The position numbers and the translations under genes were made by a program. This document shows positions 1-64,000 of a stretch of 64,000 nucleotides of DNA, in pieces. The DNA comes from Cenarchaeum sp. (GTDB lineage Archaea; Thermoproteota; Nitrososphaeria; Nitrososphaerales; Nitrosopumilaceae): assembly GCA_965242695.1 (NCBI GenBank), contig CBDESU010000002.1:1312001-1376000 (forward strand), written 5' to 3'. The notes beneath the pieces are model-generated. The model worked only from the letters and a program-made list of their open reading frames with translations, made no database searches and was not told where the DNA came from. Every line of letters begins with the position of its first letter. Position 1 is the stretch's first letter.

Positions 1-906
1 CGCGCCCGGCACGAGCACGTCGCAGTCGTACGTGAGGAGCTCTTCGGTGCTGATCTGCGAGCTGGACCCGTACCCGACGACCGTCCCCGTCCTCTTCTTG
101 TGCTCTAGAATGTCGTCGACCCTGGCGCCGCCGGGGATCGATATCGACCCCTTCGAGTCGCTCGCGGCGACGACCGTCGCGCCCTCCTTCTCGAGGTACT
201 TGCCGGCGTATATGGACGCGTTGCCGAACCCCTGCAGGGCCACCTTTGCGCCGCTCAGGCCGATGCCGCGGACCCTTGCCGCCTCCCTTACGCAGTACGC
301 GGTGCCGAGGCCCGTCGCGACGTTCCTCGCAAGCGAGCCGCCCATGTCGATGAGCTTGCCCGTGATCACGCCGGGCATCTGCCTCTTGCCGTTGAGCTTG
401 TTGTACACGTCCATGATCTGCACCATCTCGGTGCCCGTCGTGTACACGTCGGGGGCCGGAATGTCCTTTTCGGGGCCGATGATCTCGGCGATCTCGAACG
501 CAAACCGCCTAGTGATCCGCTCCTTCTCGCCGGCGCTCAGGTTCTCCTTCTTGGGGTTGACGTACACGCCGCCCTTGCCGCCGCCGAGCGGGACGTCGAC
601 TACGGCGCACTTCCACGTCATCCACGACGACAGGGCCATGACCTCGCGTTCCATGTAGGCGGGGCCGCCCTCTGGGTCAAAGTACCGTATGCCGCCCTTG
701 TAGGGGCCGCGGTCGTTGTTGTGCTGGCTGCGGAACCCGATGAACATGCGCAACGTCCCGTCGTCCATCCTGACGGGTATCTTTACGCGCAGGATGCGGT
801 TGGGCAGGGCAAGATAGTCGCGCGTCCCCTGGTCCTGGATGCCGAGTATGTCGCACGCGTCGTTGACCTGCTTTGTCGCGTTGTCAAACGGGTCGTTCCC
901 TGCCAT
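1..906 (-). CDS. gdhA: Glu/Leu/Phe/Val family glutamate dehydrogenase, 3' end runs off the window
   Basis: Manual reverse translation MAGNDPFDNATKQV...RGPYKGGIRY...MTWKCAVVDVPLGGGKGG...DIPAPDVYT...QGFGN; TTATAA at 931-936, 25 bp upstream; absent from ORF track because truncated. Confidence 0.93.
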   Translation of the reverse strand, partial: MAGNDPFDNATKQVNDACDILGIQDQGTRDYLALPNRILRVKIPVRMDDGTLRMFIGFRSQHNNDRGPYKGGIRYFDPEGGPAYMEREVMALSSWMTWKCAVVDVPLGGGKGGVYVNPKKENLSAGEKERITRRFAFEIAEIIGPEKDIPAPDVYTTGTEMVQIMDVYNKLNGKRQMPGVITGKLIDMGGSLARNVATGLGTAYCVREAARVRGIGLSGAKVALQGFGNASIYAGKYLEKEGATVVAASDSKGSISIPGGARVDDILEHKKRTGTVVGYGSSSQISTEELLTYDCDVLVPGA

Positions 907-930
907 ATGCCGGCGCGCCTAACATGGCGG

Positions 931-936
931 TTATAA
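931..936 (-). promoter_or_regulatory. TATA box of gdhA (leaderless spacing)
   Basis: TTATAA in GC-rich background 25 bp before the ATG. Confidence 0.6.
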
Positions 937-1078
937 GTGATCCTATGGGGGGATCCGCCCGCGCGGGGGGGGGGGTGCGGGGAACGAGGCGCCGCCGCCG
1001 CGGGCGCCCGTCACGGCAGGGGCAGGATGGGGGGGGGGCGCGGGAGCGTGGGATGGGCAGAGGGCGGAGCCTGCCTCG

Positions 1079-1483
1079 CTAGTAGTAGACCCGGCGCACC
1101 CTTGACCGGGCCTGGAGCTTTTCGATGACTTGGTCTAGCGCGCGGATGTTGTGCTCTAGCATGTCCGAGACGCGAAAGACGGCCCCGTACCCGTCGCCGG
1201 CCCTGGCCACGAGGCTGTTCTTCCGCATGACCTGCAGGTGGCGCTGCACCGACTTGTAGTCCATGCCCATCGAGCCTGCGAGCTGGTGCGTGTTGCGCGG
1301 CGCATCGAGGAGGATCATGACGATGCGCAACCTCGTAAACCCGCCTGCGGTGCCGGCGAACAGGTGCATGAGCAGGCGCCGGACGTGCCTGTCCGTCCGC
1401 CCCTCCATGGGGTCGCCCATGCGGCCTATCCTGTCCCTGAACTCTACGAGCTGCCCAGAGTCGAGCCTAGCCGGCGAGATCAA
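1079..1483 (-). CDS. ArsR-like winged-helix transcriptional regulator
   Basis: FAGTAGGFTRLRIV...PRNTHQLA..MGMDYKSVQRHLQVM..NSLV..AGDGYGAVF; TTG start chosen from TTATAA at 1508-1513. Confidence 0.8.
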   Translation of the reverse strand: MISPARLDSGQLVEFRDRIGRMGDPMEGRTDRHVRRLLMHLFAGTAGGFTRLRIVMILLDAPRNTHQLAGSMGMDYKSVQRHLQVMRKNSLVARAGDGYGAVFRVSDMLEHNIRALDQVIEKLQARSRVRRVYY

Positions 1484-1596
1484 CGCCGTGTAGGACGGCA
1501 CGGTTCCTTATAAGCATTTGCCCATGTCTCCGGGGCCGGCCCCCTCAGAGCATGCCCCTGCTACCCTTAAATCTGCCCGCCGGCGCGGGCCGCCGC

Positions 1597-2364
1597 ATGA
1601 TGGCGTCGCGGGGGTACGACATGACCCCGACCATGTACTCGCCCGACGGCCGGATATACCAGGTCGAGTATGCGATCGAGACCGTCAAGCGGGGCACCCT
1701 GGCAGTCGGGGCTAGGTCGAAGGAGGGCGTCGTCGTGGCAGTCGAGGAAAAGCCCCTGCGCCTGCAGACGTCAAAGACGACGCAAAAGATATTCCAGGTC
1801 GACAGGCACATCGGCATAGCGGCGGCGGGGTACACGCCCGATGCGCGCGTGCAGGTCGACAACGCGCGGTACTTTTCGCAGGGGACGCGCATGACGTACG
1901 ACGAGCCCGTAGAGGTCGAGACGGTCGCAAAGCACCTTGCCGACCAGTGCCACCAGTTCACGCAGTACTCGGGGGTGCGCCCGTACGGCGTGTCCCTCAT
2001 CGTGGCCGGGGTCGACGCAAAGGGCGAGCGCCTGTTCGTGACCGACCCGAGCGGCACGTTCGTCCCGTACTCGGCCGTCGCGATAGGAGCCGGCTCGGAC
2101 GAGGCCAACTCGTTCCTGGAGGCCAGGTACGACCCGGGCATGGGCATCGAGGACGCCTCGGTGCTCGCAGTCGCCGCCATCGCCCTCAAGGCGAAGAGGA
2201 CGGGGGCGGCGGGGCACGGCTCTAGCGAAGATGCGGCGGCGCAGGCCTCGTCCAACATTAGGATGGCGCGGGTGCGGCCTGGCGGCGACGACCTCGAGTT
2301 CATCGCCGACGGCGGCCTAGAGGGGTACGCAAAGGCGGCGCTTGAAAAGTACGGGCGCGACTAG
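1597..2364 (+). CDS. psmA: 20S proteasome alpha subunit
   Basis: N-terminal GYDMTPTMYSPDGRIYQVEYA signature; RPYGVSLIVAG; DPSG. Confidence 0.96.
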   Translation: MMASRGYDMTPTMYSPDGRIYQVEYAIETVKRGTLAVGARSKEGVVVAVEEKPLRLQTSKTTQKIFQVDRHIGIAAAGYTPDARVQVDNARYFSQGTRMTYDEPVEVETVAKHLADQCHQFTQYSGVRPYGVSLIVAGVDAKGERLFVTDPSGTFVPYSAVAIGAGSDEANSFLEARYDPGMGIEDASVLAVAAIALKAKRTGAAGHGSSEDAAAQASSNIRMARVRPGGDDLEFIADGGLEGYAKAALEKYGRD

Positions 2365-2466
2365 CGGCAGCGCGGCCCGCGCCCTTGGCGGCGCATTGCG
2401 TGCGGCGGCGCAGGGCAAGGCAGGGCAAGGCAAGGCAAATACGGCCCGCGCGCCGGCGCGGCGCGC

Positions 2467-3183
2467 ATGGGGCTGGGGGATCAGTGGGCAGGCGTGATCG
2501 ACGTCCTCAGCCAGATCATACCCGTGTACGACCGCGTAAACTCATACATCTCGCTCGGACGCGACGCCGAGCACCGGCGGCGCGGCATATCGGGGCGCGT
2601 CTCGGCCGGCGACCGCGTGCTCGACGCGGGGTCGGGGTTTGGCAACATGTCGGCCGCGGCGTCGGCACTGTGCGGCGGCCGCATCGAGGTTACGATGTGC
2701 GATCCGCTCGTGCCGATGCTCGAGCGCGCCGGCTGCCTGGCAGGAGGGCAGGGCGCCGCGGATGCCGCCGCCCCTACACCGCGCCGCTCGTGCGGCGTGT
2801 TTGAGCACATGCCCTTCCGCAGCGGGCAGTTTGATGCCGTCCTGTGCGGCTACTCGCTGCGCGATGCGATCCGCTTGCGCGCCGCGATCGCCGAGCTCCA
2901 CCGCGTCCTCAAGGACGGCGGCCGGCTCGTCGTAGTCGACCTCGGCAAGCCGGACAACCGGCTCGTCAGGGCAGGCGTGGCGGCGTACCTGCGCCTCCTT
3001 CTCCCCGTCGTGGCCCTTGCCGCCGGCGGCCGGCTGGGCCTCAAGTTCGGCGCGCTGTACGGCACGTTCAGGCGGTGGCCGGCCAACGCGCGGCTCGAGG
3101 GGCTGCTCTTGGAGCGGTTCTCCCGCGTAGAGTTCGAGACTGACCTGATGGGCGGCGCAATAATGGTCGCCGCGTACAAGTGA
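2467..3183 (+). CDS. Class I SAM-dependent methyltransferase, UbiE/MenG family
   Basis: YDRVN..ISLG, VLDAGSGFG motif I, EHMPFR..FDAV, ELHRVLKDGG. Confidence 0.85.
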   Translation: MGLGDQWAGVIDVLSQIIPVYDRVNSYISLGRDAEHRRRGISGRVSAGDRVLDAGSGFGNMSAAASALCGGRIEVTMCDPLVPMLERAGCLAGGQGAADAAAPTPRRSCGVFEHMPFRSGQFDAVLCGYSLRDAIRLRAAIAELHRVLKDGGRLVVVDLGKPDNRLVRAGVAAYLRLLLPVVALAAGGRLGLKFGALYGTFRRWPANARLEGLLLERFSRVEFETDLMGGAIMVAAYK

Positions 3184-3201
3184 GGCGCCGCGCGGGATGC
3201 G

Positions 3202-3627
3202 TCAGCAGACGCCGGCCATGACCTCGGCCAGGTCGTCGCGGTCGTACTTGACGCGGTCGCCGTCCGGCTCGGTGCACAGGTAGGCGCTCGTAGCATCGCC
3301 GGTGTCGGCGTTGTACTCGATGATGAGGCTGTCGGTCTCGAAGACGCTGCCGTCCTCGTCTATGGCGCGAAGCTCGTACTGGTAGTGGGGGGGCAGGATG
3401 CTGATCGTGTCCTCCATGTAGTCCGGGTACAGCCTCTTGAACTCGACTGACTCTGGGTACGCGCCGAGCCTTTCGGCCACCTCGTCGCTGCTCGTTTCGA
3501 CCTGCGCCGCGTCGCCGCCGAACTCGATGGTGAAGTCGAGGGCCGCCATGAGGAACGCGAGTGCCAGCGCTATTACCACCGCGATGCCGATTGCGACCCC
3601 GACGAGTATCTTTACGGCCGTTCCCAA
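3202..3627 (-). CDS. Hypothetical acidic protein with N-terminal membrane anchor
   Basis: TTG start, hydrophobic ILVGVAIGIAVVIALALAFLMAAL, coding-like codon usage; TTATATA at 3651-3657. Confidence 0.75.
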   Translation of the reverse strand: MGTAVKILVGVAIGIAVVIALALAFLMAALDFTIEFGGDAAQVETSSDEVAERLGAYPESVEFKRLYPDYMEDTISILPPHYQYELRAIDEDGSVFETDSLIIEYNADTGDATSAYLCTEPDGDRVKYDRDDLAEVMAGVC

Positions 3628-4180
3628 CGGGGGCGCGCGCCGCCGGGCCGTATATAACGCTTGATTGGGGCGCGCGATCCGGGCCGCCGCCCGGCCCGGC
3701 AGTCTGGCCGCTGCCCTGCGATTCCTCCCGGTGCCGGCAAGGTGGCCAAAGGGACACGCCCTTTGCAAGCGGCGCCCCGGAGGGAGGCAGGCAGGGCCCT
3801 GTTCGGCGCAGGAACGCCGGGCGCGCTTCCAGCAACAGCGGCGACGGTGCAGATGCCGCATTGGCGGCCGCCGCCGGGCCGCGCCGGCCGGGCCGCTGCG
3901 CGCCATGGCCCGCTGCGCGCCGGCATGCGGCCAAGGGGCTGCCTGCCTGCCCGAGCCCGTGCAGGGCTGCGGCGCGGCGGCGGGTCGCGGATGCTTGGGG
4001 GACGCCGGCCGCGTGAGGATCCGGCCGCCCAGGAGTCGGGGCCGCCCGCGGGCGCGGGCGCCGGCACGGGGGCGGCCCTTCAGGGCCGGCCTCGCAGGAG
4101 GACCGGCTTGCGGAGCCGCGGCCTGGGCGTGCGGGCGCCGCGCCGGTGGGATTAATACGCCGAGCCGCCCGTTGCGCGGC

Positions 4181-4594
4181 ATGCCGTACGGGCACGCCCT
4201 CAACGTGGCAGGAACCGAGTGGATCATCATCGTGTTCGCCGTACTTGTGCTCATACTCGGCACCAACAAGCTGCCCGAGGCGGCCAAAAAGTTCGGCCGC
4301 GCCGTAAACGAGTACAACCGCGCAAAGGAGGGCGTCAGGGACCAGGTCCAGAGCATGGCTGGCGGGACGGCCGGCAGCGGCAAGGGCGGCGGCCCGGGCA
4401 CCGTCAGGGTCGCCGGCCCCGTCGGGACCGAGAGGGAAAAGCTAGAGGCCATATGCGACTCGCTCGGCATAGGGCATGCCGGCAGGACGGACGACGAGCT
4501 GCGCAGCCTTGTTGCCGAGCGCATGGGGGCCGGCACGGCAGGGGGGTCCGCGCCCCCGGCGGGCTCTGGCTCGAGCCAGGGCGGCGCGGCCTGA
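4181..4594 (+). CDS. tatA: Twin-arginine translocase TatA/E family subunit
   Basis: GTEWIIIVFAVLVLILGTNKLPEAAKKFGRAVNEY; ATTAAT at 4151. Confidence 0.88.
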   Translation: MPYGHALNVAGTEWIIIVFAVLVLILGTNKLPEAAKKFGRAVNEYNRAKEGVRDQVQSMAGGTAGSGKGGGPGTVRVAGPVGTEREKLEAICDSLGIGHAGRTDDELRSLVAERMGAGTAGGSAPPAGSGSSQGGAA

Positions 4595-5413
4595 CTAGAG
4601 CCGCTGCTGCCGGCCCCCGCCAGGCCCCCGCGCGCCGCCGGCCGCCCCGGCGCCCCCTTCTTCCTCCAGCCTGCGCCCTGCAAACTCGTAGTACTTTTTG
4701 GACACCTCGAACCCCATGTAGCGCCTGCCCATGCGCTTGGAAACGACGGCGACCTGGCCCGAACCGAGGAACGGGTCGAGCACCAGGTCCCCCTCGACGC
4801 TAGAGTAGGCGAGTATCTTGGCGACGACCTCTGTGGGCAGCTTTGTCGGCGTCTTTTCGCTGCCCCTCCAGTACTCGCGCTTTATGTCCCACACGTCCTC
4901 CTTGTCCCTGTAGTGGAGGCTCCCGCCGGACGCACTCCTCTCGCCCTTTTCGAACCTGGCGTACGGGTAGAACCTCCTCTTTGCGGGGTCCTTGCAGACG
5001 TACGGGCAGTGGTAGTGCGACGTCACGTACTTTGTCTTTGTGACGACGCCGAACTGGTACTTCCAGATTATGTGGTTGACGGTCTCGAACCCCGTGTCGT
5101 CGAGCGCGGCAAGGACGTCCTTGAGGTTATTCCACCCCGAGAATACGTACATGCTGCCCGAGTCCTTGAGCACCCTGTGCGCCTGCCGCATCCACGCCGA
5201 GGTGAAGTCGTAGTACCCGCCGGCGCTGACCTCGCCGTACCCCTCGAGCACGAGCGAGGCGGTGCGGTTGTAGTTGGCCCTTGCGGCGCCGAACCCGATG
5301 GCGAACGGCGGGTCGGTGACGATCAGGTCGACGGTCGAGTCGCCGACTGCGCCCATGCCGCGTATGCAGTCCTCGTTGTATATGGCGTCGGGCCGCGCCG
5401 GGCTCTTGGGCAC
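4595..5413 (-). CDS. Site-specific DNA methyltransferase (N6-adenine/N4-cytosine, beta-class motif order)
   Basis: Motif IV TDPPF precedes motif I VLDPFLGSG; PTKLP; GTG start inferred. Confidence 0.9.
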   Translation of the reverse strand: MPKSPARPDAIYNEDCIRGMGAVGDSTVDLIVTDPPFAIGFGAARANYNRTASLVLEGYGEVSAGGYYDFTSAWMRQAHRVLKDSGSMYVFSGWNNLKDVLAALDDTGFETVNHIIWKYQFGVVTKTKYVTSHYHCPYVCKDPAKRRFYPYARFEKGERSASGGSLHYRDKEDVWDIKREYWRGSEKTPTKLPTEVVAKILAYSSVEGDLVLDPFLGSGQVAVVSKRMGRRYMGFEVSKKYYEFAGRRLEEEGGAGAAGGARGPGGGRQQRL

Positions 5414-5611
5414 GGGCGCCGCCCGGCCGCCTTCCCTAATAACCGTCGGATGCACCGCGCGGGGGGGAGGGGGGCGATGCCCGCCCGTGCGCGGCCCGGC
5501 GGGGCGGTGGTGGATCCGCGGCTGGGGGGGGGGACGGCGGCAGGGCGGGCCGCGGGCGGCCCAGCGCTGCGTCAAATAAAGGCGGCCTCGGCCGCGGGGC
5601 GGTAGCCGGAG

Positions 5612-5800
5612 CTACTTGATCTTTGCCTTTGCCTTTTCGGCCTCTGCCTTTTCTTCCTTGAGGTGGTCCTTGAGAAGCTGCTCGTGCTCCTTCTTGTGGT
5701 CGGTGTAGGCTTTGTTGGCGGCCTGCTTCGTCTTTGCGGCCTTGAGGTCGGCCTTGAACTTTTTGTGGCTTGCCGCCACTAGGGAGGTATAGCTTGCCAT
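5612..5800 (-). CDS. Small Lys/Ala-rich helical hypothetical protein (62 aa)
   Basis: MASYTSLVAASHKKFKADLK...AEKAKAKIK; coding-type composition; AT-rich element ~25 bp upstream. Confidence 0.7.
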   Translation of the reverse strand: MASYTSLVAASHKKFKADLKAAKTKQAANKAYTDHKKEHEQLLKDHLKEEKAEAEKAKAKIK

Positions 5801-5897
5801 GCCGGGGGGCGCCGGGGGTTGTAGATAACTCTGCCGCCGGGCCTCGGCGGCCGCCCCGGGCCCAAGCAATAAATCGCGCCGCCCCCATGCGGCAGCG

Positions 5898-8570
5898 TTG
5901 GCACAGCGGTACCCGTGCCCCGCGTGCGACTCTTCCCTAGACATACGCCCGATGTACAACAAGAAGATCCACGTGCGGTGCCCCGGCTGCGGCCGCGCAG
6001 ACGTGATCGACCCGTGCGGCAACCTGGACGGGGTCGTGCTGGAGTTTGCCTGCAGGTGCGACGACGGGCGCATCGCGGCGCCAGGCGAGGGCGCCGGCGC
6101 CGGCGCCGGAGCCGGCATGCTGCCCGAGCGCCTCGCCGACGAGCGCCTGCTGCGCAGCCCCGCCGAGATCGACGAGATGATCGGCGGCGGCGACATCGAC
6201 GCGCTGACCGACAAAATCCTGCGCACGCAGGACGCGTACGTGTCGCACTACGAGAGGATCGAGCGGCCGGGGCCTGCGCCCGGCCCCGCCGTCGGCTCGG
6301 TCGGGCTCGGCGAGGGCATCTCCTCGCACCTTGCCTCCTCGGGCATTGCCGCGTTCCACGCGTTCCAGGCCGACGCGATCGGGCGCATCCTGGAAGGAGA
6401 GAACGTCGTAATCGAGGCGCCGACCGCGTCTGGCAAGACCGAAGCGTTCGCGGTGCCCGTGGTCGAGTCGCTGCGCCGCGGCATCGGCCCCGAAGGCCCC
6501 GGAGGCCGCGGCGGCGCGCCGCGCGGCATCTCGGCGCTGTTCGTGTACCCTACAAAGGCCCTCGCGCGCGACCAGCTGCCAAAGGTCTCGGCGCTTGCAG
6601 AGTCGGCCGGACTGCGCGCGGCCGCCTTTGACGGCGACACGCCCGAGCCCGAGAGGGCCCGCATCCTGCGCCGCCCGCCGCACGTCCTTGCGACAAACTT
6701 TGACGTCCTGCACTACCATATGATGCGCCGCACGCGCCTGTCGGCGCTCTTCTCGTCTGTGCGCCACCTCGTCGTCGACGAGGCCCACGTATACTCGGGC
6801 GTGTTCGGGTCGGCCGTCCACCACGTGGTGCGCCGCCTGGACCGGATCGCCGGGCGGCGCGTGCAGGTGGTCGCCGCCTCTGCCACGCTCGGCAACGCGG
6901 CCGAGTTCTGCGGCAGGCTGTTCGGGCGCCCGTTCTCGAGCGCGCGCGGAGCCGGCGCGGCCTCGCAGATCGAGTTTGCGATGCTGTTCCCCACGATGGC
7001 CCCGCGCAGCGCCGTCGTGGCCGGACTGGCCCGGGACATGTCGGTAGCCCACCGGAAGAAGACGATGATCTTCAGCGGCTCGCACGCCGGCGCCGAGGTG
7101 GCCGCCATAAAGGCGGGCCGGCGCGGCGTCAAGATCGGCGTGCACCGCGCCGGCCTGTCCGACAGGCACCGGAGGTCAGTCGAGGACTCGTTCAGGCGCG
7201 GCGAGCTGCGCGCCGTGTCGTGCACGCCCACGCTCGAGCTCGGCATCGACATCGGCGACGTCGACGCCGTCGTCTCCTCGCCGGCCCCGTACAACCGGCT
7301 CGTGCAGCGGATGGGCAGGGCGGCGCGCCAGCGCGGCCGGCGCGGGTACGCGGTCCTTGCGCTAGGCAACGACCCGATATCGCAGTACTACAGCAACCAC
7401 CCCGCGGACTACTTTGAGGACTCGGAGGGGCTGTACGTCGACCCGTCAAACCCCGTGGTCGTCTCGCACCAGGCGCTCGCCATGGCCTGCGACAGGGCCG
7501 TCCTGCCCGAAGAGGCCGGCGCGGACGTGAGGGCGGCGCTCGACGAGCACGTGCGGCTCGGCAACGCGGTGGTGAGGGGAGGGCGGTACGCGGCGGTCCC
7601 CGAAAGGGCGTACGAGGCCCTCTCGTCGTACAACATACGCGGCATCGGCGAGTCGCTCGACATCGTGCTCGGCGGGCGCCGCGTAGGCGAGCGCGCCTTT
7701 CCAATGGCCCTCGACGAGCTCCACCCGGACGCGGTGTACCTCTTGGCCGGCGCGCGGTACCGCGTGAGGAGCAACGACCATCCGCGAGGCGGCCGCCACG
7801 CCGTCATAGAGCCGATCCGCGGCGGCCCTCCGTACTACACGAGGGCCGTTGCAACGGTGTGGCCGCGCGTAGAGGAGGTGCTCGATGAGCGCACCGTCTT
7901 CGGCGCCGAGGTCGCCATGTGCAGGCTGCGGCTGCGCCGCGTCGTGAGCGGGTACGTCGTAGTCGACCTGGCCGACGAGGCCGGCGCTCCCGCGTCGGCC
8001 GGCGAGTCCGTGCCGCTTGCCGAGCCGCTAGAGTACTCTTACGAGACGCGGGGGATCGTGCTGCGCGCGCCGCGGCCGCTCGAGCGCATTGCGGACATGG
8101 CCGCCTCGCCCGACGAGTACTCGGCCGCCCCGGGGGCAGCCGATGCGCCGGGGCCGGCCGAGTTTGCCGCCGCCGCCTCGTTCCACGCGGCCGAGCACGT
8201 CCTGATCGAGGCGGGCAGCATGGTGACGGGAGCCGCCCCGCGCGACCTCGGCGGCATATCGCTAGGCGATACGGGGATCATATTCGTCCACGACGGGGCC
8301 GTCGGCGGCACGGGCGCGAGCCGCGCACTGTACGGCAAGCTAGAGGCAGCGGCCGAGCGGGCCGCCGCCGTGCTGCGCGAGTGCCCGTGCAGGGGCCGCG
8401 ACGGGTGCCCGCGCTGCACGTACTCGTACATGTGCGGCAACAACAACGCGATGCTCGACAAGGCAGGCGCGCTGGAGGCGCTCTCGCGCCTCGTGTCGGG
8501 CGAGGCGACCATCCTTGGCGAGGATGTCAGGGCCGGCGCCGAGCCGGCCGATGCCGCGCCCGTGGTGTGA
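5898..8570 (+). CDS. DEAH-box SF2 helicase with C-terminal DUF1998 Zn domain (Hrq1/MrfA/YprA-like) and N-terminal Zn ribbon
   Basis: APTASGKT, YPTKALARDQ, DEAH, SAT, TLELGIDIG, QRMGRAAR, C-terminal CPC..GCPRC; N-terminal CPAC/CPGC. Confidence 0.92.
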   Translation: MAQRYPCPACDSSLDIRPMYNKKIHVRCPGCGRADVIDPCGNLDGVVLEFACRCDDGRIAAPGEGAGAGAGAGMLPERLADERLLRSPAEIDEMIGGGDIDALTDKILRTQDAYVSHYERIERPGPAPGPAVGSVGLGEGISSHLASSGIAAFHAFQADAIGRILEGENVVIEAPTASGKTEAFAVPVVESLRRGIGPEGPGGRGGAPRGISALFVYPTKALARDQLPKVSALAESAGLRAAAFDGDTPEPERARILRRPPHVLATNFDVLHYHMMRRTRLSALFSSVRHLVVDEAHVYSGVFGSAVHHVVRRLDRIAGRRVQVVAASATLGNAAEFCGRLFGRPFSSARGAGAASQIEFAMLFPTMAPRSAVVAGLARDMSVAHRKKTMIFSGSHAGAEVAAIKAGRRGVKIGVHRAGLSDRHRRSVEDSFRRGELRAVSCTPTLELGIDIGDVDAVVSSPAPYNRLVQRMGRAARQRGRRGYAVLALGNDPISQYYSNHPADYFEDSEGLYVDPSNPVVVSHQALAMACDRAVLPEEAGADVRAALDEHVRLGNAVVRGGRYAAVPERAYEALSSYNIRGIGESLDIVLGGRRVGERAFPMALDELHPDAVYLLAGARYRVRSNDHPRGGRHAVIEPIRGGPPYYTRAVATVWPRVEEVLDERTVFGAEVAMCRLRLRRVVSGYVVVDLADEAGAPASAGESVPLAEPLEYSYETRGIVLRAPRPLERIADMAASPDEYSAAPGAADAPGPAEFAAAASFHAAEHVLIEAGSMVTGAAPRDLGGISLGDTGIIFVHDGAVGGTGASRALYGKLEAAAERAAAVLRECPCRGRDGCPRCTYSYMCGNNNAMLDKAGALEALSRLVSGEATILGEDVRAGAEPADAAPVV

Positions 8571-8613
8571 TCGGCGCGCGGCGGTTATTATATGGGCCGC
8601 GCGGGGGCCGCGC

Positions 8614-9477
8614 ATGGCGGGGAACGGGAGGCGGGTGTCCGTCGTCACGGGCAGCTCGTCGGGAATAGGACTGGCCGCCTCGCTGGCCCTTGCGCGCGCG
8701 GGGCACACCGTATACGCGACGATGCGCGACACGTCTCGGGGCGGCAGCCTCGGGGATGCCGCCTCGTCCGAGGGCCTCGACGTGCGCATATCGCAGATGG
8801 ACGTCGACGACGATGCGTCCGTGGATGCGGCGGTGCGGCGCGTGCGGGAAGAGGCGGGGCGCATCGACGTCCTTGTCAACAACGCCGGCTACGGGGCGGT
8901 CGGCGCCGTCGAGGACATTCCGATGGGAGACTTCAAGGCGCAGTTCGAGACGAACCTGTTCGGGGTCGTCCGCGTGATCAAGGCGGCCGCCCCCGCGATG
9001 CGGAGGACTGCCGCGGAGGGGGGAAGTGGCCCGGGCCCGACCATCGTGAACATAAGCTCGGTCGCCGGCCGCATCGGGTTCCCGGCGACCTCGGCGTACA
9101 TTAGCTCAAAGTTTGCGCTAGAGGGGCTCAGCGAGAGCCTGTCGTACGAGCTTGCGCCGTTTGGAGTGCGCGTCGTGATCGTAGAACCAGGCGTCATAAA
9201 GACGAACTTTTTCGACTCCATGCGCACGTGCGAGGCGCCGGCCGGCTCGCCGTACGCTGACATGACGGCCAAGATGGTCGCAAACGTGCGCATGATGGTC
9301 GAGCTCGGCACCGAGGCCGGCGAGGTCGCCGATGCGATCGTGAAGGCCGCCGAGTCGGACAAGCCCCTGCCGCGGTACGTCGTCGGCAACGACGCCGTCA
9401 TGTTCATAGAGGCGCGCAGGTCGAGGACGGACGCAGAGTTCGCCGAGTACATGTCCAAGGAGCTCTTCAGCAGATAA
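8614..9477 (+). CDS. Short-chain dehydrogenase/reductase (SDR)
   Basis: TGSSSGIG, NNAG, YISSK catalytic YxxxK. Confidence 0.93.
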   Translation: MAGNGRRVSVVTGSSSGIGLAASLALARAGHTVYATMRDTSRGGSLGDAASSEGLDVRISQMDVDDDASVDAAVRRVREEAGRIDVLVNNAGYGAVGAVEDIPMGDFKAQFETNLFGVVRVIKAAAPAMRRTAAEGGSGPGPTIVNISSVAGRIGFPATSAYISSKFALEGLSESLSYELAPFGVRVVIVEPGVIKTNFFDSMRTCEAPAGSPYADMTAKMVANVRMMVELGTEAGEVADAIVKAAESDKPLPRYVVGNDAVMFIEARRSRTDAEFAEYMSKELFSR

Positions 9478-9663
9478 GCGATCGGCGCCGCCTTCGGTGC
9501 GATCCCTGCCGGACGCCCTGCGGATGCCGCGATCCCGTTGCCTGCGCCCCCTTTGCCGCGCCCGGCGGCCCGCCTGCGCAGTCCTGCGCCGGCCCCTGCG
9601 GCCCTGCCACCCGTGTTAAATTATATACGCGCCGCCGGTCGGCCGGCCGCTCCGTGTAGGAAG

Positions 9664-11670
9664 ATGGCGAAGAATAGCGACGGCAAGAGGCGCGCGCGGC
9701 CCAAGTCTGGGGCCAGAAGGGCGCCGACAGCAAAAAAGGCGGTGTGGAAGACCCTCAGGCACAACGGCATCGTCTTTCCGCCCGAGCACGAGCCGAAGGG
9801 GTTCAAGGTGCGCATACGCGGGGCCGAGTTCGCCCCGAACCCGCTGCAGGAGGAGATGCTGTACCAGTGGGCCAAGAAGAAGGACACGCCGTACGTGCAG
9901 GACTCCAAGTTCCAGGAAAACTTTGTGGACGACTTTGCAAAGACGCTCGACAAGGATCTGCGCAACATAGTCTACAGCGACATCGACTTTTCAGAGGCGT
10001 ACGCACTGGCCGACAGGGAAAAGGACGCGCGCGAGCTCTTGACAAAGGAGGAGCGCAAGGAGATCGCCAAGAGGCGCAAGGATGCTAGGGAGGAGATGAA
10101 AGCAAAGTACGGGACGGCGATGATCGACGACAAGCCCGTTGACATAGGAAACTACATGGTAGAGCCGCCCGGCATATTCATGGGCAGGGAACAACACCCG
10201 TTGCGGGGCCGCTGGAAGCGCCGCATACGACCCGAAGATGTGATACTCAACCTGGATGAGGCCGCACCGCTTCCTACGATGGAAGACGGCAGCAAGTGGG
10301 GGGGCAAGGTAGTCAACAACAACACGGCTACGTGGCTTGCCATGTGGACGACCGAGATCGATACGGGGCGTATCGATCCAAAGACCGGAAAGGAGCGTAC
10401 CGTAAAAATAACAAAGTACATCTGGCTGGCCGACACGGCCGAGATAAAGCAGAGCAAGGACAGAGCAAAGTACGACAAGGCCATGAATCTGTCGTCCCAG
10501 ATAGACAGGATCAAGTCGCAGATAATACCTGATATGTCCAGGATGGAGAAGCGCAAGGACAGGGATGATCCGCCAACGAAGGGCGAGATCGCGACTACAT
10601 GCTACCTGATCTACCGCACGTCAATGAGGGTCGGTGATGAAAAGGACAAAGAAGAGGAGACAGACACGGTGGGTGCCACGACTCTGTGCAAGAAGCATGT
10701 CAAGATCACCACCGATGCGATAGAGTTGGACTTTTATGGCAAGGACTACGTGCGTTGGCAAGAGACGATACCCATGGACAACCCCGAGGATCGGCAGCTT
10801 GGAAAGAACCTGCGCCTTCTCATAGCCGACATAAAACCGGACGAGGAGATATTCGCAGGAATCACATCGACCCGGGTCAACAGATACTATTCCAGCATAG
10901 TGGATGGCCTGTCGGCAAAGGTGTTCAGGACGTACCTTGCCTCGAAGGTGGTCGCCGAGTACCTGCGCGGGCACGACGACATCGCCGGTGAGCCGGCGCA
11001 CGTAAAGCTGCACCACGCAAAGCTGGCCAACCTGGAGGCGGCGATAAAGTGCAACCACAAGAGGACTATACCGAAGACGTTCGAGCAGTCGCTGCAAAAG
11101 AAGCGGGACGCCCTGGCGGCGGCCAAGGCAAAGCCCGTCGACATAAAGGGCGAGAAGCTCAAAAAGCAGGAAAAGATCACAAGGATGAAGGGGCAGCTGG
11201 ACAAGGCGGCCAAGTCGTTCGACGAGTCGCGCAAGAAGCGCAAGGCGGCCATCGCAAAGGCCGAGTCGCGCAAGGACAAGGACAAGAAGCAGGCGGCCTC
11301 CAGGAAGAAGAGGATCGCCGAGCTCAAGGCGCGCGACAAAAAGGCCTCGGCCTCGTACAAGGCAACGCGGACCAAGAGGCTCGCAGCCCTCGCCAAGGCC
11401 AAGGATGCGCCGACAAAGGCCGAGCGCGAGGCGGTGCGCAAGGCAGAGCGGGTCGAGAAGATGGAGCTTCAGGTGAGCCTCACCACGAAGACAAAGGACT
11501 ACAACATCGGCACGTCGCTGCGCAACTACATCGACCCGCGCCTGTTCAAGGCGTGGACGGACGAGGTCGGCGCCGAGTGGTCAAAGCTGTACACGTCGGC
11601 GCTGCAGCGCAAGTTCCTGTGGGTGCGCGACGCCAAGTTCGACTGGAAGGAGGTCTCGTCGCAGTACTAG
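9664..11670 (+). CDS. top1: DNA topoisomerase IB (eukaryote-like)
   Basis: WKTLRHNG, EPPGIFMGR..HPLRG, MRVGDEK, TVGATTL, FYGKD, AKVFRTY, CNHKR, TSLRNYIDPR (catalytic Tyr). Confidence 0.96.
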   Translation: MAKNSDGKRRARPKSGARRAPTAKKAVWKTLRHNGIVFPPEHEPKGFKVRIRGAEFAPNPLQEEMLYQWAKKKDTPYVQDSKFQENFVDDFAKTLDKDLRNIVYSDIDFSEAYALADREKDARELLTKEERKEIAKRRKDAREEMKAKYGTAMIDDKPVDIGNYMVEPPGIFMGREQHPLRGRWKRRIRPEDVILNLDEAAPLPTMEDGSKWGGKVVNNNTATWLAMWTTEIDTGRIDPKTGKERTVKITKYIWLADTAEIKQSKDRAKYDKAMNLSSQIDRIKSQIIPDMSRMEKRKDRDDPPTKGEIATTCYLIYRTSMRVGDEKDKEEETDTVGATTLCKKHVKITTDAIELDFYGKDYVRWQETIPMDNPEDRQLGKNLRLLIADIKPDEEIFAGITSTRVNRYYSSIVDGLSAKVFRTYLASKVVAEYLRGHDDIAGEPAHVKLHHAKLANLEAAIKCNHKRTIPKTFEQSLQKKRDALAAAKAKPVDIKGEKLKKQEKITRMKGQLDKAAKSFDESRKKRKAAIAKAESRKDKDKKQAASRKKRIAELKARDKKASASYKATRTKRLAALAKAKDAPTKAEREAVRKAERVEKMELQVSLTTKTKDYNIGTSLRNYIDPRLFKAWTDEVGAEWSKLYTSALQRKFLWVRDAKFDWKEVSSQY

Positions 11671-11716
11671 CGGCTGCGGTGGCGGCGTCCCTGCCGCCGG
11701 ACGGTGTTGCTGTGTG

Positions 11717-11808
11717 TGCCGGGGGTGGGTTTCGAACCCACGACCTCCAGATTATGAGTATCGCCTTCTTGGAGAAGCTGGCACTCTGACCCGCTGAGCT
11801 ACCCCGGC
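11717..11808 (-). tRNA. tRNA-Met(CAT), probably elongator, with 18-nt intron (11760-11777) at position 30/31
   Basis: GCCGGGG/CCCCGGC-A acceptor, GTGGG-TTCGAAA-CCCAC T arm; after intron removal the anticodon arm is CCAGA-CTCATAA-TCTGG; strict bulge-helix-bulge at the junctions. Confidence 0.93.
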
Positions 11809-11935
11809 ACGGGCAGGCGGGCGGCGCGTAACCAATTAAGTGTTGCACGGCAGGGCGTCGCCAAGGGGCCGTGTGCCCCCGCTCCCCCCCCCCTGCCACG
11901 GTAGGGTTAAATCGGCCCCGGCGGGAGTGCGGCGC

Positions 11936-13132
11936 ATGGGCGAGCTGGAAGAGTTTGCCGAGGCCCTGCTCGGCCAGCTGTCCGTCGAGCTCGACGAGGA
12001 AAAAGAGATCGCCTCGCTGTCGCGCCGCATAGCCGACGATGCCGGCTTTGATGCGCAGTTCGAGCCGCTCGCTGACCTGTCGGAGCGCCTGATGCCCGAC
12101 ATGCGGGCCCACCTCGAGGAGTTTACCGGCCTGCCGGTGCCAGACGGCGTCCGCCTCGAGCTGACCGACCTTGCCGGCTTCAAGCGGCTCAAGGGGCAGA
12201 AGGTGGCCGCCGGGGACGGCGCCGGCCGCCGGTTCGTCGACGACCTGTTCCGGGCCGTATCCGGCGAGGACAAGGGCGCAATAGCGGCCCTGATCGGCTC
12301 GGACATGCGCCGGTACCTCGTCTACTCTACGTACGCCATACAGTACATCTCAAAGCTGACGACCACGTACGGCGACTACTTTGCCTCGGCGGTGCACCTC
12401 AACGAGTTCGTCCTGTCGAGCTACCCGCAGATCATACTGTACAAGCAGGGGCCTCCGTACGCCGAGCGCTCGGGCCGCGTAGCCGCCGGCTACGCGGGGG
12501 CCGTCAAGATGACCCTTCTTGAGGAGCTTGCACACTCGCAGCAGGGGCCCCTGCACGAGGCCAACGAGGCCGCGGCGGGGCGCGTCAACGAGCTCAACGA
12601 GGAGCTCGCCGGGATAATACTCGGACTCGGCGACGGGCCCGCTTCGGCCCTGTACGACTACCTCCAGCTCCAGACAGTCCCGGACGACTTTCCGGTCGCC
12701 AAAAAGGCAAACCTGTTCTTCATGCTCAACCCCGACAACTTCATCGTCAACGTGCTCGGGCCCGACGTAATGACGTACACCAGGATAGAGGTCGACCCCA
12801 AGATATCCGAGGCCGTCCCCGAGCTGCTCGGCGTGTACCAGCGGTGGCTGCCGCACATACAGGCGCACCACGCCGCCTTTACGTCCATGGAGGGCATGGC
12901 CGAGTTTGCCGTAGAGTCCGTCTTGGCCGGCGACCCCGACTTTGAGGCGTACCTGTCGACGTTCATGGGCACCGACATGTCGGCGTACCGCGTCCGCAAG
13001 AGCATGGGCCGCGACTTTACGAGGGCCGTGCACGGCAGGCACGGCCGGGCCGCGTTCGAGAGGATTCTCGCCTGCCCGCCGACGACGCGCGAGCTGAAGG
13101 ATCCGCAGCTGTACCTAGACAGGGCCGGCTAG
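11936..13132 (+). CDS. Conserved hypothetical protein, zincin-like (DUF2342-like) with EELAH motif
   Basis: Long coding-like ORF; LLEELAHSQQ...SMEGMAEF...PPTTRELKDPQLYLDR resembles DUF2342 architecture; family call is from memory. Confidence 0.7.
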   Translation: MGELEEFAEALLGQLSVELDEEKEIASLSRRIADDAGFDAQFEPLADLSERLMPDMRAHLEEFTGLPVPDGVRLELTDLAGFKRLKGQKVAAGDGAGRRFVDDLFRAVSGEDKGAIAALIGSDMRRYLVYSTYAIQYISKLTTTYGDYFASAVHLNEFVLSSYPQIILYKQGPPYAERSGRVAAGYAGAVKMTLLEELAHSQQGPLHEANEAAAGRVNELNEELAGIILGLGDGPASALYDYLQLQTVPDDFPVAKKANLFFMLNPDNFIVNVLGPDVMTYTRIEVDPKISEAVPELLGVYQRWLPHIQAHHAAFTSMEGMAEFAVESVLAGDPDFEAYLSTFMGTDMSAYRVRKSMGRDFTRAVHGRHGRAAFERILACPPTTRELKDPQLYLDRAG

Positions 13133-13158
13133 CGGCGGCCACCGGCCGCCGATGCGGC

Positions 13159-13329
13159 TCACTCTATGATCGACTCGATGTCCTTGCCGTCCTTGACCTG
13201 CTTGATCTCGTGGCGGGCTATCTTGTTGCGCAGAGCCCTCTTGAGGACGTCGATCTCGGCGCGCATCGTGGCGATCTCGTCCTCGATCTTGGCGACGCGC
13301 TCGTAGATCGTCTCGGCCTCTTCGCTCAT
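13159..13329 (-). CDS. Small coiled-coil hypothetical protein (56 aa), not in ORF track
   Basis: Manual translation MSEEAETIYERVAKIEDEIATMRAEIDVLKRALRNKIARHEIKQVKDGKDIESIIE; high GC3; TTTTTAAG ~24 bp upstream. Confidence 0.8.
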   Translation of the reverse strand: MSEEAETIYERVAKIEDEIATMRAEIDVLKRALRNKIARHEIKQVKDGKDIESIIE

Positions 13330-13522
13330 GGCTGCGCGCCTAGATTTTTGCTTAAAAATCTATGGCACCCCCCTCGCGGGCATTCGGCCGCCTCAGGCGT
13401 TGCCGCGCCACAAACACTATCTGTTTTTGGATACTGTTGGGATGCGAGTTTGGGGCGACCTGGCAGCCCTGCTACCATCTACATAGATCATGCTTATATG
13501 GAATGATCCGCCGAACCGTGCC

Positions 13523-16402
13523 ATGCGTGTGGCAGGCCATGCCCGAGGGCGCCGTCGGTGCCTAGCGGTTGCAGTGTTGGCCGCCGCCGCAGCCGCCGCC
13601 GTTGCGACGCCCCTGCCCACTGCATACGCAGACACCTACGGCAGCCATGGGTTCTACACCGAGCATCCCCCGTCTTGGACCGTTGTCGACACGTGGGACT
13701 CCGACGGCAGGGTCGTGTTCAGCACCGCAGGGGGCACCGGCAGCGAGCAGGGCGTTGCCCGCGTCGTGGTGTCCCTGCTAGACGAGTACGAGGTTGCCAC
13801 GCGCGACGGCGGCACGGACGAGCTGCCTGCGGGCATTGAGGGCCAGGAACTGCTCGATGCGCTGGTGCAAAGTTCTAGGACGGCCTGCCAGCAGAACGTC
13901 TACGGCTCGTGCTGGTACTATGAGCTTGAGGACTCTCGGCTGGTAGTCATCGGAGGGGTGCAGGCGGCATCACTGCGCTTCAGCGCCACCGTCGACGATC
14001 GCGAGGTCACCGCCCGCGAGGTGGTCGTGCCAGCGGGCGACGGAATGTACTGGTCCGTGAGGGGAACAGCCGGCGACGGCGGGCCGATCGAGGAGGTCGA
14101 GTCGCTCGTTTCCGCTTTCCAGCTAGAGGACGGCGCGGACGGTGGCGGCGCAACTCGGGGCTATTCAACGGGACCTGCCGCATCTGCCGCCACGGGAGAG
14201 GTTCCGGCGCAGACTGCCGGCGGAAGCTGCGGCAGCGAGGACCGTGATCGGCATGCAGGATCCAACGTGATTCCCGCCGATGCGTCGATCGTGCTCGAAA
14301 AGGCACTCGATGTCAACCTCATACTAGTCGGTGGGGAGTGGTCTGCGTACGACATCTCGGTGCTCAAGCGCGAGCTTCCCTCGTACTGCGATCCGGTCGT
14401 CACGGAGACGGGCGAAAAGGTCGGCATTCGGTATCTCTACGAGTACGACTTTGTGTCGCGTCCCGACGCATCGGGACTTGTCGGCGTAATGGAGTCGAAC
14501 TCCGCCACGCGCCCGCTGTTCGAGGCGGGCGGGAAAGAGGCGAACACGTGGCTTGCCTGGTGGGTCTCGAAGTTCCACCGCTCGTGGATCACGGACGGGT
14601 TTGCGGGCGGCCCGCCGGGCAAGCCCGAGTACCGCCTCGTCGACGCCCTAGCGGTCGAGGAGTACCTGTACGAGGAGGTCATCGCATCCGATCCGGACCT
14701 GGCGGATCCCACATCCGCCAACCTCGTGTTCCTCACGCCGGATCCCTCCGACGTGCGCTACCTGTACAACTACCGCCTGGACGGCTTTGACAAGTCGACG
14801 GACAAGAGGTTCGAGTACGTGGGGCTCATGGGGTACGGGGGCGTCCACAACATGCAGTTCTTCGACCTGTACGCCGCGCCGTGGATCGACATCGACATCT
14901 GGACGTTCAAGTACGACGAGTGGGACCGCCTACACTCGCTGCACGACTGCGATGCGAGCTATCTCTCGTACGAAGAGTGCTTTTACGACGCCGCGTCGTT
15001 CCATGCCCGATCTGCGCTGAGCCACATAGTCACCCCGTCGTTCGTCTACCCCGTCGAGCACCACGAGCGCTACCTTGTCGACGTGCTGGTCTACGTGGCG
15101 CCCGGCGGCGCGGTCACGGTCACGCCCGCCTCCCTAAAGCACCTCATCAATGAGGATGCGGTTGTCTCCGAGCTAGAGTACCTGTACCCGCATGCGGAGT
15201 GGTCGCTGGAGACGTCGGTAGAGCGCCGCGACCTGCGCGGCCTCTCGCTGGACTTCAAGGGCGACCTGGAAAAGGGCAAGACCGCGGTGGTGGAGGAGAG
15301 CATATTCGGCCCGGAACGGCAGTACCTCATCCTCGACTCGGAAAACCTGCAGCCGCACCTCCTGCAGTGGGCGGCCGATCGGGTGTCCGACCGCGGCGCC
15401 GATTCGGGCACGCGGGTGATACCCGTCCTTGTCGTGGTGGGCACGACTCCCGCCGAGCTTGCAGTCGATGAGATCGGCGTCCTAGGGTACGCACCCTCTG
15501 TGCCAGGCAGCGACGGCGAGCCGTGCTGCGCGCTTGCGGTGACGGACGAGCCCAACGTATGGAATGACGGGATCGGCATTTCTGATCTTGTCCTGCACGA
15601 GGTAGGCCATACCCTTGGACTGCATCATCCGTTCCTGTCGTTCGACATCTACGGAGCGCCACACTACAACGGGTACTACAACTGGTATGCGAGCCCGATG
15701 ACGTACTCGATGCCGTCGCTGTCGTCTGCCTGCGGCCACCTCTACGGTATAGCGTACGACCGGCCGTGCGGCAATCCGTCCCTGTCGTTTACCGTGTTTG
15801 AGCGGGATCGGATAGCCGACGCCCGGCTCGCATCGCTGTACAAAAAGGTCGGCGATGCGCAGGACGGCGGAAGCGGGATCCGGCCGGGCGCGGTCGGCGC
15901 CCTGGTCGACGAGTCGATGGAGCGGTTCAGGATGGGCGATGTCCTGTCTGCGCGGGGGGCGCTTCAAAAGATGGCCGAGGCCCACGCTGCCGCCCTGAGG
16001 GGAACTCCTACGTCCCAGATCCCGGGCATGGCGCCCGCCGCCCCTCCCCCCGCAGCCGCGCCGGCTCCGCAGCCGGGCACGGCGCCGCCCGCTGTTCCCG
16101 AATGGGTCAAGAGCACCGCCGGCTGGTGGGCCGACGGCATGATCAGCGACTCGGACTTTGTCAACGGGATAGGCTTTCTCATCGACACCGGCGTGATCGA
16201 CATGGGCCCTGACGGGGCGGACGTCTCGCCGGCGCAGCGCGGGCAGCCTTCCGGCACCGCCGCCGGTGCTGCTGCGCCGCAGGTGCCTGGCTGGGTCAAG
16301 ATGAGCGCCGGATGGTGGGCCGACGGCATGATCAGCGAGGCCGAGTTTGTCCGCGGGATGGAGTTTCTTGTCTCCGAGGGAATCATCCGGACGGGGCGGT
16401 AG
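13523..16402 (+). CDS. Secreted/surface metzincin-type metallopeptidase with two C-terminal thaumarchaeal PxWxK..AGWWADG domains
   Basis: Signal-peptide-like N-terminus; HEVGHTLGLHH (HExxHxxGxxH) and ASPMTY Met-turn; Pro/Ala linker; 2x PxWVK.AGWWADGMIS..F; TTATAT at 13494. Confidence 0.85.
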   Translation: MRVAGHARGRRRCLAVAVLAAAAAAAVATPLPTAYADTYGSHGFYTEHPPSWTVVDTWDSDGRVVFSTAGGTGSEQGVARVVVSLLDEYEVATRDGGTDELPAGIEGQELLDALVQSSRTACQQNVYGSCWYYELEDSRLVVIGGVQAASLRFSATVDDREVTAREVVVPAGDGMYWSVRGTAGDGGPIEEVESLVSAFQLEDGADGGGATRGYSTGPAASAATGEVPAQTAGGSCGSEDRDRHAGSNVIPADASIVLEKALDVNLILVGGEWSAYDISVLKRELPSYCDPVVTETGEKVGIRYLYEYDFVSRPDASGLVGVMESNSATRPLFEAGGKEANTWLAWWVSKFHRSWITDGFAGGPPGKPEYRLVDALAVEEYLYEEVIASDPDLADPTSANLVFLTPDPSDVRYLYNYRLDGFDKSTDKRFEYVGLMGYGGVHNMQFFDLYAAPWIDIDIWTFKYDEWDRLHSLHDCDASYLSYEECFYDAASFHARSALSHIVTPSFVYPVEHHERYLVDVLVYVAPGGAVTVTPASLKHLINEDAVVSELEYLYPHAEWSLETSVERRDLRGLSLDFKGDLEKGKTAVVEESIFGPERQYLILDSENLQPHLLQWAADRVSDRGADSGTRVIPVLVVVGTTPAELAVDEIGVLGYAPSVPGSDGEPCCALAVTDEPNVWNDGIGISDLVLHEVGHTLGLHHPFLSFDIYGAPHYNGYYNWYASPMTYSMPSLSSACGHLYGIAYDRPCGNPSLSFTVFERDRIADARLASLYKKVGDAQDGGSGIRPGAVGALVDESMERFRMGDVLSARGALQKMAEAHAAALRGTPTSQIPGMAPAAPPPAAAPAPQPGTAPPAVPEWVKSTAGWWADGMISDSDFVNGIGFLIDTGVIDMGPDGADVSPAQRGQPSGTAAGAAAPQVPGWVKMSAGWWADGMISEAEFVRGMEFLVSEGIIRTGR

Positions 16403-16428
16403 CGTACGCGGCTGGCAATGATGGGTAG

Positions 16429-16515
16429 TGGCGCGGGGAGGGGGATTCGAACCCCCGTGTCCCAAGGGACATGGGATTAGCAATCCCACGCCATACCGGG
16501 CTAGGCGACCCCCGC
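16429..16515 (-). tRNA. tRNA-Ser(GCT), CCA encoded
   Basis: GCGGGGG/TCCCCGC-G-CCA; anticodon arm TGGGA-TTGCTAA-TCCCA; long variable arm TGTCCCTTGGGACA; TTCGAAT loop. Confidence 0.96.
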
Positions 16516-16601
16516 ACACCGCGCCGTATTGCGGCGTGCTAATAAAACTGTGGGGCGCTGCCCCGCAGCGGGGCGGGATGCAGGCGCCGCCCGGCCGCCC
16601 G

Positions 16602-17360
16602 CTACGCCTGCGCCTCGCCGTACCGCGAGTACTTTGTGACAATGTCGTCGATGGGCATGCGCGGGCCGCCGACGACCTTTAGGTCGACCGAAACGGACCT
16701 GCCGGGGCCGACAGTGATCACGTTGTACGTGTTCTCGAACAGGCCGCGGACGCGCTCGGACGTGGCCGTGCCGGCGTTGACGATCTCTAGGTCGCCAAAG
16801 TTCCACACCCACGGCCTGTGCTTGTGGCCGCACAGGACGAGGTCGACCTTTGTGGCCAGTATGGTGCGCAGCACGTCGCCGGCGTCCGTGATGGTGAGCC
16901 GGTCGGCCCCCGTGTCGGGGATGCCGATGAGGTGGTGGTGCATGGCGAGTATCTTTACGCGTCCGTCGTACTTTTTCATGGTGCGCTCCAGCCACAGGTT
17001 CTGCCTGTACCCGACCTCGCCCTCGTCGCGGTCGGGCCGGGCGGTCCCGGCGGTGACGACGACCGCGTCGCCGCCGAGCTCGTTCACGGGCTCGCTCGGA
17101 AAGTACTTCTTGAAGTGGAGGTACCCCGTGTTCCTGTAGTCGTGGTTGCCGCTGACGGCGATGATCCTGCCGCAGTCGAACCTGGAGAGCAGCTCGGCGC
17201 ACCTCTCGTACTCCTTGACGAGGCCCTCGTTCGTCAGGTCGCCGGTGACGAGCATCGCGTCAGGCCTGATGCCGCCGTTGACCTCTTCGACTATGGTGTC
17301 GAACGCGTCGGGCTGGAACTGCGAGCCGACGTGCAGGTCGGACAGCTGCACTATGATCAT
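16602..17360 (-). CDS. Calcineurin-like metallophosphoesterase (CpdA/Icc-like)
   Basis: SDLH, TGDLT, GNHD, MHHH, GHKH motifs. Confidence 0.92.
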   Translation of the reverse strand: MIIVQLSDLHVGSQFQPDAFDTIVEEVNGGIRPDAMLVTGDLTNEGLVKEYERCAELLSRFDCGRIIAVSGNHDYRNTGYLHFKKYFPSEPVNELGGDAVVVTAGTARPDRDEGEVGYRQNLWLERTMKKYDGRVKILAMHHHLIGIPDTGADRLTITDAGDVLRTILATKVDLVLCGHKHRPWVWNFGDLEIVNAGTATSERVRGLFENTYNVITVGPGRSVSVDLKVVGGPRMPIDDIVTKYSRYGEAQA

Positions 17361-17440
17361 CGGCGCGGCGCGGCGGCCGGCGGCGTTAATAACTGATGGC
17401 CGGCGCGTAGGTTAAATACGCGCCGCGGGCGGCGCGCGCC

Positions 17441-18466
17441 GTGTCGAAAAGGGCCGCGGTAATCAACGGCGACGGGACGGGCCCCGAGCTTGTCGATGCG
17501 ATGGTGCGCGTCTTGGAGGCGTGCAACATGCAGAGCGAGCTGGTGCGGTGCGAGGCCGGCTCGGAGCAGTGGGAGCGGACGGGCGGCGCGTCGTACATAC
17601 CCGACGAGACGGCGCGCATAATGGAAGAGAGCGACGCGTGCTACAAGGGGCCGACTACGACCATCCCTTCGCCGGATGCGCCGCGCAGCGTGGCCGTCTC
17701 GACGCGCCAAAAGTTCGGGCTGTTCGCCAACGTGCGGCCGATAAGGACGTACGAGCGCCTCTCGCCGGGCAGGTCGCTCGACTTTGTATGCTTTAGGGAG
17801 GCTACCGAGGGCCTCTACTCGGGGATCGAGTTCGACACGTCAGACGACTCGGCAGTTGCGATACGCAAGATTACCCGCAAGGGGTGTCGCCGCATAGCCG
17901 ATGCGGCGTTCAAGTGGGCCGCCGAGCGCGGCCTCGGGCGCGTCACGGCGATCACAAAGCGCAACATCCTGAAGCGGACGGACGGCATATTCTGGGGCGA
18001 GATAGAGCGGGCCTCGTCCGAGACGGGGATAGCCGCCGAAGAGTACTATATCGACAACATGACGCAGCAGCTCGTAAAGAACCCCGAGAGGTTCAACGGG
18101 TCGGTCCTGGTCAGCACGAACCTGTTCATGGACATCGTATCCGAGTGCGCCTCGGGCAGCATCGGCTCGATAGGCAACGTGTACTCGGCCAACCTGGGCG
18201 AGTCGTACGCCATGTTCGAGCCTGCGCACGGCAGCGCCCCAAAGTACAAGGGCATGGACAAGGTCAACCCGACGGCGGCGATACTGTCGGGGGCGTGGAT
18301 GGCCGAGTACCTCGGGGAGCCGCATGTGCGGAATGCGGTCTTCGAGGCCGTCGAGGCCGTCATCAACGAGGGCAGGGCCGTCACGTACGACATCGGGGGT
18401 GCGGCGGGCACTAGCGACATGGCCGCGGCCGTGGCCGACAGGGCCGCCTCCCTGCTGCGAAGATAG
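17441..18466 (+). CDS. Isocitrate/isopropylmalate dehydrogenase family protein (probable isocitrate dehydrogenase)
   Basis: GDGTGPE, KGPTTT, FREATEGLY, NLFMDIVSE, FEPAHGSAP, NPTAAILS. Confidence 0.93.
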   Translation: MSKRAAVINGDGTGPELVDAMVRVLEACNMQSELVRCEAGSEQWERTGGASYIPDETARIMEESDACYKGPTTTIPSPDAPRSVAVSTRQKFGLFANVRPIRTYERLSPGRSLDFVCFREATEGLYSGIEFDTSDDSAVAIRKITRKGCRRIADAAFKWAAERGLGRVTAITKRNILKRTDGIFWGEIERASSETGIAAEEYYIDNMTQQLVKNPERFNGSVLVSTNLFMDIVSECASGSIGSIGNVYSANLGESYAMFEPAHGSAPKYKGMDKVNPTAAILSGAWMAEYLGEPHVRNAVFEAVEAVINEGRAVTYDIGGAAGTSDMAAAVADRAASLLRR

Positions 18467-19066
18467 TCAGGCGGGGCGCCGCGCCTCGACAACGACGAGC
18501 TCCTCGAAGAACAGCCTTTTTCTGGCCAGCACGCCGGCTACAAGGCCGAGCCGCCCCGCCTCGGCGATCAGCGCATCGTGGCACGACAGCGACGACGTGA
18601 CGAACAGCAGCGCGCCGCCGGGGGCCACGCGCGGCGCGGCAGACCGTATGATGCGCAGCGGGACTAGCGTGCCGCGCGGCCCCCCGTCGGTGGACACGTC
18701 GTCGATGCCGTCGGTCGCCAGGTACGGCAGGTTGCACACGACAAGGTCGAACAGCCCCGACAGCGCGTCGGCGCCGTCGCAGCAGACCCGGTTGGCCCCC
18801 CTGTACGTCTGGCCCCTGAGGACCGCATGGCTGATGTCGGTGCCGACTACCGTGCCGAACGACTCTTCGAGCGACCTCGTAATGTAGCCCGACCCGCTCC
18901 CGATGTCCAGGGCCCGCCGCCCCGACCTGCCGCGCACGTGGTCGTCAAGGAAGAAGGTGTCCTCGGCCGGCTCGTACTCGGCCGCGCGCGCGACCGATGC
19001 GGCAGGCTGCGGGGACGGCTCCGGAGGGGCTGGCCCCTCTTCCCCTCCGCTCAAGGTCGCCGGCAC
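18467..19066 (-). CDS. HemK2/PrmC-like glutamine methyltransferase
   Basis: EYEPAEDTFFL, LDIGSGSG, NLPY, DGG motifs. Confidence 0.85.
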   Translation of the reverse strand: MPATLSGGEEGPAPPEPSPQPAASVARAAEYEPAEDTFFLDDHVRGRSGRRALDIGSGSGYITRSLEESFGTVVGTDISHAVLRGQTYRGANRVCCDGADALSGLFDLVVCNLPYLATDGIDDVSTDGGPRGTLVPLRIIRSAAPRVAPGGALLFVTSSLSCHDALIAEAGRLGLVAGVLARKRLFFEELVVVEARRPA

Positions 19067-19884
19067 CCCTCGTCCGCCGCCGCTGCGGCGGTACGCCCCG
19101 CAATTGCATCCGCGATCCGCACGATCTCCGCCTCGTCCAGGTCGTCAAGGCGCATCCCGTCCCGCCCGCCGCCGGCGCCTCCAGCATCCTCGGCCGTCCC
19201 GCCCGCCGCGCGCACGGCGTTGCGCAGCGACTTGCGCCTGTGCGAGAACAGCGCGTTGACGCCTGCGATCGTCCAGGGCCGCACCTCTGCCCTCCTCCGC
19301 AGCTCGACGATCGACGAGTCGACGGCGGGCTCGGGCTCGAACTGCCCCCTGCCCACGCGCGCGATCTCGCGCACGCCGAACGCGTATCGGGCCACCACGC
19401 CGACGGCGCGCCTCGGCCCCCTGCCGGACAGCTTGCCTGCAAACTCCCTCTGGACCATGACGACGGCGCGGGGCACGGGCGACACGGCCAGCCACTCGAT
19501 CGCGCGGCGGCTCTGCGAGTACGGCAGGCTCGAGACAAAGACGGACGCGCTGCAGGACGCGGGGTCTGGGGCGAACCCGTCGCCGCCGACCAGGGTCAGG
19601 TTTGCAGCTCCCCGCAGCCTGGCCCTCGCCTCGGCGAGCAGCGACTCGTCGGCCTCGTACGAGACGACGCTGCCCGCCTCGCGGCACAGCGGGGCCGTCA
19701 GCGCGCCCCTGCCGGCGCCGACCTCGAGCACCGAGTCGCCCCTGCCAGGCCGCGCGGCCCCGACCATGGCGCCGATCGCCGGCGCGCCGTCCCTGAGCAG
19801 GTGCTGGCCGAGGCGCCTGCGTCTCGGGCCGGCGGCGCGATGCGGGATGCCGCCGATGCCGGCAAGGCCGGAGCCCCGCGACAT
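19051..19884 (-). CDS. rsmA: 16S rRNA adenine dimethyltransferase (KsgA/Dim1)
   Basis: LGQHLL, VLEVGAGRGALT, SLPY, MVQREFA, F.P.PAVDS, FSHRRKSLRNA; SD GAGGTGA upstream. Confidence 0.9.
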   Translation of the reverse strand: MSRGSGLAGIGGIPHRAAGPRRRRLGQHLLRDGAPAIGAMVGAARPGRGDSVLEVGAGRGALTAPLCREAGSVVSYEADESLLAEARARLRGAANLTLVGGDGFAPDPASCSASVFVSSLPYSQSRRAIEWLAVSPVPRAVVMVQREFAGKLSGRGPRRAVGVVARYAFGVREIARVGRGQFEPEPAVDSSIVELRRRAEVRPWTIAGVNALFSHRRKSLRNAVRAAGGTAEDAGGAGGGRDGMRLDDLDEAEIVRIADAIAGRTAAAAADEGCRRP

Positions 19885-19889
19885 GGGCC

Positions 19890-20489
19890 TCACCTCTTGG
19901 CGAACAGGCACGTGCGGGTCTTGCCGGTGACCTCTTCGACTATGCGCTGCACGATGCACCAGCGGGGATCGTCGAGGCCCGTCCGTTCGGTGATATCCTC
20001 AAAGCTGTCGAACTTGCGCCTGCCGCGCTCCTCGAGTATGGCCTTGGTGTACGTCTTGCCGATGCCGGGGAACTGATCGAGCGCGTGCACCTTGGTCGTA
20101 AGGTGGTCGGCCTTGTTGTAGTAGTTTACGAATCGGTCCTCGTGGTCGTCGACGATCTTTTCGATTATGTCGGGTATCTGGCCGCGCGCCTGGTCGGAGA
20201 GCCTCTCGTACCTGACCTTTCCGAGGACGAGCGTGACCTTCGACTCCTGCTCCCTGTCGACGCATATGCGCTCGCCCGTCTCGAAGGTGGCGTTCTCTGC
20301 GCCGATCATCTCGAGGAGCGTAAACCTGTTCTCGCCGATCGCCGTGACTATGGTGCCGTCCCTGCCGCGCGACGTGACGGATCGGCCGCGCCTGTTCACG
20401 CCGATCACCCTGGCAAACTCCTCGTACCGCTTCGGGCCGCGCTGCGGGGCCCGCAGGGAGCGCCCTGCGCCTGATAGTACGCTGCTCAT
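19890..20489 (-). CDS. DUF655 family putative RNA-binding protein
   Basis: AIGENRFTLLE, LTTKVHALDQFPGIGK, FDSFEDI; typical rpl21e-rpo4-DUF655-rsmA context. Confidence 0.88.
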   Translation of the reverse strand: MSSVLSGAGRSLRAPQRGPKRYEEFARVIGVNRRGRSVTSRGRDGTIVTAIGENRFTLLEMIGAENATFETGERICVDREQESKVTLVLGKVRYERLSDQARGQIPDIIEKIVDDHEDRFVNYYNKADHLTTKVHALDQFPGIGKTYTKAILEERGRRKFDSFEDITERTGLDDPRWCIVQRIVEEVTGKTRTCLFAKR

Positions 20490-20505
20490 CGCCCAAGCGC
20501 CCCCG

Positions 20506-20832
20506 TCACGCGTGCTCCTTGACTATCTTGAGCACGTCCTCTAGCGTCTTGGGCATGATGAGCTTCTTCCACCCGAACGTAAACGCGCGCAGCTCCTGGA
20601 TCGTCATGGGGCATATGTTGATGATCTCGACTGCCTCTTCCTCGGTCAGCTCGCACTCCTTGACCAACCGCTGGCGGGCCTTCTTGGCCTCCTTGCCGTC
20701 CATGGGCGAGAACTTTGCCGCATAGTCGAACGTCCAGCGCTGTATCTGGTCCATCTCCTCGGGGTCGGACTTGCCTAGTATGTCCTTTACCTCTGCAACC
20801 GACACGGGCCTCTTGGCCTTTACCTCTTCCAT
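20506..20832 (-). CDS. rpo4: RNA polymerase subunit Rpo4 (RpoF)
   Basis: VSVAEVKDIL..MDQIQRWTFDYAAKF..LTEEEAVEIINICP..ELR; operon context. Confidence 0.9.
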   Translation of the reverse strand: MEEVKAKRPVSVAEVKDILGKSDPEEMDQIQRWTFDYAAKFSPMDGKEAKKARQRLVKECELTEEEAVEIINICPMTIQELRAFTFGWKKLIMPKTLEDVLKIVKEHA

Positions 20833-20833
20833 G

Positions 20834-21133
20834 TCAAACACCAAACGGCTTGATGTGATCCATCCTTGTGATCAGCGTCTTGGTCTTGTTGCCCAGCTTC
20901 ACGCGCAGCGTCACGGCCCTCCTGCCCACCTCGGCCACCGTGCCGACCTTGCCGTGGTACCTGCGGTGGGGGAGGCCCTTGTGCTGCCGCGGGTCGATGA
21001 TGACGAGGGCGCGGTCGCCTGCCTTGTACTCCCTGAGCAGGAACGAGACGCCCCTCGGGGCCCTCTTCGTCATGACCGACCTCGACTTGTGCCTAAACCC
21101 GTGCGAGCGGCCCGACGGCTTCTTGGTCGTCAC
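20834..21133 (-). CDS. rpl21e: 50S ribosomal protein eL21
   Basis: SHGFRHKSR, YKAGD, HKGLPHRRYHGKVG, HIKP; GTG start 25 bp after TTAATA. Confidence 0.95.
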   Translation of the reverse strand: MTTKKPSGRSHGFRHKSRSVMTKRAPRGVSFLLREYKAGDRALVIIDPRQHKGLPHRRYHGKVGTVAEVGRRAVTLRVKLGNKTKTLITRMDHIKPFGV

Positions 21134-21498
21134 GTGCGGGCGGCGGCAAAGGCCCGGTATTAAGTTGCGCGGCGCGGCGGCGCGGCGGCGCGCGGGCCTA
21201 GAGGCGTCCAGGCCGGCGCCGGGCGCCGCGCGGGGGGCGGGCGCCGCGCGGAGGATGCGATGTCCGCCCGGCGCCCTGCCGGCGCTTCGGTCAATCGAGC
21301 CATGCGCGCGCCGGCCCCGATGCGCCCCCCTCCGCCCGGCCTTGGGGCCCATGCACAGTCGACGGCCCGCGGCAGGGCGGCGCGGCGGCCGGATGCGCGC
21401 ACTGGGGGCGGCGCACCGGATGTGGCGGCCGAGTGGTTCTGCCGCTCTCCCGCCGCATGGAAGTCTGCGGCAGGGGCGCGTGGAGATGCGCGCGCGGC

Positions 21499-21606
21499 CC
21501 GCCTGCGCCGCCCTGGATGCGAGCCCTGCGCAGGATGCTAGGGCATCGAGTGGCGCGGCAGGGGCATCCTCCGCCTGCGCCGCCCTGGATGCGAGCACGG
21601 CGCAGG
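21499..21606. repeat. Two-copy direct repeat (26 bp exact, ~36 bp with 2 mismatches), 72-bp period
   Basis: ccgcctgcgccgccctggatgcgagc at 21499-21524 and 21571-21596. Confidence 0.85.
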
Positions 21607-21623
21607 GCCCCCCGCCCGCCTAC

Positions 21624-21636
21624 AAAAAATGAAAAA
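21624..21636 (-). terminator. Oligo-T terminator of radA
   Basis: TTTTTCATTTTTT on the minus strand ~25 nt after the radA stop. Confidence 0.6.
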
Positions 21637-21659
21637 GGGTTGGATGTGGTCCGCAGTGG

Positions 21660-22841
21660 CTACGCGTCGGGGTCGCCGCCGACCGACGGCTCGGGCGAGC
21701 CGTCGCCGGGTATGCCGGCGTCCTCCTTTGCGTCGGGGTCTGCCTTGGTCGGCAGGTTCTTTGGCTTCTTTGTTGCCTTTCCGGCCTCCTTGGCCGCCTT
21801 TTCGGCGTCCTTTTCGGCCTTTTCGGCGTCCTTTTCGGCCTTCTTGGCCTCCTTCTCGACCTGCTTGAGGAAGTCTTCGGTGTCCTGCACTCCGCGCTCG
21901 CCGAGCTCGAAGACCTGCTCGGTCGCCGCGTGGTGCGGGCTGTCGATGATCTTTGCGACCCTCTTGTTCTTGCCACCCTTGCGGAAGTAGATCCTGTACG
22001 TGCTTGCGTGGCCGACGACGTTGCCTCCCACCGGCTTTGTCGGGTCCCCGAAGAACGAGTCGGGGCTCGACGACACCTGGTTGGTGGCGACGACGGCGCA
22101 GTTGTACGTCTCGGCGATCCTGGCAAGGAGCCGGATGTACCTTCCGAGCTTCTGCTGCCTGCTTGCGAGCGTGCCGCGCCCGAGGTACTCGGCCCTGAAC
22201 AGGCCGGTCGTCGAGTCGGACACGATCAGCTTTATGTTTTCCTCCTGGATCGTCTTGCCGGCCTCCTCTAGTATGAGGACCTGGTGCGAGCTGTTGTAGG
22301 CGCGCGCGACGATGATCCTCTCGAGCGCCTTTGCGGGGTCCATGCCGTGCGCCTGCGCGATCGTCACGACCCTCTCGGGCCTGAACGTGCCCTCGGTGTC
22401 GATGTACAGGACGTTGCCGTCTAGGCCTCCCTCGTCCTTCGACCTCTGGGTCATCACGCAGAGCGTGTGGCAGAACTGCGTCTTGCCGGAGCCGAACTCG
22501 CCGAAGACCTCCGTGATGGCCTGCGTCTCGACGCCGCCGCCAAGGAGCCTGTCGAGCGACTCGGTGCTTGTCGAGATCTTGCCGATGTTCTGGCGCCTCT
22601 TGTAGATCTCCGAGGCCGTCGCAAAGTCCTTTGTGATGGCGCCGCTCTCGGCCAGGTGCGTCCTGGCAATCGTGACGATCTTCTCGCACGTCTCGGGCGT
22701 CATGCTCGAGATCTCCCCGAGCTCGACGGGCCCCCTCACGACGAGGTCCATCAGGTTGTGGATGCCTGCGTCCTCTAGCTTCTTCTTCGTTACAGGGCCT
22801 ACGCCCTCCATGTCTGACAGGTCAAAACTGTCTGCATTCAT
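21660..22841 (-). CDS. radA: DNA repair and recombination protein RadA with charged C-terminal extension
   Basis: GEFGSGKTQFCH, YIDTEGTFRPER, GRGTLASRQQKL, GGNVVGHASTYR; tail has AEKDAEK x2 (21-bp tandem repeat, 21798-21839). Confidence 0.97.
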   Translation of the reverse strand: MNADSFDLSDMEGVGPVTKKKLEDAGIHNLMDLVVRGPVELGEISSMTPETCEKIVTIARTHLAESGAITKDFATASEIYKRRQNIGKISTSTESLDRLLGGGVETQAITEVFGEFGSGKTQFCHTLCVMTQRSKDEGGLDGNVLYIDTEGTFRPERVVTIAQAHGMDPAKALERIIVARAYNSSHQVLILEEAGKTIQEENIKLIVSDSTTGLFRAEYLGRGTLASRQQKLGRYIRLLARIAETYNCAVVATNQVSSSPDSFFGDPTKPVGGNVVGHASTYRIYFRKGGKNKRVAKIIDSPHHAATEQVFELGERGVQDTEDFLKQVEKEAKKAEKDAEKAEKDAEKAAKEAGKATKKPKNLPTKADPDAKEDAGIPGDGSPEPSVGGDPDA

Positions 22842-23059
22842 TGGGCGGCCGTACCGTACTATACCTATTAAAGGTTGCGATTTGACGCCCAGCGCGCCCC
22901 TAGACGCAATATTTGGCACGGGTTTGCACAAAGCGTCGCCAAATAGAAAAATCTCACTGTAGTAGGGCATTTGTTGCCAAAAAGCGTGACAAATGCCTGT
23001 CAGAGTCGCGCAAAGCAACCGCCACTATCTTTTTAAACCCGCCATTGGGCGGCCGGCCG

Positions 23060-26000
23060 TTGAAGGGCAGCCACATGGCAATGATCGGCATCGGCATCGC
23101 CGTTGCCATTGCCGTCGGCGTAACGGCTGCAGTCAACTCGATGGACGACGATGCCGCCACTCCGGCCGACGAGAGTGCAATGATGCCAGAGGAGCTGCCG
23201 GCCCTGTCCGGCGAGATCAGCGTCGGCTCACTCCTCCCGCTCACGGGCGACCTGGCCACGCACGGCGAGGAGAACATGGAGGGGACCAGGCTCGGAGTGG
23301 CCGACTTCAACGAGTACCTTGCAGGCAAGGGCGCCGGCTGGTCGATCCGCCTGGTCGAAGAGGACTCGCAGACCAACCCCGTCGTGGCACTTGAAAAGCT
23401 CACGGCCCTCAACGCGCGCGGCGTCTCTATCGTGATCGGCCCAGAGACGAGCTCGAACATCCGCAATATCAAGGGCTACTCTGACGAGAACAACATGCTC
23501 CTGCTCAGCTGCTGCTCGACGGCGCCAAACCTGGCCATCGAGGGCGACAGCGTGTACCGCCTCGCCCCCGACGACACGAACCAGGGCGCGGCGCTCGCCA
23601 CGCTGGCCGACGAGTCTGGCATCGAGGCGATCGTCCCGATCTGGCGCGGCGATGCATGGGGCGACGGCCTGCGCGATGCGACGCGCGACTCGTTCTCGGC
23701 AAAGGGCGGGGAAGTAGTAGACGGCGTCCGGTACAACCCAGAGGCGCCCGAGTTTTCTGCGGCAGTCTCGCTGCTCAACGACCGCGTCATGGATGCGGTC
23801 GACGAGTACGGCGCCGACAAGGTCGCCGTAATGAACATCGGGTTTGCCGAGGGCCTTCAGGTAGTACAGGGCGCGACGACCTATGACGCGCTCGGCGAGG
23901 TGCGCTGGTTTGGGTCGGACGGCAACGCAAAGGACTCTAGGCTGATCGACGATCCGATAGCCAGCGAGTTTGCCGGCAGCGTCCAGTTCATGGCCCTCCA
24001 GGTCTCGGCGGCGACCAACGAAAAGTTCCAGCATGTGGAGTCTACGATAACCGACCTGCTCGGCCGCTCGCCGAACACGTACACCCACTCGTCGTACGAT
24101 GCGGCGTGGATTGTCGGCCTGTCGATCGAAGAGGCCGGCAGCGCCGAGGTCGACGACGTGGCGGCTGTCCTGCCGGGCATCGCGTCCGAGTACGTCGGGG
24201 CCATGGGCGACATCGAGCTCAACGCGGCCGGCGACCTTGCGCAGGCCGACTATACCATATGGGGCGTCGTCGACGGCGAGTGGGCCGTGGTCGGGTCGTA
24301 CTCGCAGGCCGACGATGCCGTCACAATGGCAATGGCCGACGATGCGGCAATGGACGGGGGCGAAATGCCGGCCCTGTCCGGCGAGATCAGCGTCGGCTCA
24401 CTCCTCCCGCTCACGGGCGACCTGGCCACGCACGGCGAGGAGAACATGGAGGGAACGCGCTTGGGCGTGGCAGACTTCAACGAGTACCTTGCAGGCAAGG
24501 GCGCCGGCTGGTCGATCCGCTTGGTCGAAGAGGACTCGCAGACCAACCCCGTCGTGGCACTTGAAAAGCTCACGGCCCTCAACGCGCGCGGCGTCTCTAT
24601 CGTGATCGGCCCAGAGACGAGCTCGAACATCCGTAACATAAAGGGCTACTCTGACGAGAACAACATGCTCCTGCTCAGCTGCTGCTCGACGGCGCCAAAC
24701 CTGGCCATCGAGGGCGACAGCGTGTACCGCCTCGCCCCCGACGACACGAACCAGGGCGCGGCGCTCGCCACGCTGGCCGCCGAGTCTGGCATCGATGCGA
24801 TCGTCCCGATCTGGCGCGGCGATGCGTGGGGCGACGGCCTGCGCGATGCGACGCGCGACTCGTTTGCAGCAAAGGGCGGCACGGTCATGGACGGCGTCCG
24901 GTACAACCCAGAGGCGCCCGAGTTCTCTGCGGCGGTCTCGCTGCTCAACGACCGCGTCATGGATGCGGTCGACGAGTACGGCGCCGAAAGCGTCGCGGTG
25001 ATGAACATCGGGTTTGCCGAGGGCCTGCAGGTGGTGCAGGCGGCCACCCAGTACGACGCGCTCGGCGAGGTGCGCTGGTTTGGGTCGGACGGCAACGCAA
25101 AGGACTCTAGGCTGATCGACGATCCGATCGCCAGCGAGTTTGCCGGCAGCGTCCAGTTCATGGCGTTGCAAGTGTCCGCGGCGACCAACGAAAAGTTCCA
25201 GCATGTGGAGTCTACGATAACCGACCTGCTCGGCCGCTCGCCGAACACGTACACCCATGCATCGTACGATGCGGCGTGGATTGTCGGCCTGTCGATCGAA
25301 GAGGCCGGCAGCGCCGCGGTCGACGACGTGGCGGCTGTCCTGCCGGGCATCGCGTCCGAGTACGTCGGGGCCATGGGCGACATCGAGCTCAACGCGGCCG
25401 GCGACCTTGCGCAGGCCGACTATACCATATGGGGCGTCGTCGACGGCGAGTGGGCCGTGGTCGGGTCGTACTCGCAGGCCGACGATGCGGTCACGATGGC
25501 GGACGCGGACGCTGCGATGTCGGCATCCTCAGACCTCTCAGGCGAGGTGAGCGTCGGCTCGCTCCTCCCGCTCACGGGCGACCTGGCCACGCACGGCGAG
25601 GAGAACATGGAGGGAACGCGCCTGGGCGTGGCAAACTTCAACGAGTACCTTGCAGGCAAGGGCGCCGACTGGTCGATCCGCCTGGTCGAGGAGGACTCGC
25701 AGACCAACCCCGTCGTGGCACTTGAAAAGCTCACGGCCCTCAACGCGCGCGGCGTCTCTATCGTGATCGGACCAGAGACGAGCTCGAACATCCGCAATAT
25801 CAAGGGCTACTCGGACGAGAACAACATGCTCCTGCTCAGCTGCTGCTCGACGGCGCCAAACCTGGCCATCGAGGGCGACAGCGTGTACCGCCTCGCCCCC
25901 GACGACACGAACCAGGGCGCGGCGCTCGCCACGCTGGCCGCCGAGTCTGGCATCGATGCGATCGTCCCGATCTGGCGCGGCGATGCGTGGGGCGACGGCC

Positions 26001-26668
26001 TGCGCGATGCGACGCGCGACTCGTTTGCAGCAAAGGGCGGCACGGTCATGGACGGCGTCCGGTACAACCCAGAGGCGCCCGAGTTCTCTGCGGCGGTCTC
26101 GCTGCTCAACGACCGCGTCATGGATGCGGTCGACGAGTACGGCGCCGAAAGCGTCGCGGTGATGAACATCGGGTTTGCCGAGGGCCTGCAGGTGGTGCAG
26201 GCGGCCACCCAGTACGACGCGCTCGGCGAGGTGCGCTGGTTTGGGTCGGACGGCAACGCAAAGGACTCTAGGCTGATCGACGATCCGATCGCCAGCGAGT
26301 TTGCCGGCAGCGTCCAGTTCATGGCCCTCCAGGTCTCGGCGGCGACCAACGAAAAGTTCCAGCATGTGGAGTCTACGATAACCGACCTGCTCGGCCGCTC
26401 GCCGAACACGTACACCCATGCATCGTACGATGCGGCGTGGATTGTCGGCCTGTCGATCGAAGAGGCCGGCAGCGCCGCGGTCGACGACGTGGCGGCTGTC
26501 CTGCCGGGCATCGCGTCCGAGTACGTCGGGGCCATGGGCGACATCGAGCTCAACGCGGCCGGCGACCTTGCGCAGGCCGACTATACCATATGGGGCGTCG
26601 TCGACGGCGAGTGGGCCGTGGTCGGGTCGTACTCGCAGGCCGACGATGCGGTGACCCTGGACGCTTGA
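23060..26668 (+). CDS. Membrane-anchored Liv-type (periplasmic binding protein type 1) ABC substrate-binding protein with three tandem domains
   Basis: N-terminal TM; 3x VGSLLPLTGDLA...GPETS...CCSTAP...YDAAW...NAAGDL; TTTTAAA at 23031; followed by LivH/LivM permeases. Confidence 0.92.
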   Translation: MKGSHMAMIGIGIAVAIAVGVTAAVNSMDDDAATPADESAMMPEELPALSGEISVGSLLPLTGDLATHGEENMEGTRLGVADFNEYLAGKGAGWSIRLVEEDSQTNPVVALEKLTALNARGVSIVIGPETSSNIRNIKGYSDENNMLLLSCCSTAPNLAIEGDSVYRLAPDDTNQGAALATLADESGIEAIVPIWRGDAWGDGLRDATRDSFSAKGGEVVDGVRYNPEAPEFSAAVSLLNDRVMDAVDEYGADKVAVMNIGFAEGLQVVQGATTYDALGEVRWFGSDGNAKDSRLIDDPIASEFAGSVQFMALQVSAATNEKFQHVESTITDLLGRSPNTYTHSSYDAAWIVGLSIEEAGSAEVDDVAAVLPGIASEYVGAMGDIELNAAGDLAQADYTIWGVVDGEWAVVGSYSQADDAVTMAMADDAAMDGGEMPALSGEISVGSLLPLTGDLATHGEENMEGTRLGVADFNEYLAGKGAGWSIRLVEEDSQTNPVVALEKLTALNARGVSIVIGPETSSNIRNIKGYSDENNMLLLSCCSTAPNLAIEGDSVYRLAPDDTNQGAALATLAAESGIDAIVPIWRGDAWGDGLRDATRDSFAAKGGTVMDGVRYNPEAPEFSAAVSLLNDRVMDAVDEYGAESVAVMNIGFAEGLQVVQAATQYDALGEVRWFGSDGNAKDSRLIDDPIASEFAGSVQFMALQVSAATNEKFQHVESTITDLLGRSPNTYTHASYDAAWIVGLSIEEAGSAAVDDVAAVLPGIASEYVGAMGDIELNAAGDLAQADYTIWGVVDGEWAVVGSYSQADDAVTMADADAAMSASSDLSGEVSVGSLLPLTGDLATHGEENMEGTRLGVANFNEYLAGKGADWSIRLVEEDSQTNPVVALEKLTALNARGVSIVIGPETSSNIRNIKGYSDENNMLLLSCCSTAPNLAIEGDSVYRLAPDDTNQGAALATLAAESGIDAIVPIWRGDAWGDGLRDATRDSFAAKGGTVMDGVRYNPEAPEFSAAVSLLNDRVMDAVDEYGAESVAVMNIGFAEGLQVVQAATQYDALGEVRWFGSDGNAKDSRLIDDPIASEFAGSVQFMALQVSAATNEKFQHVESTITDLLGRSPNTYTHASYDAAWIVGLSIEEAGSAAVDDVAAVLPGIASEYVGAMGDIELNAAGDLAQADYTIWGVVDGEWAVVGSYSQADDAVTLDA
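23196..26655 (+). repeat. Three near-identical ~1.13-kb intragenic repeats (periods 1170 and 1161 bp)
   Basis: Units ~23196-24324, 24366-25494, 25541-26655; identical shadow ORFs recur at those offsets. Confidence 0.95.
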
Positions 26669-26814
26669 CCGCACGCGGATGCCGACACGGGGAGCCAGCC
26701 TTGAACACGCCGCCCGCACCGGCGGCAGCGGCTGAGCCGGCCTCGGATGCCGCACCCTTCCTTTGCGTTCCCAGCCGGGCAGCCGGGGGCGGGACGGGGC
26801 GGCAGGTGGCATAG

Positions 26815-27789
26815 TTGCAGATCGACCCCATATTCTCGGACGCCGTCATATTCGCAAGCCTCCTCGCCCTGCTCAGCCTGGGGCTGACGCTCACGTACCT
26901 GACGACGCGCGTGCCCAACTTTGCGCACGCCTCGTTTGCGACCATCGGCGTGTACGTGTCCCTTGCGGCGATCCACGTATGGGAGACGACTCCGTACCTG
27001 GCCATTCCCGTCTCGTTCCTGCTGTCCGGCGCGGCGGCCCTGTCGCTGTACACGTTCATCCTAAAGCCGCTCATACGGAAGAAGGCCACGCAGGCCATCC
27101 TCATGATCTCGACGCTTGCGTTCGACCTGATCATAATCGCGATCATAAACATCGCCGCCGACTACCTGGCGCGGTCGTACCACATCGTCTCGCGCGAGTT
27201 CTCGCTGCGCAGCTACGACGCGCAGGTGTCGGGGATGCCGCTGATCGTCATTGCGGCCCCCGTCGCGATAGCGGCCCTGCTGCTGGTGCTGCACCTGGTC
27301 CTCAAGAGGACAAAGTTCGGAATCGCGATGAGGGCGTCGACCGAGAACGAGGACCTTGCCGGCACGGTCGGCATCAACGTGAGGCTCGTGTACGGCGTGG
27401 CGTGGATGCTCGGCGGCGGAGTGGCCGGCGTGGCCGGCGCCCTCATGTCGCTGTGGTTCCAGGGCGACCCCAACCTCGGCCCCCTGCTCATACCGAGCGT
27501 GTTTGCGGCTAGCATCGTGGGAGGGTTCGTGAGCATATACGGGGCGATAGCGGGCGGCATACTCGTCGGGCTCTCCGAGGTCCTCGGCACGCGCTTCCTG
27601 GCAGGCGAGCTCGGCTCGTGGCTGATCGCGTACAGGCCGCTCATACCGCTCGCGTTCATCGGGGCGACGCTGATGATCGCCCCGCGCGGCCTGGCCGGCG
27701 TCGACTGGGGCCGCCTGCTGTCGGCACTGCGGCGCGGGCGCAAGAGGCGCGGCAGGCCGGCGCAAGATAAGGGGAGGAGCGAGTCCTGA
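26815..27789 (+). CDS. livH: Branched-chain amino acid ABC permease, LivH type
   Basis: GLTLTY....NFAHA, TKFGIAMRA..EN..LA...GIN, GGF.SIYGA; multiple TM segments. Confidence 0.9.
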   Translation: MQIDPIFSDAVIFASLLALLSLGLTLTYLTTRVPNFAHASFATIGVYVSLAAIHVWETTPYLAIPVSFLLSGAAALSLYTFILKPLIRKKATQAILMISTLAFDLIIIAIINIAADYLARSYHIVSREFSLRSYDAQVSGMPLIVIAAPVAIAALLLVLHLVLKRTKFGIAMRASTENEDLAGTVGINVRLVYGVAWMLGGGVAGVAGALMSLWFQGDPNLGPLLIPSVFAASIVGGFVSIYGAIAGGILVGLSEVLGTRFLAGELGSWLIAYRPLIPLAFIGATLMIAPRGLAGVDWGRLLSALRRGRKRRGRPAQDKGRSES

Positions 27790-28868
27790 TGGCCTCGGGA
27801 TCGGAGTTTGTCTTCTTCGTCGACCTGCTCGCCATATTCTCCGTGTACGTCATAGTCAACCTCAGCCTCAACCTAGAGTTTGGGTACGCCGGCATCCCCA
27901 ACTTCGGCAAGGTGCTCGCCGTAGGCGCCGGCGCCTTCGTGGCCGCCGCCGTACCGGGCAGGATAATCGCCTCGGCGGCCGGCATCGACGGGGACTACGT
28001 GGCCGACAACCTGGCCATGGTGCCCCAGATCAACGCGTGGCTCGCCGACAACACGGGGATCGGGTTTGCCGTCTTCTTTGCGACGCTTGGCATGGCCGCG
28101 GCCGCCGGCGCGGGGCTGGGACTGGTCACGTCGTACCCCGCCATACGGCTGCGCGGCGACTATCTGGCCATAACGCTGCTCGCGTTCGGCGAGAGCATCC
28201 GCATCATAGGAAACAACTTTACGCCGCTCGTCGGCGGCACGCTCGGCGTCGGCGTCCCGGACCCGCTGTCGTTCCTGCCCGACGAGATGAGGTTTCCGTT
28301 CGCGACCCTGGGGCTCGTCCTCACGGCGATCGCCGTGTTCGCGTACAGCGAGCGGCTCGTGCGCTCGCCGCTCGGCCGCCTGCTCCGCTCGGTGCGCGAC
28401 AACGAGACGGCCGCCGCGGCCCTCGGCAAGGACACGGCGCGCATACGCATGCGGGCGATCATGGTGTCCGCGGCCCTTGCGGCGATCGGCGGCGCGCTGT
28501 ACGCGTTCTACACGGGCGGGACGATCGCCGTCGCGTACGACCGCGCGAGCTGGACGTTCTGGCCGTTCCTGATGATACTGATCGGCGGCCTTGCAAACAA
28601 CAAGGGCATACTGGTCGGCACGTTCATCTTCGTGGCCATCCGCAAGGTCATCATATTCTTCAAGGACTCGTTCGAGGGGCTCGTGCCGTTCGACATCGTA
28701 TGGCTCGACTTCCTGCTGCTCGGCGCGATCATGCTCGCCGTCCTGCTGTACCGCCCGCAGGGCATATTCCCAGAGCGCCCCACCCCGACAGTGCGGGGCG
28801 CCGGCGGGATGAAGTCGACGCACCGCCGGCCCGGCGCGCGCGGCATACTCGACCTGCTGTTCCGCTAG
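27789..28868 (+). CDS. livM: Branched-chain amino acid ABC permease, LivM type
   Basis: LNLEFGYAGIPNFG, RLRGDYLAITLLAFGE, SPLGRLLRSVRDNE, RPQGI. Confidence 0.9.
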   Translation: MASGSEFVFFVDLLAIFSVYVIVNLSLNLEFGYAGIPNFGKVLAVGAGAFVAAAVPGRIIASAAGIDGDYVADNLAMVPQINAWLADNTGIGFAVFFATLGMAAAAGAGLGLVTSYPAIRLRGDYLAITLLAFGESIRIIGNNFTPLVGGTLGVGVPDPLSFLPDEMRFPFATLGLVLTAIAVFAYSERLVRSPLGRLLRSVRDNETAAAALGKDTARIRMRAIMVSAALAAIGGALYAFYTGGTIAVAYDRASWTFWPFLMILIGGLANNKGILVGTFIFVAIRKVIIFFKDSFEGLVPFDIVWLDFLLLGAIMLAVLLYRPQGIFPERPTPTVRGAGGMKSTHRRPGARGILDLLFR

Positions 28869-29851
28869 GGGGCCGGGACGGGGCATGCGGGCGCGCCGCC
28901 GCCGAGGGCCGCGTCCACGTTGCGCACCGTAAGGCGCGCCATCTCGGCGCGCGTGCGGCCCGTCGAGCTGCCGATGTGCGGGGCCAGGACGACGTTGGGC
29001 ATGGATGCGAGCGGGCTTGACGCGGGCAGGGGCTCGGACTCGAACACATCGAGTGCGGCGCCGGCGATCGTTCCGTCCGCAAGGGCCCTTGCAAGGTCGC
29101 CCTCCTTTACTATGCGGCCGCGCGCCGTGTTGACAAGGATGGCCGTCGGCTTCATCCGGCGCAGCCTCGCAAGGTCGATCATGCCCTCGGTGTCGGCGCT
29201 GAGCGGCGCGTGGATTGTGACGACGTCGGACCGGGACAGGAGGTCGTCCAGGCCGGCCGCCTCCCAGCCGGCGGCGGCGCGAGGGGAAGGGCGCGCCCCT
29301 CCGCCCTTGCCGTTGCAGTACACGATCCGCATGCCGAACGCCTCGGCCCTCTTGGCTACCTGCTCACCTATCCTGCCCAGGCCGATTACGCCGAGGGTCG
29401 CCCCGCGCAGCTCGAACCCGACGTACTCGTCGGCGCGGTAGATGTGCGTCCACCGGCCCGACCGTATGGCGCGATCCCCCTCGCTCACCCTTCTTGCCGC
29501 ATCCAGCACGAGGGCCATGGCAAGGTCGGCCGTTGCATCGGTGAGGACGTCGGGCGTGTACCCGATGGAGATGCCGCGCCGCCGCGCCTCCTCCACATCG
29601 ACATGGTCATAGCCTACGCTGAACGTGGCGATCGCCCTCAGGCGCGGCGCGGCCGCGATAAGCTCGGCATCGATGCGGTCGTACGGAAAGCACACTATCG
29701 CGTCGGCCGCGGCGGACCGAGCGAGAAGGTCGCCCCTCGGCATCGGAGGGACGCCGTCGTACGCGTCGACGTCGTAGCGACTCCGCAGGTCGTCAAGGGC
29801 AAAGCCGTGGATCCTGCCGGTGACGAGCACCCTGTCCATTCTATCCTCCAT
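28865..29851 (-). CDS. gyaR: D-2-hydroxyacid dehydrogenase (glyoxylate reductase/D-glycerate dehydrogenase)
   Basis: SVGYDHVD, TPDVLTDATAD, GLGRIG, NTARG, DVFESEP, PHIGS; start may be 29839. Confidence 0.92.
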   Translation of the reverse strand: MEDRMDRVLVTGRIHGFALDDLRSRYDVDAYDGVPPMPRGDLLARSAAADAIVCFPYDRIDAELIAAAPRLRAIATFSVGYDHVDVEEARRRGISIGYTPDVLTDATADLAMALVLDAARRVSEGDRAIRSGRWTHIYRADEYVGFELRGATLGVIGLGRIGEQVAKRAEAFGMRIVYCNGKGGGARPSPRAAAGWEAAGLDDLLSRSDVVTIHAPLSADTEGMIDLARLRRMKPTAILVNTARGRIVKEGDLARALADGTIAGAALDVFESEPLPASSPLASMPNVVLAPHIGSSTGRTRAEMARLTVRNVDAALGGGAPACPVPAP

Positions 29852-30227
29852 TGCGACCTCCCCGCGCGCGGTGTTCCTAGCGAATATTTACGCCATCCGA
29901 TCGCCTTGCCTAGCAGCAGGCGGCGCGCTGCTGGCCGCCGCGGTTGCGAAATTGTGGGCGCTTGTGCCGCCTTGTCGCCGTGGCCGCGGCGAGGCGCGCA
30001 ACTTGCTGCCACTTGACGACTGCGGCCCCGTCTAGGCATGCCCGACGGCGATGCATCTGCCTGTCAGGCAGCTGCGTGATCGGCATCGACGCAGCGCTCT
30101 GGCGTCCCTTGCTCCCGATGATGTTCACGCTGAGGGTGCACTCTGTGCGACCAACGCTCCGCGTTGGGGTGGGTGGGGGAGGAGAGGGCGCCTCACGTTT
30201 ATATTGCTACACTCTGACGCTCCTGTG

Positions 30228-30707
30228 TTGAACCGTCAGGCCGCCGATCTCGGGTACATATTGAGGCAGTTCCCCGACTTTGACTTTGGCATGGGCGACT
30301 TCAGGCACAGGCTCAGGGTACAAAAGTTCGTGTACCTACTCCAGTCGTTCGACATCTACCTTGGGTACGACTACTCTTGGTACCTGCGCGGGCCGTACTG
30401 CACGCAGCTTGCCACGGTTGGCCATGCACTGAGCAGGTCGTACAGTCACATCCCGTACGACGAGGCGATGGTCTTCTCGAACCCCGATGTGCAGGCGCGC
30501 TTTGAGACGTTCAAAGAGTTCATCAGGGGGCGCGAAAACGACAACGACTTCCTCGAGATTGCCGCATCGATGCACATACTGCACAAGACGAGCGGCCTGG
30601 TGCGCGCCGGTATAGTCGAGAAGGTTGCAGCCAAGCAGGATCGCTTTACGACAGGCGAGTGCAACCGCATCTGGGATGTGATGGAGCAGTGGGAACTGAT
30701 AAAGTAG
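30228..30707 (+). CDS. YwgA/SocA(Panacea)-like protein
   Basis: RLRVQKFVYLLQ...GYDYSWYLRGPY...LEIAAS pattern; TTTATA at 30198; family call from memory. Confidence 0.65.
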   Translation: MNRQAADLGYILRQFPDFDFGMGDFRHRLRVQKFVYLLQSFDIYLGYDYSWYLRGPYCTQLATVGHALSRSYSHIPYDEAMVFSNPDVQARFETFKEFIRGRENDNDFLEIAASMHILHKTSGLVRAGIVEKVAAKQDRFTTGECNRIWDVMEQWELIK

Positions 30708-30943
30708 TGGGCGAAGCGGCCAAGTTCAAGGTCGAGGTCGGGGATCTGGATGCCCAGCGCTCGCCCGACATGGAGTACAGGCCTCGGGACGTCGCACTCT
30801 GCCATCTCTTGGAGGACGCAAGGGAGTCGGGCGACGAGATAGTCCTGATAGGCAGGAACGTCTTCAGGGAGGGGAAAAAGCGGCCCCGTATCGATGAGAT
30901 CATTGTGTCCGACGTTAGCTTGGCCGCACTGCTGCCTCCGTGA
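30707..30943 (+). CDS. Small hypothetical protein (78 aa) coupled to the upstream gene
   Basis: GTG overlaps the upstream TAG by 1 nt; protein-like composition. Confidence 0.6.
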   Translation: MGEAAKFKVEVGDLDAQRSPDMEYRPRDVALCHLLEDARESGDEIVLIGRNVFREGKKRPRIDEIIVSDVSLAALLPP

Positions 30944-31151
30944 TACGGGCCGCCTTGGCACTGCCGTCAACTGTGCAATAGGGCAAAGGCGAGAGGAGGG
31001 TAGGGGGTTGGAACCCCTTAATACCCTGCCACTCCGCCTGCCCTCATTGTCGCCGTTGTCTGCCGGTCCAGCACCAGGCAATCGCAGGGATGCCCGTACC
31101 GCAACCGGGAGGGCGGCGAGCGCGCCGGCCCTTGCGCCTGTAGCACTTCAC

Positions 31152-31736
31152 TTGTTCGAGCTCGACATCCCCGCGCTTGCACAGCTCCTAGAGCCGGTCG
31201 CCAGCGGGCTTGTTGGGGGACTTATTGCGGGCACATTTGCCATATCTCTGTACTTGGCCAACAAGCGGTCGGCGGCAAGGGGGGAGAAGTTTGCTCGGGC
31301 TAGAGCCCTCTGCGTAGAACTTGACTACATAAGCAAGGCCCTGCCTGATGCCAGCCTTGGCCGGTTCACGATGAGCCCAACGTACCACCTCGGGAAGAAA
31401 GGGGTGCACTCGGCGCATTCAGAATTGGGCCGCCCTTCACCATCCTCGGGAATCGCCCCCGCGGGCATGCTTGGATCGGCGTACCGTGGACTGGTAAATT
31501 CAGGCGGCATATCGGTCTTTGGGGCCTCGCTACAGGAGCGACTGTACGGCTTCTATGTACACTTGGAGAGGGGCGACTACGACGTGGTACACGAGCAGGC
31601 GCTGCCGATGATGAAGGAGGTTGCCAAGTTCAGGGACGCAAACGCGCCTCTTGCGCCGCGGGCTCGCATGCGGCGCGCAGGTGAGCATCTGCATGCATCG
31701 TTGCGGCGGCAGCGCGGGGGCATGCGCAGGGCATAG
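31152..31736 (+). CDS. Hypothetical protein with N-terminal TM helix
   Basis: VASGLVGGLIAGTFAISLYLA hydrophobic segment; lower GC; start uncertain. Confidence 0.5.
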   Translation: MFELDIPALAQLLEPVASGLVGGLIAGTFAISLYLANKRSAARGEKFARARALCVELDYISKALPDASLGRFTMSPTYHLGKKGVHSAHSELGRPSPSSGIAPAGMLGSAYRGLVNSGGISVFGASLQERLYGFYVHLERGDYDVVHEQALPMMKEVAKFRDANAPLAPRARMRRAGEHLHASLRRQRGGMRRA

Positions 31737-31901
31737 AGCAGGCGGCCGCGCCGACATCGGGATCGTCATGCGCACAGGGAGTGGATGCGGGCGTCAGGCG
31801 CGGGGCTTGGCCGTATGCGGCCGCCTGTCGGGGCTTTGGCGCGCGATCTCCGTGGGTTGCCGCGCGGCAAGCCATTTATAGCATGCACCCGTGGCCGAGC
31901 C

Positions 31902-32039
31902 GTGATCACGGACGAGGAGGACTTTGCCATCTGCGTCGAGTGCGGCAACCCGCTCGAGAACTGCCAGTGCGTCTGCGCGTTCTGCGGCGAGCGCGACGAG
32001 TGCGAGTGCGCCCTCGGCGACTCTGCGACGGGCGGATAG
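31902..32039 (+). CDS. Small Cys-rich acidic protein (45 aa, 8 Cys, C-terminal GG)
   Basis: MITDEEDFAICVECGNPLENCQCVCAFCGERDECECALGDSATGG; TTTATA at 31875-31880. Confidence 0.75.
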   Translation: MITDEEDFAICVECGNPLENCQCVCAFCGERDECECALGDSATGG

Positions 32040-32134
32040 CGAGGCCGCCTGCTCTCCTTGCGACCCCTGCGCATCCCCGCCCCCGCCAGGCCCCTGCCCA
32101 AACCTTCTTAACGGATCCGTCGGCGCGCCCGGCA

Positions 32135-34045
32135 ATGGCCACCGACGTGTCCTGGCTGATCGGCGGCCCGCAGGGCAGCGGTGTAGAGTCGGCGGCCAAC
32201 ATCTTCTCGCGCGTGTGCGCCAGGCTCGGCTACAACGTGTTCGGCAAGCGCGAGTTCTACTCGAACATAAAGGGCGAGCACAGCTACTTTGTCGTCCGCG
32301 TCTCGGACGCCCCCGTCCGCTCCAACGTCAACGACATAGACCTGCTCGTCTCGTATGACGCAGAGACGATATTTCGGCACGCCGAGGACGTGGCCGACAA
32401 GTGCGCCGTCCTGTACGACTCGGACCTGGACGCGGTGACGACAGACGACGTAAAGACGCTCGACGCGCCGTTTCGCGCCAGGCTGGAGGCCCACCTCAAG
32501 GCGGCTGGCAAGCCGAATACGGTCGCCGGCATACTGGAGATCGCGCAGGCGCGCGGCGCCCACGTGTTCCCAGTCTCGTTCAGCTCGCTGCTCGAAAGGC
32601 TCGCGTCCGAGGAGGGAAACCCGCGCCTCAAGGGCATGAAGCGGCTCTTCAACGTCCTCGGCGTGTCGCTCTCGCTCGGCGTCCTGAGCATGCCGACCGA
32701 CCCGCTGCTAGAGGCCGTAGACTCGATATTCGCAAAAAAGCCAAAGGTCGCCGAGCTAAACAAGCATGCCGCGCGCCTTGCGTACGCGCGCGGCACCGAG
32801 TTTACGGACCTGGACCATTCTCTGCCGCGCATTGAAAAGCGCCCGCATACGATGCTCGTGCAGGGGTTCCAGGGCACGGCCATCGGAAAGATGGTGTGCG
32901 GCTGCCGCTTCCAGCCGTACTATCCGATAACGCCGGCATCCGACGAGAGCGTCTACCTAGAGACCAACGAGGTCCTTGCCGTCGAGGGGGACAGGCCGGG
33001 TTCGACCCTGGTCGTGCAGAGCGAGGACGAGATATGCGCCCTGGGGATGACGATCGGGGGCGCCGTCGCTGGCGCCCGCTCGTCGACGTGCACGTCGGGG
33101 CCGGGCTTTTCGCTAATGGCCGAGGCGCTCGGCTGGGCCGGCATCAACGAGGTGCCCGTCGTCGTGACGATGTACCAGCGGAGCGGCCCGTCGACGGGCC
33201 TGCCGACGCGGCACGGCCAGGACGACCTGCTGTTCGCCGTCCACGCGGGGCACGGCGAGTTTCCGCGCATAGTGTACGCGTCGGGCGACGTAGAGGAGAG
33301 CTTTTACGACACGGGGCGGTGCTTCAACTACGCCGACGTGTACCAGGTGCCCGTCGTGCACATGATGGACAAGCTCGTCGCAAGCTCGGTCGTGACGTGC
33401 CCCCGGTTCGACCCCTCGAGGGTTGCGATCGACCGCGGCAAGCTCCTTGCGCGGGTCGAGGAGGGCGCGGACTACCGCCGGTTCGCGCGCTCGGACGACT
33501 GCGTCTCGCCGCGCTCCGTACTGGGCCTCGAGAACGGCGTGTTCTGGAACACGGGCGACGAGAGCGACGAGTACGGCCACATCACCGAGGACCCCGTCGT
33601 GCGAGTCGAGATGATGGACAAGCGCGCCGGCAAGCTGCCCCGCATGCTGCGCGAGATACCCGATGTCGAGCAGGCCGTCTCGTACGGCGTGCGCGAGCAC
33701 ACCGTCGTCAGCTGGGGCTCGGCCAAGGGCGCCGTCCTGGACGCCATCGAGATGCTGCGCGCCGAGGGGATCGACGTCGGGTTCGTACAGGTAAAGCTCC
33801 TCTGCCCGTTCCCCGTGGACTACCTGAGGTTCCTGCTGCGCGACGCAAAGGTCGTCATCGACGTGGAGGCCAACCAGACTGCGCAGCTCGGCCAGCTGAT
33901 GCGGATGCATGCGGGGATCGAGCCGGACCACTGCGTGCTAAAGTACACGGGCCGGGCCATGACGTGCACCGAGGTGCGCGATGCGCTAAGGAGGATAGTC
34001 TCGGGCGGGGCCGAGAAGAGGGAGGTGCTCACCCACGGCGCCTAG
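32135..34045 (+). CDS. 2-oxoacid:ferredoxin oxidoreductase alpha subunit (gamma-alpha fusion)
   Basis: [51 protein letters not shown]. Confidence 0.95.
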
Positions 34046-35027
34046 CGGCACCCTTGCGGGGTACAAGACCGGCGTGCACAACGACTGGTGCCCCGGGTGC
34101 GGCGACTTTGGCATCGTAAACGCCATACAGATGGCGCTCGCCGAGCTCGAGGTGCCGCGCCACCGCGCCGCGCTGTTCTCGGGGATAGGCTGCTCGGGCA
34201 AGACGTCGCACTACGTCAACGTGTACGGCGTGCACACGCTGCACGGCAGGGTGCTGACGTTCGCGCAGGGGGCAAAGCTCGCAAACCCGGGGCTTACCGT
34301 CGTCGCTGCCGGCGGCGACGGCGACGGGCTCGGCATCGGGGCCGGCCACTTTGTGGCCGCCGGCAGGCGCAACATCGACATGACGTACATCGTCTTCGAC
34401 AACGGCGTATACGGCCTGACAAAGGGGCAGGCCTCGCCTACGCTAAAGCTCGGCGAAAAGACAAAGTCCCTGCCGTCGCCGAACACAAACTACAACGTAA
34501 ACCCCATTGGGCTCGCCGTGGCAAGCGGCTACACGTTCGTCGCGCGCGGGTACTCTTACGACGTGCGCCACCTAAAGGACCTCATAAAGGCGGCCGTGCG
34601 CCACAGGGGACTGGCGTTCCTCGACGTCCTCCAGCCGTGCCCCACGTACAACGACATCAACACGCGCGACTGGTACGCCGGCAAGGACCTCAAGGAGCGG
34701 GCGGCGGAGGAGGGGCAGGAGACCGCAGCCGCGCGCCACGCCCGCATATACAAGCTCGAGGAGACGGGGTACGACCCCGTCGTCCACTACAGCGAAGAGT
34801 CCGAGGTCAACACGCGCCTCGGCCAGGCACTCACAAAGTCACTCGAGTGGGGCGACCGCATACCGATCGGCGTGTTCTACCGCAACGAGCTCGTCACGCC
34901 GTACGCCGGCCGCATCGCCGACAAGATACCCAACTACGAGGAGAACCCGCCGGCGGTGCAGCGCATAGAGCGGCAGGGGCGGCCCACGACGGACGTGTCT
35001 GCGCTCCTCGACTCGCTGGAGATCTAG
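34035..35027 (+). CDS. 2-oxoacid:ferredoxin oxidoreductase beta subunit (probable ACG start at 34035; first standard start GTG 34074)
   Basis: [22 protein letters not shown] motif, [18 protein letters not shown]; SD GGAGGTG at 34021-34027. Confidence 0.93.
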
Positions 35028-35311
35028 GATGGATGGGGAATGCGACAGGTATCCTGCGGGGCGCAGGCAGCCGCGCCGGCGATCCTGCCGGAGGCCGCGC
35101 CGCTCCCGCGCCCTCGTTGCGATCAAAACTTGGCACACGACGGCTGACCCCGCACACCTGTCCTGCTTGGCGGCTGGGGGTGCGGGGGGGGAGGGCCAAA
35201 GGCGCGCGACGTGTGCGCCGCCGGCAAGGGATAATAAGCCGCCCCCGGCGCGCCGGGCCTGCCAATGCCGCACAGCACGCCGCGGGCCTCCCGCCGGGCC
35301 GGGGAACTGCC

Positions 35312-36961
35312 TTGAGCGGGGAGGATGCCGCCCCTTCCGTCGCGCCACCGCCAGCCGGCGGCGGCGGCAGAGGTGGCTTTGAGGCGCAGCTGCGCTCGCT
35401 CGGGCTGGATCCGGCAAGGGCCCATCGCAACCTGCATCCCGACGAGCTGGCCCGCATGGCCGTAGCCCGCGGCGAGGGCGCGATTGCGAGCACCGGCTCG
35501 CTGTCGGTGCGGACGGGCCGCTACACGGGCCGCTCGCCGGACGACCGCTACATCGTCGACGACGAGACGACGCACGGCACGGTCGACTGGGGCAAGATCA
35601 ACCACCCGCTCGCGCCGGACCTGTTCGCGCGGATCATGGAAAGGATGAAGGCCGCCGCGCGCGAGGCCCCCGAGCTGTTCGTGTTCGACGGCTTTGTCGG
35701 CGCCGATCCTGCCAGCCGCCTGCCGATCCGCGTCATTGGCGACCGCGCCTGGCAGTCGCTGTTCGCCAGGCAGATGTTCATACGGCCGACCGAGTCCGAG
35801 CTCGCCTCGCACGACCCAGAGTTTACCGTCCTGTGCCTCAACGGCTTCGAGGCCGACCCCTCCTCGGACGGGACCAACTCGAACGTCTTCATACTCATCG
35901 ACCTCACGCGCCGGACTGTCCTGATCGGCGGCACGCACTACGCCGGCGAGATCAAAAAGTCCATGTTTACCGTCATGAACTACGTCCTGCCCGCAAGGGG
36001 CATCTTCCCGATGCACTGCTCGGCGAACACGGGCAGGGGCGGGGGCGACACGGCGCTGTTCTTTGGGCTGTCGGGCACGGGCAAGACGTCGCTGTCGGCC
36101 GATCCCGACAGGGGCCTCGTCGGCGACGACGAGCACGGCTGGTCGGACACGGGCGTGTTCAACTTCGAGGGCGGCTGCTACGCAAAGTGCATAAACCTGA
36201 GCCGGGATGCCGAGCCGCAGATATGGGACGCGATCCGGCCGGGAACCGTCCTCGAGAACGTGGTGCTGGCGGGGCCGTCGAACGCGCCGGACTTTGCCGA
36301 CGGCAGCCTCACCGAGAACACGCGGGCCGCCTACCCGCTCGACTACATACCGGGCGCCGTGTCGCCCAGCGTCGGCGGCCACCCCCGCGTGATCGTATTC
36401 CTGACCGCCGACGCGCTCGGCGTCCTCCCGCCCCTCTCGCGCCTCTCGCGCAGCGCGGCCATGTACCACTTCATGTCGGGGTACACGAGCAAGCTTGCGG
36501 GCACGGAGCGCGGCATAAAGGAGCCAAAGGCCGCATTTTCCGAGTGCTTTGGGGCCCCGTTCATGCCGCGGCCGGCGACCGAGTACGCCCGGATGCTCGG
36601 CGAGAAGATCGACCGGCACGGCACGCGCGTGTACCTCGTCAACACGGGGTGGTCTGGCGGGCCGTACGGCGTGGGCAGGCGCATACGGATCGGGCACAGC
36701 CGCGCCATGGTCTCGGCCGTGCTCGGCGGCCGGCTCGACGAGTCCGGCTACCGCCGCGATGCGCTGTTCAACCTCGACGTGCCGGTGTCGTGCCCCGGTG
36801 TGCCGGCCGAGATACTCGACCCGCGCAACACGTGGGACGACAAGGGCGCGTACGACGAGTCGGCCCGCCGCCTCGCCCGCATGTTCGTCGACAACTTTGC
36901 AAAGTTCGGGGGCGCCTCGCCCGACATACGGAACGCGGGGCCGCGCCCCGACGCGTCCTAG
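35312..36961 (+). CDS. pckA: Phosphoenolpyruvate carboxykinase (ATP)
   Basis: TGRSP.D, YAGEIKKS, MHCSAN, GLSGTGKT, DDEHGW, NFEGGCYAK, ENTR; start approximate. Confidence 0.95.
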   Translation: MSGEDAAPSVAPPPAGGGGRGGFEAQLRSLGLDPARAHRNLHPDELARMAVARGEGAIASTGSLSVRTGRYTGRSPDDRYIVDDETTHGTVDWGKINHPLAPDLFARIMERMKAAAREAPELFVFDGFVGADPASRLPIRVIGDRAWQSLFARQMFIRPTESELASHDPEFTVLCLNGFEADPSSDGTNSNVFILIDLTRRTVLIGGTHYAGEIKKSMFTVMNYVLPARGIFPMHCSANTGRGGGDTALFFGLSGTGKTSLSADPDRGLVGDDEHGWSDTGVFNFEGGCYAKCINLSRDAEPQIWDAIRPGTVLENVVLAGPSNAPDFADGSLTENTRAAYPLDYIPGAVSPSVGGHPRVIVFLTADALGVLPPLSRLSRSAAMYHFMSGYTSKLAGTERGIKEPKAAFSECFGAPFMPRPATEYARMLGEKIDRHGTRVYLVNTGWSGGPYGVGRRIRIGHSRAMVSAVLGGRLDESGYRRDALFNLDVPVSCPGVPAEILDPRNTWDDKGAYDESARRLARMFVDNFAKFGGASPDIRNAGPRPDAS

Positions 36962-39285
36962 GCCTGCCGCGCCCCGCCGCCGGACGATCGCGCGGGATGG
37001 CGCGGCATCGGCGGCGCGCGCCTCGACTGCACCGCAATTGCGGCTCCCGCGGCCGCAATGGCGGCGACGGCCGCGGCGACGATGGGCGCCTGCCTCTCGG
37101 GCAGGTGCGGCCAGGGGATGCCGCCGCCGGCCGGGTCGGGCCTTTCACCGCCCGCGGCCCCGTCCCCCGCCGCCCCGGCCACGTCCACCTTGCCGAACGC
37201 ATCGGCGACCGGCCCGCCCGGCCGCCCGCCGACCAGTATGCTAGCCTCGATCCAGTGCGTGCCGCCGCGCTCGACGCCGATGCGCGCCGGCTCGCCTGGC
37301 CTTGACGAGGAGTGGTACTGCGCGCCCGTGAGCGGGTCGGTTACGGTCACCCTCGCGTACGACCAGCCGCCGGGGGCCTCGACGCTGACCTCGAGGGCGC
37401 CCCCCTCCCCGCCGCCCGCACCAAGGCCGAGCCAGCCTGCGCCTCTTGGAACCTCGGCCGCCGAGACCGTCCCGTTCGAGACCCTGACCATGACGGGCAC
37501 AGTGTACGACCCTTCCCCGTCGGAGACGGCAAGCGAGCCGGCCAGCGTGCGCGTTCTCCAGTCGGCCTCGCCTTCCCCCCCGCCCTCCGCGCCGCCGCCA
37601 AGCGACGCACGGAGCGTGACCGTGGCGCCGTTCCCCGGCCCGTACTCGACCGAGTGGTTCCCGGACACGCCGCGCGGCAGGCTCGCCGAGACGTCGAGGG
37701 GCCCCACCGGCCCGCCGTCTATCCTTGCCACGCCGATCGACGCCGAGCCGGACGGCCGCGCCGGCGACGCGTCCAGGTCGAGCAGGGGCGGCTCGAAGAC
37801 GATCCCGGCCGCAAGGGCCCTTGTGGCGTTGAGCCGCCCGGCGCCGGCCGCGTCCGGCAGGCCCCTGCCGACATTCGGCGACCCCTCTGCACCGGCGACC
37901 TCGTCCGCCGTAGTCACAAGGATCGACCTTACGGCCGCCGGCGACAGGCCGGGATGCCTCTCGAGCAGCAGGGCGGCCGCGCCGGCCACGTGCGGCGCGG
38001 CAAAGCTCGTCCCGCTCGACACGTTGTACCCGCCCCCGTTGAGCGTCGTGTTGACGAAGACGCCGGGCGCGACCAGGTCCGGCTTTGGGTAGAACGGAGA
38101 GACGGGGCCCCTCGAGCTGAACCCGACGACAAAGTCGGGGCTCTCCATCACCTCGAGGACCGCCGGCGCCGCGCCCCCTCCCAGTCCAGCCGCCTCGCGC
38201 AGCTCGAGCCCGTCCTCCCTTGAGATCGAGGCGGCCGGGATGGACGGGGCGTACCCGTCGGGGTTGTGCTCGTGGACCAGCTCGCCAAAGAACATGCCCG
38301 GCTCGCTGTTGTACACGACAATGGCGGCCGCGCCGCCGGCAGCCGCGTTGCGCTCCTTGTCCGAAAAGTATACGAGCGTGTCGGGGTCTGCGCTGCCGCG
38401 CTCGGCGAGCACTATCGCGCCTGCCACCGCGGATCCGGCCCGCTCGATGTCGGACTCTGTGGCGTGGCCCGCGAACACGATGCGCCCCTCGACCGGCCCC
38501 TGCGGCTCGGGCGCGCCGACCATCGGGACGGCGCCGTACGTCGAGCCTCCGTACTCGATCGTGGCCACCAGGCCGGCCGTCACGTTGTTGTAGGTGGCGC
38601 CGACGGTAATCACGTTGGGGTTGCGGCCGGGGCTGCCGATGCTGCCGGGATCGGGGCCGTCGTTTCCGGCGGCCGCCACGACGACGACGCCGCCGGCGAC
38701 GGCGCGGTTGACCTCGGCGTCAATGTCCTCGTTGGTCCGGTTCACGCCTAGGCTGATGTTGACCACGTCGGCGCCGTCTGCCACGGCCTCCCTGACTGCC
38801 AGCATGATGACGTCCGGCGAGACCGACAGGCCGTCGCCGGACACCTTGTACGATGCGATCTCGGAGAGCGGGGCCATGCCGCGCAGGGCGCCGCCTGCCG
38901 CAATGACTCCGGCCACGCCCGTGCCGTGCCCATCAGCATCAAAGGCGGGGCCCGCGCCGAGCAGGTTGCGCGAGGCGGCGATCCTCGAGCCGCCGTCCTT
39001 GCCGGCAAAGTCGGGGTGGAACGTGTCGACGCCCGTGTCGATGACGGCGACCTTGATTCCGGCCCCGCCGGGCCCCCCGGCCCGCTCTGCCGGCGCCCCG
39101 CCGCCCCAGACGTACGGGATGCTGTCCTCGAGGGCCTTTGAGGGGAGGCCCGCCCCGGACTGCGGATCGGGCGGACCGGCGGCGGCCCCTGCCGCGAGGC
39201 AGGCCGCCGCAACGGCAACGGCGACGGCCGCAACCGCGGCGGCGAACGCAGGCGCGGGCGCGGCCCGGCCGGATGCGCGGCTCAC
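36958..39285 (-). CDS. Secreted subtilisin-like S8 serine protease with PA domain and C-terminal membrane anchor
   Basis: VIDTG, HGTGVAG, AAAGN, GTSFAAPHVAG; signal peptide; C-terminal hydrophobic helix. Confidence 0.93.
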   Translation of the reverse strand: MSRASGRAAPAPAFAAAVAAVAVAVAAACLAAGAAAGPPDPQSGAGLPSKALEDSIPYVWGGGAPAERAGGPGGAGIKVAVIDTGVDTFHPDFAGKDGGSRIAASRNLLGAGPAFDADGHGTGVAGVIAAGGALRGMAPLSEIASYKVSGDGLSVSPDVIMLAVREAVADGADVVNISLGVNRTNEDIDAEVNRAVAGGVVVVAAAGNDGPDPGSIGSPGRNPNVITVGATYNNVTAGLVATIEYGGSTYGAVPMVGAPEPQGPVEGRIVFAGHATESDIERAGSAVAGAIVLAERGSADPDTLVYFSDKERNAAAGGAAAIVVYNSEPGMFFGELVHEHNPDGYAPSIPAASISREDGLELREAAGLGGGAAPAVLEVMESPDFVVGFSSRGPVSPFYPKPDLVAPGVFVNTTLNGGGYNVSSGTSFAAPHVAGAAALLLERHPGLSPAAVRSILVTTADEVAGAEGSPNVGRGLPDAAGAGRLNATRALAAGIVFEPPLLDLDASPARPSGSASIGVARIDGGPVGPLDVSASLPRGVSGNHSVEYGPGNGATVTLRASLGGGAEGGGEGEADWRTRTLAGSLAVSDGEGSYTVPVMVRVSNGTVSAAEVPRGAGWLGLGAGGGEGGALEVSVEAPGGWSYARVTVTDPLTGAQYHSSSRPGEPARIGVERGGTHWIEASILVGGRPGGPVADAFGKVDVAGAAGDGAAGGERPDPAGGGIPWPHLPERQAPIVAAAVAAIAAAGAAIAVQSRRAPPMPRHPARSSGGGARQA

Positions 39286-39621
39286 GGCACGCGCGGCTGC
39301 GCGTCTTCTATTAACCGGTTACAGCGGCTTGGGCGGGCGCATGGGCCTGCTGGCGGCAGGGCGGGGGGCGGGGGAGGGAGGAGGGGGCTAGCCTGCGCAG
39401 CGGGGAGTATCGTGCGCCTGGCATTCCCGCCGCCTAGGGCGCAGGGAGCGGGGGATTCCACAGCGAGCATGGGAGCGGCCGTCTTCGTCCGAGCCAGCCG
39501 GCGTGTGCCGCGGAGGCGCCATGCCGAGCGAGGCATGCCTGAGGCTTTCTGGCCACTTGAACGGGGCGCGGCAGGGCGTCCGTGCCCCTGCCCTGCCGCC
39601 TCCCAGAGCCCGGCGGCGGCG

Positions 39622-42600
39622 CTACCTGCCCACATCCTCGGGCCTCACAACCTCCACGCCCGTCTCGGCCCTTATGTGGTCCCCAAAGGCCGTAAAGTCC
39701 GAGTCCCACGTCACCAGGCTCGTGCTTGCCGGCCTTGCCGGGTTGACGTGCATGTCTATGGCAGTCGCAAGCACCAGGACGTCCCTGCCCGAGGGCGGCC
39801 CGCCCACGTACCTGGCCGACTTCTTCGCCGCCTTGTCGTCCGCATGCATGCACCACTCCCTTATCGTGTCCTCGCCGGAGTAGAGCCACGCCGACATGAA
39901 CGCCTCCCTAGCCCTTTGCATGCGCATGTCCATCCTGCCGCGGCCCTTGATCACGGTGCACAGCGGGCCTATCGCGTCGTGGAGCATCCTGGAGCGCTGC
40001 TCGCTGCCGGCGACCTTTCCGTACGCCTCGTTGTAGCACACCTGCGGGATAAAGCACTGCCTCTTCTCGAACATGGGCACCATGGACCCCTCAAAGACGG
40101 TCCCGCGCGCCAGGTGGTCTAGGTACGAAATGACGACGTTCGTGTCGCAGACGTACTGCAGGTCCGGCGCGCCTCCTGCCTCGCCTCCCGTTCCGGCGCC
40201 GCGAGGCCCGCCTACGGCCGCGCCGCCCCCGGCAGCCCTCCCGGAGCGGATCCGCCCCCTGTCGATCCTCGAGTAAAAGCCGGCCGAGTACAGGCGGCTG
40301 CCCTCCAGCGACCCGAGGTAGTATTCGGCCGCCTCGCCGTGCCGGCCGAGAATGTCGCAGATCTTTCCGCAATAGTGCCTCTCCTCGCTGTCCGCCGGCT
40401 CGGCCCCGTCGAGCACACTACTGAGAAACTCCCTGGCAGCCTCGTCGCCGTCCTCGCCGCCGCACAGCATGCACACGCCCCTCCAGTACTTTGCCGCTAT
40501 GACCCGGTCGGGCTGCCCCTCGATGGCCGCGTCGTAGTACCGCATAGCGTCGGCGTACCTGGAGCGGTCGCCCGTGCCCTGGGCGTGCTTTCTGGCGGCC
40601 TTTCCGGCTAGCAGGTGCGCCTCCAAGAGGCGGGGATCCAGCGCAATGGCGCCGGCAAAGTACTCCTCGGCCCTCCTAAGGTTGTCGACGTCGCTCCTCT
40701 GCTTGAGGCATGCCTTTCCGGCCCCTATGAGGGGCTCGGGGCCTTCCGGGGACCGCCTCGCGGCTTCTGCGTACGCGTCCTCCGCCTCTACATACAGCCT
40801 CCGCTTTGTCGGCATGTCGACCTCGTCGCGGGCGCGCTTGTACAGGTCGCTTGCCCTGCACATGGCCATTCCGGCGCCGGCCCTTTCCGCGTTCCCGCCG
40901 CACTTGCCGGCAACCTCGTAGTACCACTCGGCCCTGTTGTAGTTGCCGTCCCTTGCAGCCGCGTCGGCTATCGCAAAGTGCGCCGCGTGGCTCCCCGCAT
41001 CGATGCGACTGGCCGCCTCGTAGCACGCGATCGCATCCTTGCGCCTACCCGCCTTCTCGAGGGCGCCGCCGGCCCGCAGGCAGCCCTCGGCGCACTCGGC
41101 TGCAATACCTGCGTCCATTTCGGCGGCCATCTCGTAGCATTCGGCAGCCCTGTCGTGCAGCCCCTCGCCCTCCAGCCCCGCGCCGACGCCGGCGCAGAGC
41201 CTCCCCGTCCCAGCCCCCGCCCCGTCGGCCGCCGCCGCCGCCGCCGCCATGAGCAGGCTGTCGTATGCGGGCGCATGCATGGACTCGGCGTGGAGGGACC
41301 TTGCAATCCCGACATACGCGCGCGATCTCTCGGCGCCAGTTCCGCCCTTCCTGGCCCTGGCATACCACCCCTCGGCCTCGCCATGCATCCCCTCTCCGAG
41401 CAGCGCATCGGCGATGGCAAGGCATGCGGCGCTGCCGCCCGCGCTGCCGGACGCCTCCGCCGCGAAGCGGCGCGGTCCCGGGCCTCCATGCTCTTCCCCC
41501 GGCGCCTCCCCATACGCGGCGGCCGCCTCGGCATGCCTGCCGTCTCCCGAGAGCGAGGCGGCCAGGCCGAGCCACGATGCGGCGCTGCCGCCCGCCTCTG
41601 CGCCGGCCTTGAAGCACGCGGCCGCCTCGCCGTGCCGCGACTCGGCGAACATCGCGCGGCCCCACCTTGCGAGCGCATCCTCGCACTCTTCCGGGCCGAT
41701 CATGCCCGCCGCCTGGGCGCCCCTTACGCACGCGACCGCCTCGGATATCCTAGAGTCGCCGGCCAGCCCGTCGCCGCACCTGACGCAACCGCCGCCGCAC
41801 CTCGGGCGCAGGGATCTGTCCTCCCCGAACGCCCTGCCGTACTCGGCGGCAGCCTCTTCGTGCCTGCCCATATCAAGCAGTATGTCCGCGGCGGCCAAGC
41901 GCAGCCCGGGGCTCTTTTCGCCGCCCCCAGCCCCGCCGCAGCACTCGAGCGCAAGCCGGAGGATCCTCGCCCTGACACCCCTCCCCTTGCCGGCGCCAGC
42001 CCTGTCGGCCATGTCCATGCACGCGCGCGTCTGCTCGAGCGCAAGCGAGGGGTCGAGGGCGGCCGCGCCGGCGTGCGCCTCGGCCGCCGCCTCCAGCCTT
42101 CCCATTTCGCCTAGCGCCCGCCCGCACCTTGCGCAGCCGGCGGCTGCCTTTTCCGATCCGCCGCCGCCCGCCGCCGCCCGGTGCCATCTGGCAGCCTCGG
42201 CATAGTGCCTCGCGGCCTCGCCCGCGTCCCCGCCCCTGCGGGACCGCGCCTCGGCGGCGCACCTTTCGTGCGCCTCTGCACACTCTGGCGCATGCGAGGG
42301 CTCTAGCTTTGCGGCCGCGCCGAGGGCCTCGGCCGCCTCTGCAAGCCTGCCCATGTCGGCAAGCGCCCTGCCGCACCTTGCGCAGCCGGCGGCCGCCTCG
42401 GCTGCCGCGCCCGCATCCCCCGCGCTGGCCTCCTGGTGCCACGACGCGGCCTTTGCATAGTGCGCCGCCGCCTCGTCGTCGCGCCCGCCTGGCCCAGACC
42501 GAAGCGCCGCGCCGCACTCCTCGTGCGCCCTTGCGCACTCTGGCGCATGCGCGCGATCCAGCTCGGCCGCCGCCTCGATGCACGCGGCCGCCTCTTCGGG

Positions 42601-43899
42601 CATTCCCATCTGGCCGAGCGCCCGCCCGCACCTGAGGCACCCGCGCGCATCGCCAATCGTTCCGCCGCCGCCGCCGGCGGGCCCAGAGTACCACTTTCCC
42701 GCCCTCTGGTAGTGATCTGCCGCCGCGTCCGTGCCGCCCGCGCGCAGCGCCGCCGCCCCGAACTTTTCGCAGGCCTCTGCGCACTCTAGCGCATGCGAGG
42801 GGTCGATCCCCGCGGCCGCCTCGAGGGCAGTCGCGGCCTCTTCGAGCCTGCCCCTCTTCCCTAGGGCGCGCCCGCACCTTGCGCAGCCGGCGGCCGCCGC
42901 GTCCGCATCCTCCCCCGCCCCCTTCTGGTACATCTCGGCCGCCCTGGCGTAGTGCCCGTCGGTCCCGATGCCGGCGCCTCCTTGCGGCGGGGCCTCGCAC
43001 TGCGCGTCAGTCGCATCGCCGTCCTTCGCGGCGCCGGCGCACCTTTCGTGCGCCCTTGCGCACTCTAGATCGTGCGCGGGATCCAGCACGGCGGCCGACT
43101 CTAGGGCCGCGGCCGCATCCGCATGCCTGCCCATGGCCGCCAGCGACCTGCCGCACTGCGTGCAGCCCATGGCCGCCTTCCTGAACAGGCCCGGGTCGAT
43201 CCCGGCCGACTCTGCGTACCGCCTTGCAGCCCTGACATACTGCCCGATCTCTTCCAGGGCCGTTCCTGCCCTGAACCTGGCCTCGGCCGAGCCCGGGTCC
43301 GCCCCGCATGCGGCCTCGTAGCACTCGGCCGCCCTGTCGGCGTCTCCCCTGCCGGCGATCACATACCCCATGTCCAGGTGCGTCTGGGACCTTGACGGAT
43401 CAGCTAACAGCGCCGTCCGGTACGGCCCGTCCATGTCGTCGACGGGCTCCTTGACCAGCTCTTCCCAGCATTCGATGCACCTGTCCCGAAGCACCTGCAT
43501 CTTCTTGCGGGCCTTTTGGCCCTCCGAGTCGCCGGCGCGGCCCTGCAGCGACAGCGCGTGCCCGAGCCACGCGCACGCCTCGGCGTACCTGCCGGACTTT
43601 TGGCGCACCTTTGCGCGCTGCGCGCAGACGTCGGCGCAGGCGTGCCACAGGCCGTTTATCCCGGCAGCCTTTTCGAGGCACTCGAGGGCGGCCCTTTCGA
43701 CCTCATCGCCGCCTGCCCCCTCGGCCGCGCCGCCGAGCAGGTTCCTTGCGCACGTCAGGTACGCATTGGCGCATTCCCTGCGCTTCCTGTCCCTGTCGCC
43801 GCCGACCGCGTACTGCAGCTCGACCTCGAGCTGCGCGGCGCGCCGCCGCAGGTCCGGCCCGCCCGCCTCCTTGTCCTCCGACTTGCCGGCCGCGGCCAT
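39622..43899 (-). CDS. 1425-aa TPR-like helical-repeat protein with C-terminal PIN nuclease domain
   Basis: TPR-like segments (AAECYEAACGADP, AIACYEAASRIDA); YVCDTNV...CYNEAY...GRDVLVLATA...LVTWDSDF PIN acidic tetrad; TATAAG ~24 bp upstream. Confidence 0.8.
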   Translation of the reverse strand: MAAAGKSEDKEAGGPDLRRRAAQLEVELQYAVGGDRDRKRRECANAYLTCARNLLGGAAEGAGGDEVERAALECLEKAAGINGLWHACADVCAQRAKVRQKSGRYAEACAWLGHALSLQGRAGDSEGQKARKKMQVLRDRCIECWEELVKEPVDDMDGPYRTALLADPSRSQTHLDMGYVIAGRGDADRAAECYEAACGADPGSAEARFRAGTALEEIGQYVRAARRYAESAGIDPGLFRKAAMGCTQCGRSLAAMGRHADAAAALESAAVLDPAHDLECARAHERCAGAAKDGDATDAQCEAPPQGGAGIGTDGHYARAAEMYQKGAGEDADAAAAGCARCGRALGKRGRLEEAATALEAAAGIDPSHALECAEACEKFGAAALRAGGTDAAADHYQRAGKWYSGPAGGGGGTIGDARGCLRCGRALGQMGMPEEAAACIEAAAELDRAHAPECARAHEECGAALRSGPGGRDDEAAAHYAKAASWHQEASAGDAGAAAEAAAGCARCGRALADMGRLAEAAEALGAAAKLEPSHAPECAEAHERCAAEARSRRGGDAGEAARHYAEAARWHRAAAGGGGSEKAAAGCARCGRALGEMGRLEAAAEAHAGAAALDPSLALEQTRACMDMADRAGAGKGRGVRARILRLALECCGGAGGGEKSPGLRLAAADILLDMGRHEEAAAEYGRAFGEDRSLRPRCGGGCVRCGDGLAGDSRISEAVACVRGAQAAGMIGPEECEDALARWGRAMFAESRHGEAAACFKAGAEAGGSAASWLGLAASLSGDGRHAEAAAAYGEAPGEEHGGPGPRRFAAEASGSAGGSAACLAIADALLGEGMHGEAEGWYARARKGGTGAERSRAYVGIARSLHAESMHAPAYDSLLMAAAAAAADGAGAGTGRLCAGVGAGLEGEGLHDRAAECYEMAAEMDAGIAAECAEGCLRAGGALEKAGRRKDAIACYEAASRIDAGSHAAHFAIADAAARDGNYNRAEWYYEVAGKCGGNAERAGAGMAMCRASDLYKRARDEVDMPTKRRLYVEAEDAYAEAARRSPEGPEPLIGAGKACLKQRSDVDNLRRAEEYFAGAIALDPRLLEAHLLAGKAARKHAQGTGDRSRYADAMRYYDAAIEGQPDRVIAAKYWRGVCMLCGGEDGDEAAREFLSSVLDGAEPADSEERHYCGKICDILGRHGEAAEYYLGSLEGSRLYSAGFYSRIDRGRIRSGRAAGGGAAVGGPRGAGTGGEAGGAPDLQYVCDTNVVISYLDHLARGTVFEGSMVPMFEKRQCFIPQVCYNEAYGKVAGSEQRSRMLHDAIGPLCTVIKGRGRMDMRMQRAREAFMSAWLYSGEDTIREWCMHADDKAAKKSARYVGGPPSGRDVLVLATAIDMHVNPARPASTSLVTWDSDFTAFGDHIRAETGVEVVRPEDVGR
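42000..43200 (-). repeat. Five ~82-93 aa Cys/His repeats (GCxRCGRAL..GR..EAA..L..AA.LDP.HA.ECA.AHE.C...HY..A..W) inside the PIN protein
   Basis: GC..CG motifs near 43167, 42888, 42642, 42387, 42138; ccgcaccttgcgcagccggcgg identical in three copies. Confidence 0.85.
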
Positions 43900-43983
43900 A
43901 CACGGCGCGGGGCGTACTTGCTTATAGGAATTGACCTCGCGTGCAGCGAGCAGATTTTAAGGCCGCGCGGAGGGCGGCGCGGC

Positions 43984-44499
43984 GTGAGGCCGTTCGTCCT
44001 GTGGATGACCGGCCTGCCGTGCTCGGGCAAGACGTCGGCGGCGCGCGGGTTGCGACGGCTCGTGCCGAACCTGGCCGTGCTAGACGGCGACGAGCTGCGC
44101 GAGTGGCTGACCTCGCACGACTATACGAGGGAGGGGCGGCGCGAGCACGTGCGCCGCACGGCCCGCCTGGCCGCGCTGCTCTGGCGGCACGGCGTGCCGA
44201 GCTGCGTCCCGACGGTCAGCCCGTACGCCGAGGACCGACAAGAGGCGCGCAGGCTGGCCGCCTGCGGCGGCGCATTCGCCGAGTGCTACGTGCGGTGCCC
44301 GCAGGCCGAGTGCGAGCGGCGCGACGCAAAGGGCATGTATGCCAGGGCGCGCGCCGGCCTGCTGCCCATGTTCACCGGCGTCGGCGACCCGTACGAGGAG
44401 CCCGCAAGCCCCGACCTGGTCGTCGACACGGATCGGGCCGGCATCGCCGAGGCGGCAGACATGATCGCCGACTTTCTGCGCTCGCGCGGCCTGTTGTAG
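43984..44499 (+). CDS. cysC: Adenylyl-sulfate (APS) kinase
   Basis: WMTGLPCSGKT, LDGDELR, SPY..DR, RDAKGMY, FTGVGDPYEEP; TTTTAA at 43955. Confidence 0.93.
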   Translation: MRPFVLWMTGLPCSGKTSAARGLRRLVPNLAVLDGDELREWLTSHDYTREGRREHVRRTARLAALLWRHGVPSCVPTVSPYAEDRQEARRLAACGGAFAECYVRCPQAECERRDAKGMYARARAGLLPMFTGVGDPYEEPASPDLVVDTDRAGIAEAADMIADFLRSRGLL

Positions 44500-44517
44500 G
44501 GGCGCCTCTGCCGCCCT

Positions 44518-44614
44518 CCCCCTCCGGCCGGGCGGCGCGCCGATCCCCTGTTGGGGGTCTGCCCGAGCCCGAGCACTCGATCGAGCCCCCTCCGGCCGGG
44601 CGGCGCGCCGATCC
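44518..44614. repeat. Two exact 29-bp direct repeats separated by 39 bp
   Basis: ccccctccggccgggcggcgcgccgatcc at 44518-44546 and 44586-44614. Confidence 0.85.
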
Positions 44615-44719
44615 GGGTGCCGCGGCGGACCGCGGGAATGCGCGACGCCGCCGCTCGGCTCTTGCCGCCAGTGCCGATCGCAAACGAACACCTTTTACCG
44701 CAGCCGCCAGCCGCGCGGC

Positions 44720-46822
44720 GTGGACTTTCGGCAGGCGTTCAGGACGCTCGGCCTGGCAGTCGGCTCGACGATCCAAGAGATCAAAAAGGCGTACCACAGG
44801 CTTGCACTCGAGACCCATCCCGACAGGCACCCGGGCGTGGACTGGCCGGACGGCGAGTTCAAGAGGGTGCACGAGGCGTACGAGGCGGCCAAGGACTATG
44901 CCGCCGGCGGGGCTGCGCCGGGCGGCGGCAGGGAAGGGGAGGGCGGCGGCCAAGAGGGGCCGCCGGGCGGCGGCAGGGAAGGGGAGGGCGGCGGCCAAGA
45001 GGGGCCGCCGGGCGGCGGCAGGCCGGGGAGTGGGGGCCACAGATACGACCCGAGCGCGGGGCCGTGGCATCCGGACGACGAGCCACCGTACCGGCGCCGC
45101 ACCGTCGAGGAGATACTGGCGGACGGGCCCGCCGTCGCGAACCTGCTCCGCTGCTTTCCGGGCGGCATGGCGCCGCGCCCCATCCAGCGGCACATACTGT
45201 CCGAGGTGCACGGGCACCTCCTCGCCGGCGCCCGCAGGATCGTCGTGTCCGCCCCGACAGGCGCGGGCAAGTCGGCCGTCGGGGCGGCCCTGGCGCAGTA
45301 CCTGGAGACGTCGTTTGTAGTCACGTCCACGCGCCACCTCCAGGACCAGTACGCCGGCGACTTTGGCTGGCTGCGCGCGGTAAAGGGGCAGAGAAACTTC
45401 GAGTGCCTGGGCATCGCGCAGGGGGAGAAGGGCATCCGGCCGGCCGACCGCGGAGGGTTGCCGCGCATCGAGGAGAGCTGCTACGCCGGGCGGCACAACG
45501 GCTGCGCGCTGCCGGTCGGCATCGCCGAGTTCTGCGCGTCCGCCAGGATGGTCGGCGGCCCGGGCCCCGATGCCGCCGACGCCGCGGCGCACTGCCCGTA
45601 CGACCTGCAGCGGTACTCGGCGCTGCGAAGCGCGCACTCGCTGTGGAACTATGCGATGTACCTGCGGGCGACGCACAGCGAAAAGGACTACGAGGCGCAC
45701 AGGCCGTGGCTGGAGCGCAACGTGGCCATATTCGACGAGGCGCACAACGCCGAAGAGTCCATAATCGACTCCATCGGCCTGGATGTGCTCCGCGCGGAGC
45801 TTGACGAGTGCCGGCTCGGCGTCTCCGCGTACGACCTCGCCGACCTGGACGGCGTCGTGCGCATGCTAGGCGACATCGAGGCCGAGTACGAGCGCATGCT
45901 CAAGGAGGAAAAGCGCATCCAGGCGGGCAGGGCGAGCCCAGACCTGCGCCGCGCCACGCACCTGCAGGAAAAGGCCGACAAGTACTCGGACATATGCGAC
46001 GAGATCTGCCTCAACCCGGCCAACTTTGTGGTGAACGACCCCGTGCTCGGCGCCGACGGGTCGTTCGAGTCCCTCCTGATAAAGCCCCTGTCCGTCCGGC
46101 GGTACGCCGACTCGGTGTTCCGCACCCCCGTCCAGATCTTCATGTCGGCCACGATACACAAGGAGACGTTCTGCCGCAGCATGGGGTTTTCGCCCGACGA
46201 GGTCGCCTTTGTCGACACGCCCGAGTCGCCGTTTCCACTCGAGCGGCGCAGGGTCGAGTTCCTGGACGTGGCCGCCCTCTCGGCCAAGCGGCCGGAGAAC
46301 GAGGCGCCGGTAATCGCCGAGATCGACAGGATACTCGATCGGCACGCCGGCGAGCGCGGCCTCATCCTCACGTCGTCAAAGTCCAGGTGCTGGAGGATAC
46401 TCGAGGGCCTCTCGCCGGCCAGCCGCGGGCGCGTCCGCATCTGCCACGCAGTCAACAGGGGCGGGCGGACGCAGGATCAGGTGATCGACGAGCATTCGCG
46501 CACGCCGGGCAGCGTCCTGCTGTCGTCGTCGCTGTGGCAGGGCGCGGACCTGGCCGGCGACAGGTCGAGGTTCCAGATCATCGCAAAGACGCCGTACCTG
46601 AACTACACCGAAAAGTGGGTCAAGCGGAAGGTAGAGGCCGAGCCGGAGTGGGCCGACGCCCATGCGCTGACCCGGGTGCTCCAGGGAATGGGCCGCTCGG
46701 TGCGCAGCGAGGACGACCATGCCATAACGTACGTCCTCGACTCGAACACGCACGCGCTGATAAGGAGGCGCGCCGGCGTGATCCCCGCCGCGTACCACGA
46801 CGCCCTGGGGATCGGCGGATGA
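44720..46822 (+). CDS. J-domain (DnaJ) fused to DinG/XPD/YoaA-family SF2 helicase
   Basis: N-terminal FRTLGL....EIKKAYHRLALETHPD...FKRVHEAYE; PRPIQ, APTGAGKS, Cys cluster ending CPY, DEAH, MSAT, QGMGRSVRSEDD. Confidence 0.88.
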   Translation: MDFRQAFRTLGLAVGSTIQEIKKAYHRLALETHPDRHPGVDWPDGEFKRVHEAYEAAKDYAAGGAAPGGGREGEGGGQEGPPGGGREGEGGGQEGPPGGGRPGSGGHRYDPSAGPWHPDDEPPYRRRTVEEILADGPAVANLLRCFPGGMAPRPIQRHILSEVHGHLLAGARRIVVSAPTGAGKSAVGAALAQYLETSFVVTSTRHLQDQYAGDFGWLRAVKGQRNFECLGIAQGEKGIRPADRGGLPRIEESCYAGRHNGCALPVGIAEFCASARMVGGPGPDAADAAAHCPYDLQRYSALRSAHSLWNYAMYLRATHSEKDYEAHRPWLERNVAIFDEAHNAEESIIDSIGLDVLRAELDECRLGVSAYDLADLDGVVRMLGDIEAEYERMLKEEKRIQAGRASPDLRRATHLQEKADKYSDICDEICLNPANFVVNDPVLGADGSFESLLIKPLSVRRYADSVFRTPVQIFMSATIHKETFCRSMGFSPDEVAFVDTPESPFPLERRRVEFLDVAALSAKRPENEAPVIAEIDRILDRHAGERGLILTSSKSRCWRILEGLSPASRGRVRICHAVNRGGRTQDQVIDEHSRTPGSVLLSSSLWQGADLAGDRSRFQIIAKTPYLNYTEKWVKRKVEAEPEWADAHALTRVLQGMGRSVRSEDDHAITYVLDSNTHALIRRRAGVIPAAYHDALGIGG
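44916..45022 (+). repeat. 45-bp tandem repeat (~2.4 copies) encoding the PGGGREGEGGGQEGP linker
   Basis: Units start at 44916, 44961, 45006. Confidence 0.9.
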
Positions 46823-47009
46823 CGGGCGCGCCCGCGTCCCTCCGGCACCGCAGGCCCGCCGCGGCGCGCGTCATGGGCGGCCGGAGCCGGCGGAACGCCT
46901 CCTGCCGCATGCCCACGCGCCTCCTAGGCCACGCGATCGGAGGCCTCCGGCCCCTCCCCGGCGCCGCCGCCGCAAACCCATAAATGGACTGCGCCGCGCC
47001 CCGCGCGCA

Positions 47010-47630
47010 ATGGGAAAATACACACTACCGGAGATGCCGTACTCTTACGATGCGCTAGAGCCGCATCTGGATGCGCGCACGATGGAGATCCACCACACAA
47101 AGCACCACCAAACGTACACCGACAAGCTCAACGCGGCGCTCGACGGGTGCCCGCCCGACGTCCAGGGCGCCGACATACTCGACGTGCTGTCCGACCTCTC
47201 GAAGGTTCCCGAGGACAAGCGCGGCGCGGTCAACTTCAACGGCGGCGGCTACGACAACCACCGGCTGTTCTGGAGCAGCATGAAGGCCGGCGGCGGCGGC
47301 GAGCCCGGCGGGGCCCTGGCCGATGCGATCAGCGCATCGTTCGGCGGCTTTGCGGCGTTCAAGGAAAAGTTCTCGGCCACGACGGCGGTCATACAGGGCA
47401 GCGGCTGGGGCTGGCTCGTGTACAACCCGTCGACGTCAAAGGTCGAGTACAAGTCGATGCCGAACCAGACGAGCCCGAGGACCGAGGGGCTTGTGCCCCT
47501 ACTCGGATGCGACGTGTGGGAGCACGCGTACTACCTAAAGTACCAGAACCGCAGGCCCGACTACATCTCGGCGTGGTGGAACGTCGTCGACTGGGACGAG
47601 GTCGACGGCCGGCTCTCGAGGGCAAGGTAA
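47010..47630 (+). CDS. sod: Fe/Mn superoxide dismutase
   Basis: LPEMPYSYDALEP, HHTKHH, NH.LFW, GSGWGWL, DVWEHAYY; T6 tract at 47650-47655. Confidence 0.97.
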   Translation: MGKYTLPEMPYSYDALEPHLDARTMEIHHTKHHQTYTDKLNAALDGCPPDVQGADILDVLSDLSKVPEDKRGAVNFNGGGYDNHRLFWSSMKAGGGGEPGGALADAISASFGGFAAFKEKFSATTAVIQGSGWGWLVYNPSTSKVEYKSMPNQTSPRTEGLVPLLGCDVWEHAYYLKYQNRRPDYISAWWNVVDWDEVDGRLSRAR

Positions 47631-47863
47631 AACCCGGGCATCGCGCCCATTTTTTCATCATCCGCGGGGGCGGCTCCCGCCGCGCGCCGCCTGCCAGGCG
47701 CCCGCACCCGCCTTCCCTTGAGCCCCGCGCCGGCTGGTGGCGGCGTTGCGGGAGGAGGGTGCGGGCGATGGCGCGGCGGCGCCAAGGCGCGCGCCGCGGG
47801 CCGGCATTCGCACCGGGGCCGGCCCGTGATCACTTATAACGGCCGCCGGGGCCGCGTGGCGCG

Positions 47864-48379
47864 TTGAGCCTCAGCAGTTCGGACGAGCAGCGCTGGAACG
47901 AGCTCCAGCTGGCAGCGCAGGAACTGGAGGCGCAGGATGCAGAACTGGCAAGGCGCGCCTCTGGACTGAGCGGCGCCCTGCGCGAGGGCAACGCCGCGGC
48001 GTCGGCCCTTCGCGCGCTAGAGGCGGCAGCCTCTGCGTCAGGATCCCAGGGCGGCGGATCCGGCGAGGCCGACTCGCTCGTGCCGCTCGGGCTCGGACTG
48101 TACGGGCGGGCTCGGATTTCGTACGGAACGGGCGTGATTGTGAGCATCGGGGCCGGAGCGGCGGTCGAAAAGGACACCGGCGCGGCCCTCAACCACGTCG
48201 ATGCAAGGATAAAGGAGATCGAGGTGGAGGTGCAGGGCGTAAACGCAATGCGCGCCGAGGTGGCGCAGCGTGCGGGGCGGGTGAGGCAGGAGCTGGACGC
48301 CATAATGAGGAGGGCCGCCGGCGAGGCTGGCGCAGATGTCGCAGCCGCGGCCGGCCGGCCGGCCGAGGGTCGGGCATGA
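47864..48379 (+). CDS. pfdA: Prefoldin alpha subunit
   Basis: Coiled coil-LVPLG.GLY...VIVSIGAGAAVEK-coiled coil; upstream of ftsY; TTATAA at 47834. Confidence 0.85.
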   Translation: MSLSSSDEQRWNELQLAAQELEAQDAELARRASGLSGALREGNAAASALRALEAAASASGSQGGGSGEADSLVPLGLGLYGRARISYGTGVIVSIGAGAAVEKDTGAALNHVDARIKEIEVEVQGVNAMRAEVAQRAGRVRQELDAIMRRAAGEAGADVAAAAGRPAEGRA

Positions 48380-48385
48380 TGCGGC

Positions 48386-50149
48386 ATGTTTGAGAGCCTC
48401 CGCTCGGCATTCTCAAACGTCGCCAAGAGCCTGGGCGAAAAGGAGCTGGCCGAAAAGGACATCGACGGCGCCCTCGTCGAGCTCGAGATGTCGCTGCTAG
48501 AGTCCGACGTGGCCGTCGAGGTCATCGACGCGGTCAAGGCCGACCTGAAGGGGAGGCTGGTCGGGGCCAGCATAGGGCGCAAGCAGGTGTCCGAGTTCGT
48601 CTCGGCCAGCCTCTCGGGCCTAGTGTCTTCCATGTTCGACGAGGCCGGCGAGGTCGACCTGCTAGGCCTGGTCGCAGCCAAGAAGGAGTCGGGGGCCGCC
48701 GACCCGTACGTGGTCGTCTTCGTAGGGATCAACGGGACGGGCAAGACGACCAGCCTGGCAAAGATCGCGCACATGCTGCAGCGGGCAAAGTTTTCCGTGG
48801 CAATCGCGGCGGCCGACACGTTCCGCGCCGGGGCCATCGAGCAGCTGCGCGAGCATGCGAACCGCCTGAACCTGAAGCTGATCGCGCAAAAGTACGGCGC
48901 CGACCCGGCCGCCGTCGCCCGCGACGCCGTCCTCTACGCGCGCTCGCACAAGGTCGACTGCGTCCTGGTCGACACGGCGGGCCGGATGCAGACTAGCAGC
49001 AACCTGATGGCGCAGATTGGCAAGATCACGAGCGTGGTAAAGCCCGACCTGCGGATATTCGTAGGCGACTCGCTTGCGGGAAACGACACGGTCAGCCAGG
49101 CGCGCGAGTTCTACGAGCACGTAAAGTTCAACGGCTCGATCCTGACAAAGAGCGACGCCGACGCGCGCGGCGGCGCGGCCCTGTCAGTGGTAAAGATCAC
49201 GTCGACGCCGGTCATGTACCTCGGCGTCGGGCAAGAGTACGGCGATCTTGCGCCCTTTAGCAAGGAGGCGTTCCTAGAGACCGTGTTCGACGAGGGCGGG
49301 CCGATCGGCGGCGAGATGGGGGACAAGGTATCCGAGGTGCTCGCAAAGACGCCGGCCTCTGCCCCTGCCGAGCCCGCCCCGGCCGCCCCCGAGCCCGAGC
49401 CCGCCTCTGCCCAGGCCGAGCCCGCCCAGGCCGAGCCCGCCCAGGCCGAGCCCGCCCAGGCCGAGCCCGCCCAGGCCGAGCCCGCCCAGGCCGAGCCCGC
49501 CCAGGCCGAGCCCGCACCGGCCGCCCCCGAGCCCGAGCCCGCACCGGCCGAGCCCGCACCGACAGCCCCCGAGCCCGAGCCCGCCTCTGCCCCGGCCGAG
49601 CCCGCACCGGCCGCCCCCGAGCCCGAGCCCGCACCGGCCGAGCCCGCACCGACAGCCCCCGAGCCCGAGCCCGCACCGGCCGAGCCCGCACCGACAGCCC
49701 CCGAGCCCGATCCCGCCTCTGCCCCGGCCGAGCCCGCCCCGGCCGAGCCCGCCCCGGCCGAGCCCGCCCCGGCCGAGCCCGCGCCGGCCGCCCCCGAGCC
49801 CGAGCCCGCGCCGGCCGAGCCCGCGCCGGCCGAGCCCGCGCCGGCTCCGGCCGCCCCCGAGCCCGAGACCGCCCCGGCCGCCCCCGCGCGCAAAGATCCG
49901 TTTGAGGGAATAGCGACGGACGACATCAACCAGTACGCAGATATCCACAATGCCTCCCACCCAGAAAACGACGATCAAGCGATGCGAATGGCGGCACAGA
50001 TCAAGAGGTGGGTGGAACAGGGGCGCCCTGATCCGAAACATCTTCGTGAGCCGGCCGAGCCCGAGCCGGCCGAGCCCGAGCCGGCCGAGCCCGAGCCGGC
50101 CGAAGCCAAAAAGAAAAAGCGGTCATTCTTTGGGAGGTTCAGAAAATGA
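48386..50149 (+). CDS. ftsY: SRP receptor FtsY with long C-terminal Pro/Ala/Glu repeat extension
   Basis: GINGTGKTT, DTFRAGA, DTAGR, TKSD, GGAALS, GVGQ. Confidence 0.96.
   Translation: MFESLRSAFSNVAKSLGEKELAEKDIDGALVELEMSLLESDVAVEVIDAVKADLKGRLVGASIGRKQVSEFVSASLSGLVSSMFDEAGEVDLLGLVAAKKESGAADPYVVVFVGINGTGKTTSLAKIAHMLQRAKFSVAIAAADTFRAGAIEQLREHANRLNLKLIAQKYGADPAAVARDAVLYARSHKVDCVLVDTAGRMQTSSNLMAQIGKITSVVKPDLRIFVGDSLAGNDTVSQAREFYEHVKFNGSILTKSDADARGGAALSVVKITSTPVMYLGVGQEYGDLAPFSKEAFLETVFDEGGPIGGEMGDKVSEVLAKTPASAPAEPAPAAPEPEPASAQAEPAQAEPAQAEPAQAEPAQAEPAQAEPAQAEPAPAAPEPEPAPAEPAPTAPEPEPASAPAEPAPAAPEPEPAPAEPAPTAPEPEPAPAEPAPTAPEPDPASAPAEPAPAEPAPAEPAPAEPAPAAPEPEPAPAEPAPAEPAPAPAAPEPETAPAAPARKDPFEGIATDDINQYADIHNASHPENDDQAMRMAAQIKRWVEQGRPDPKHLREPAEPEPAEPEPAEPEPAEAKKKKRSFFGRFRK
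49350..49890 (+). repeat. Low-complexity AEP/APEPEP tandem array including 7 exact 15-bp units (AQAEP, 49409-49513)
   Basis: gcccaggccgagccc x7 plus variant units; further EPAEP x3 near 50048-50104. Confidence 0.92.
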
Positions 50150-51099
50150 ATCTGCGGACGAGGGACTTTCTCACGTTCGCCGAGATAGACGGCGGAGAGA
50201 CGGGCCGCCTGCTCGACCTTGCGGGGCGCCTCAAGCGGCGCCTGGCCGCCAGCCGCTCGCGAGGCGCGGAACTTGCCGGCGCCACAATGGCCATGATATT
50301 CCAAAAGCCGTCGACGCGCACGCGCGTCAGCTTTGAGACGGGCATGTTCCAGCTCGGCGGGCACGCCGTCAACCTCTCCGCCTCCGACACGCAGCTGTCC
50401 CGAGGCGAGACGATCGCCGACACCGCGGCGACCCTCTCGAGGTACGCCGACGTGATCATGGCTAGGGTATTCGAGCACTCCGACCTAGAGGCGCTCGCGG
50501 CCCACTCGGACGTGCCTGTCGTGAACGGCCTGTCCGACATGTTCCACCCGTGCCAGACCCTTGCCGACCTGCTGACGATCCGCGAGCAGAAGGGCCGCCT
50601 TCGGGGGCTCAAGGTGTGCTGGATCGGCGACGGCAACAACGTCTGCAACTCGCTCATATACGGTTGCGCCCGCGCTGGCATGGACGTGTCGGTGGCCACG
50701 CCGAGGCGGTTCCGCCCCCTGCCCGGCGTAGTCGACGAGGCGCTCGACTCGATCTCCGTCGAGCAGACTGCTAGCCCGCCGCGCGCGGCGGCCGGCGCCG
50801 ACGTCGTCATGACGGACACCCACTCGTCCATACACGACGACCCGAGCAAGGGCAGGCTGTTCGGGCCAAAGTACACCGTCGACGATCGCCTCATGTCCGG
50901 GGCCGCGGCCGATGCCATCTTCATGCACTGCCTGCCGGCCAAGCGCGGGCGCGAGGTCGCATCGTCCGTCATTGACGGGCCGCAGTCGGCCGTCTGGGAC
51001 CAGGCCGAGAACCGCCTGCATGCGCAAAAGGCGCTGCTCGTCGCGCTGCTCGGTAGCGGCGGCCGTCGCCGCCGCACCGGCCGCGGCCGCCGAGCCTAG
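50146..51099 (+). CDS. argF: Ornithine carbamoyltransferase
   Basis: STRTRVSFE, HPCQTLAD, GDGNNV, FMHCLP, QAENRLH. Confidence 0.95.
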   Translation: MNLRTRDFLTFAEIDGGETGRLLDLAGRLKRRLAASRSRGAELAGATMAMIFQKPSTRTRVSFETGMFQLGGHAVNLSASDTQLSRGETIADTAATLSRYADVIMARVFEHSDLEALAAHSDVPVVNGLSDMFHPCQTLADLLTIREQKGRLRGLKVCWIGDGNNVCNSLIYGCARAGMDVSVATPRRFRPLPGVVDEALDSISVEQTASPPRAAAGADVVMTDTHSSIHDDPSKGRLFGPKYTVDDRLMSGAAADAIFMHCLPAKRGREVASSVIDGPQSAVWDQAENRLHAQKALLVALLGSGGRRRRTGRGRRA

Positions 51100-51377
51100 C
51101 CCTGCTGCCTCCTGCAGGGCCGCGGCCGCGCGATCTAGGCCCCCTGGCCGCCCTGCCGGCCTATCCCCGCACTCGCCTCGCTGCAGGCCCTCCGATGCGG
51201 CCCTCAATCGCGGTGGCATGGCCGCCCGTACCGTACCCGCTACTTGCGGCATGCCTGCGGCCGCCTGCCGCGCCGATTTCGCGACCGCCTTGCCAGGCCT
51301 CGCCTGCCTGCTCCTGCCGCCGCATGCGCCTGCAAGCCGCCCGTCGGGGCATCAGATCGCGAACATGCCAAATTACG

Positions 51378-51384
51378 TTTATAA
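51378..51384 (+). promoter_or_regulatory. TATA box of the uL18-to-cbf5 operon
   Basis: TTTATAA ~33 bp upstream of the rpl18 ATG. Confidence 0.6.
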
Positions 51385-51416
51385 GAGCACGGCCGTCCCC
51401 GCGCGCCGGACAGCCA

Positions 51417-51899
51417 ATGGCGTACTCGAGGATCCTGCGCAGGCTGCGCGAGAAAAAGACCAACTACAACAAGCGTGGCCGCATGCTCATGGGGCGCAGG
51501 GACTTTGTGACGGTGCAGATCACCAACGAGAATACCCAGGTGCAGGTCCACAAGCCCGAGATGGCCGGCGACAGGGTCGTCGCATCCGCCCACTCGCGCT
51601 ACCTGCCCACGAAGGGCTGGAAGGGCTCGCGCAAGAGCGTGCCGGCGTCGTACCTGATCGGCTACCTTGCCGGCAAGAAGGCCGTCAAGAACGGCTCGAC
51701 GAGCGCCATACTGTACACGGGGACCAGGCGCTACACGGAGCGCATGTCGGCTGCCCTCAAGGGCGTCATTGACGCGGGCCTGGACGTGCCGGCCGGCCCC
51801 GACTCGTTTCCCGACGAGGGGCGCATCAACGGCGATCACTTGAAGGTCAAGAACGATGTGCAGGCGATAAAGTCGGCAATAGACGGTGAAGTCAATTGA
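51417..51899 (+). CDS. rpl18: 50S ribosomal protein uL18
   Basis: RRLREKKTNY.KR, GDRVVASAHS, ASYLIG, DAGLDVP. Confidence 0.95.
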   Translation: MAYSRILRRLREKKTNYNKRGRMLMGRRDFVTVQITNENTQVQVHKPEMAGDRVVASAHSRYLPTKGWKGSRKSVPASYLIGYLAGKKAVKNGSTSAILYTGTRRYTERMSAALKGVIDAGLDVPAGPDSFPDEGRINGDHLKVKNDVQAIKSAIDGEVN

Positions 51900-52657
51900 G
51901 CTACGGCCAGGGCCCGAGGGGGGGCGGCCCCGGCAGGGGTCCCGGCGGGCCGGGCGGGCCGGGCAGGGGTCCCGGCGGGCCGGGCAGGGGTCCCGGCGGG
52001 CCGGGCAGGGGCGGCCCGGGCAGGGGGCCGGGAGGCGACAGGCCGCGCCGCAGGCGCGAGCGCGACGAAAAGCCGTGGGTTCCAAAGACGTCGCTCGGCC
52101 GCGACGTCAGCTCGGGCAAGGTAAAGTCGCTCATCGAGATACTGGAGACGGGGCGGAGAATCAGCGAGGCCGGAATCATCAAAAAGCTCATACCCGACCT
52201 GAAGACCGAGGTCATCGACGTCGGGATCATCCAAAAGATGACGGCAAACGGGCAGTCTACCAGGTTCAAGGCGATAGTGGCGGCCGGCCACGAGGACGGC
52301 TACCTGGGCGTCGGACAGGGCAAGGCGCGCCAGATGAGGCTCGCCATTGAAAAGGCGACCAACCAGGCGCAGCTCAACGTCAGCCCGATCAAGCTCGGCT
52401 GCGGCAGCTGGGAGTGCAGGTGCGAGCAAAAGCACTCGGTCCCGTTCAAGGTGCGGGGCAAGGGCGGCAGCGTGGTGATCGAGATACTGCCGGCGCCGCG
52501 CGGCCTGGGCCTGGTGGCCGGCGGCAAGATAAGGCGCCTCCTCGAGATGGCCGGCCTCAAGGACGCGTACACGACGGCCAAGGGCTCTACGCCGACGATG
52601 AGCTCTACCTCAAAGGCCGTGCTGGAGTGCCTGCGGCAGACGTTCAGCCAGGGTTGA
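51896..52657 (+). CDS. rps5: 30S ribosomal protein uS5 with GPGGPGR-repeat N-terminus
   Basis: WVPKTSLGR, GCGSWECRC, HSVPFKV.GKGGSV, PAPRGLGLVAG. Confidence 0.96.
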   Translation: MSYGQGPRGGGPGRGPGGPGGPGRGPGGPGRGPGGPGRGGPGRGPGGDRPRRRRERDEKPWVPKTSLGRDVSSGKVKSLIEILETGRRISEAGIIKKLIPDLKTEVIDVGIIQKMTANGQSTRFKAIVAAGHEDGYLGVGQGKARQMRLAIEKATNQAQLNVSPIKLGCGSWECRCEQKHSVPFKVRGKGGSVVIEILPAPRGLGLVAGGKIRRLLEMAGLKDAYTTAKGSTPTMSSTSKAVLECLRQTFSQG

Positions 52658-52662
52658 TTGGA

Positions 52663-53217
52663 ATGGATGGAAAGGAAACGGTCGATGGGAATGGAAGCGG
52701 CCCCAACGCCGCGGGCGGGGGCGAGGCCGGGGCGGGCAGAAATGCCGCCGCCGGCGCCTACCTGGTCGTCCGCATAAAGGGCCAGGCCGACGTGCCGCAC
52801 TGGGCGTCCACCACGCTGCGCCTGCTCCGCCTGGACAAAAAGTACCGGGCGACGATCGTGCCGGCGCGCGAGAACACGCTCGGCATGCTCAACAAGGTAA
52901 AGCACTACGTGTCCTGGCGCGAGGCCGACGCGGGAATCGCCCGCGAGCTCTTGGACAAGAGGGGCCGCGGGCCGGGCAGGGCGCCCCTGGACGAGGAGGG
53001 CCTGCGCGGGGCCGGATTCTCCGGGTCGGGCGACCTTGCCGAGGCGCTCGCCTCGGGCCGCACGTCGATGTCCTCGCACCCGTCCCTGCTAAAGCCGTGG
53101 TTTGCCCTCTCGCCGCCGCGGCACGGCTTTAGGCGCAGCACGAAGCGCATGTACGGGCAGCGCGGCATTCTCGGCCGCAACGAGGACCTCGGCGAGCTCG
53201 TGCGGAGGATGATCTAG
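52663..53217 (+). CDS. rpl30: 50S ribosomal protein uL30 (archaeal long form)
   Basis: YLVVRIKG, TLRLLRL, GMLNKVKHYVSW, LSPPRHGF. Confidence 0.93.
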   Translation: MDGKETVDGNGSGPNAAGGGEAGAGRNAAAGAYLVVRIKGQADVPHWASTTLRLLRLDKKYRATIVPARENTLGMLNKVKHYVSWREADAGIARELLDKRGRGPGRAPLDEEGLRGAGFSGSGDLAEALASGRTSMSSHPSLLKPWFALSPPRHGFRRSTKRMYGQRGILGRNEDLGELVRRMI

Positions 53218-53652
53218 ATGGCGACCCGGCTGCGCAAGACGCGCAGGCTGCGAGGCTCGCGCACGCACGGCTGGGGGCAGGTCGCGCAGCACCGCGCTAG
53301 CGGCCACAAGGGCGGCCTGGGCGTCTCGGGCCAGCTAAAGCACCACTTTAGCGGCATGCTCAAGAACGACCCCGACCACTTTGGCCACGACTCGACGCAC
53401 ACGCCTCGGGCGGTCGTCACGCGCAAGTGGGCGAGCGTGCGCGACCTGGACGACCTGTACGCGGCGATCGGCTCGGAGGGGCCCGGCGGAGAGAGGATCG
53501 TCGACCTCGGCGCGCACGGCTACGACAAGCTGCTCGGAGGGGGCGGCGTCTCGACGGCGTACACCGTACGCATTGCAAGGTTCACGGCACCCGCGGAGGC
53601 CAAGGTCAAGGAGGCGGGCGGCAGGATAACGGCGGCGGTGGCGGATGGCTGA
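53218..53652 (+). CDS. rpl15: 50S ribosomal protein uL15
   Basis: RGSRTHGWG...HRASG.KGG.G, GYDKLLGGG, KVKEAGG. Confidence 0.95.
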   Translation: MATRLRKTRRLRGSRTHGWGQVAQHRASGHKGGLGVSGQLKHHFSGMLKNDPDHFGHDSTHTPRAVVTRKWASVRDLDDLYAAIGSEGPGGERIVDLGAHGYDKLLGGGGVSTAYTVRIARFTAPAEAKVKEAGGRITAAVADG

Positions 53653-55081
53653 GGGCTCGGCCACCGCGTTCATACGCAAGATGGTAGTCGTCGCCGAGCC
53701 GTACCTCCCGCAGGTCCCAAAGCCCAAGAAGAAGCTGTCGCTGCAGACTCGCCTGCTGTGGTGCGGCCTGGCCCTGCTCATCTACATGGTGATGGCGCAG
53801 ACGCCGCTGTTCGGCGCGACCCTCCCAGAGTTCGACTTTCTGGCGTTCGCCCGCGTCATATTCGCATCCCAGCAGGGAACGCTCGTCGAGCTCGGGATCG
53901 GGCCCATCGTCACGGCCGGCCTGCTCATGCAGCTCCTCCGCGGCTCGGAGATTCTAAAGTTCGACTTCAAGAAGCCCGAGGAGCGCGGCGTGTTCCAGAC
54001 CGCGACAAAGATCGTCACGTACGTCGTCATCATCGCCGAGTCGTCCGTGTACGGCGTGGCCGTGTACGGGCCCAACGTGACCGACCCCGGCGTGCTGTAC
54101 ATACTGATCGGCCAGATGATGGCCGCGTCGGTGATCATCATGTTCCTCGACGAGCTCATACAGAAGGGGTGGGGCATCGGCAGCGGGATCAGCCTGTTCA
54201 TCATGGCCGGCGTCGCGCAGCAGATACTGTGGAGCCTGTTCAGCCCGATGCCGGCAGGCGACGGGTTCACCGTCGGCATATTCCCGTTCATCGGGCAGTG
54301 GCTAGCCGGCGGGGTCGGCCCGTTCACCGACGTGTTCTTCAGGTACAACCAGCTGCCGAGCATATTCGGGCTGCTGCTCACCGGCGGCGTGCTGCTCATA
54401 CTCGTCTACGTCCAGGGCATGAAGGTCGAGATACCCATAGTCTCGACAAAGTACCGCGGCTTCTCGGCGACGTACCCGATAAAGCTCATGTACGTCTCGA
54501 ACATCCCCGTCATCCTCGCCTCGGCCCTCACCGCAAACGCCATCTTCATCGGCCAGATGATGTGGTCCAACGTCAACCCCCGCAACGACCACATGTTCTT
54601 CAACCTGCTCGGCCAGTTCGACCCGCTCAACCCCGCCAACCCGATCGGAGGCCTCGTCTACTACATGACGCCGCCCCGCGGCCTCGACATCGTCGCGCTC
54701 GACCCCTTCCGCGCCGTCGGCTACGTCATATTCATGGTCGCCATCGTGGTCGTGTTCGGGCGCCTCTGGGTCGAGCTCGGCGGCCTCTCGCCAAAGAGCG
54801 CCGCCAAGAACCTGCTCGACGCCGACGTGCAGGTGCCCGGGTTTAGGCGGTCCAACCAGCCGATCGAGGCGCTGCTCAACCGCTACATCCCGTCCGTCAC
54901 GATACTCGGCTCGGTCATACTCGGCGTGCTCGCCGGCGTCTCGGACGTGCTCGGCGTGTTCGGCAGCGGGATCGGCATACTGCTCATGGTCGACATCCTC
55001 ATAAACTACTACAACCAGCTCGTGCGCGAGCAGGTCGAGGTGGTCATGCCGAGGCTGGGTGCTCTGCTTGGCAGAAAGTAG
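53645..55081 (+). CDS. secY: Preprotein translocase SecY/Sec61alpha
   Basis: GTLVELGIGPIVTAG, KGWGIGSGISLFI, YPIKLMYVSNIP, PGFRR, GSGIGILL. Confidence 0.97.
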   Translation: MAEGSATAFIRKMVVVAEPYLPQVPKPKKKLSLQTRLLWCGLALLIYMVMAQTPLFGATLPEFDFLAFARVIFASQQGTLVELGIGPIVTAGLLMQLLRGSEILKFDFKKPEERGVFQTATKIVTYVVIIAESSVYGVAVYGPNVTDPGVLYILIGQMMAASVIIMFLDELIQKGWGIGSGISLFIMAGVAQQILWSLFSPMPAGDGFTVGIFPFIGQWLAGGVGPFTDVFFRYNQLPSIFGLLLTGGVLLILVYVQGMKVEIPIVSTKYRGFSATYPIKLMYVSNIPVILASALTANAIFIGQMMWSNVNPRNDHMFFNLLGQFDPLNPANPIGGLVYYMTPPRGLDIVALDPFRAVGYVIFMVAIVVVFGRLWVELGGLSPKSAAKNLLDADVQVPGFRRSNQPIEALLNRYIPSVTILGSVILGVLAGVSDVLGVFGSGIGILLMVDILINYYNQLVREQVEVVMPRLGALLGRK

Positions 55082-55682
55082 CGGGGCCGGCGGAGGGGGC
55101 GGCGGCGCCGGCAGCCGCCGCATCGTCATCGCCGGCATACCCGGCGTCGGCAAGACGACGCTCGTCACGCGGGTAGTAGAGGTCCTGCGCGGGCGCGGCC
55201 GGACGGTCAGGGTCGTCAGCTTTGGCACCGCGATGCTAGAGGAGGCGCGCAAGAGGGGGATCGCCGACCGCGACATGCTGCGCAAGCTGCCGCTCGCCGA
55301 GCAGCGGGGGCTGCAGACGACGGCCGCGTCTGCCATCGCGTCCATGTCCGAGGAGTTTGTCATCGTCGACACGCACGCGTTCATCAAGACGCCGTCGGGG
55401 TACTATCCGGGCCTCCCCTCGCACGTCATCGAGGCGCTGAGCCCGTCGAACCTGATATCGGTCCACGCGCGGCCCGAGGACATCTACAACCGCCGCGTGA
55501 GCGACGAGACGCGCAACCGCGACCACGTCTCGATAGACGACATCAAGAACGAGCTTGCGTTCCACCAGTCGATGATCTCGGCGTGCTCGGTCATATCGGG
55601 ATCGCCCGTCCAGGCCGTCCTCAACTCGCACGGCGAGGTCGACGCGGCGGCCGAGACGGTCATACGGGCCGTGGGGCTCTAG
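55068..55682 (+). CDS. adkA: Archaeal adenylate kinase
   Basis: GIPGVGKTT, FGTAM, DRD.LRKL, DTHA.I.TP.GYYPGLP; TTG overlapping the secY end. Confidence 0.93.
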   Translation: MAESSGAGGGGGGAGSRRIVIAGIPGVGKTTLVTRVVEVLRGRGRTVRVVSFGTAMLEEARKRGIADRDMLRKLPLAEQRGLQTTAASAIASMSEEFVIVDTHAFIKTPSGYYPGLPSHVIEALSPSNLISVHARPEDIYNRRVSDETRNRDHVSIDDIKNELAFHQSMISACSVISGSPVQAVLNSHGEVDAAAETVIRAVGL

Positions 55683-55696
55683 GGGGTGCGCGGGGG

Positions 55697-56329
55697 TTGG
55701 CCGTAGAGCATATGGTGCTGCTCTTCATCGAGTCGCTGTTCCTCCAGGGCGACTTCTTCGGGCTCGGCGGCGAGGCCGGGGCCCTCGGCAGCGACGACCC
55801 GATGATCAAGGGGGTGGTCGCGACGCTGTTCGCGGTCGCCGGCCTCGGCGCCGTCCTCAACCTGTTCAACGCGGCCATACGCAAGAAGATGATCGACATG
55901 GTAAAGTACAAGCGCATCATGAAGGAGACGAGGGCGTTCCAGAAGGAGAGGATGGCCGCCATTCGGGCAAAGGACACGGCGAGGCAGGCCGAGCTGAACA
56001 AAAAGTCGTCGTACATGAACAAGATGAGCATGGAGATGATGCAGATGAACATGAGGCCGATGATGATCACGTTCGTCCCGCTCATACTCATATTCTACTT
56101 TGTGCTGCCGCAGCTGTTCGCGTACACGGTCGCGCTCTCGCCGATACCGCTCAACGTCATACCGGGCGACTTTTTCCAACTGACGTGCACGGCCGAGCAG
56201 GCGGCCGACCCCGAGCACGTCTGCCAGGCCGAGAACGCGCTGTACCTGTGGGCGTGGTACTTTTTGTCGTCGATCGCGTTCAGCGGCGTCATCATGAAGG
56301 TCACGAAGACGACGATGGACTTTTCGTGA
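55697..56329 (+). CDS. EMC3/TMCO1 family (DUF106, YidC-like) membrane insertase
   Basis: TM-coiled coil-MRPMMITFVP...WYFLSS; conserved position after adk; start 55697 or 55712. Confidence 0.88.
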   Translation: MAVEHMVLLFIESLFLQGDFFGLGGEAGALGSDDPMIKGVVATLFAVAGLGAVLNLFNAAIRKKMIDMVKYKRIMKETRAFQKERMAAIRAKDTARQAELNKKSSYMNKMSMEMMQMNMRPMMITFVPLILIFYFVLPQLFAYTVALSPIPLNVIPGDFFQLTCTAEQAADPEHVCQAENALYLWAWYFLSSIAFSGVIMKVTKTTMDFS

Positions 56330-56330
56330 G

Positions 56331-56930
56331 GTGTCTGGCGTGGCGGCGGCAGGGGCAGGCGGGCCGGCAAGGTCGGTAGTCGTGTCGGGCCCCCCTGCGG
56401 TCGGCAAGACGACAGTCGCGAGGGCCCTTGCCGGCGAGTTCGGCATGCGGTTCGCCGGCGGCGGCGACGCCCTCAAGGAGATCGCCCGCGAGGCGGGCCA
56501 CGAGCCGGGCGGCGACGACTGGTGGGACACGCCCGAGGGCATGGCGTTCCTCTCGCAGAGGGCCGCCGACGGCAGCTTTGACCGCCGCGTCGACGAGGAG
56601 CTGTCCAGGATGTTCGCCGGCGGCGGCATCGTCGTCACAAGCTATACGCTGCCGTGGATCGTCGAGCGCTCGGTCGGGGTGAGGGTGTGGCTCGACGCCT
56701 CTAGCGAGACGAGCGCGCGCCGCATGCAGGGGCGCGACGGGATCGGGGCCGGCGATGCGGCCGAGATATCGCGCCGCCGCTACGAGGAGAACGGCGCCCT
56801 GTACAGGAGGCTGTACGGGTTCGAGTTCGGGCGCGACGAGGGCGTATTCGACGTCATAATCGACACCGACGCGATGGACGCCGGGCAGGTCATACTAGAG
56901 GCCAAGCGGCGGGTCGGTGGGCTCCTCTGA
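56331..56930 (+). CDS. cmk: Cytidylate kinase (archaeal type)
   Basis: SGPPAVGKTT, FDRRVD, RY...Y..LYGF..FDVIIDT. Confidence 0.92.
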   Translation: MSGVAAAGAGGPARSVVVSGPPAVGKTTVARALAGEFGMRFAGGGDALKEIAREAGHEPGGDDWWDTPEGMAFLSQRAADGSFDRRVDEELSRMFAGGGIVVTSYTLPWIVERSVGVRVWLDASSETSARRMQGRDGIGAGDAAEISRRRYEENGALYRRLYGFEFGRDEGVFDVIIDTDAMDAGQVILEAKRRVGGLL

Positions 56931-58042
56931 CCGGCGGGACGGCGGCGGCGCCGGCGGCGGCGCTGCCCCAGCTCGAGGACATGCGCGTGCTCGACGAGGA
57001 TCGGACGGATCCCGCGCACGGCGTGCGGTACGATGCCAGGACAGTCGAGCAGCTCTTGGAGTACGGCATCATACTGCTCGACAAGCCGCCGGGCCCGACT
57101 AGCCACGAGGCCGTCGCCTGGGCAAAGAGGCTGCTCGGCGTGGAAAAGGCGGGGCACAGCGGCACGCTCGACCCACCCGTGTCCGGCGTGCTGCCCCTGG
57201 GCCTGGGCGAGGCGACAAAGGCCCTCGGCGTCCTGCTGCTCGGCGCCAAGGAGTACTGCGCGCTTGCACGATTCCACTCGCTGCCGTCCGGCGAGCGCCT
57301 GGAAGAGGTGGCAGCAATGTTCCGCGGCGAGATATACCAGAGGCCGCCGCAGCGCTCGTCGGTGCTGAGGCAGACGCGCACCCGGACGATACACGCGCTC
57401 GACATACTCGAGCGCCGCGAGAGGCTCGCGCTCATGCGCGTCTCGTGCGAGGCCGGCACGTACGTGCGCAAGCTCATCTACGACATGGGCGAGATGCTCG
57501 GCCCCGGCGCGTCGATGATCGAGCTGCGGCGCACGCGGGTGGGCCACTTTGGCGAGGACGACGGGCTAGTCACGATGCACGAGCTGGCCGAGGCGTGCGC
57601 CGTGTGGCGCGACGGCGGCGACCCGTCGCGGCTCATGCGCATAGTGCGGCCCGTCGAGGTGGCGCTCTCGGGGATAAAGGCCGTGGTCGTGCGCGACTCG
57701 GCCGTGAGCGCGCTGTGCCACGGCGCGCAGCTTGCCATACCCGGCATACTGCGCGTCTCGCACGGCCTCGACAAGGGCGAGATGGTCGGCGTGTACACGC
57801 AAAAGGGCGAGGCCGTCGCGCTGGCCGAGGCCACGATGGACGAGGACGGCATAACGGACAACGCAAAGGGCCACGCGTTCGAGACGCGGCGCATCATCAT
57901 GGCTCCCGATGCGTACCCCAAGGGGTGGCGGACGAAGAAGGACGCCGAGGCGGCTGCCGCCGCAAGGGCGGGAACTGGCGGCGGCGGGAAAGGCGGCGAC
58001 AGCGGGGAGCGGCCGCAGGATCCGCCGGCGGCGGCGCCTTGA
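56927..58042 (+). CDS. cbf5: H/ACA pseudouridine synthase Cbf5/TruB (probable CTG start at 56927; first ATG 56981)
   Basis: DKPPGPTSHE, GHSGTLDP, QRPP..S, CEAGTYVRK, ELRRTR, PUA domain, YPKGW. Confidence 0.95.
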   Translation: MTGGTAAAPAAALPQLEDMRVLDEDRTDPAHGVRYDARTVEQLLEYGIILLDKPPGPTSHEAVAWAKRLLGVEKAGHSGTLDPPVSGVLPLGLGEATKALGVLLLGAKEYCALARFHSLPSGERLEEVAAMFRGEIYQRPPQRSSVLRQTRTRTIHALDILERRERLALMRVSCEAGTYVRKLIYDMGEMLGPGASMIELRRTRVGHFGEDDGLVTMHELAEACAVWRDGGDPSRLMRIVRPVEVALSGIKAVVVRDSAVSALCHGAQLAIPGILRVSHGLDKGEMVGVYTQKGEAVALAEATMDEDGITDNAKGHAFETRRIIMAPDAYPKGWRTKKDAEAAAAARAGTGGGGKGGDSGERPQDPPAAAP

Positions 58043-58530
58043 TCCCGCGCGGCCTGGTTGTGGCGGTCTGCATCGGGGTGGTCGCCGGCGCCGCGTCCGG
58101 CGCCGCGCTGTACGGCAAGGGGGCCGCCGTTCCGGGCGCGCCGCTGTCGTACGTCGACGGCCCGTCCCTCTCGGTCGACGTCGAGAAGGCCGACTACAGG
58201 ACGGGCGATGCCGTGCGCATCCGCGTCGTCAATACGGGCACTGTCCCGCTAGAATTTGCCGGCGACACGTACTACGGGGTGCGCATAACGCAGCTTGACG
58301 GGATCGAGGTGTACGCGCCGAGGTCGGACTCGGACAATGTAGCCGTGGGGCCTGTCGTGCTCGGTCCCGGAGAAGAGGGCGTTCTTGTGTGGCACCAGAC
58401 AAAAAACGACGGGAGTGCGGCCCTTCACGGCACGTACAGGGTGTCGTCAAGCGCGGTGGCCGCGGCCGAGGCTGGATACAACGAAGTCATGCGTCTTGAT
58501 GCATCCGTTGCAATCAACATATTCAAGTAG
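58039..58530 (+). CDS. Membrane-anchored hypothetical protein with beta-rich, possibly Ig-like, domain
   Basis: TTG overlapping the cbf5 TGA; N-terminal TM; Y..GD.V.I.V.NTG..PL.F...L.PGE....W.Q...G.....GTY. Confidence 0.75.
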   Translation: MIPRGLVVAVCIGVVAGAASGAALYGKGAAVPGAPLSYVDGPSLSVDVEKADYRTGDAVRIRVVNTGTVPLEFAGDTYYGVRITQLDGIEVYAPRSDSDNVAVGPVVLGPGEEGVLVWHQTKNDGSAALHGTYRVSSSAVAAAEAGYNEVMRLDASVAINIFK

Positions 58531-58663
58531 CCGTTTTGCATGACGCTGTTGTGTCTTGTCCTGCACTGTAGGTGTCGTGCGTGAGGCATGATCGACACTC
58601 CTATCCGTGACAACGGCCGTTGTTTTTAGATACCTTTATAATAGGCCCTGTGGCCTGCGCGCC

Positions 58664-61600
58664 GTGCAAGATAGTGAGGAACCATGGGCAGTCCTTCAAA
58701 AGCTGGAGGGCGAGCTGCGCCGTGTTATAGTCGAACGCCTGTCGACCGTGGCGGCTGACTGGGAGGAGCGGATACCGGATGCCGTAAGGTCTAAGGTGCA
58801 AAAACGCCAGAGCCGTGCCATAGAAAAAGGTGAAGAGGGGAAGCAGATTTTGGAGTATGCAGACTTTTCTGACTATCACGAGATACTTTTTTTCACAAAC
58901 AACTGGGACGACGCATTCGGTACTATATTCGGTGACAAGGAAAAAACTAGGCTAAGGCTTGTTGAACTAAACCGGATACGGAACGCCATTGCGCATCGTC
59001 GTGATATCGATGACGACGATCGCGACATATTCCTACTTTATAGCAGGTTGGTGATGAGCTCGATACGCAAGTACATGCCCGACCGCGAGATCATCGCAGG
59101 TAACTTGAAGAGGTATAGCGAATCGTGTGCCGTTGCGTATGAGGGCGCAGTGATTGCGGCGTACAAGGCACCTTATCAGGACCAAATAGCCCAGTTCGCG
59201 CATTCCCTGAGAGAGGCCATCGACCTCTTGGCCCGCTCTGCACAGGAAGAGTCCGATCGGAAAAAACCCCTCGGCCGATCCAAGAGGGAAGCCCTGCTGC
59301 AAAATGCTGTGGGGTCCTCGGACTTTCGCATGGGTATTGATCATGAAGTGTTTGCGTTCTTGGCCGATGAATACGACCGGTTGAGCAAAATAGCACATCA
59401 TAGGGAGAAAATAACCCTGAACGACGTACAGGTACTGCTCTCGCGGGTCGAGAATGCACTTTTCACATTGACAAGCCCGCAGACTTCCATTGACCACGAG
59501 ATTGACGATTTGATCCGCAGGGGGCCGTCCCGTGACGGGGCTAACCGCATAACGGGGATGCTGACACGGCGATCTACGCGTGCATACCTGATTAAATCGC
59601 TGCCTGCATCATGGCTCCCGCACCTCGTCGATGCCGGCGCCTTTGGCAAGACGACCGATGTGCGAGACCATGCGATGCCGTTCCGCACCGACATCTTTCT
59701 GTCGGGATACCTTGTCAAATGCGTTGAAGACAACCCGGATATGGTGGCAGACATAATCGAGTCGTTCGACACCGACAAACGAGAGATGGATCCCACGGCA
59801 TGCCTGCATTTCTTAGAGTGCGCGACCCGCCTACCATACAGCAGGGCTGTGACCGTCGCGACTAAGACGGCACGGGAAGGATGGGGACGCCTTGTCAGGC
59901 ACCGCCAAATCCTGCCTGTGTATTCCCGGCTAATCGCGCGTCTCTACGGGGACGCCGAGTACGACTTGGCCAACAACCTTGCATATGATGCGCTCAAGGC
60001 GACCATTGAGGGCGGAGGCTTGGAGACTTCGCTACAGATCACGCCCTTGGAGCCAGGCGAGTTCGATTACGCGGTCGAGACTATACTGGCAGAAATGGTA
60101 AGCAAGAGCCCGGAAGAGGCGGCGGCCGTACTTATCAGCCTGCTAGACTCCTATGTAAAGCACGAGAAGGGATTGCCCATTCCACTACTCAGCCGACAGG
60201 TCTCATCGATCGAGGATTCTAACCAGAATGTGATGGGCGGACCGCTGCTCCCAATTGTCCGGCAGGCGAGGGATGCACTGCAACGCTTGGGTGACGAAGA
60301 TGGTAACAGGCTGAGGAACTTCATGCCAAAGTTGTACGCGAAGAGCGGCACGTTGTACCGCCGGATCGAGCTTCACATCTATCGGCAGTTTCCAGGCCTG
60401 TTTGAGTCGGAGGCGATTGCGTCTTTGAACATATACTGCGGTGTCGACGATGCACATCACGAATACTATAAGCTTCTTGCGGCCGTATTTCCACGCTTGG
60501 GAGAATCCGACAGGAAGTCGCTGTACAGGATCATTGACGAAGGTTGCCAAGGCGCAGGGAGCGGCAGCGAGGCGTCGGCGCGGGTAAAAAAACTGCGCCT
60601 ATTGTCCGCGATAAAGGGCCACATGGACAATGCGCATGCGGCCGAATACGAACGCCTGTCTCGAGAGACCCCTGACATGGATCATCCGGACTACTTGACG
60701 TATTGCTCTGTGGACATCGACCCGTCTCGCAGAGCCCCCGTCACGCTAAGAGGCCTAGACGTCGACAGCGTAATCAAGGCAGTTTGCAACACGCAAAACA
60801 ATGACCCGCTGCGCATGTTTGAGGATTCTATGGCCGACGAGTTTGAAGACATCGTCGCAACGAATCCAGATGTCTATGGGCTACGGGCAATGGACCTGGC
60901 GGGAGCTAGGCCTGCCGTACAGTGCGCACTTTTTGCGGGTCTAGAGCAGTCTGTGAAAAAAAGTGATGCGGGAACCGCACCTGCGGCGCTAGATCTCGCA
61001 TCGCACTTGCTGAGCAAGGACGTGGGATGTCCCGATACCCGCCCCGTGTACGGACAGTGGAATGTCCCGTTGCGGATAGGCTGGTACCTCAACTCGTTGC
61101 TAGTGAACGGCGCGATTGGACTAGATCACAGGAATGCGGCATGGCGCATTGTCGACGCACTCGTCAATGCGGGCTCAATCAGGGCTCCGTACGAGTGCAC
61201 TCCAGGCGAGGCCCTTCCTGGGATGGATGCCCTGAACACCGTCGGCGGCATCTCCTTCGTTCTGCTGTTTCGCTACGCAATATGGTCCAGGCCGAACGGC
61301 ACCGATGCGCGCCGGCTTGCCCCCGAAGTCCGCTTTGCAATCGAGGCGTATATGGGGGAGGGAAATGCGCATACGACCTGCAGGCATTCAGTCTTGGGCG
61401 TATTTTTCTCCGCGTCTGACTACCTTGCACCCGGCTGGCTTGGCGATTTGATCTCAAAGGCCGCGTCAAGCGAAGATGTGAAAGTTGCCTTTTGGACGTC
61501 ATACGTGGCACACAATGGGGTCGCCCCGGAGTCGTTCAAGTCGCTGCTACGGCTTTACGGCGAATTCCTTTGCGGGCCCCTACTGACCTCTCCGCCACGC

Positions 61601-62239
61601 CGCACTGCACTAGTCGACACCTTCCGGCATGTGGCCATGGCGCACTTTTACAATGTGGCTGGTGCGGACGACATACTGGGACGATTTCTTAAATCCACTC
61701 AACCCGTACCCATGGAGTGTGCTGAAGCGGTGGCCCAGATCATGGCAGGAAAGAGCGACGATCCAGATTTCAACAAAGCAAAGCTGGCAGCTCTCTGGCG
61801 GCATCCCAAGTTTGCGCCGCTAGACCTAAGCGACTGGTTTGTAGTGAGCCCTCTTGAGAGAAAAGAGACACTGGATCTATTTTCTCGTTATTTGGACAAC
61901 CATGAGGGACGGCTTGATATGATGGTGGCACCTCTGAAGGACCTGGGGGAGTACGTGGCAGAATTTCCACAGGACGTGGCAAGGTGCCTTTTCAAGATAA
62001 CAAAGAGAAGCGCACTTCTCCACTATCCCGGGGTTAGGGATCTCTTGGACACGCTGGATGGACTCGATAATCCGCTGGTCCACGACCTGTGCAATAAGAC
62101 AAGGGAAGAGCTTGCCGTCAGGGGCTTCGATTACGACAGAGACGAGAAGCATGCGAACGAACCCACAAGGCAAATTTCAGCCCAACTGACGAGAGAGCCC
62201 GACACCCCAAAAAATATTTTGGCGAAAGCCAGTGCGTGA
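58664..62239 (+). CDS. ~1190-aa low-GC protein: Swt1-like HEPN domain, second HEPN-like domain, long helical region
   Basis: LEGELRRVI...LEYADFSDY..I...NW...F...RIRNAIAH (Rx4H, 58979-58996); AHSLRE...LSKIAHH; TTTATAA at 58635. Confidence 0.8.
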   Translation: MQDSEEPWAVLQKLEGELRRVIVERLSTVAADWEERIPDAVRSKVQKRQSRAIEKGEEGKQILEYADFSDYHEILFFTNNWDDAFGTIFGDKEKTRLRLVELNRIRNAIAHRRDIDDDDRDIFLLYSRLVMSSIRKYMPDREIIAGNLKRYSESCAVAYEGAVIAAYKAPYQDQIAQFAHSLREAIDLLARSAQEESDRKKPLGRSKREALLQNAVGSSDFRMGIDHEVFAFLADEYDRLSKIAHHREKITLNDVQVLLSRVENALFTLTSPQTSIDHEIDDLIRRGPSRDGANRITGMLTRRSTRAYLIKSLPASWLPHLVDAGAFGKTTDVRDHAMPFRTDIFLSGYLVKCVEDNPDMVADIIESFDTDKREMDPTACLHFLECATRLPYSRAVTVATKTAREGWGRLVRHRQILPVYSRLIARLYGDAEYDLANNLAYDALKATIEGGGLETSLQITPLEPGEFDYAVETILAEMVSKSPEEAAAVLISLLDSYVKHEKGLPIPLLSRQVSSIEDSNQNVMGGPLLPIVRQARDALQRLGDEDGNRLRNFMPKLYAKSGTLYRRIELHIYRQFPGLFESEAIASLNIYCGVDDAHHEYYKLLAAVFPRLGESDRKSLYRIIDEGCQGAGSGSEASARVKKLRLLSAIKGHMDNAHAAEYERLSRETPDMDHPDYLTYCSVDIDPSRRAPVTLRGLDVDSVIKAVCNTQNNDPLRMFEDSMADEFEDIVATNPDVYGLRAMDLAGARPAVQCALFAGLEQSVKKSDAGTAPAALDLASHLLSKDVGCPDTRPVYGQWNVPLRIGWYLNSLLVNGAIGLDHRNAAWRIVDALVNAGSIRAPYECTPGEALPGMDALNTVGGISFVLLFRYAIWSRPNGTDARRLAPEVRFAIEAYMGEGNAHTTCRHSVLGVFFSASDYLAPGWLGDLISKAASSEDVKVAFWTSYVAHNGVAPESFKSLLRLYGEFLCGPLLTSPPRRTALVDTFRHVAMAHFYNVAGADDILGRFLKSTQPVPMECAEAVAQIMAGKSDDPDFNKAKLAALWRHPKFAPLDLSDWFVVSPLERKETLDLFSRYLDNHEGRLDMMVAPLKDLGEYVAEFPQDVARCLFKITKRSALLHYPGVRDLLDTLDGLDNPLVHDLCNKTREELAVRGFDYDRDEKHANEPTRQISAQLTREPDTPKNILAKASA

Positions 62240-62292
62240 TGATGTCCTCGGATGTACACCTCGGGCCTACTCCACCTGTGAACGCATCGCTT

Positions 62293-62796
62293 TCACACAT
62301 CTGTCGCCGCGTCCTTTGCAATTCTCCACTTCCGCCCGACGGCGTCGAACCTGTACGTGACCTCAGCCGTCCCCACTGGCAAGTTGGCGGGGTCTAGGTG
62401 GTAGGGGAGGAGCTCCAGCACGAAGTCGATCTTTTCTATCGCGTTGTCGAATATCTGGCGGTCCGCCGAGTCTGCGACGAAGCGTATGGACGGCTCGCCG
62501 GTGAACGACACGGTGACGCGCAGCGCCTTCTTGCTGCCCCTCCGCCGCTTCATCTCGCGGAACAGCCCCTTTAGCTTTTCCCACCGGCGGTAGTCGAACC
62601 ACTCGAAGAACTGCTCCGTGAACGCGAACGGAAAGCCCAGCGTGAGGGTGCTGACCACGTCGGGATCGGCATCCTCGTCGGGTATGGGCTTCTGACTCAC
62701 GTCGAACCTAGAGTTGAGGTAGCTGTGGACCACCTCCAGCTCCCACGGCGAGACGCCGTGCGACTCGACGATGGCCACGGGCGCTCCGCCGCTCAT
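62293..62796 (-). CDS. Conserved-looking hypothetical protein
   Basis: 167-aa ORF with host-like codon usage; TTAATTA upstream. Confidence 0.75.
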   Translation of the reverse strand: MSGGAPVAIVESHGVSPWELEVVHSYLNSRFDVSQKPIPDEDADPDVVSTLTLGFPFAFTEQFFEWFDYRRWEKLKGLFREMKRRRGSKKALRVTVSFTGEPSIRFVADSADRQIFDNAIEKIDFVLELLPYHLDPANLPVGTAEVTYRFDAVGRKWRIAKDAATDV

Positions 62797-62859
62797 GCGC
62801 CGGCGGCCCGCTAGGTCTAATTAAGGATTTAACATGTCGCCCGCGCCGGGGCGCGGACG

Positions 62860-63438
62860 CTAGAGGGTGTGGACGTACTTCCACAGGTAGAACGCGCCGA
62901 CGGCGCCGATGAACGCGACCATCGGCTTCCACGCGAACACGGGGAGGTTCGGCGTCGACAGCCGTATGCGGTAGTTGTCGACCACGCTGCCAACGTACCT
63001 CTTGATCCTGGCGTTCCATATGCGGTAGTCCACCCCGTTCCTCTTGAGGATCTCGCCTATCTCGTACACGACGGGTGTGTTCTGCGAGAAGAGGTGCTGT
63101 AGGTAGTCGCGCGACACCTCCACCTCTCCCTGGATGGCGACGACGCCCTTCCTGAGCTCGACGAACCTCACGTGCATCTCCCACGGCTTCTTGAGCTTTA
63201 GGTTGAGGCCGTGCCCGATCTGCGAGGGCTTTTTGTGCTCGAACTTTACCCTTGTGAACCCCTCGTCCTTGAACATGCGCACCAGGTCGTCGACGCTGCG
63301 CCTGACGACGACGTGCAGGTGCTCCACGCCTGCCCTGGCGTCGACCCTTATGCTCTCGGTTCGGCCGCCGGGCAGCGAGACCGTCCTCGGGTACGCGGTA
63401 CGGTACTCGATCACGCCGCGCCCGATGCGGCGCCCCAT
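62860..63438 (-). CDS. Hypothetical protein with C-terminal TM helix
   Basis: 192-aa ORF with host-like codon usage; WEMHVR...EVEVSRDYLQHL; hydrophobic C-terminus. Confidence 0.78.
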   Translation of the reverse strand: MGRRIGRGVIEYRTAYPRTVSLPGGRTESIRVDARAGVEHLHVVVRRSVDDLVRMFKDEGFTRVKFEHKKPSQIGHGLNLKLKKPWEMHVRFVELRKGVVAIQGEVEVSRDYLQHLFSQNTPVVYEIGEILKRNGVDYRIWNARIKRYVGSVVDNYRIRLSTPNLPVFAWKPMVAFIGAVGAFYLWKYVHTL

Positions 63439-63500
63439 TTATACGGACAGCGGCCGTGCCTGCCCGCCATTCCGGGCCGGAGTGGATCCTACCCCCGTCC

Positions 63501-64000
63501 CTACATGCCCGCCCCCACCAGCGATCTCGTGTACGCACACCTGTCGTGCGGTATGGCCGTCTCGCCGGGGCCGACGGGTCGGCCCGACAAGAGAGCACCA
63601 GACCCCCTTGCCACCGCAATGGGAGTCGACTCGCCGCCCTCGCCCATGGCCAGGTTTGCAGCCGCCGCAAGCGAGTCTGCCACGGCCCTGACCGTAACCT
63701 TGAGGGGAGCGCCGTCCAAGTCGGGCCTGCCGCGCACGTCGTCCACGGGGTCGAACCCCGCGCACGCGACGGCGGTGCCCACCGTGCCTGCTCGGGCCGG
63801 AAGCAGGCGGCTGTCCGATATGATGACGCCGGCGCGCACGCCAGACCTGACCAAGAGCGAGCGGCGCAGCACCTCGGCCTGCCAGTGCGGGTCCTCGGGG
63901 TACAGGACGGCCGTCCCGCCGCCGTTCGACCTGTCTATGCCAGCGTTCGGGGCGATCAGGCCGCCCGCCGTCTCGGCCATGACGAATCCGGGCATGCCCC
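63501..64000 (-). CDS. cofE: Coenzyme F420-0:L-glutamate ligase, 5' end outside the window
   Basis: PNAGIDRSN, LYPEDP, VIISDS..P.R.GT.G.A, G..DL.G..L.VT..AVADSLAAAANL.MGEG.E.TP. Confidence 0.9.
   Translation of the reverse strand, partial: GMPGFVMAETAGGLIAPNAGIDRSNGGGTAVLYPEDPHWQAEVLRRSLLVRSGVRAGVIISDSRLLPARAGTVGTAVACAGFDPVDDVRGRPDLDGAPLKVTVRAVADSLAAAANLAMGEGGESTPIAVARGSGALLSGRPVGPGETAIPHDRCAYTRSLVGAGM

What the first reader, a model, noticed from the sequence alone, without database searches (positions are those of the whole stretch)
39622..43899. Giant TPR-like protein carrying an intact C-terminal PIN nuclease
Seen: the last ~175 aa (39622-40160) keep all PIN acidic positions (DTN, E in CYNEAY, D in GRDVL, D-x-D in TWDSDF), behind a Gly-rich linker and ~1200 aa of helical repeats; no signal peptide or NTPase motif is visible and no small antitoxin gene is adjacent. 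Inference: a single-chain, autoinhibited sensor-RNase (abortive-infection-like) or host-interaction effector.
Basis: partly seen in the sequence, partly recalled or inferred. Interest (0 to 1): 0.7.

Follow-up and report, generated by a model that had tools for sequence, protein, structure and literature searches.

The report
Giant TPR–PIN nuclease in sponge archaeon
A real 1425-residue archaeal protein joins a very long stack of protein-binding helical repeats to an apparently intact RNA/DNA-cutting (PIN) domain of a previously unannotated, lineage-restricted family that is heavily multiplied in this sponge-associated ammonia oxidiser.

Summary
Window 39622-43899 (-) is a real, conserved 1425-aa gene. 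It has about 1215 aa of TPR repeats, a 32-aa Gly-rich linker and a 178-aa C-terminal domain.

The C-terminal domain folds as a PIN domain (AF2 pLDDT 87.6; VapC15 Z 11.8). D1252, E1291, D1373, D1399 and D1401 are invariant in 14 orthologs. Pfam's PIN models miss their cut-offs, so it is a divergent PIN-like family.

The main new point is context. The host is a sponge-associated, amoA-bearing archaeon. The same PIN-like domain occurs in 22-24 copies in this genome and 11 in one sister genome. It was found in 0 of 39 other relatives searched.

Four copies per genome are fused to TPR arrays and form one side of the domain tree. The other 18 are ~200-aa proteins. Sixteen of them lie just downstream of a ~500-aa TPR-plus-helical partner gene, usually with a 4-nt overlap.

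The target has no antitoxin, NTPase, signal peptide or known defence-system match. Best reading (about 0.45): a cytoplasmic, TPR-controlled or TPR-targeted metal-dependent endonuclease of a conflict or stress system. A host-effector role and an SMG6-like RNA-decay adaptor role remain open. Autoinhibition is untested.

The parts
39622..43899 (-). Whole gene, 1425 codons plus TAG stop at 39622-39624
   Evidence: 16 homolog clusters; dN/dS 0.40 vs sister-genome ortholog
40255..43899 (-). TPR-type alpha-solenoid, residues 1-1215 (24% Ala, 14% Gly, 52 Cys)
   Evidence: Pfam TPR_8, TPR_2, TPR_16, TPR_11 and TPR_19 above cut-off; composition
41776..43164 (-). Run of ~84-aa double-TPR units (residues 246-708), each with conserved Cys in a CxxC ... 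C-x6/7-C pattern: 246/249/280/287, 339/342/373, 421/424/455, 506/509/540/547, 589/592/627, 705/708
   Evidence: Cys conservation table; alignment A1. That these Cys fall on the canonical buried TPR positions 4, 7 and 11 is my mapping to the recalled TPR consensus, not a tool result
40159..40254 (-). Gly-rich linker, residues 1216-1247 (38% Gly), the least conserved segment (42% identity to the sister ortholog)
39625..40158 (-). PIN-like nuclease domain, residues 1248-1425
   Evidence: AF2 pLDDT 87.6, pTM 0.84; Foldseek best hit VapC 3h87_B, E 9.2e-4; VIA-align 4chg_A Z 11.8, rmsd 3.0, 129 aa; Pfam PIN_4 E 0.017, below cut-off
40144..40146 (-). D1252, first acidic residue (DTN, end of strand 1)
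40027..40029 (-). E1291, second acidic residue (YNEAY, helix after strand 2)
39781..39783 (-). D1373, third acidic residue (GGPPSGRDVLVLATA, helix N-terminus)
39697..39705 (-). D1399-S-D1401 (LVTWDSDF, after strand 4)
43990..44499 (+). Divergent upstream neighbour: adenylylsulfate (APS) kinase; context only, not a partner
   Evidence: PF01583 2.8e-39; the same neighbour stretch is conserved beside the sister-genome ortholog
36958..39285 (-). Downstream neighbour: S8 subtilase with PA domain; not adjacent to the ortholog in the sister genome
   Evidence: in G004 an 8.8-kb stretch holding a 2805-aa beta-helix protein lies between them

Best explanation
The gene encodes a cytoplasmic single-chain protein. 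A ~1215-aa TPR solenoid (a protein- or peptide-binding scaffold) is tethered by a flexible Gly-rich linker to a catalytically competent PIN-like Mg2+/Mn2+-dependent endonuclease, most likely an RNase.

The nuclease belongs to a lineage-restricted PIN-like family that is always coupled to TPR proteins. In most copies the coupling is in trans: a ~500-aa partner with TPRs and a helical domain is encoded just upstream and appears translationally coupled. In one clade, which includes this gene, the coupling is in cis, as a fusion.

I infer that the TPR part binds a protein ligand and thereby gates the nuclease or brings it to its target. I also infer that the family serves an intragenomic or virus-host conflict or stress function (toxin-antitoxin-like or abortive-infection-like) and not housekeeping RNA processing.

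Shown: gene reality, TPR array, PIN fold, conserved acidic set, family expansion, TPR coupling. Inferred: nuclease activity, RNA as substrate, regulation by the TPR array, biological role.
For: PIN fold: AF2 pLDDT 87.6, pTM 0.84. In VIA-align, 13 of the top 16 rows are VapBC, FitAB or other toxin-antitoxin complexes by title, with a top Z of 11.8. Foldseek's top rows are VapC, SMG6, HARP and FitB. The protein-atlas nearest clusters are named PIN-domain proteins, score 0.91.

Active site: five acidic residues are invariant in 14 orthologs and kept across the family. dN/dS of the PIN part is 0.34, the lowest of seven segments.

Family expansion: 22 ORFs in this genome match the domain profile; 24 and 11 matches occur in the two genomes that have it, out of 41 searched.

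Coupling to TPR:
- Of 18 short copies, 16 have an ORF of one partner family directly upstream on the same strand.
- In 10 of 14 junctions examined, a start codon overlaps the partner's stop by 4 nt.
- The partner carries TPRs (TPR_19 1.1e-8).
- Stand-alone TPR proteins (8 copies of one family) flank the cassettes.
- Seven long forms in the two genomes were scanned. Five have TPR families above Pfam's cut-off and two have only sub-threshold TPR-like hits.
- The 19 TPR-fused-type domains lie on one side of a branch of the domain tree, SH-aLRT 94.

Accessory status: found in 2 of 5 genomes of the genus and 0 of 36 others searched. Two of the four fused paralogs sit beside MmeI/Eco57I-like restriction-modification genes.

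Location: no signal peptide-like or membrane segment.
Against: No biochemical evidence exists for any member.

Pfam's PIN models score below their cut-offs (15.8 bits against 21.9). Sequence searches of the PDB find no PIN.

The target has no partner or antitoxin gene and lies among housekeeping genes: APS kinase, PEPCK, SOD, FtsY-like, ATCase. It is not in an evident defence island. PADLOC finds no match.

The fused TPR array is not homologous to the cassette partner beyond generic TPR similarity (best blastp E 3e-4). So 'the fusion replaces the partner' is an analogy only.

dN/dS of 0.4 is compatible with many roles. The branch uniting the fused forms is supported at 94, below the tool's 95 star, and long branches are flagged.

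Spatial clustering of the acidic residues and any TPR-PIN contact were not measured.
Confidence: 0.45

Rival explanations
1. Adaptor-guided RNA decay or processing factor, working like eukaryotic SMG6. The helical-repeat part docks on a protein of a target ribonucleoprotein, and the constitutively competent PIN domain cleaves the bound RNA. The role is regulatory, not a conflict system.
For: The domain order matches SMG5/SMG6: a TPR-like helical domain followed by a C-terminal PIN whose active site is D1251, E1282, D1353, D1392 (passages of PMC12923823). SMG6/EST1A and Nmd4 PIN domains are among the fold matches. The best Pfam model is PIN_4. The target has housekeeping neighbours and no partner gene. 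The protein appears cytoplasmic.
Against: The gene is accessory: found in 2 of 41 relatives searched and missing from 3 of 5 genomes of its own genus. The family has 22-24 copies per genome, some in tandem arrays, which is unlike core RNA-processing factors. Structurally the domain is nearer to VapC toxins (Z 11.8) than to EST1A/SMG6 (Z 7.6) or SMG5 (Z 5.4).
Confidence: 0.2
2. Host-interaction 'eukaryotic-like protein'. The TPR array binds sponge proteins, and the protein acts on or inside host cells, with the PIN domain degrading host RNA.
For: The DNA is held by sponge-metagenome runs: 9 rows hold at least half of the sampled words, and the 12 holder rows come from 6 studies. The genome carries archaeal amoA. 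TPR proteins are a recognised class of eukaryotic-like proteins in sponge symbionts (passages of PMC7848895). Single eukaryotic-like proteins expressed in cyanobacteria let them escape sponge phagocytosis (PMC13747020; start of abstract in the search listing only). The protein evolves fairly fast (dN/dS 0.40).
Against: No signal peptide-like or membrane segment was found (a simple hydropathy test only). No export machinery gene lies nearby. Most family members are small two-gene cassettes with translational coupling, the layout of intracellular toxin-partner modules. Three other genomes of the same genus lack the family.
Confidence: 0.15
3. The PIN-like domain is a DNA nuclease or a non-catalytic nucleic-acid-binding module tied to genome plasticity, such as propagation or control of the repeated cassettes. 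It is not an RNase.
For: The PIN-like superfamily includes DNA nucleases such as FEN-like enzymes (PMC5499597, abstract and passages). The family is multi-copy, with a tandem array of 5 cassettes. IS66 and DDE transposases lie near some copies.
Against: The best fold matches are RNA-cleaving VapC-type PIN domains. The full acidic set is conserved. No transposase is consistently linked to the cassettes.
Confidence: 0.1

Closest known systems
VapC-type PIN toxins of type II toxin-antitoxin systems (e.g. M. tuberculosis VapC15, PDB 4chg; VapC21, 5sv2; VapC11, 6a7v)
   Same: Best structural matches (Z 11.8-11.4, rmsd 3.0-3.4 over 129-130 aa). Same order of acidic residues: D at the end of strand 1, E after strand 2, D at a helix N-terminus, D-x-D after strand 4, with DTN and T-x-D-x-DF motifs. 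The short relatives are the second gene of a translationally coupled pair.
   Different: Sequence identity is 15-16%, and the Pfam PIN models score below threshold. The domain carries about 45 extra residues of helical insert bearing a family-specific W-x-x-S ... W motif and a GGPPxGxD motif. The target is fused to 1215 aa of TPR and has no antitoxin gene. In the cassettes the upstream partner is ~500 aa (TPR plus helical domain), not a small DNA-binding antitoxin.
SMG6 / SMG5 (eukaryotic nonsense-mediated decay)
   Same: TPR-like helical domain followed by a C-terminal PIN domain. SMG6 has a four-residue acidic site, D1251, E1282, D1353, D1392 (PMC12923823, passages). SMG6/EST1A PIN domains appear among the fold matches.
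   Different: The host is an archaeon with no NMD machinery known (recalled). The repeat part here is a canonical TPR array by Pfam, not a 14-3-3-like fold (not tested structurally). The PIN domain is structurally closer to VapC than to EST1A (Z 11.8 against 7.6). The resemblance is one of architecture, probably convergent.
TPR-sensor/nuclease-effector STAND defence proteins (Avs-type) - recalled, not fetched
   Same: A single chain combines a long TPR-type sensor array with a nuclease effector. The host lives in a virus-rich habitat.
   Different: No central NTPase: no Walker A motif, no NTPase Pfam family and no PADLOC match. The domain order is TPR then nuclease at the C-terminus.
Protein-only RNase P (PRORP: PPR repeats + Zn site + NYN domain; HARP)
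   Same: Helical repeats plus a PIN-like metallonuclease. HARP is among the fold matches (Z 7.0). Two of 17 family members give weak NYN hits.
   Different: There is no PPR family hit. The gene is accessory and multi-copy. The matches are far weaker than those to VapC.
TPR-class eukaryotic-like proteins of sponge symbionts
   Same: A long TPR array in a sponge-associated symbiont (PMC7848895 passages).
   Different: It carries an enzymatic nuclease domain. The term 'PIN' does not occur in PMC7848895 (0 occurrences). No secretion signal was seen.

Membership tests
PIN domain-like superfamily | Rossmann-like alpha/beta/alpha fold with a parallel beta-sheet (as described in PMC5499597, passage) | tested here: met
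   AF2 pLDDT 87.6 with strand-helix alternation; VIA-align Z 11.8 to VapC15 and 21 chains at Z >= 8, nearly all PIN proteins by title; Foldseek top rows are PIN domains
PIN domain-like superfamily | Conserved acidic residues at the C-terminal ends of the core strands | tested here: met
   D1252, E1291, D1373, D1399 and D1401 are invariant in 14 orthologs and kept across the family. Their positions relative to the predicted strands fit. 3-D clustering was not measured
PIN domain-like superfamily | Score above the gathering threshold of a Pfam PIN-clan model | tested here: not met
   PIN_4 scores 15.8 bits against a cut-off of 21.9, E 0.017. Among 17 family domains, 8 hit PIN_4 (best E 1.2e-4) and 8 hit PIN (best 4.7e-4), all weak. 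So this is a divergent, unmodelled subfamily
PIN domain-like superfamily | Metal-dependent nuclease activity | not testable with these tools
   Needs a biochemical assay
VapBC type II toxin-antitoxin | Small stand-alone PIN toxin (~130-150 aa) | tested here: not met
   The target is a 1425-aa fusion. Short relatives of ~200 aa exist elsewhere in the genome
VapBC type II toxin-antitoxin | Small antitoxin gene directly upstream, usually overlapping | tested here: not met
   The target's upstream neighbour is a divergent APS kinase. The only small overlapping ORF lies downstream and is non-conserved and non-coding-like. The short relatives do have an overlapping upstream gene, but it is ~500 aa
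SMG6-like TPR-PIN endonucleases | 14-3-3-like/TPR-like helical domain N-terminal to an active PIN domain | tested here: inconclusive
   TPR followed by PIN is met. The PIN domain is nearer to VapC than to EST1A
STAND (Avs-like) TPR-nuclease defence proteins | Central STAND NTPase with a Walker A motif | tested here: not met
   No [AG]x4GK[ST] motif; only TPR families in Pfam; no PADLOC hit at E <= 0.1
PRORP / HARP protein-only RNase P | PPR repeats plus a NYN-type domain, or a HARP-type oligomeric PIN; single essential copy | tested here: not met
   No PPR family hit. NYN hits are weak in 2 of 17 members. HARP Z is 7.0 against 11.8 for VapC. The gene is accessory and multi-copy
Sponge-symbiont eukaryotic-like proteins (TPR class) | TPR repeats in a sponge-associated symbiont | tested here: met
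Sponge-symbiont eukaryotic-like proteins (TPR class) | Export to, or contact with, the host | tested here: inconclusive
   No hydrophobic N-terminus or membrane segment by a simple hydropathy scan. No dedicated signal-peptide predictor was available

The most novel reading that the evidence does not exclude
The TPR-coupled PIN-like proteins form a previously undescribed, NTPase-free class of sensor-nuclease conflict system that arose in sponge-symbiotic ammonia-oxidising archaea. Its two-gene form pairs a TPR/helical partner with a translationally coupled ~200-aa nuclease. Its single-chain form, this gene, carries a giant Cys-studded TPR array as a built-in receptor. When that array engages a viral or host protein, it frees or positions the nuclease.
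Probability: 0.25. Interest if true: 0.75.

Novelty: new variant of a known kind. Interest (0 to 1): 0.55.

Why it matters
PIN nucleases are among the commonest toxin and RNA-processing modules, but what controls them outside the classical small-antitoxin scheme is poorly known.

Here a divergent PIN-like family that Pfam, NCBIfam and PADLOC do not recognise is tied again and again to TPR proteins, both as fusions and as overlapping gene pairs. It has expanded to 22-24 copies in the roughly 3.9-Mb genome of a sponge-symbiotic ammonia oxidiser whose relatives mostly have 1.5-1.8-Mb genomes.

If the TPR part senses a protein ligand and gates the nuclease, this would be a simple, NTPase-free sensor-effector design. 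It would also give a concrete enzymatic function to some of the 'eukaryotic-like' TPR proteins of sponge symbionts. The system is directly testable with three constructs: isolated domain, full length, and acidic-residue mutant.

Tried and rejected
- **TPR-PIN docking.** The queue was full each time, and the tool was declared unavailable. Nothing was folded, so autoinhibition is untested.
- **Related loci elsewhere.** Scans of genome contigs, metagenome contigs and viral contigs found no relative. These scans are pattern-based and may leave out the window's own genus.
- **PDB by sequence.** The single domain gave 0 hits. The A2 profile gave only chance-level non-PIN rows, E >= 0.64.
- **Profile comparison.** hhalign of the family profile against five canonical PF01850 ORFs of the same genome gave probability 1.1%. 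That set is small and heterogeneous, so the result is uninformative.
- **Family libraries.** NCBIfam gave only sub-threshold TPR-type hits. PADLOC gave nothing for the target, the 560-aa paralog or a short PIN copy, and for the cassette partner only a chance-level PrimPol row (E 0.049).
- **Cassette partner fold.** AF2 pLDDT 71.5. Foldseek PDB gave no match at E <= 0.001, only generic TPR rows. The winged-helix impression from its secondary structure is unconfirmed.
- **Word-indexed search for longer fused forms** returned only the same 16 orthologs.
- **Expression.** No RNA holder was listed among the sequencing runs.
- **The 117-aa ORF 39282-39635 as an antitoxin** was rejected.
- **Methanogen host** was rejected: no mcrA.

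Full report

Window 39622-43899 (-) is a single 1425-codon ORF starting with ATG. The window is 66-73% G+C, and such DNA throws up many long spurious ORFs; several of 300-500 aa overlap this gene on other frames. I therefore tested whether the gene is real.
- Its codon-position G+C is 0.70/0.59/0.85, the pattern of the window's Pfam-confirmed genes. Antisense frames show the inverse pattern.
- A protein search restricted to the last 206 residues found 16 clusters of 962-1481 aa, all with precomputed TPR families, at 54-100% identity.
- The ortholog in the one sister genome that has it (G004) is 62% identical over 1446 aligned positions by tblastn.
- A Nei-Gojobori estimate gives dN/dS 0.40 overall (1408 codons) and 0.34 for the C-terminal domain.
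- The 14 aligned homologs start at the same Met.

The gene is real.

**2. Anatomy**

Pfam places five TPR families above their cut-offs (TPR_8 5.7e-16, TPR_2 1.2e-12 with 6 stretches, TPR_16, TPR_11, TPR_19). NCBIfam adds only sub-threshold TPR-type hits.

Residues 1-1215 are 24% Ala and 14% Gly and hold 52 of the protein's 57 Cys. Residues 1216-1247 are 38% Gly. Residues 1248-1425 have an ordinary composition.

There is no Walker A motif. The most hydrophobic 19-residue window scores only 1.26, so I see no membrane span and no signal-like N-terminus (a simple scan, not a dedicated predictor).

**3. The C-terminal domain**

By sequence alone it is only a borderline PIN. PIN_4 scores E 0.017 and 15.8 bits against a cut-off of 21.9. 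Sequence searches of the PDB give nothing relevant.

Of 17 family domains scanned one by one, 8 hit PIN_4 (best 1.2e-4), 8 hit PIN (best 4.7e-4) and 2 hit NYN, all weakly.

Structure settles the question.
- AlphaFold2 on a 17-row alignment gives mean pLDDT 87.6 and pTM 0.84, with alternating strands and helices.
- Foldseek against the PDB ranks VapC (3h87_B, E 9.2e-4; the only row at E <= 0.001), VapC11, SMG6, HARP and FitB first.
- An independent all-against-representatives alignment gives VapC15 (4chg_A) Z 11.8, rmsd 3.0 Å over 129 residues. Thirteen of the top 16 rows are VapBC, FitAB or other toxin-antitoxin complexes by title, and 21 chains reach Z >= 8.
- The protein-language-model atlas also puts it next to clusters named 'PIN domain-containing protein', score 0.91.

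D1252, E1291, D1373, D1399 and D1401 are invariant in 14 orthologs. In a 13-row alignment spanning the whole family, D1373, D1399 and D1401 are invariant, and D1252 and E1291 are kept in at least 90%. They sit where PIN active-site residues sit relative to the predicted strands: at the end of strand 1, in the helix after strand 2, at a helix N-terminus, and after strand 4. The fold is described in PMC5499597 (passage).

Compared with VapC, the domain has about 45 extra residues. These are two long helices (domain residues 90-129) carrying a family-specific AWLYS...W motif, and a GGPPxGxD motif leads into the third acidic residue. I could not read model coordinates, so the spatial clustering of the acidic residues rests on the fold match and was not measured.

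**4. Neighbours**

Upstream and divergent lies an APS kinase (window 43990-44496, PF01583, 2.8e-39). Downstream on the same strand lies an S8 subtilase with a PA domain. Further out are PEPCK, a DnaJ-helicase fusion, Fe/Mn superoxide dismutase, an FtsY-like SRP GTPase and aspartate carbamoyltransferase.

The 117-aa ORF that overlaps the stop codon (39282-39635) has no Pfam hit, no tblastn match in the sister genome and no coding-like G+C pattern.

In the sister genome the ortholog keeps the upstream neighbour stretch. It is separated from the subtilase by a 2805-aa beta-helix protein. There is therefore no conserved partner gene.

**5. Host**

The window holds a 93-nt tRNA-Trp, which implies an intron. 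The genome encodes PurP and archaeal AmoA (2.1e-118) but no McrA. It is 3.89 Mb in two contigs, while 20 of 24 family relatives listed are 0.8-1.8 Mb.

The gene's DNA is held nearly complete (at least half of the sampled words) by 9 runs. The 12 holder rows come from 6 studies, and five runs are labelled sponge metagenome.

The host is thus a sponge-associated ammonia-oxidising archaeon. High G+C and TPR-type 'eukaryotic-like proteins' are described for such symbionts (PMC7848895, passages). That paper never mentions PIN (0 occurrences).

**6. The family: the main new finding**

An exhaustive single-sequence phmmer of the domain against 1.84 billion representatives found only 13 proteins at E <= 1e-3 (10 at <= 1e-10). 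Nearly all carry the domain at the C-terminus of a longer protein.

A profile of the domain, however, finds 22 ORFs in this genome. A broader profile gives 24 matches here and 11 in G004, and none at E <= 1e-5 in 39 other genomes: 3 of the same genus, 20 of the same family and 16 of other families of the order. A word-indexed profile search found 44 clusters of short (96-297 aa) proteins in public data, none with a Pfam family or a name.

In this genome four copies are long: the target, a 1715-aa frame, a 953-aa protein and a 560-aa frame. I scanned seven long forms from the two genomes. Five have TPR families above Pfam's cut-off, and two (the 560-aa frame and G004 locus L008) have only sub-threshold TPR-like hits.

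The other 18 copies are ~200-aa ORFs that Pfam does not recognise (3 scanned).
- Sixteen of the 18 lie directly downstream, on the same strand, of an ORF of one ~470-540-aa family.
- In 10 of 14 junctions examined, a candidate start codon overlaps the partner's stop by 4 nt. One overlaps by 13 nt, two have gaps of 6-58 nt, and one gave no candidate.
- One partner scanned has TPRs (TPR_19 1.1e-8). A divergent one has no Pfam hit.
- The partner's AF2 model (pLDDT 71.5) is helical with one beta-hairpin and matches nothing specific in the PDB.
- Classical stand-alone TPR proteins, one family with 8 copies near the cassettes, flank several of them.
- Five cassettes form a tandem array at G000:C1:1327103-1339000.
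- Two of the four fused paralogs lie next to MmeI/Eco57I-like restriction-modification genes.

For the domain tree I gave 49 rows, and 46 were kept; 3 were dropped for covering fewer than 120 profile columns. The tree puts the 19 TPR-fused-type domains on one side of a branch (SH-aLRT 94, just below the tool's 95 star; long branches flagged). Inside it, four sub-lineages are each shared by the two genomes or by metagenomic proteins. The target groups with its orthologs at 96. The two 588-aa 'long' rows on the other side are stop-to-stop artefacts of cassette copies. P0027 (665 aa, different composition) is a long branch of uncertain place.

The fused TPR array shows only generic TPR similarity to the cassette partner (best E 3e-4).

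**7. How it most likely works**

Shown:
- a TPR solenoid, a flexible linker and a PIN fold with a complete, conserved acidic set;
- an accessory, multi-copy, lineage-restricted family;
- a recurrent physical or genetic link between this nuclease domain and TPR proteins.

Inferred: the domain is a Mg2+/Mn2+-dependent endonuclease, probably an RNase, as its closest structural relatives are. The TPR part binds a protein ligand and gates or targets the nuclease. The family acts in conflict or stress, in a toxin-partner-like or abortive-infection-like way. I put this at about 0.45.

The fused clade has no partner gene and no NTPase and no PADLOC match. If it is a sensor-nuclease, it is of a simple, undescribed design.

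Rivals:
- An SMG6-like adaptor-guided RNA decay factor (0.2). The domain order is the same as in SMG5/SMG6 (PMC12923823 passages), but the gene is accessory and its PIN is closer to VapC than to EST1A (Z 11.8 against 7.6).
- A host-directed eukaryotic-like effector (0.15). The sponge setting fits, and ELP expression alters phagocytosis (PMC13747020, start of abstract seen in the search listing only). No export signal was found, and the cassette layout points to an intracellular module.
- A DNA nuclease or non-catalytic role tied to the repeated cassettes (0.1).

**8. Novelty**

In the library I searched, no paper links PIN domains with sponge Thaumarchaeota; the top 10 of the 32 papers holding at least 3 of the 4 terms have 0 occurrences of 'PIN domain'. 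The main text of the PIN superfamily classification does not contain 'TPR' (0 occurrences). Supplements were not read.

I class the finding as a new variant of a known kind: a new, unmodelled PIN-like subfamily with a new TPR-coupled architecture.

Noticed in passing
G000:C1:1327103-1339000 (outside the window); other copies listed: Tandem array of five two-gene cassettes. Each has a ~510-aa TPR-plus-helical partner followed by a ~200-aa PIN-like ORF overlapping it by 4 nt. At least 16 such cassettes are scattered in the genome, several flanked by ~550-aa classical TPR proteins.
   Followed up: partly
window 41776-43164 (-), residues 246-708: Repeated ~84-aa double-TPR units carry conserved Cys in a CxxC ... 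C-x6/7-C pattern. Most are conserved in 12/12 or 14/14 orthologs. They seem to fall on the canonical buried TPR positions 4, 7 and 11 (my mapping, from recall). They could be core packing residues or Zn sites.
   Followed up: partly
window 44720-46822 (+): A 700-aa protein fuses an N-terminal DnaJ (J) domain, via a Gly/Pro-rich repeat, to an XPD/Rad3-like helicase (ResIII plus Helicase_C_2). This is an unusual combination.
   Followed up: no
G000:C1:43438-46167 (+) and C1:227439-230378 (+): MmeI/Eco57I-like type IIG restriction-modification genes lie next to two of the four TPR-PIN paralogs, the 560-aa and the 953-aa ones.
   Followed up: no
L009:971-9385 (+) (sister genome G004): A 2805-aa beta-helix (Beta_helix, Chondroitinase_B, NosD-like) protein is inserted between the ortholog and the subtilase. 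A related 1862-aa Big_5-plus-beta-helix protein lies near cassettes in G000.
   Followed up: no
window 11716-11808 (-): tRNA-Trp(CCA) of 93 nt, which implies an intron.
   Followed up: no
G000:C1:15923-17686 and C2:1662360-1664123: A block of more than 10 kb, including one partner-PIN cassette and the start of a giant (>3000 aa) ORF, appears duplicated on both contigs, with identical ORF lengths and order. It is either a large repeat or an assembly duplication near a contig end.
   Followed up: no
P0027 (665 aa) and P0026 (158 aa): Distant members of the same PIN-like family (GPPxGxD and T-x-D-x-D motifs) come from A+T-rich organisms. P0027 has a different, non-TPR-looking N-terminal part with a hydrophobic segment. 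The family therefore reaches beyond the high-GC sponge lineage.
   Followed up: no
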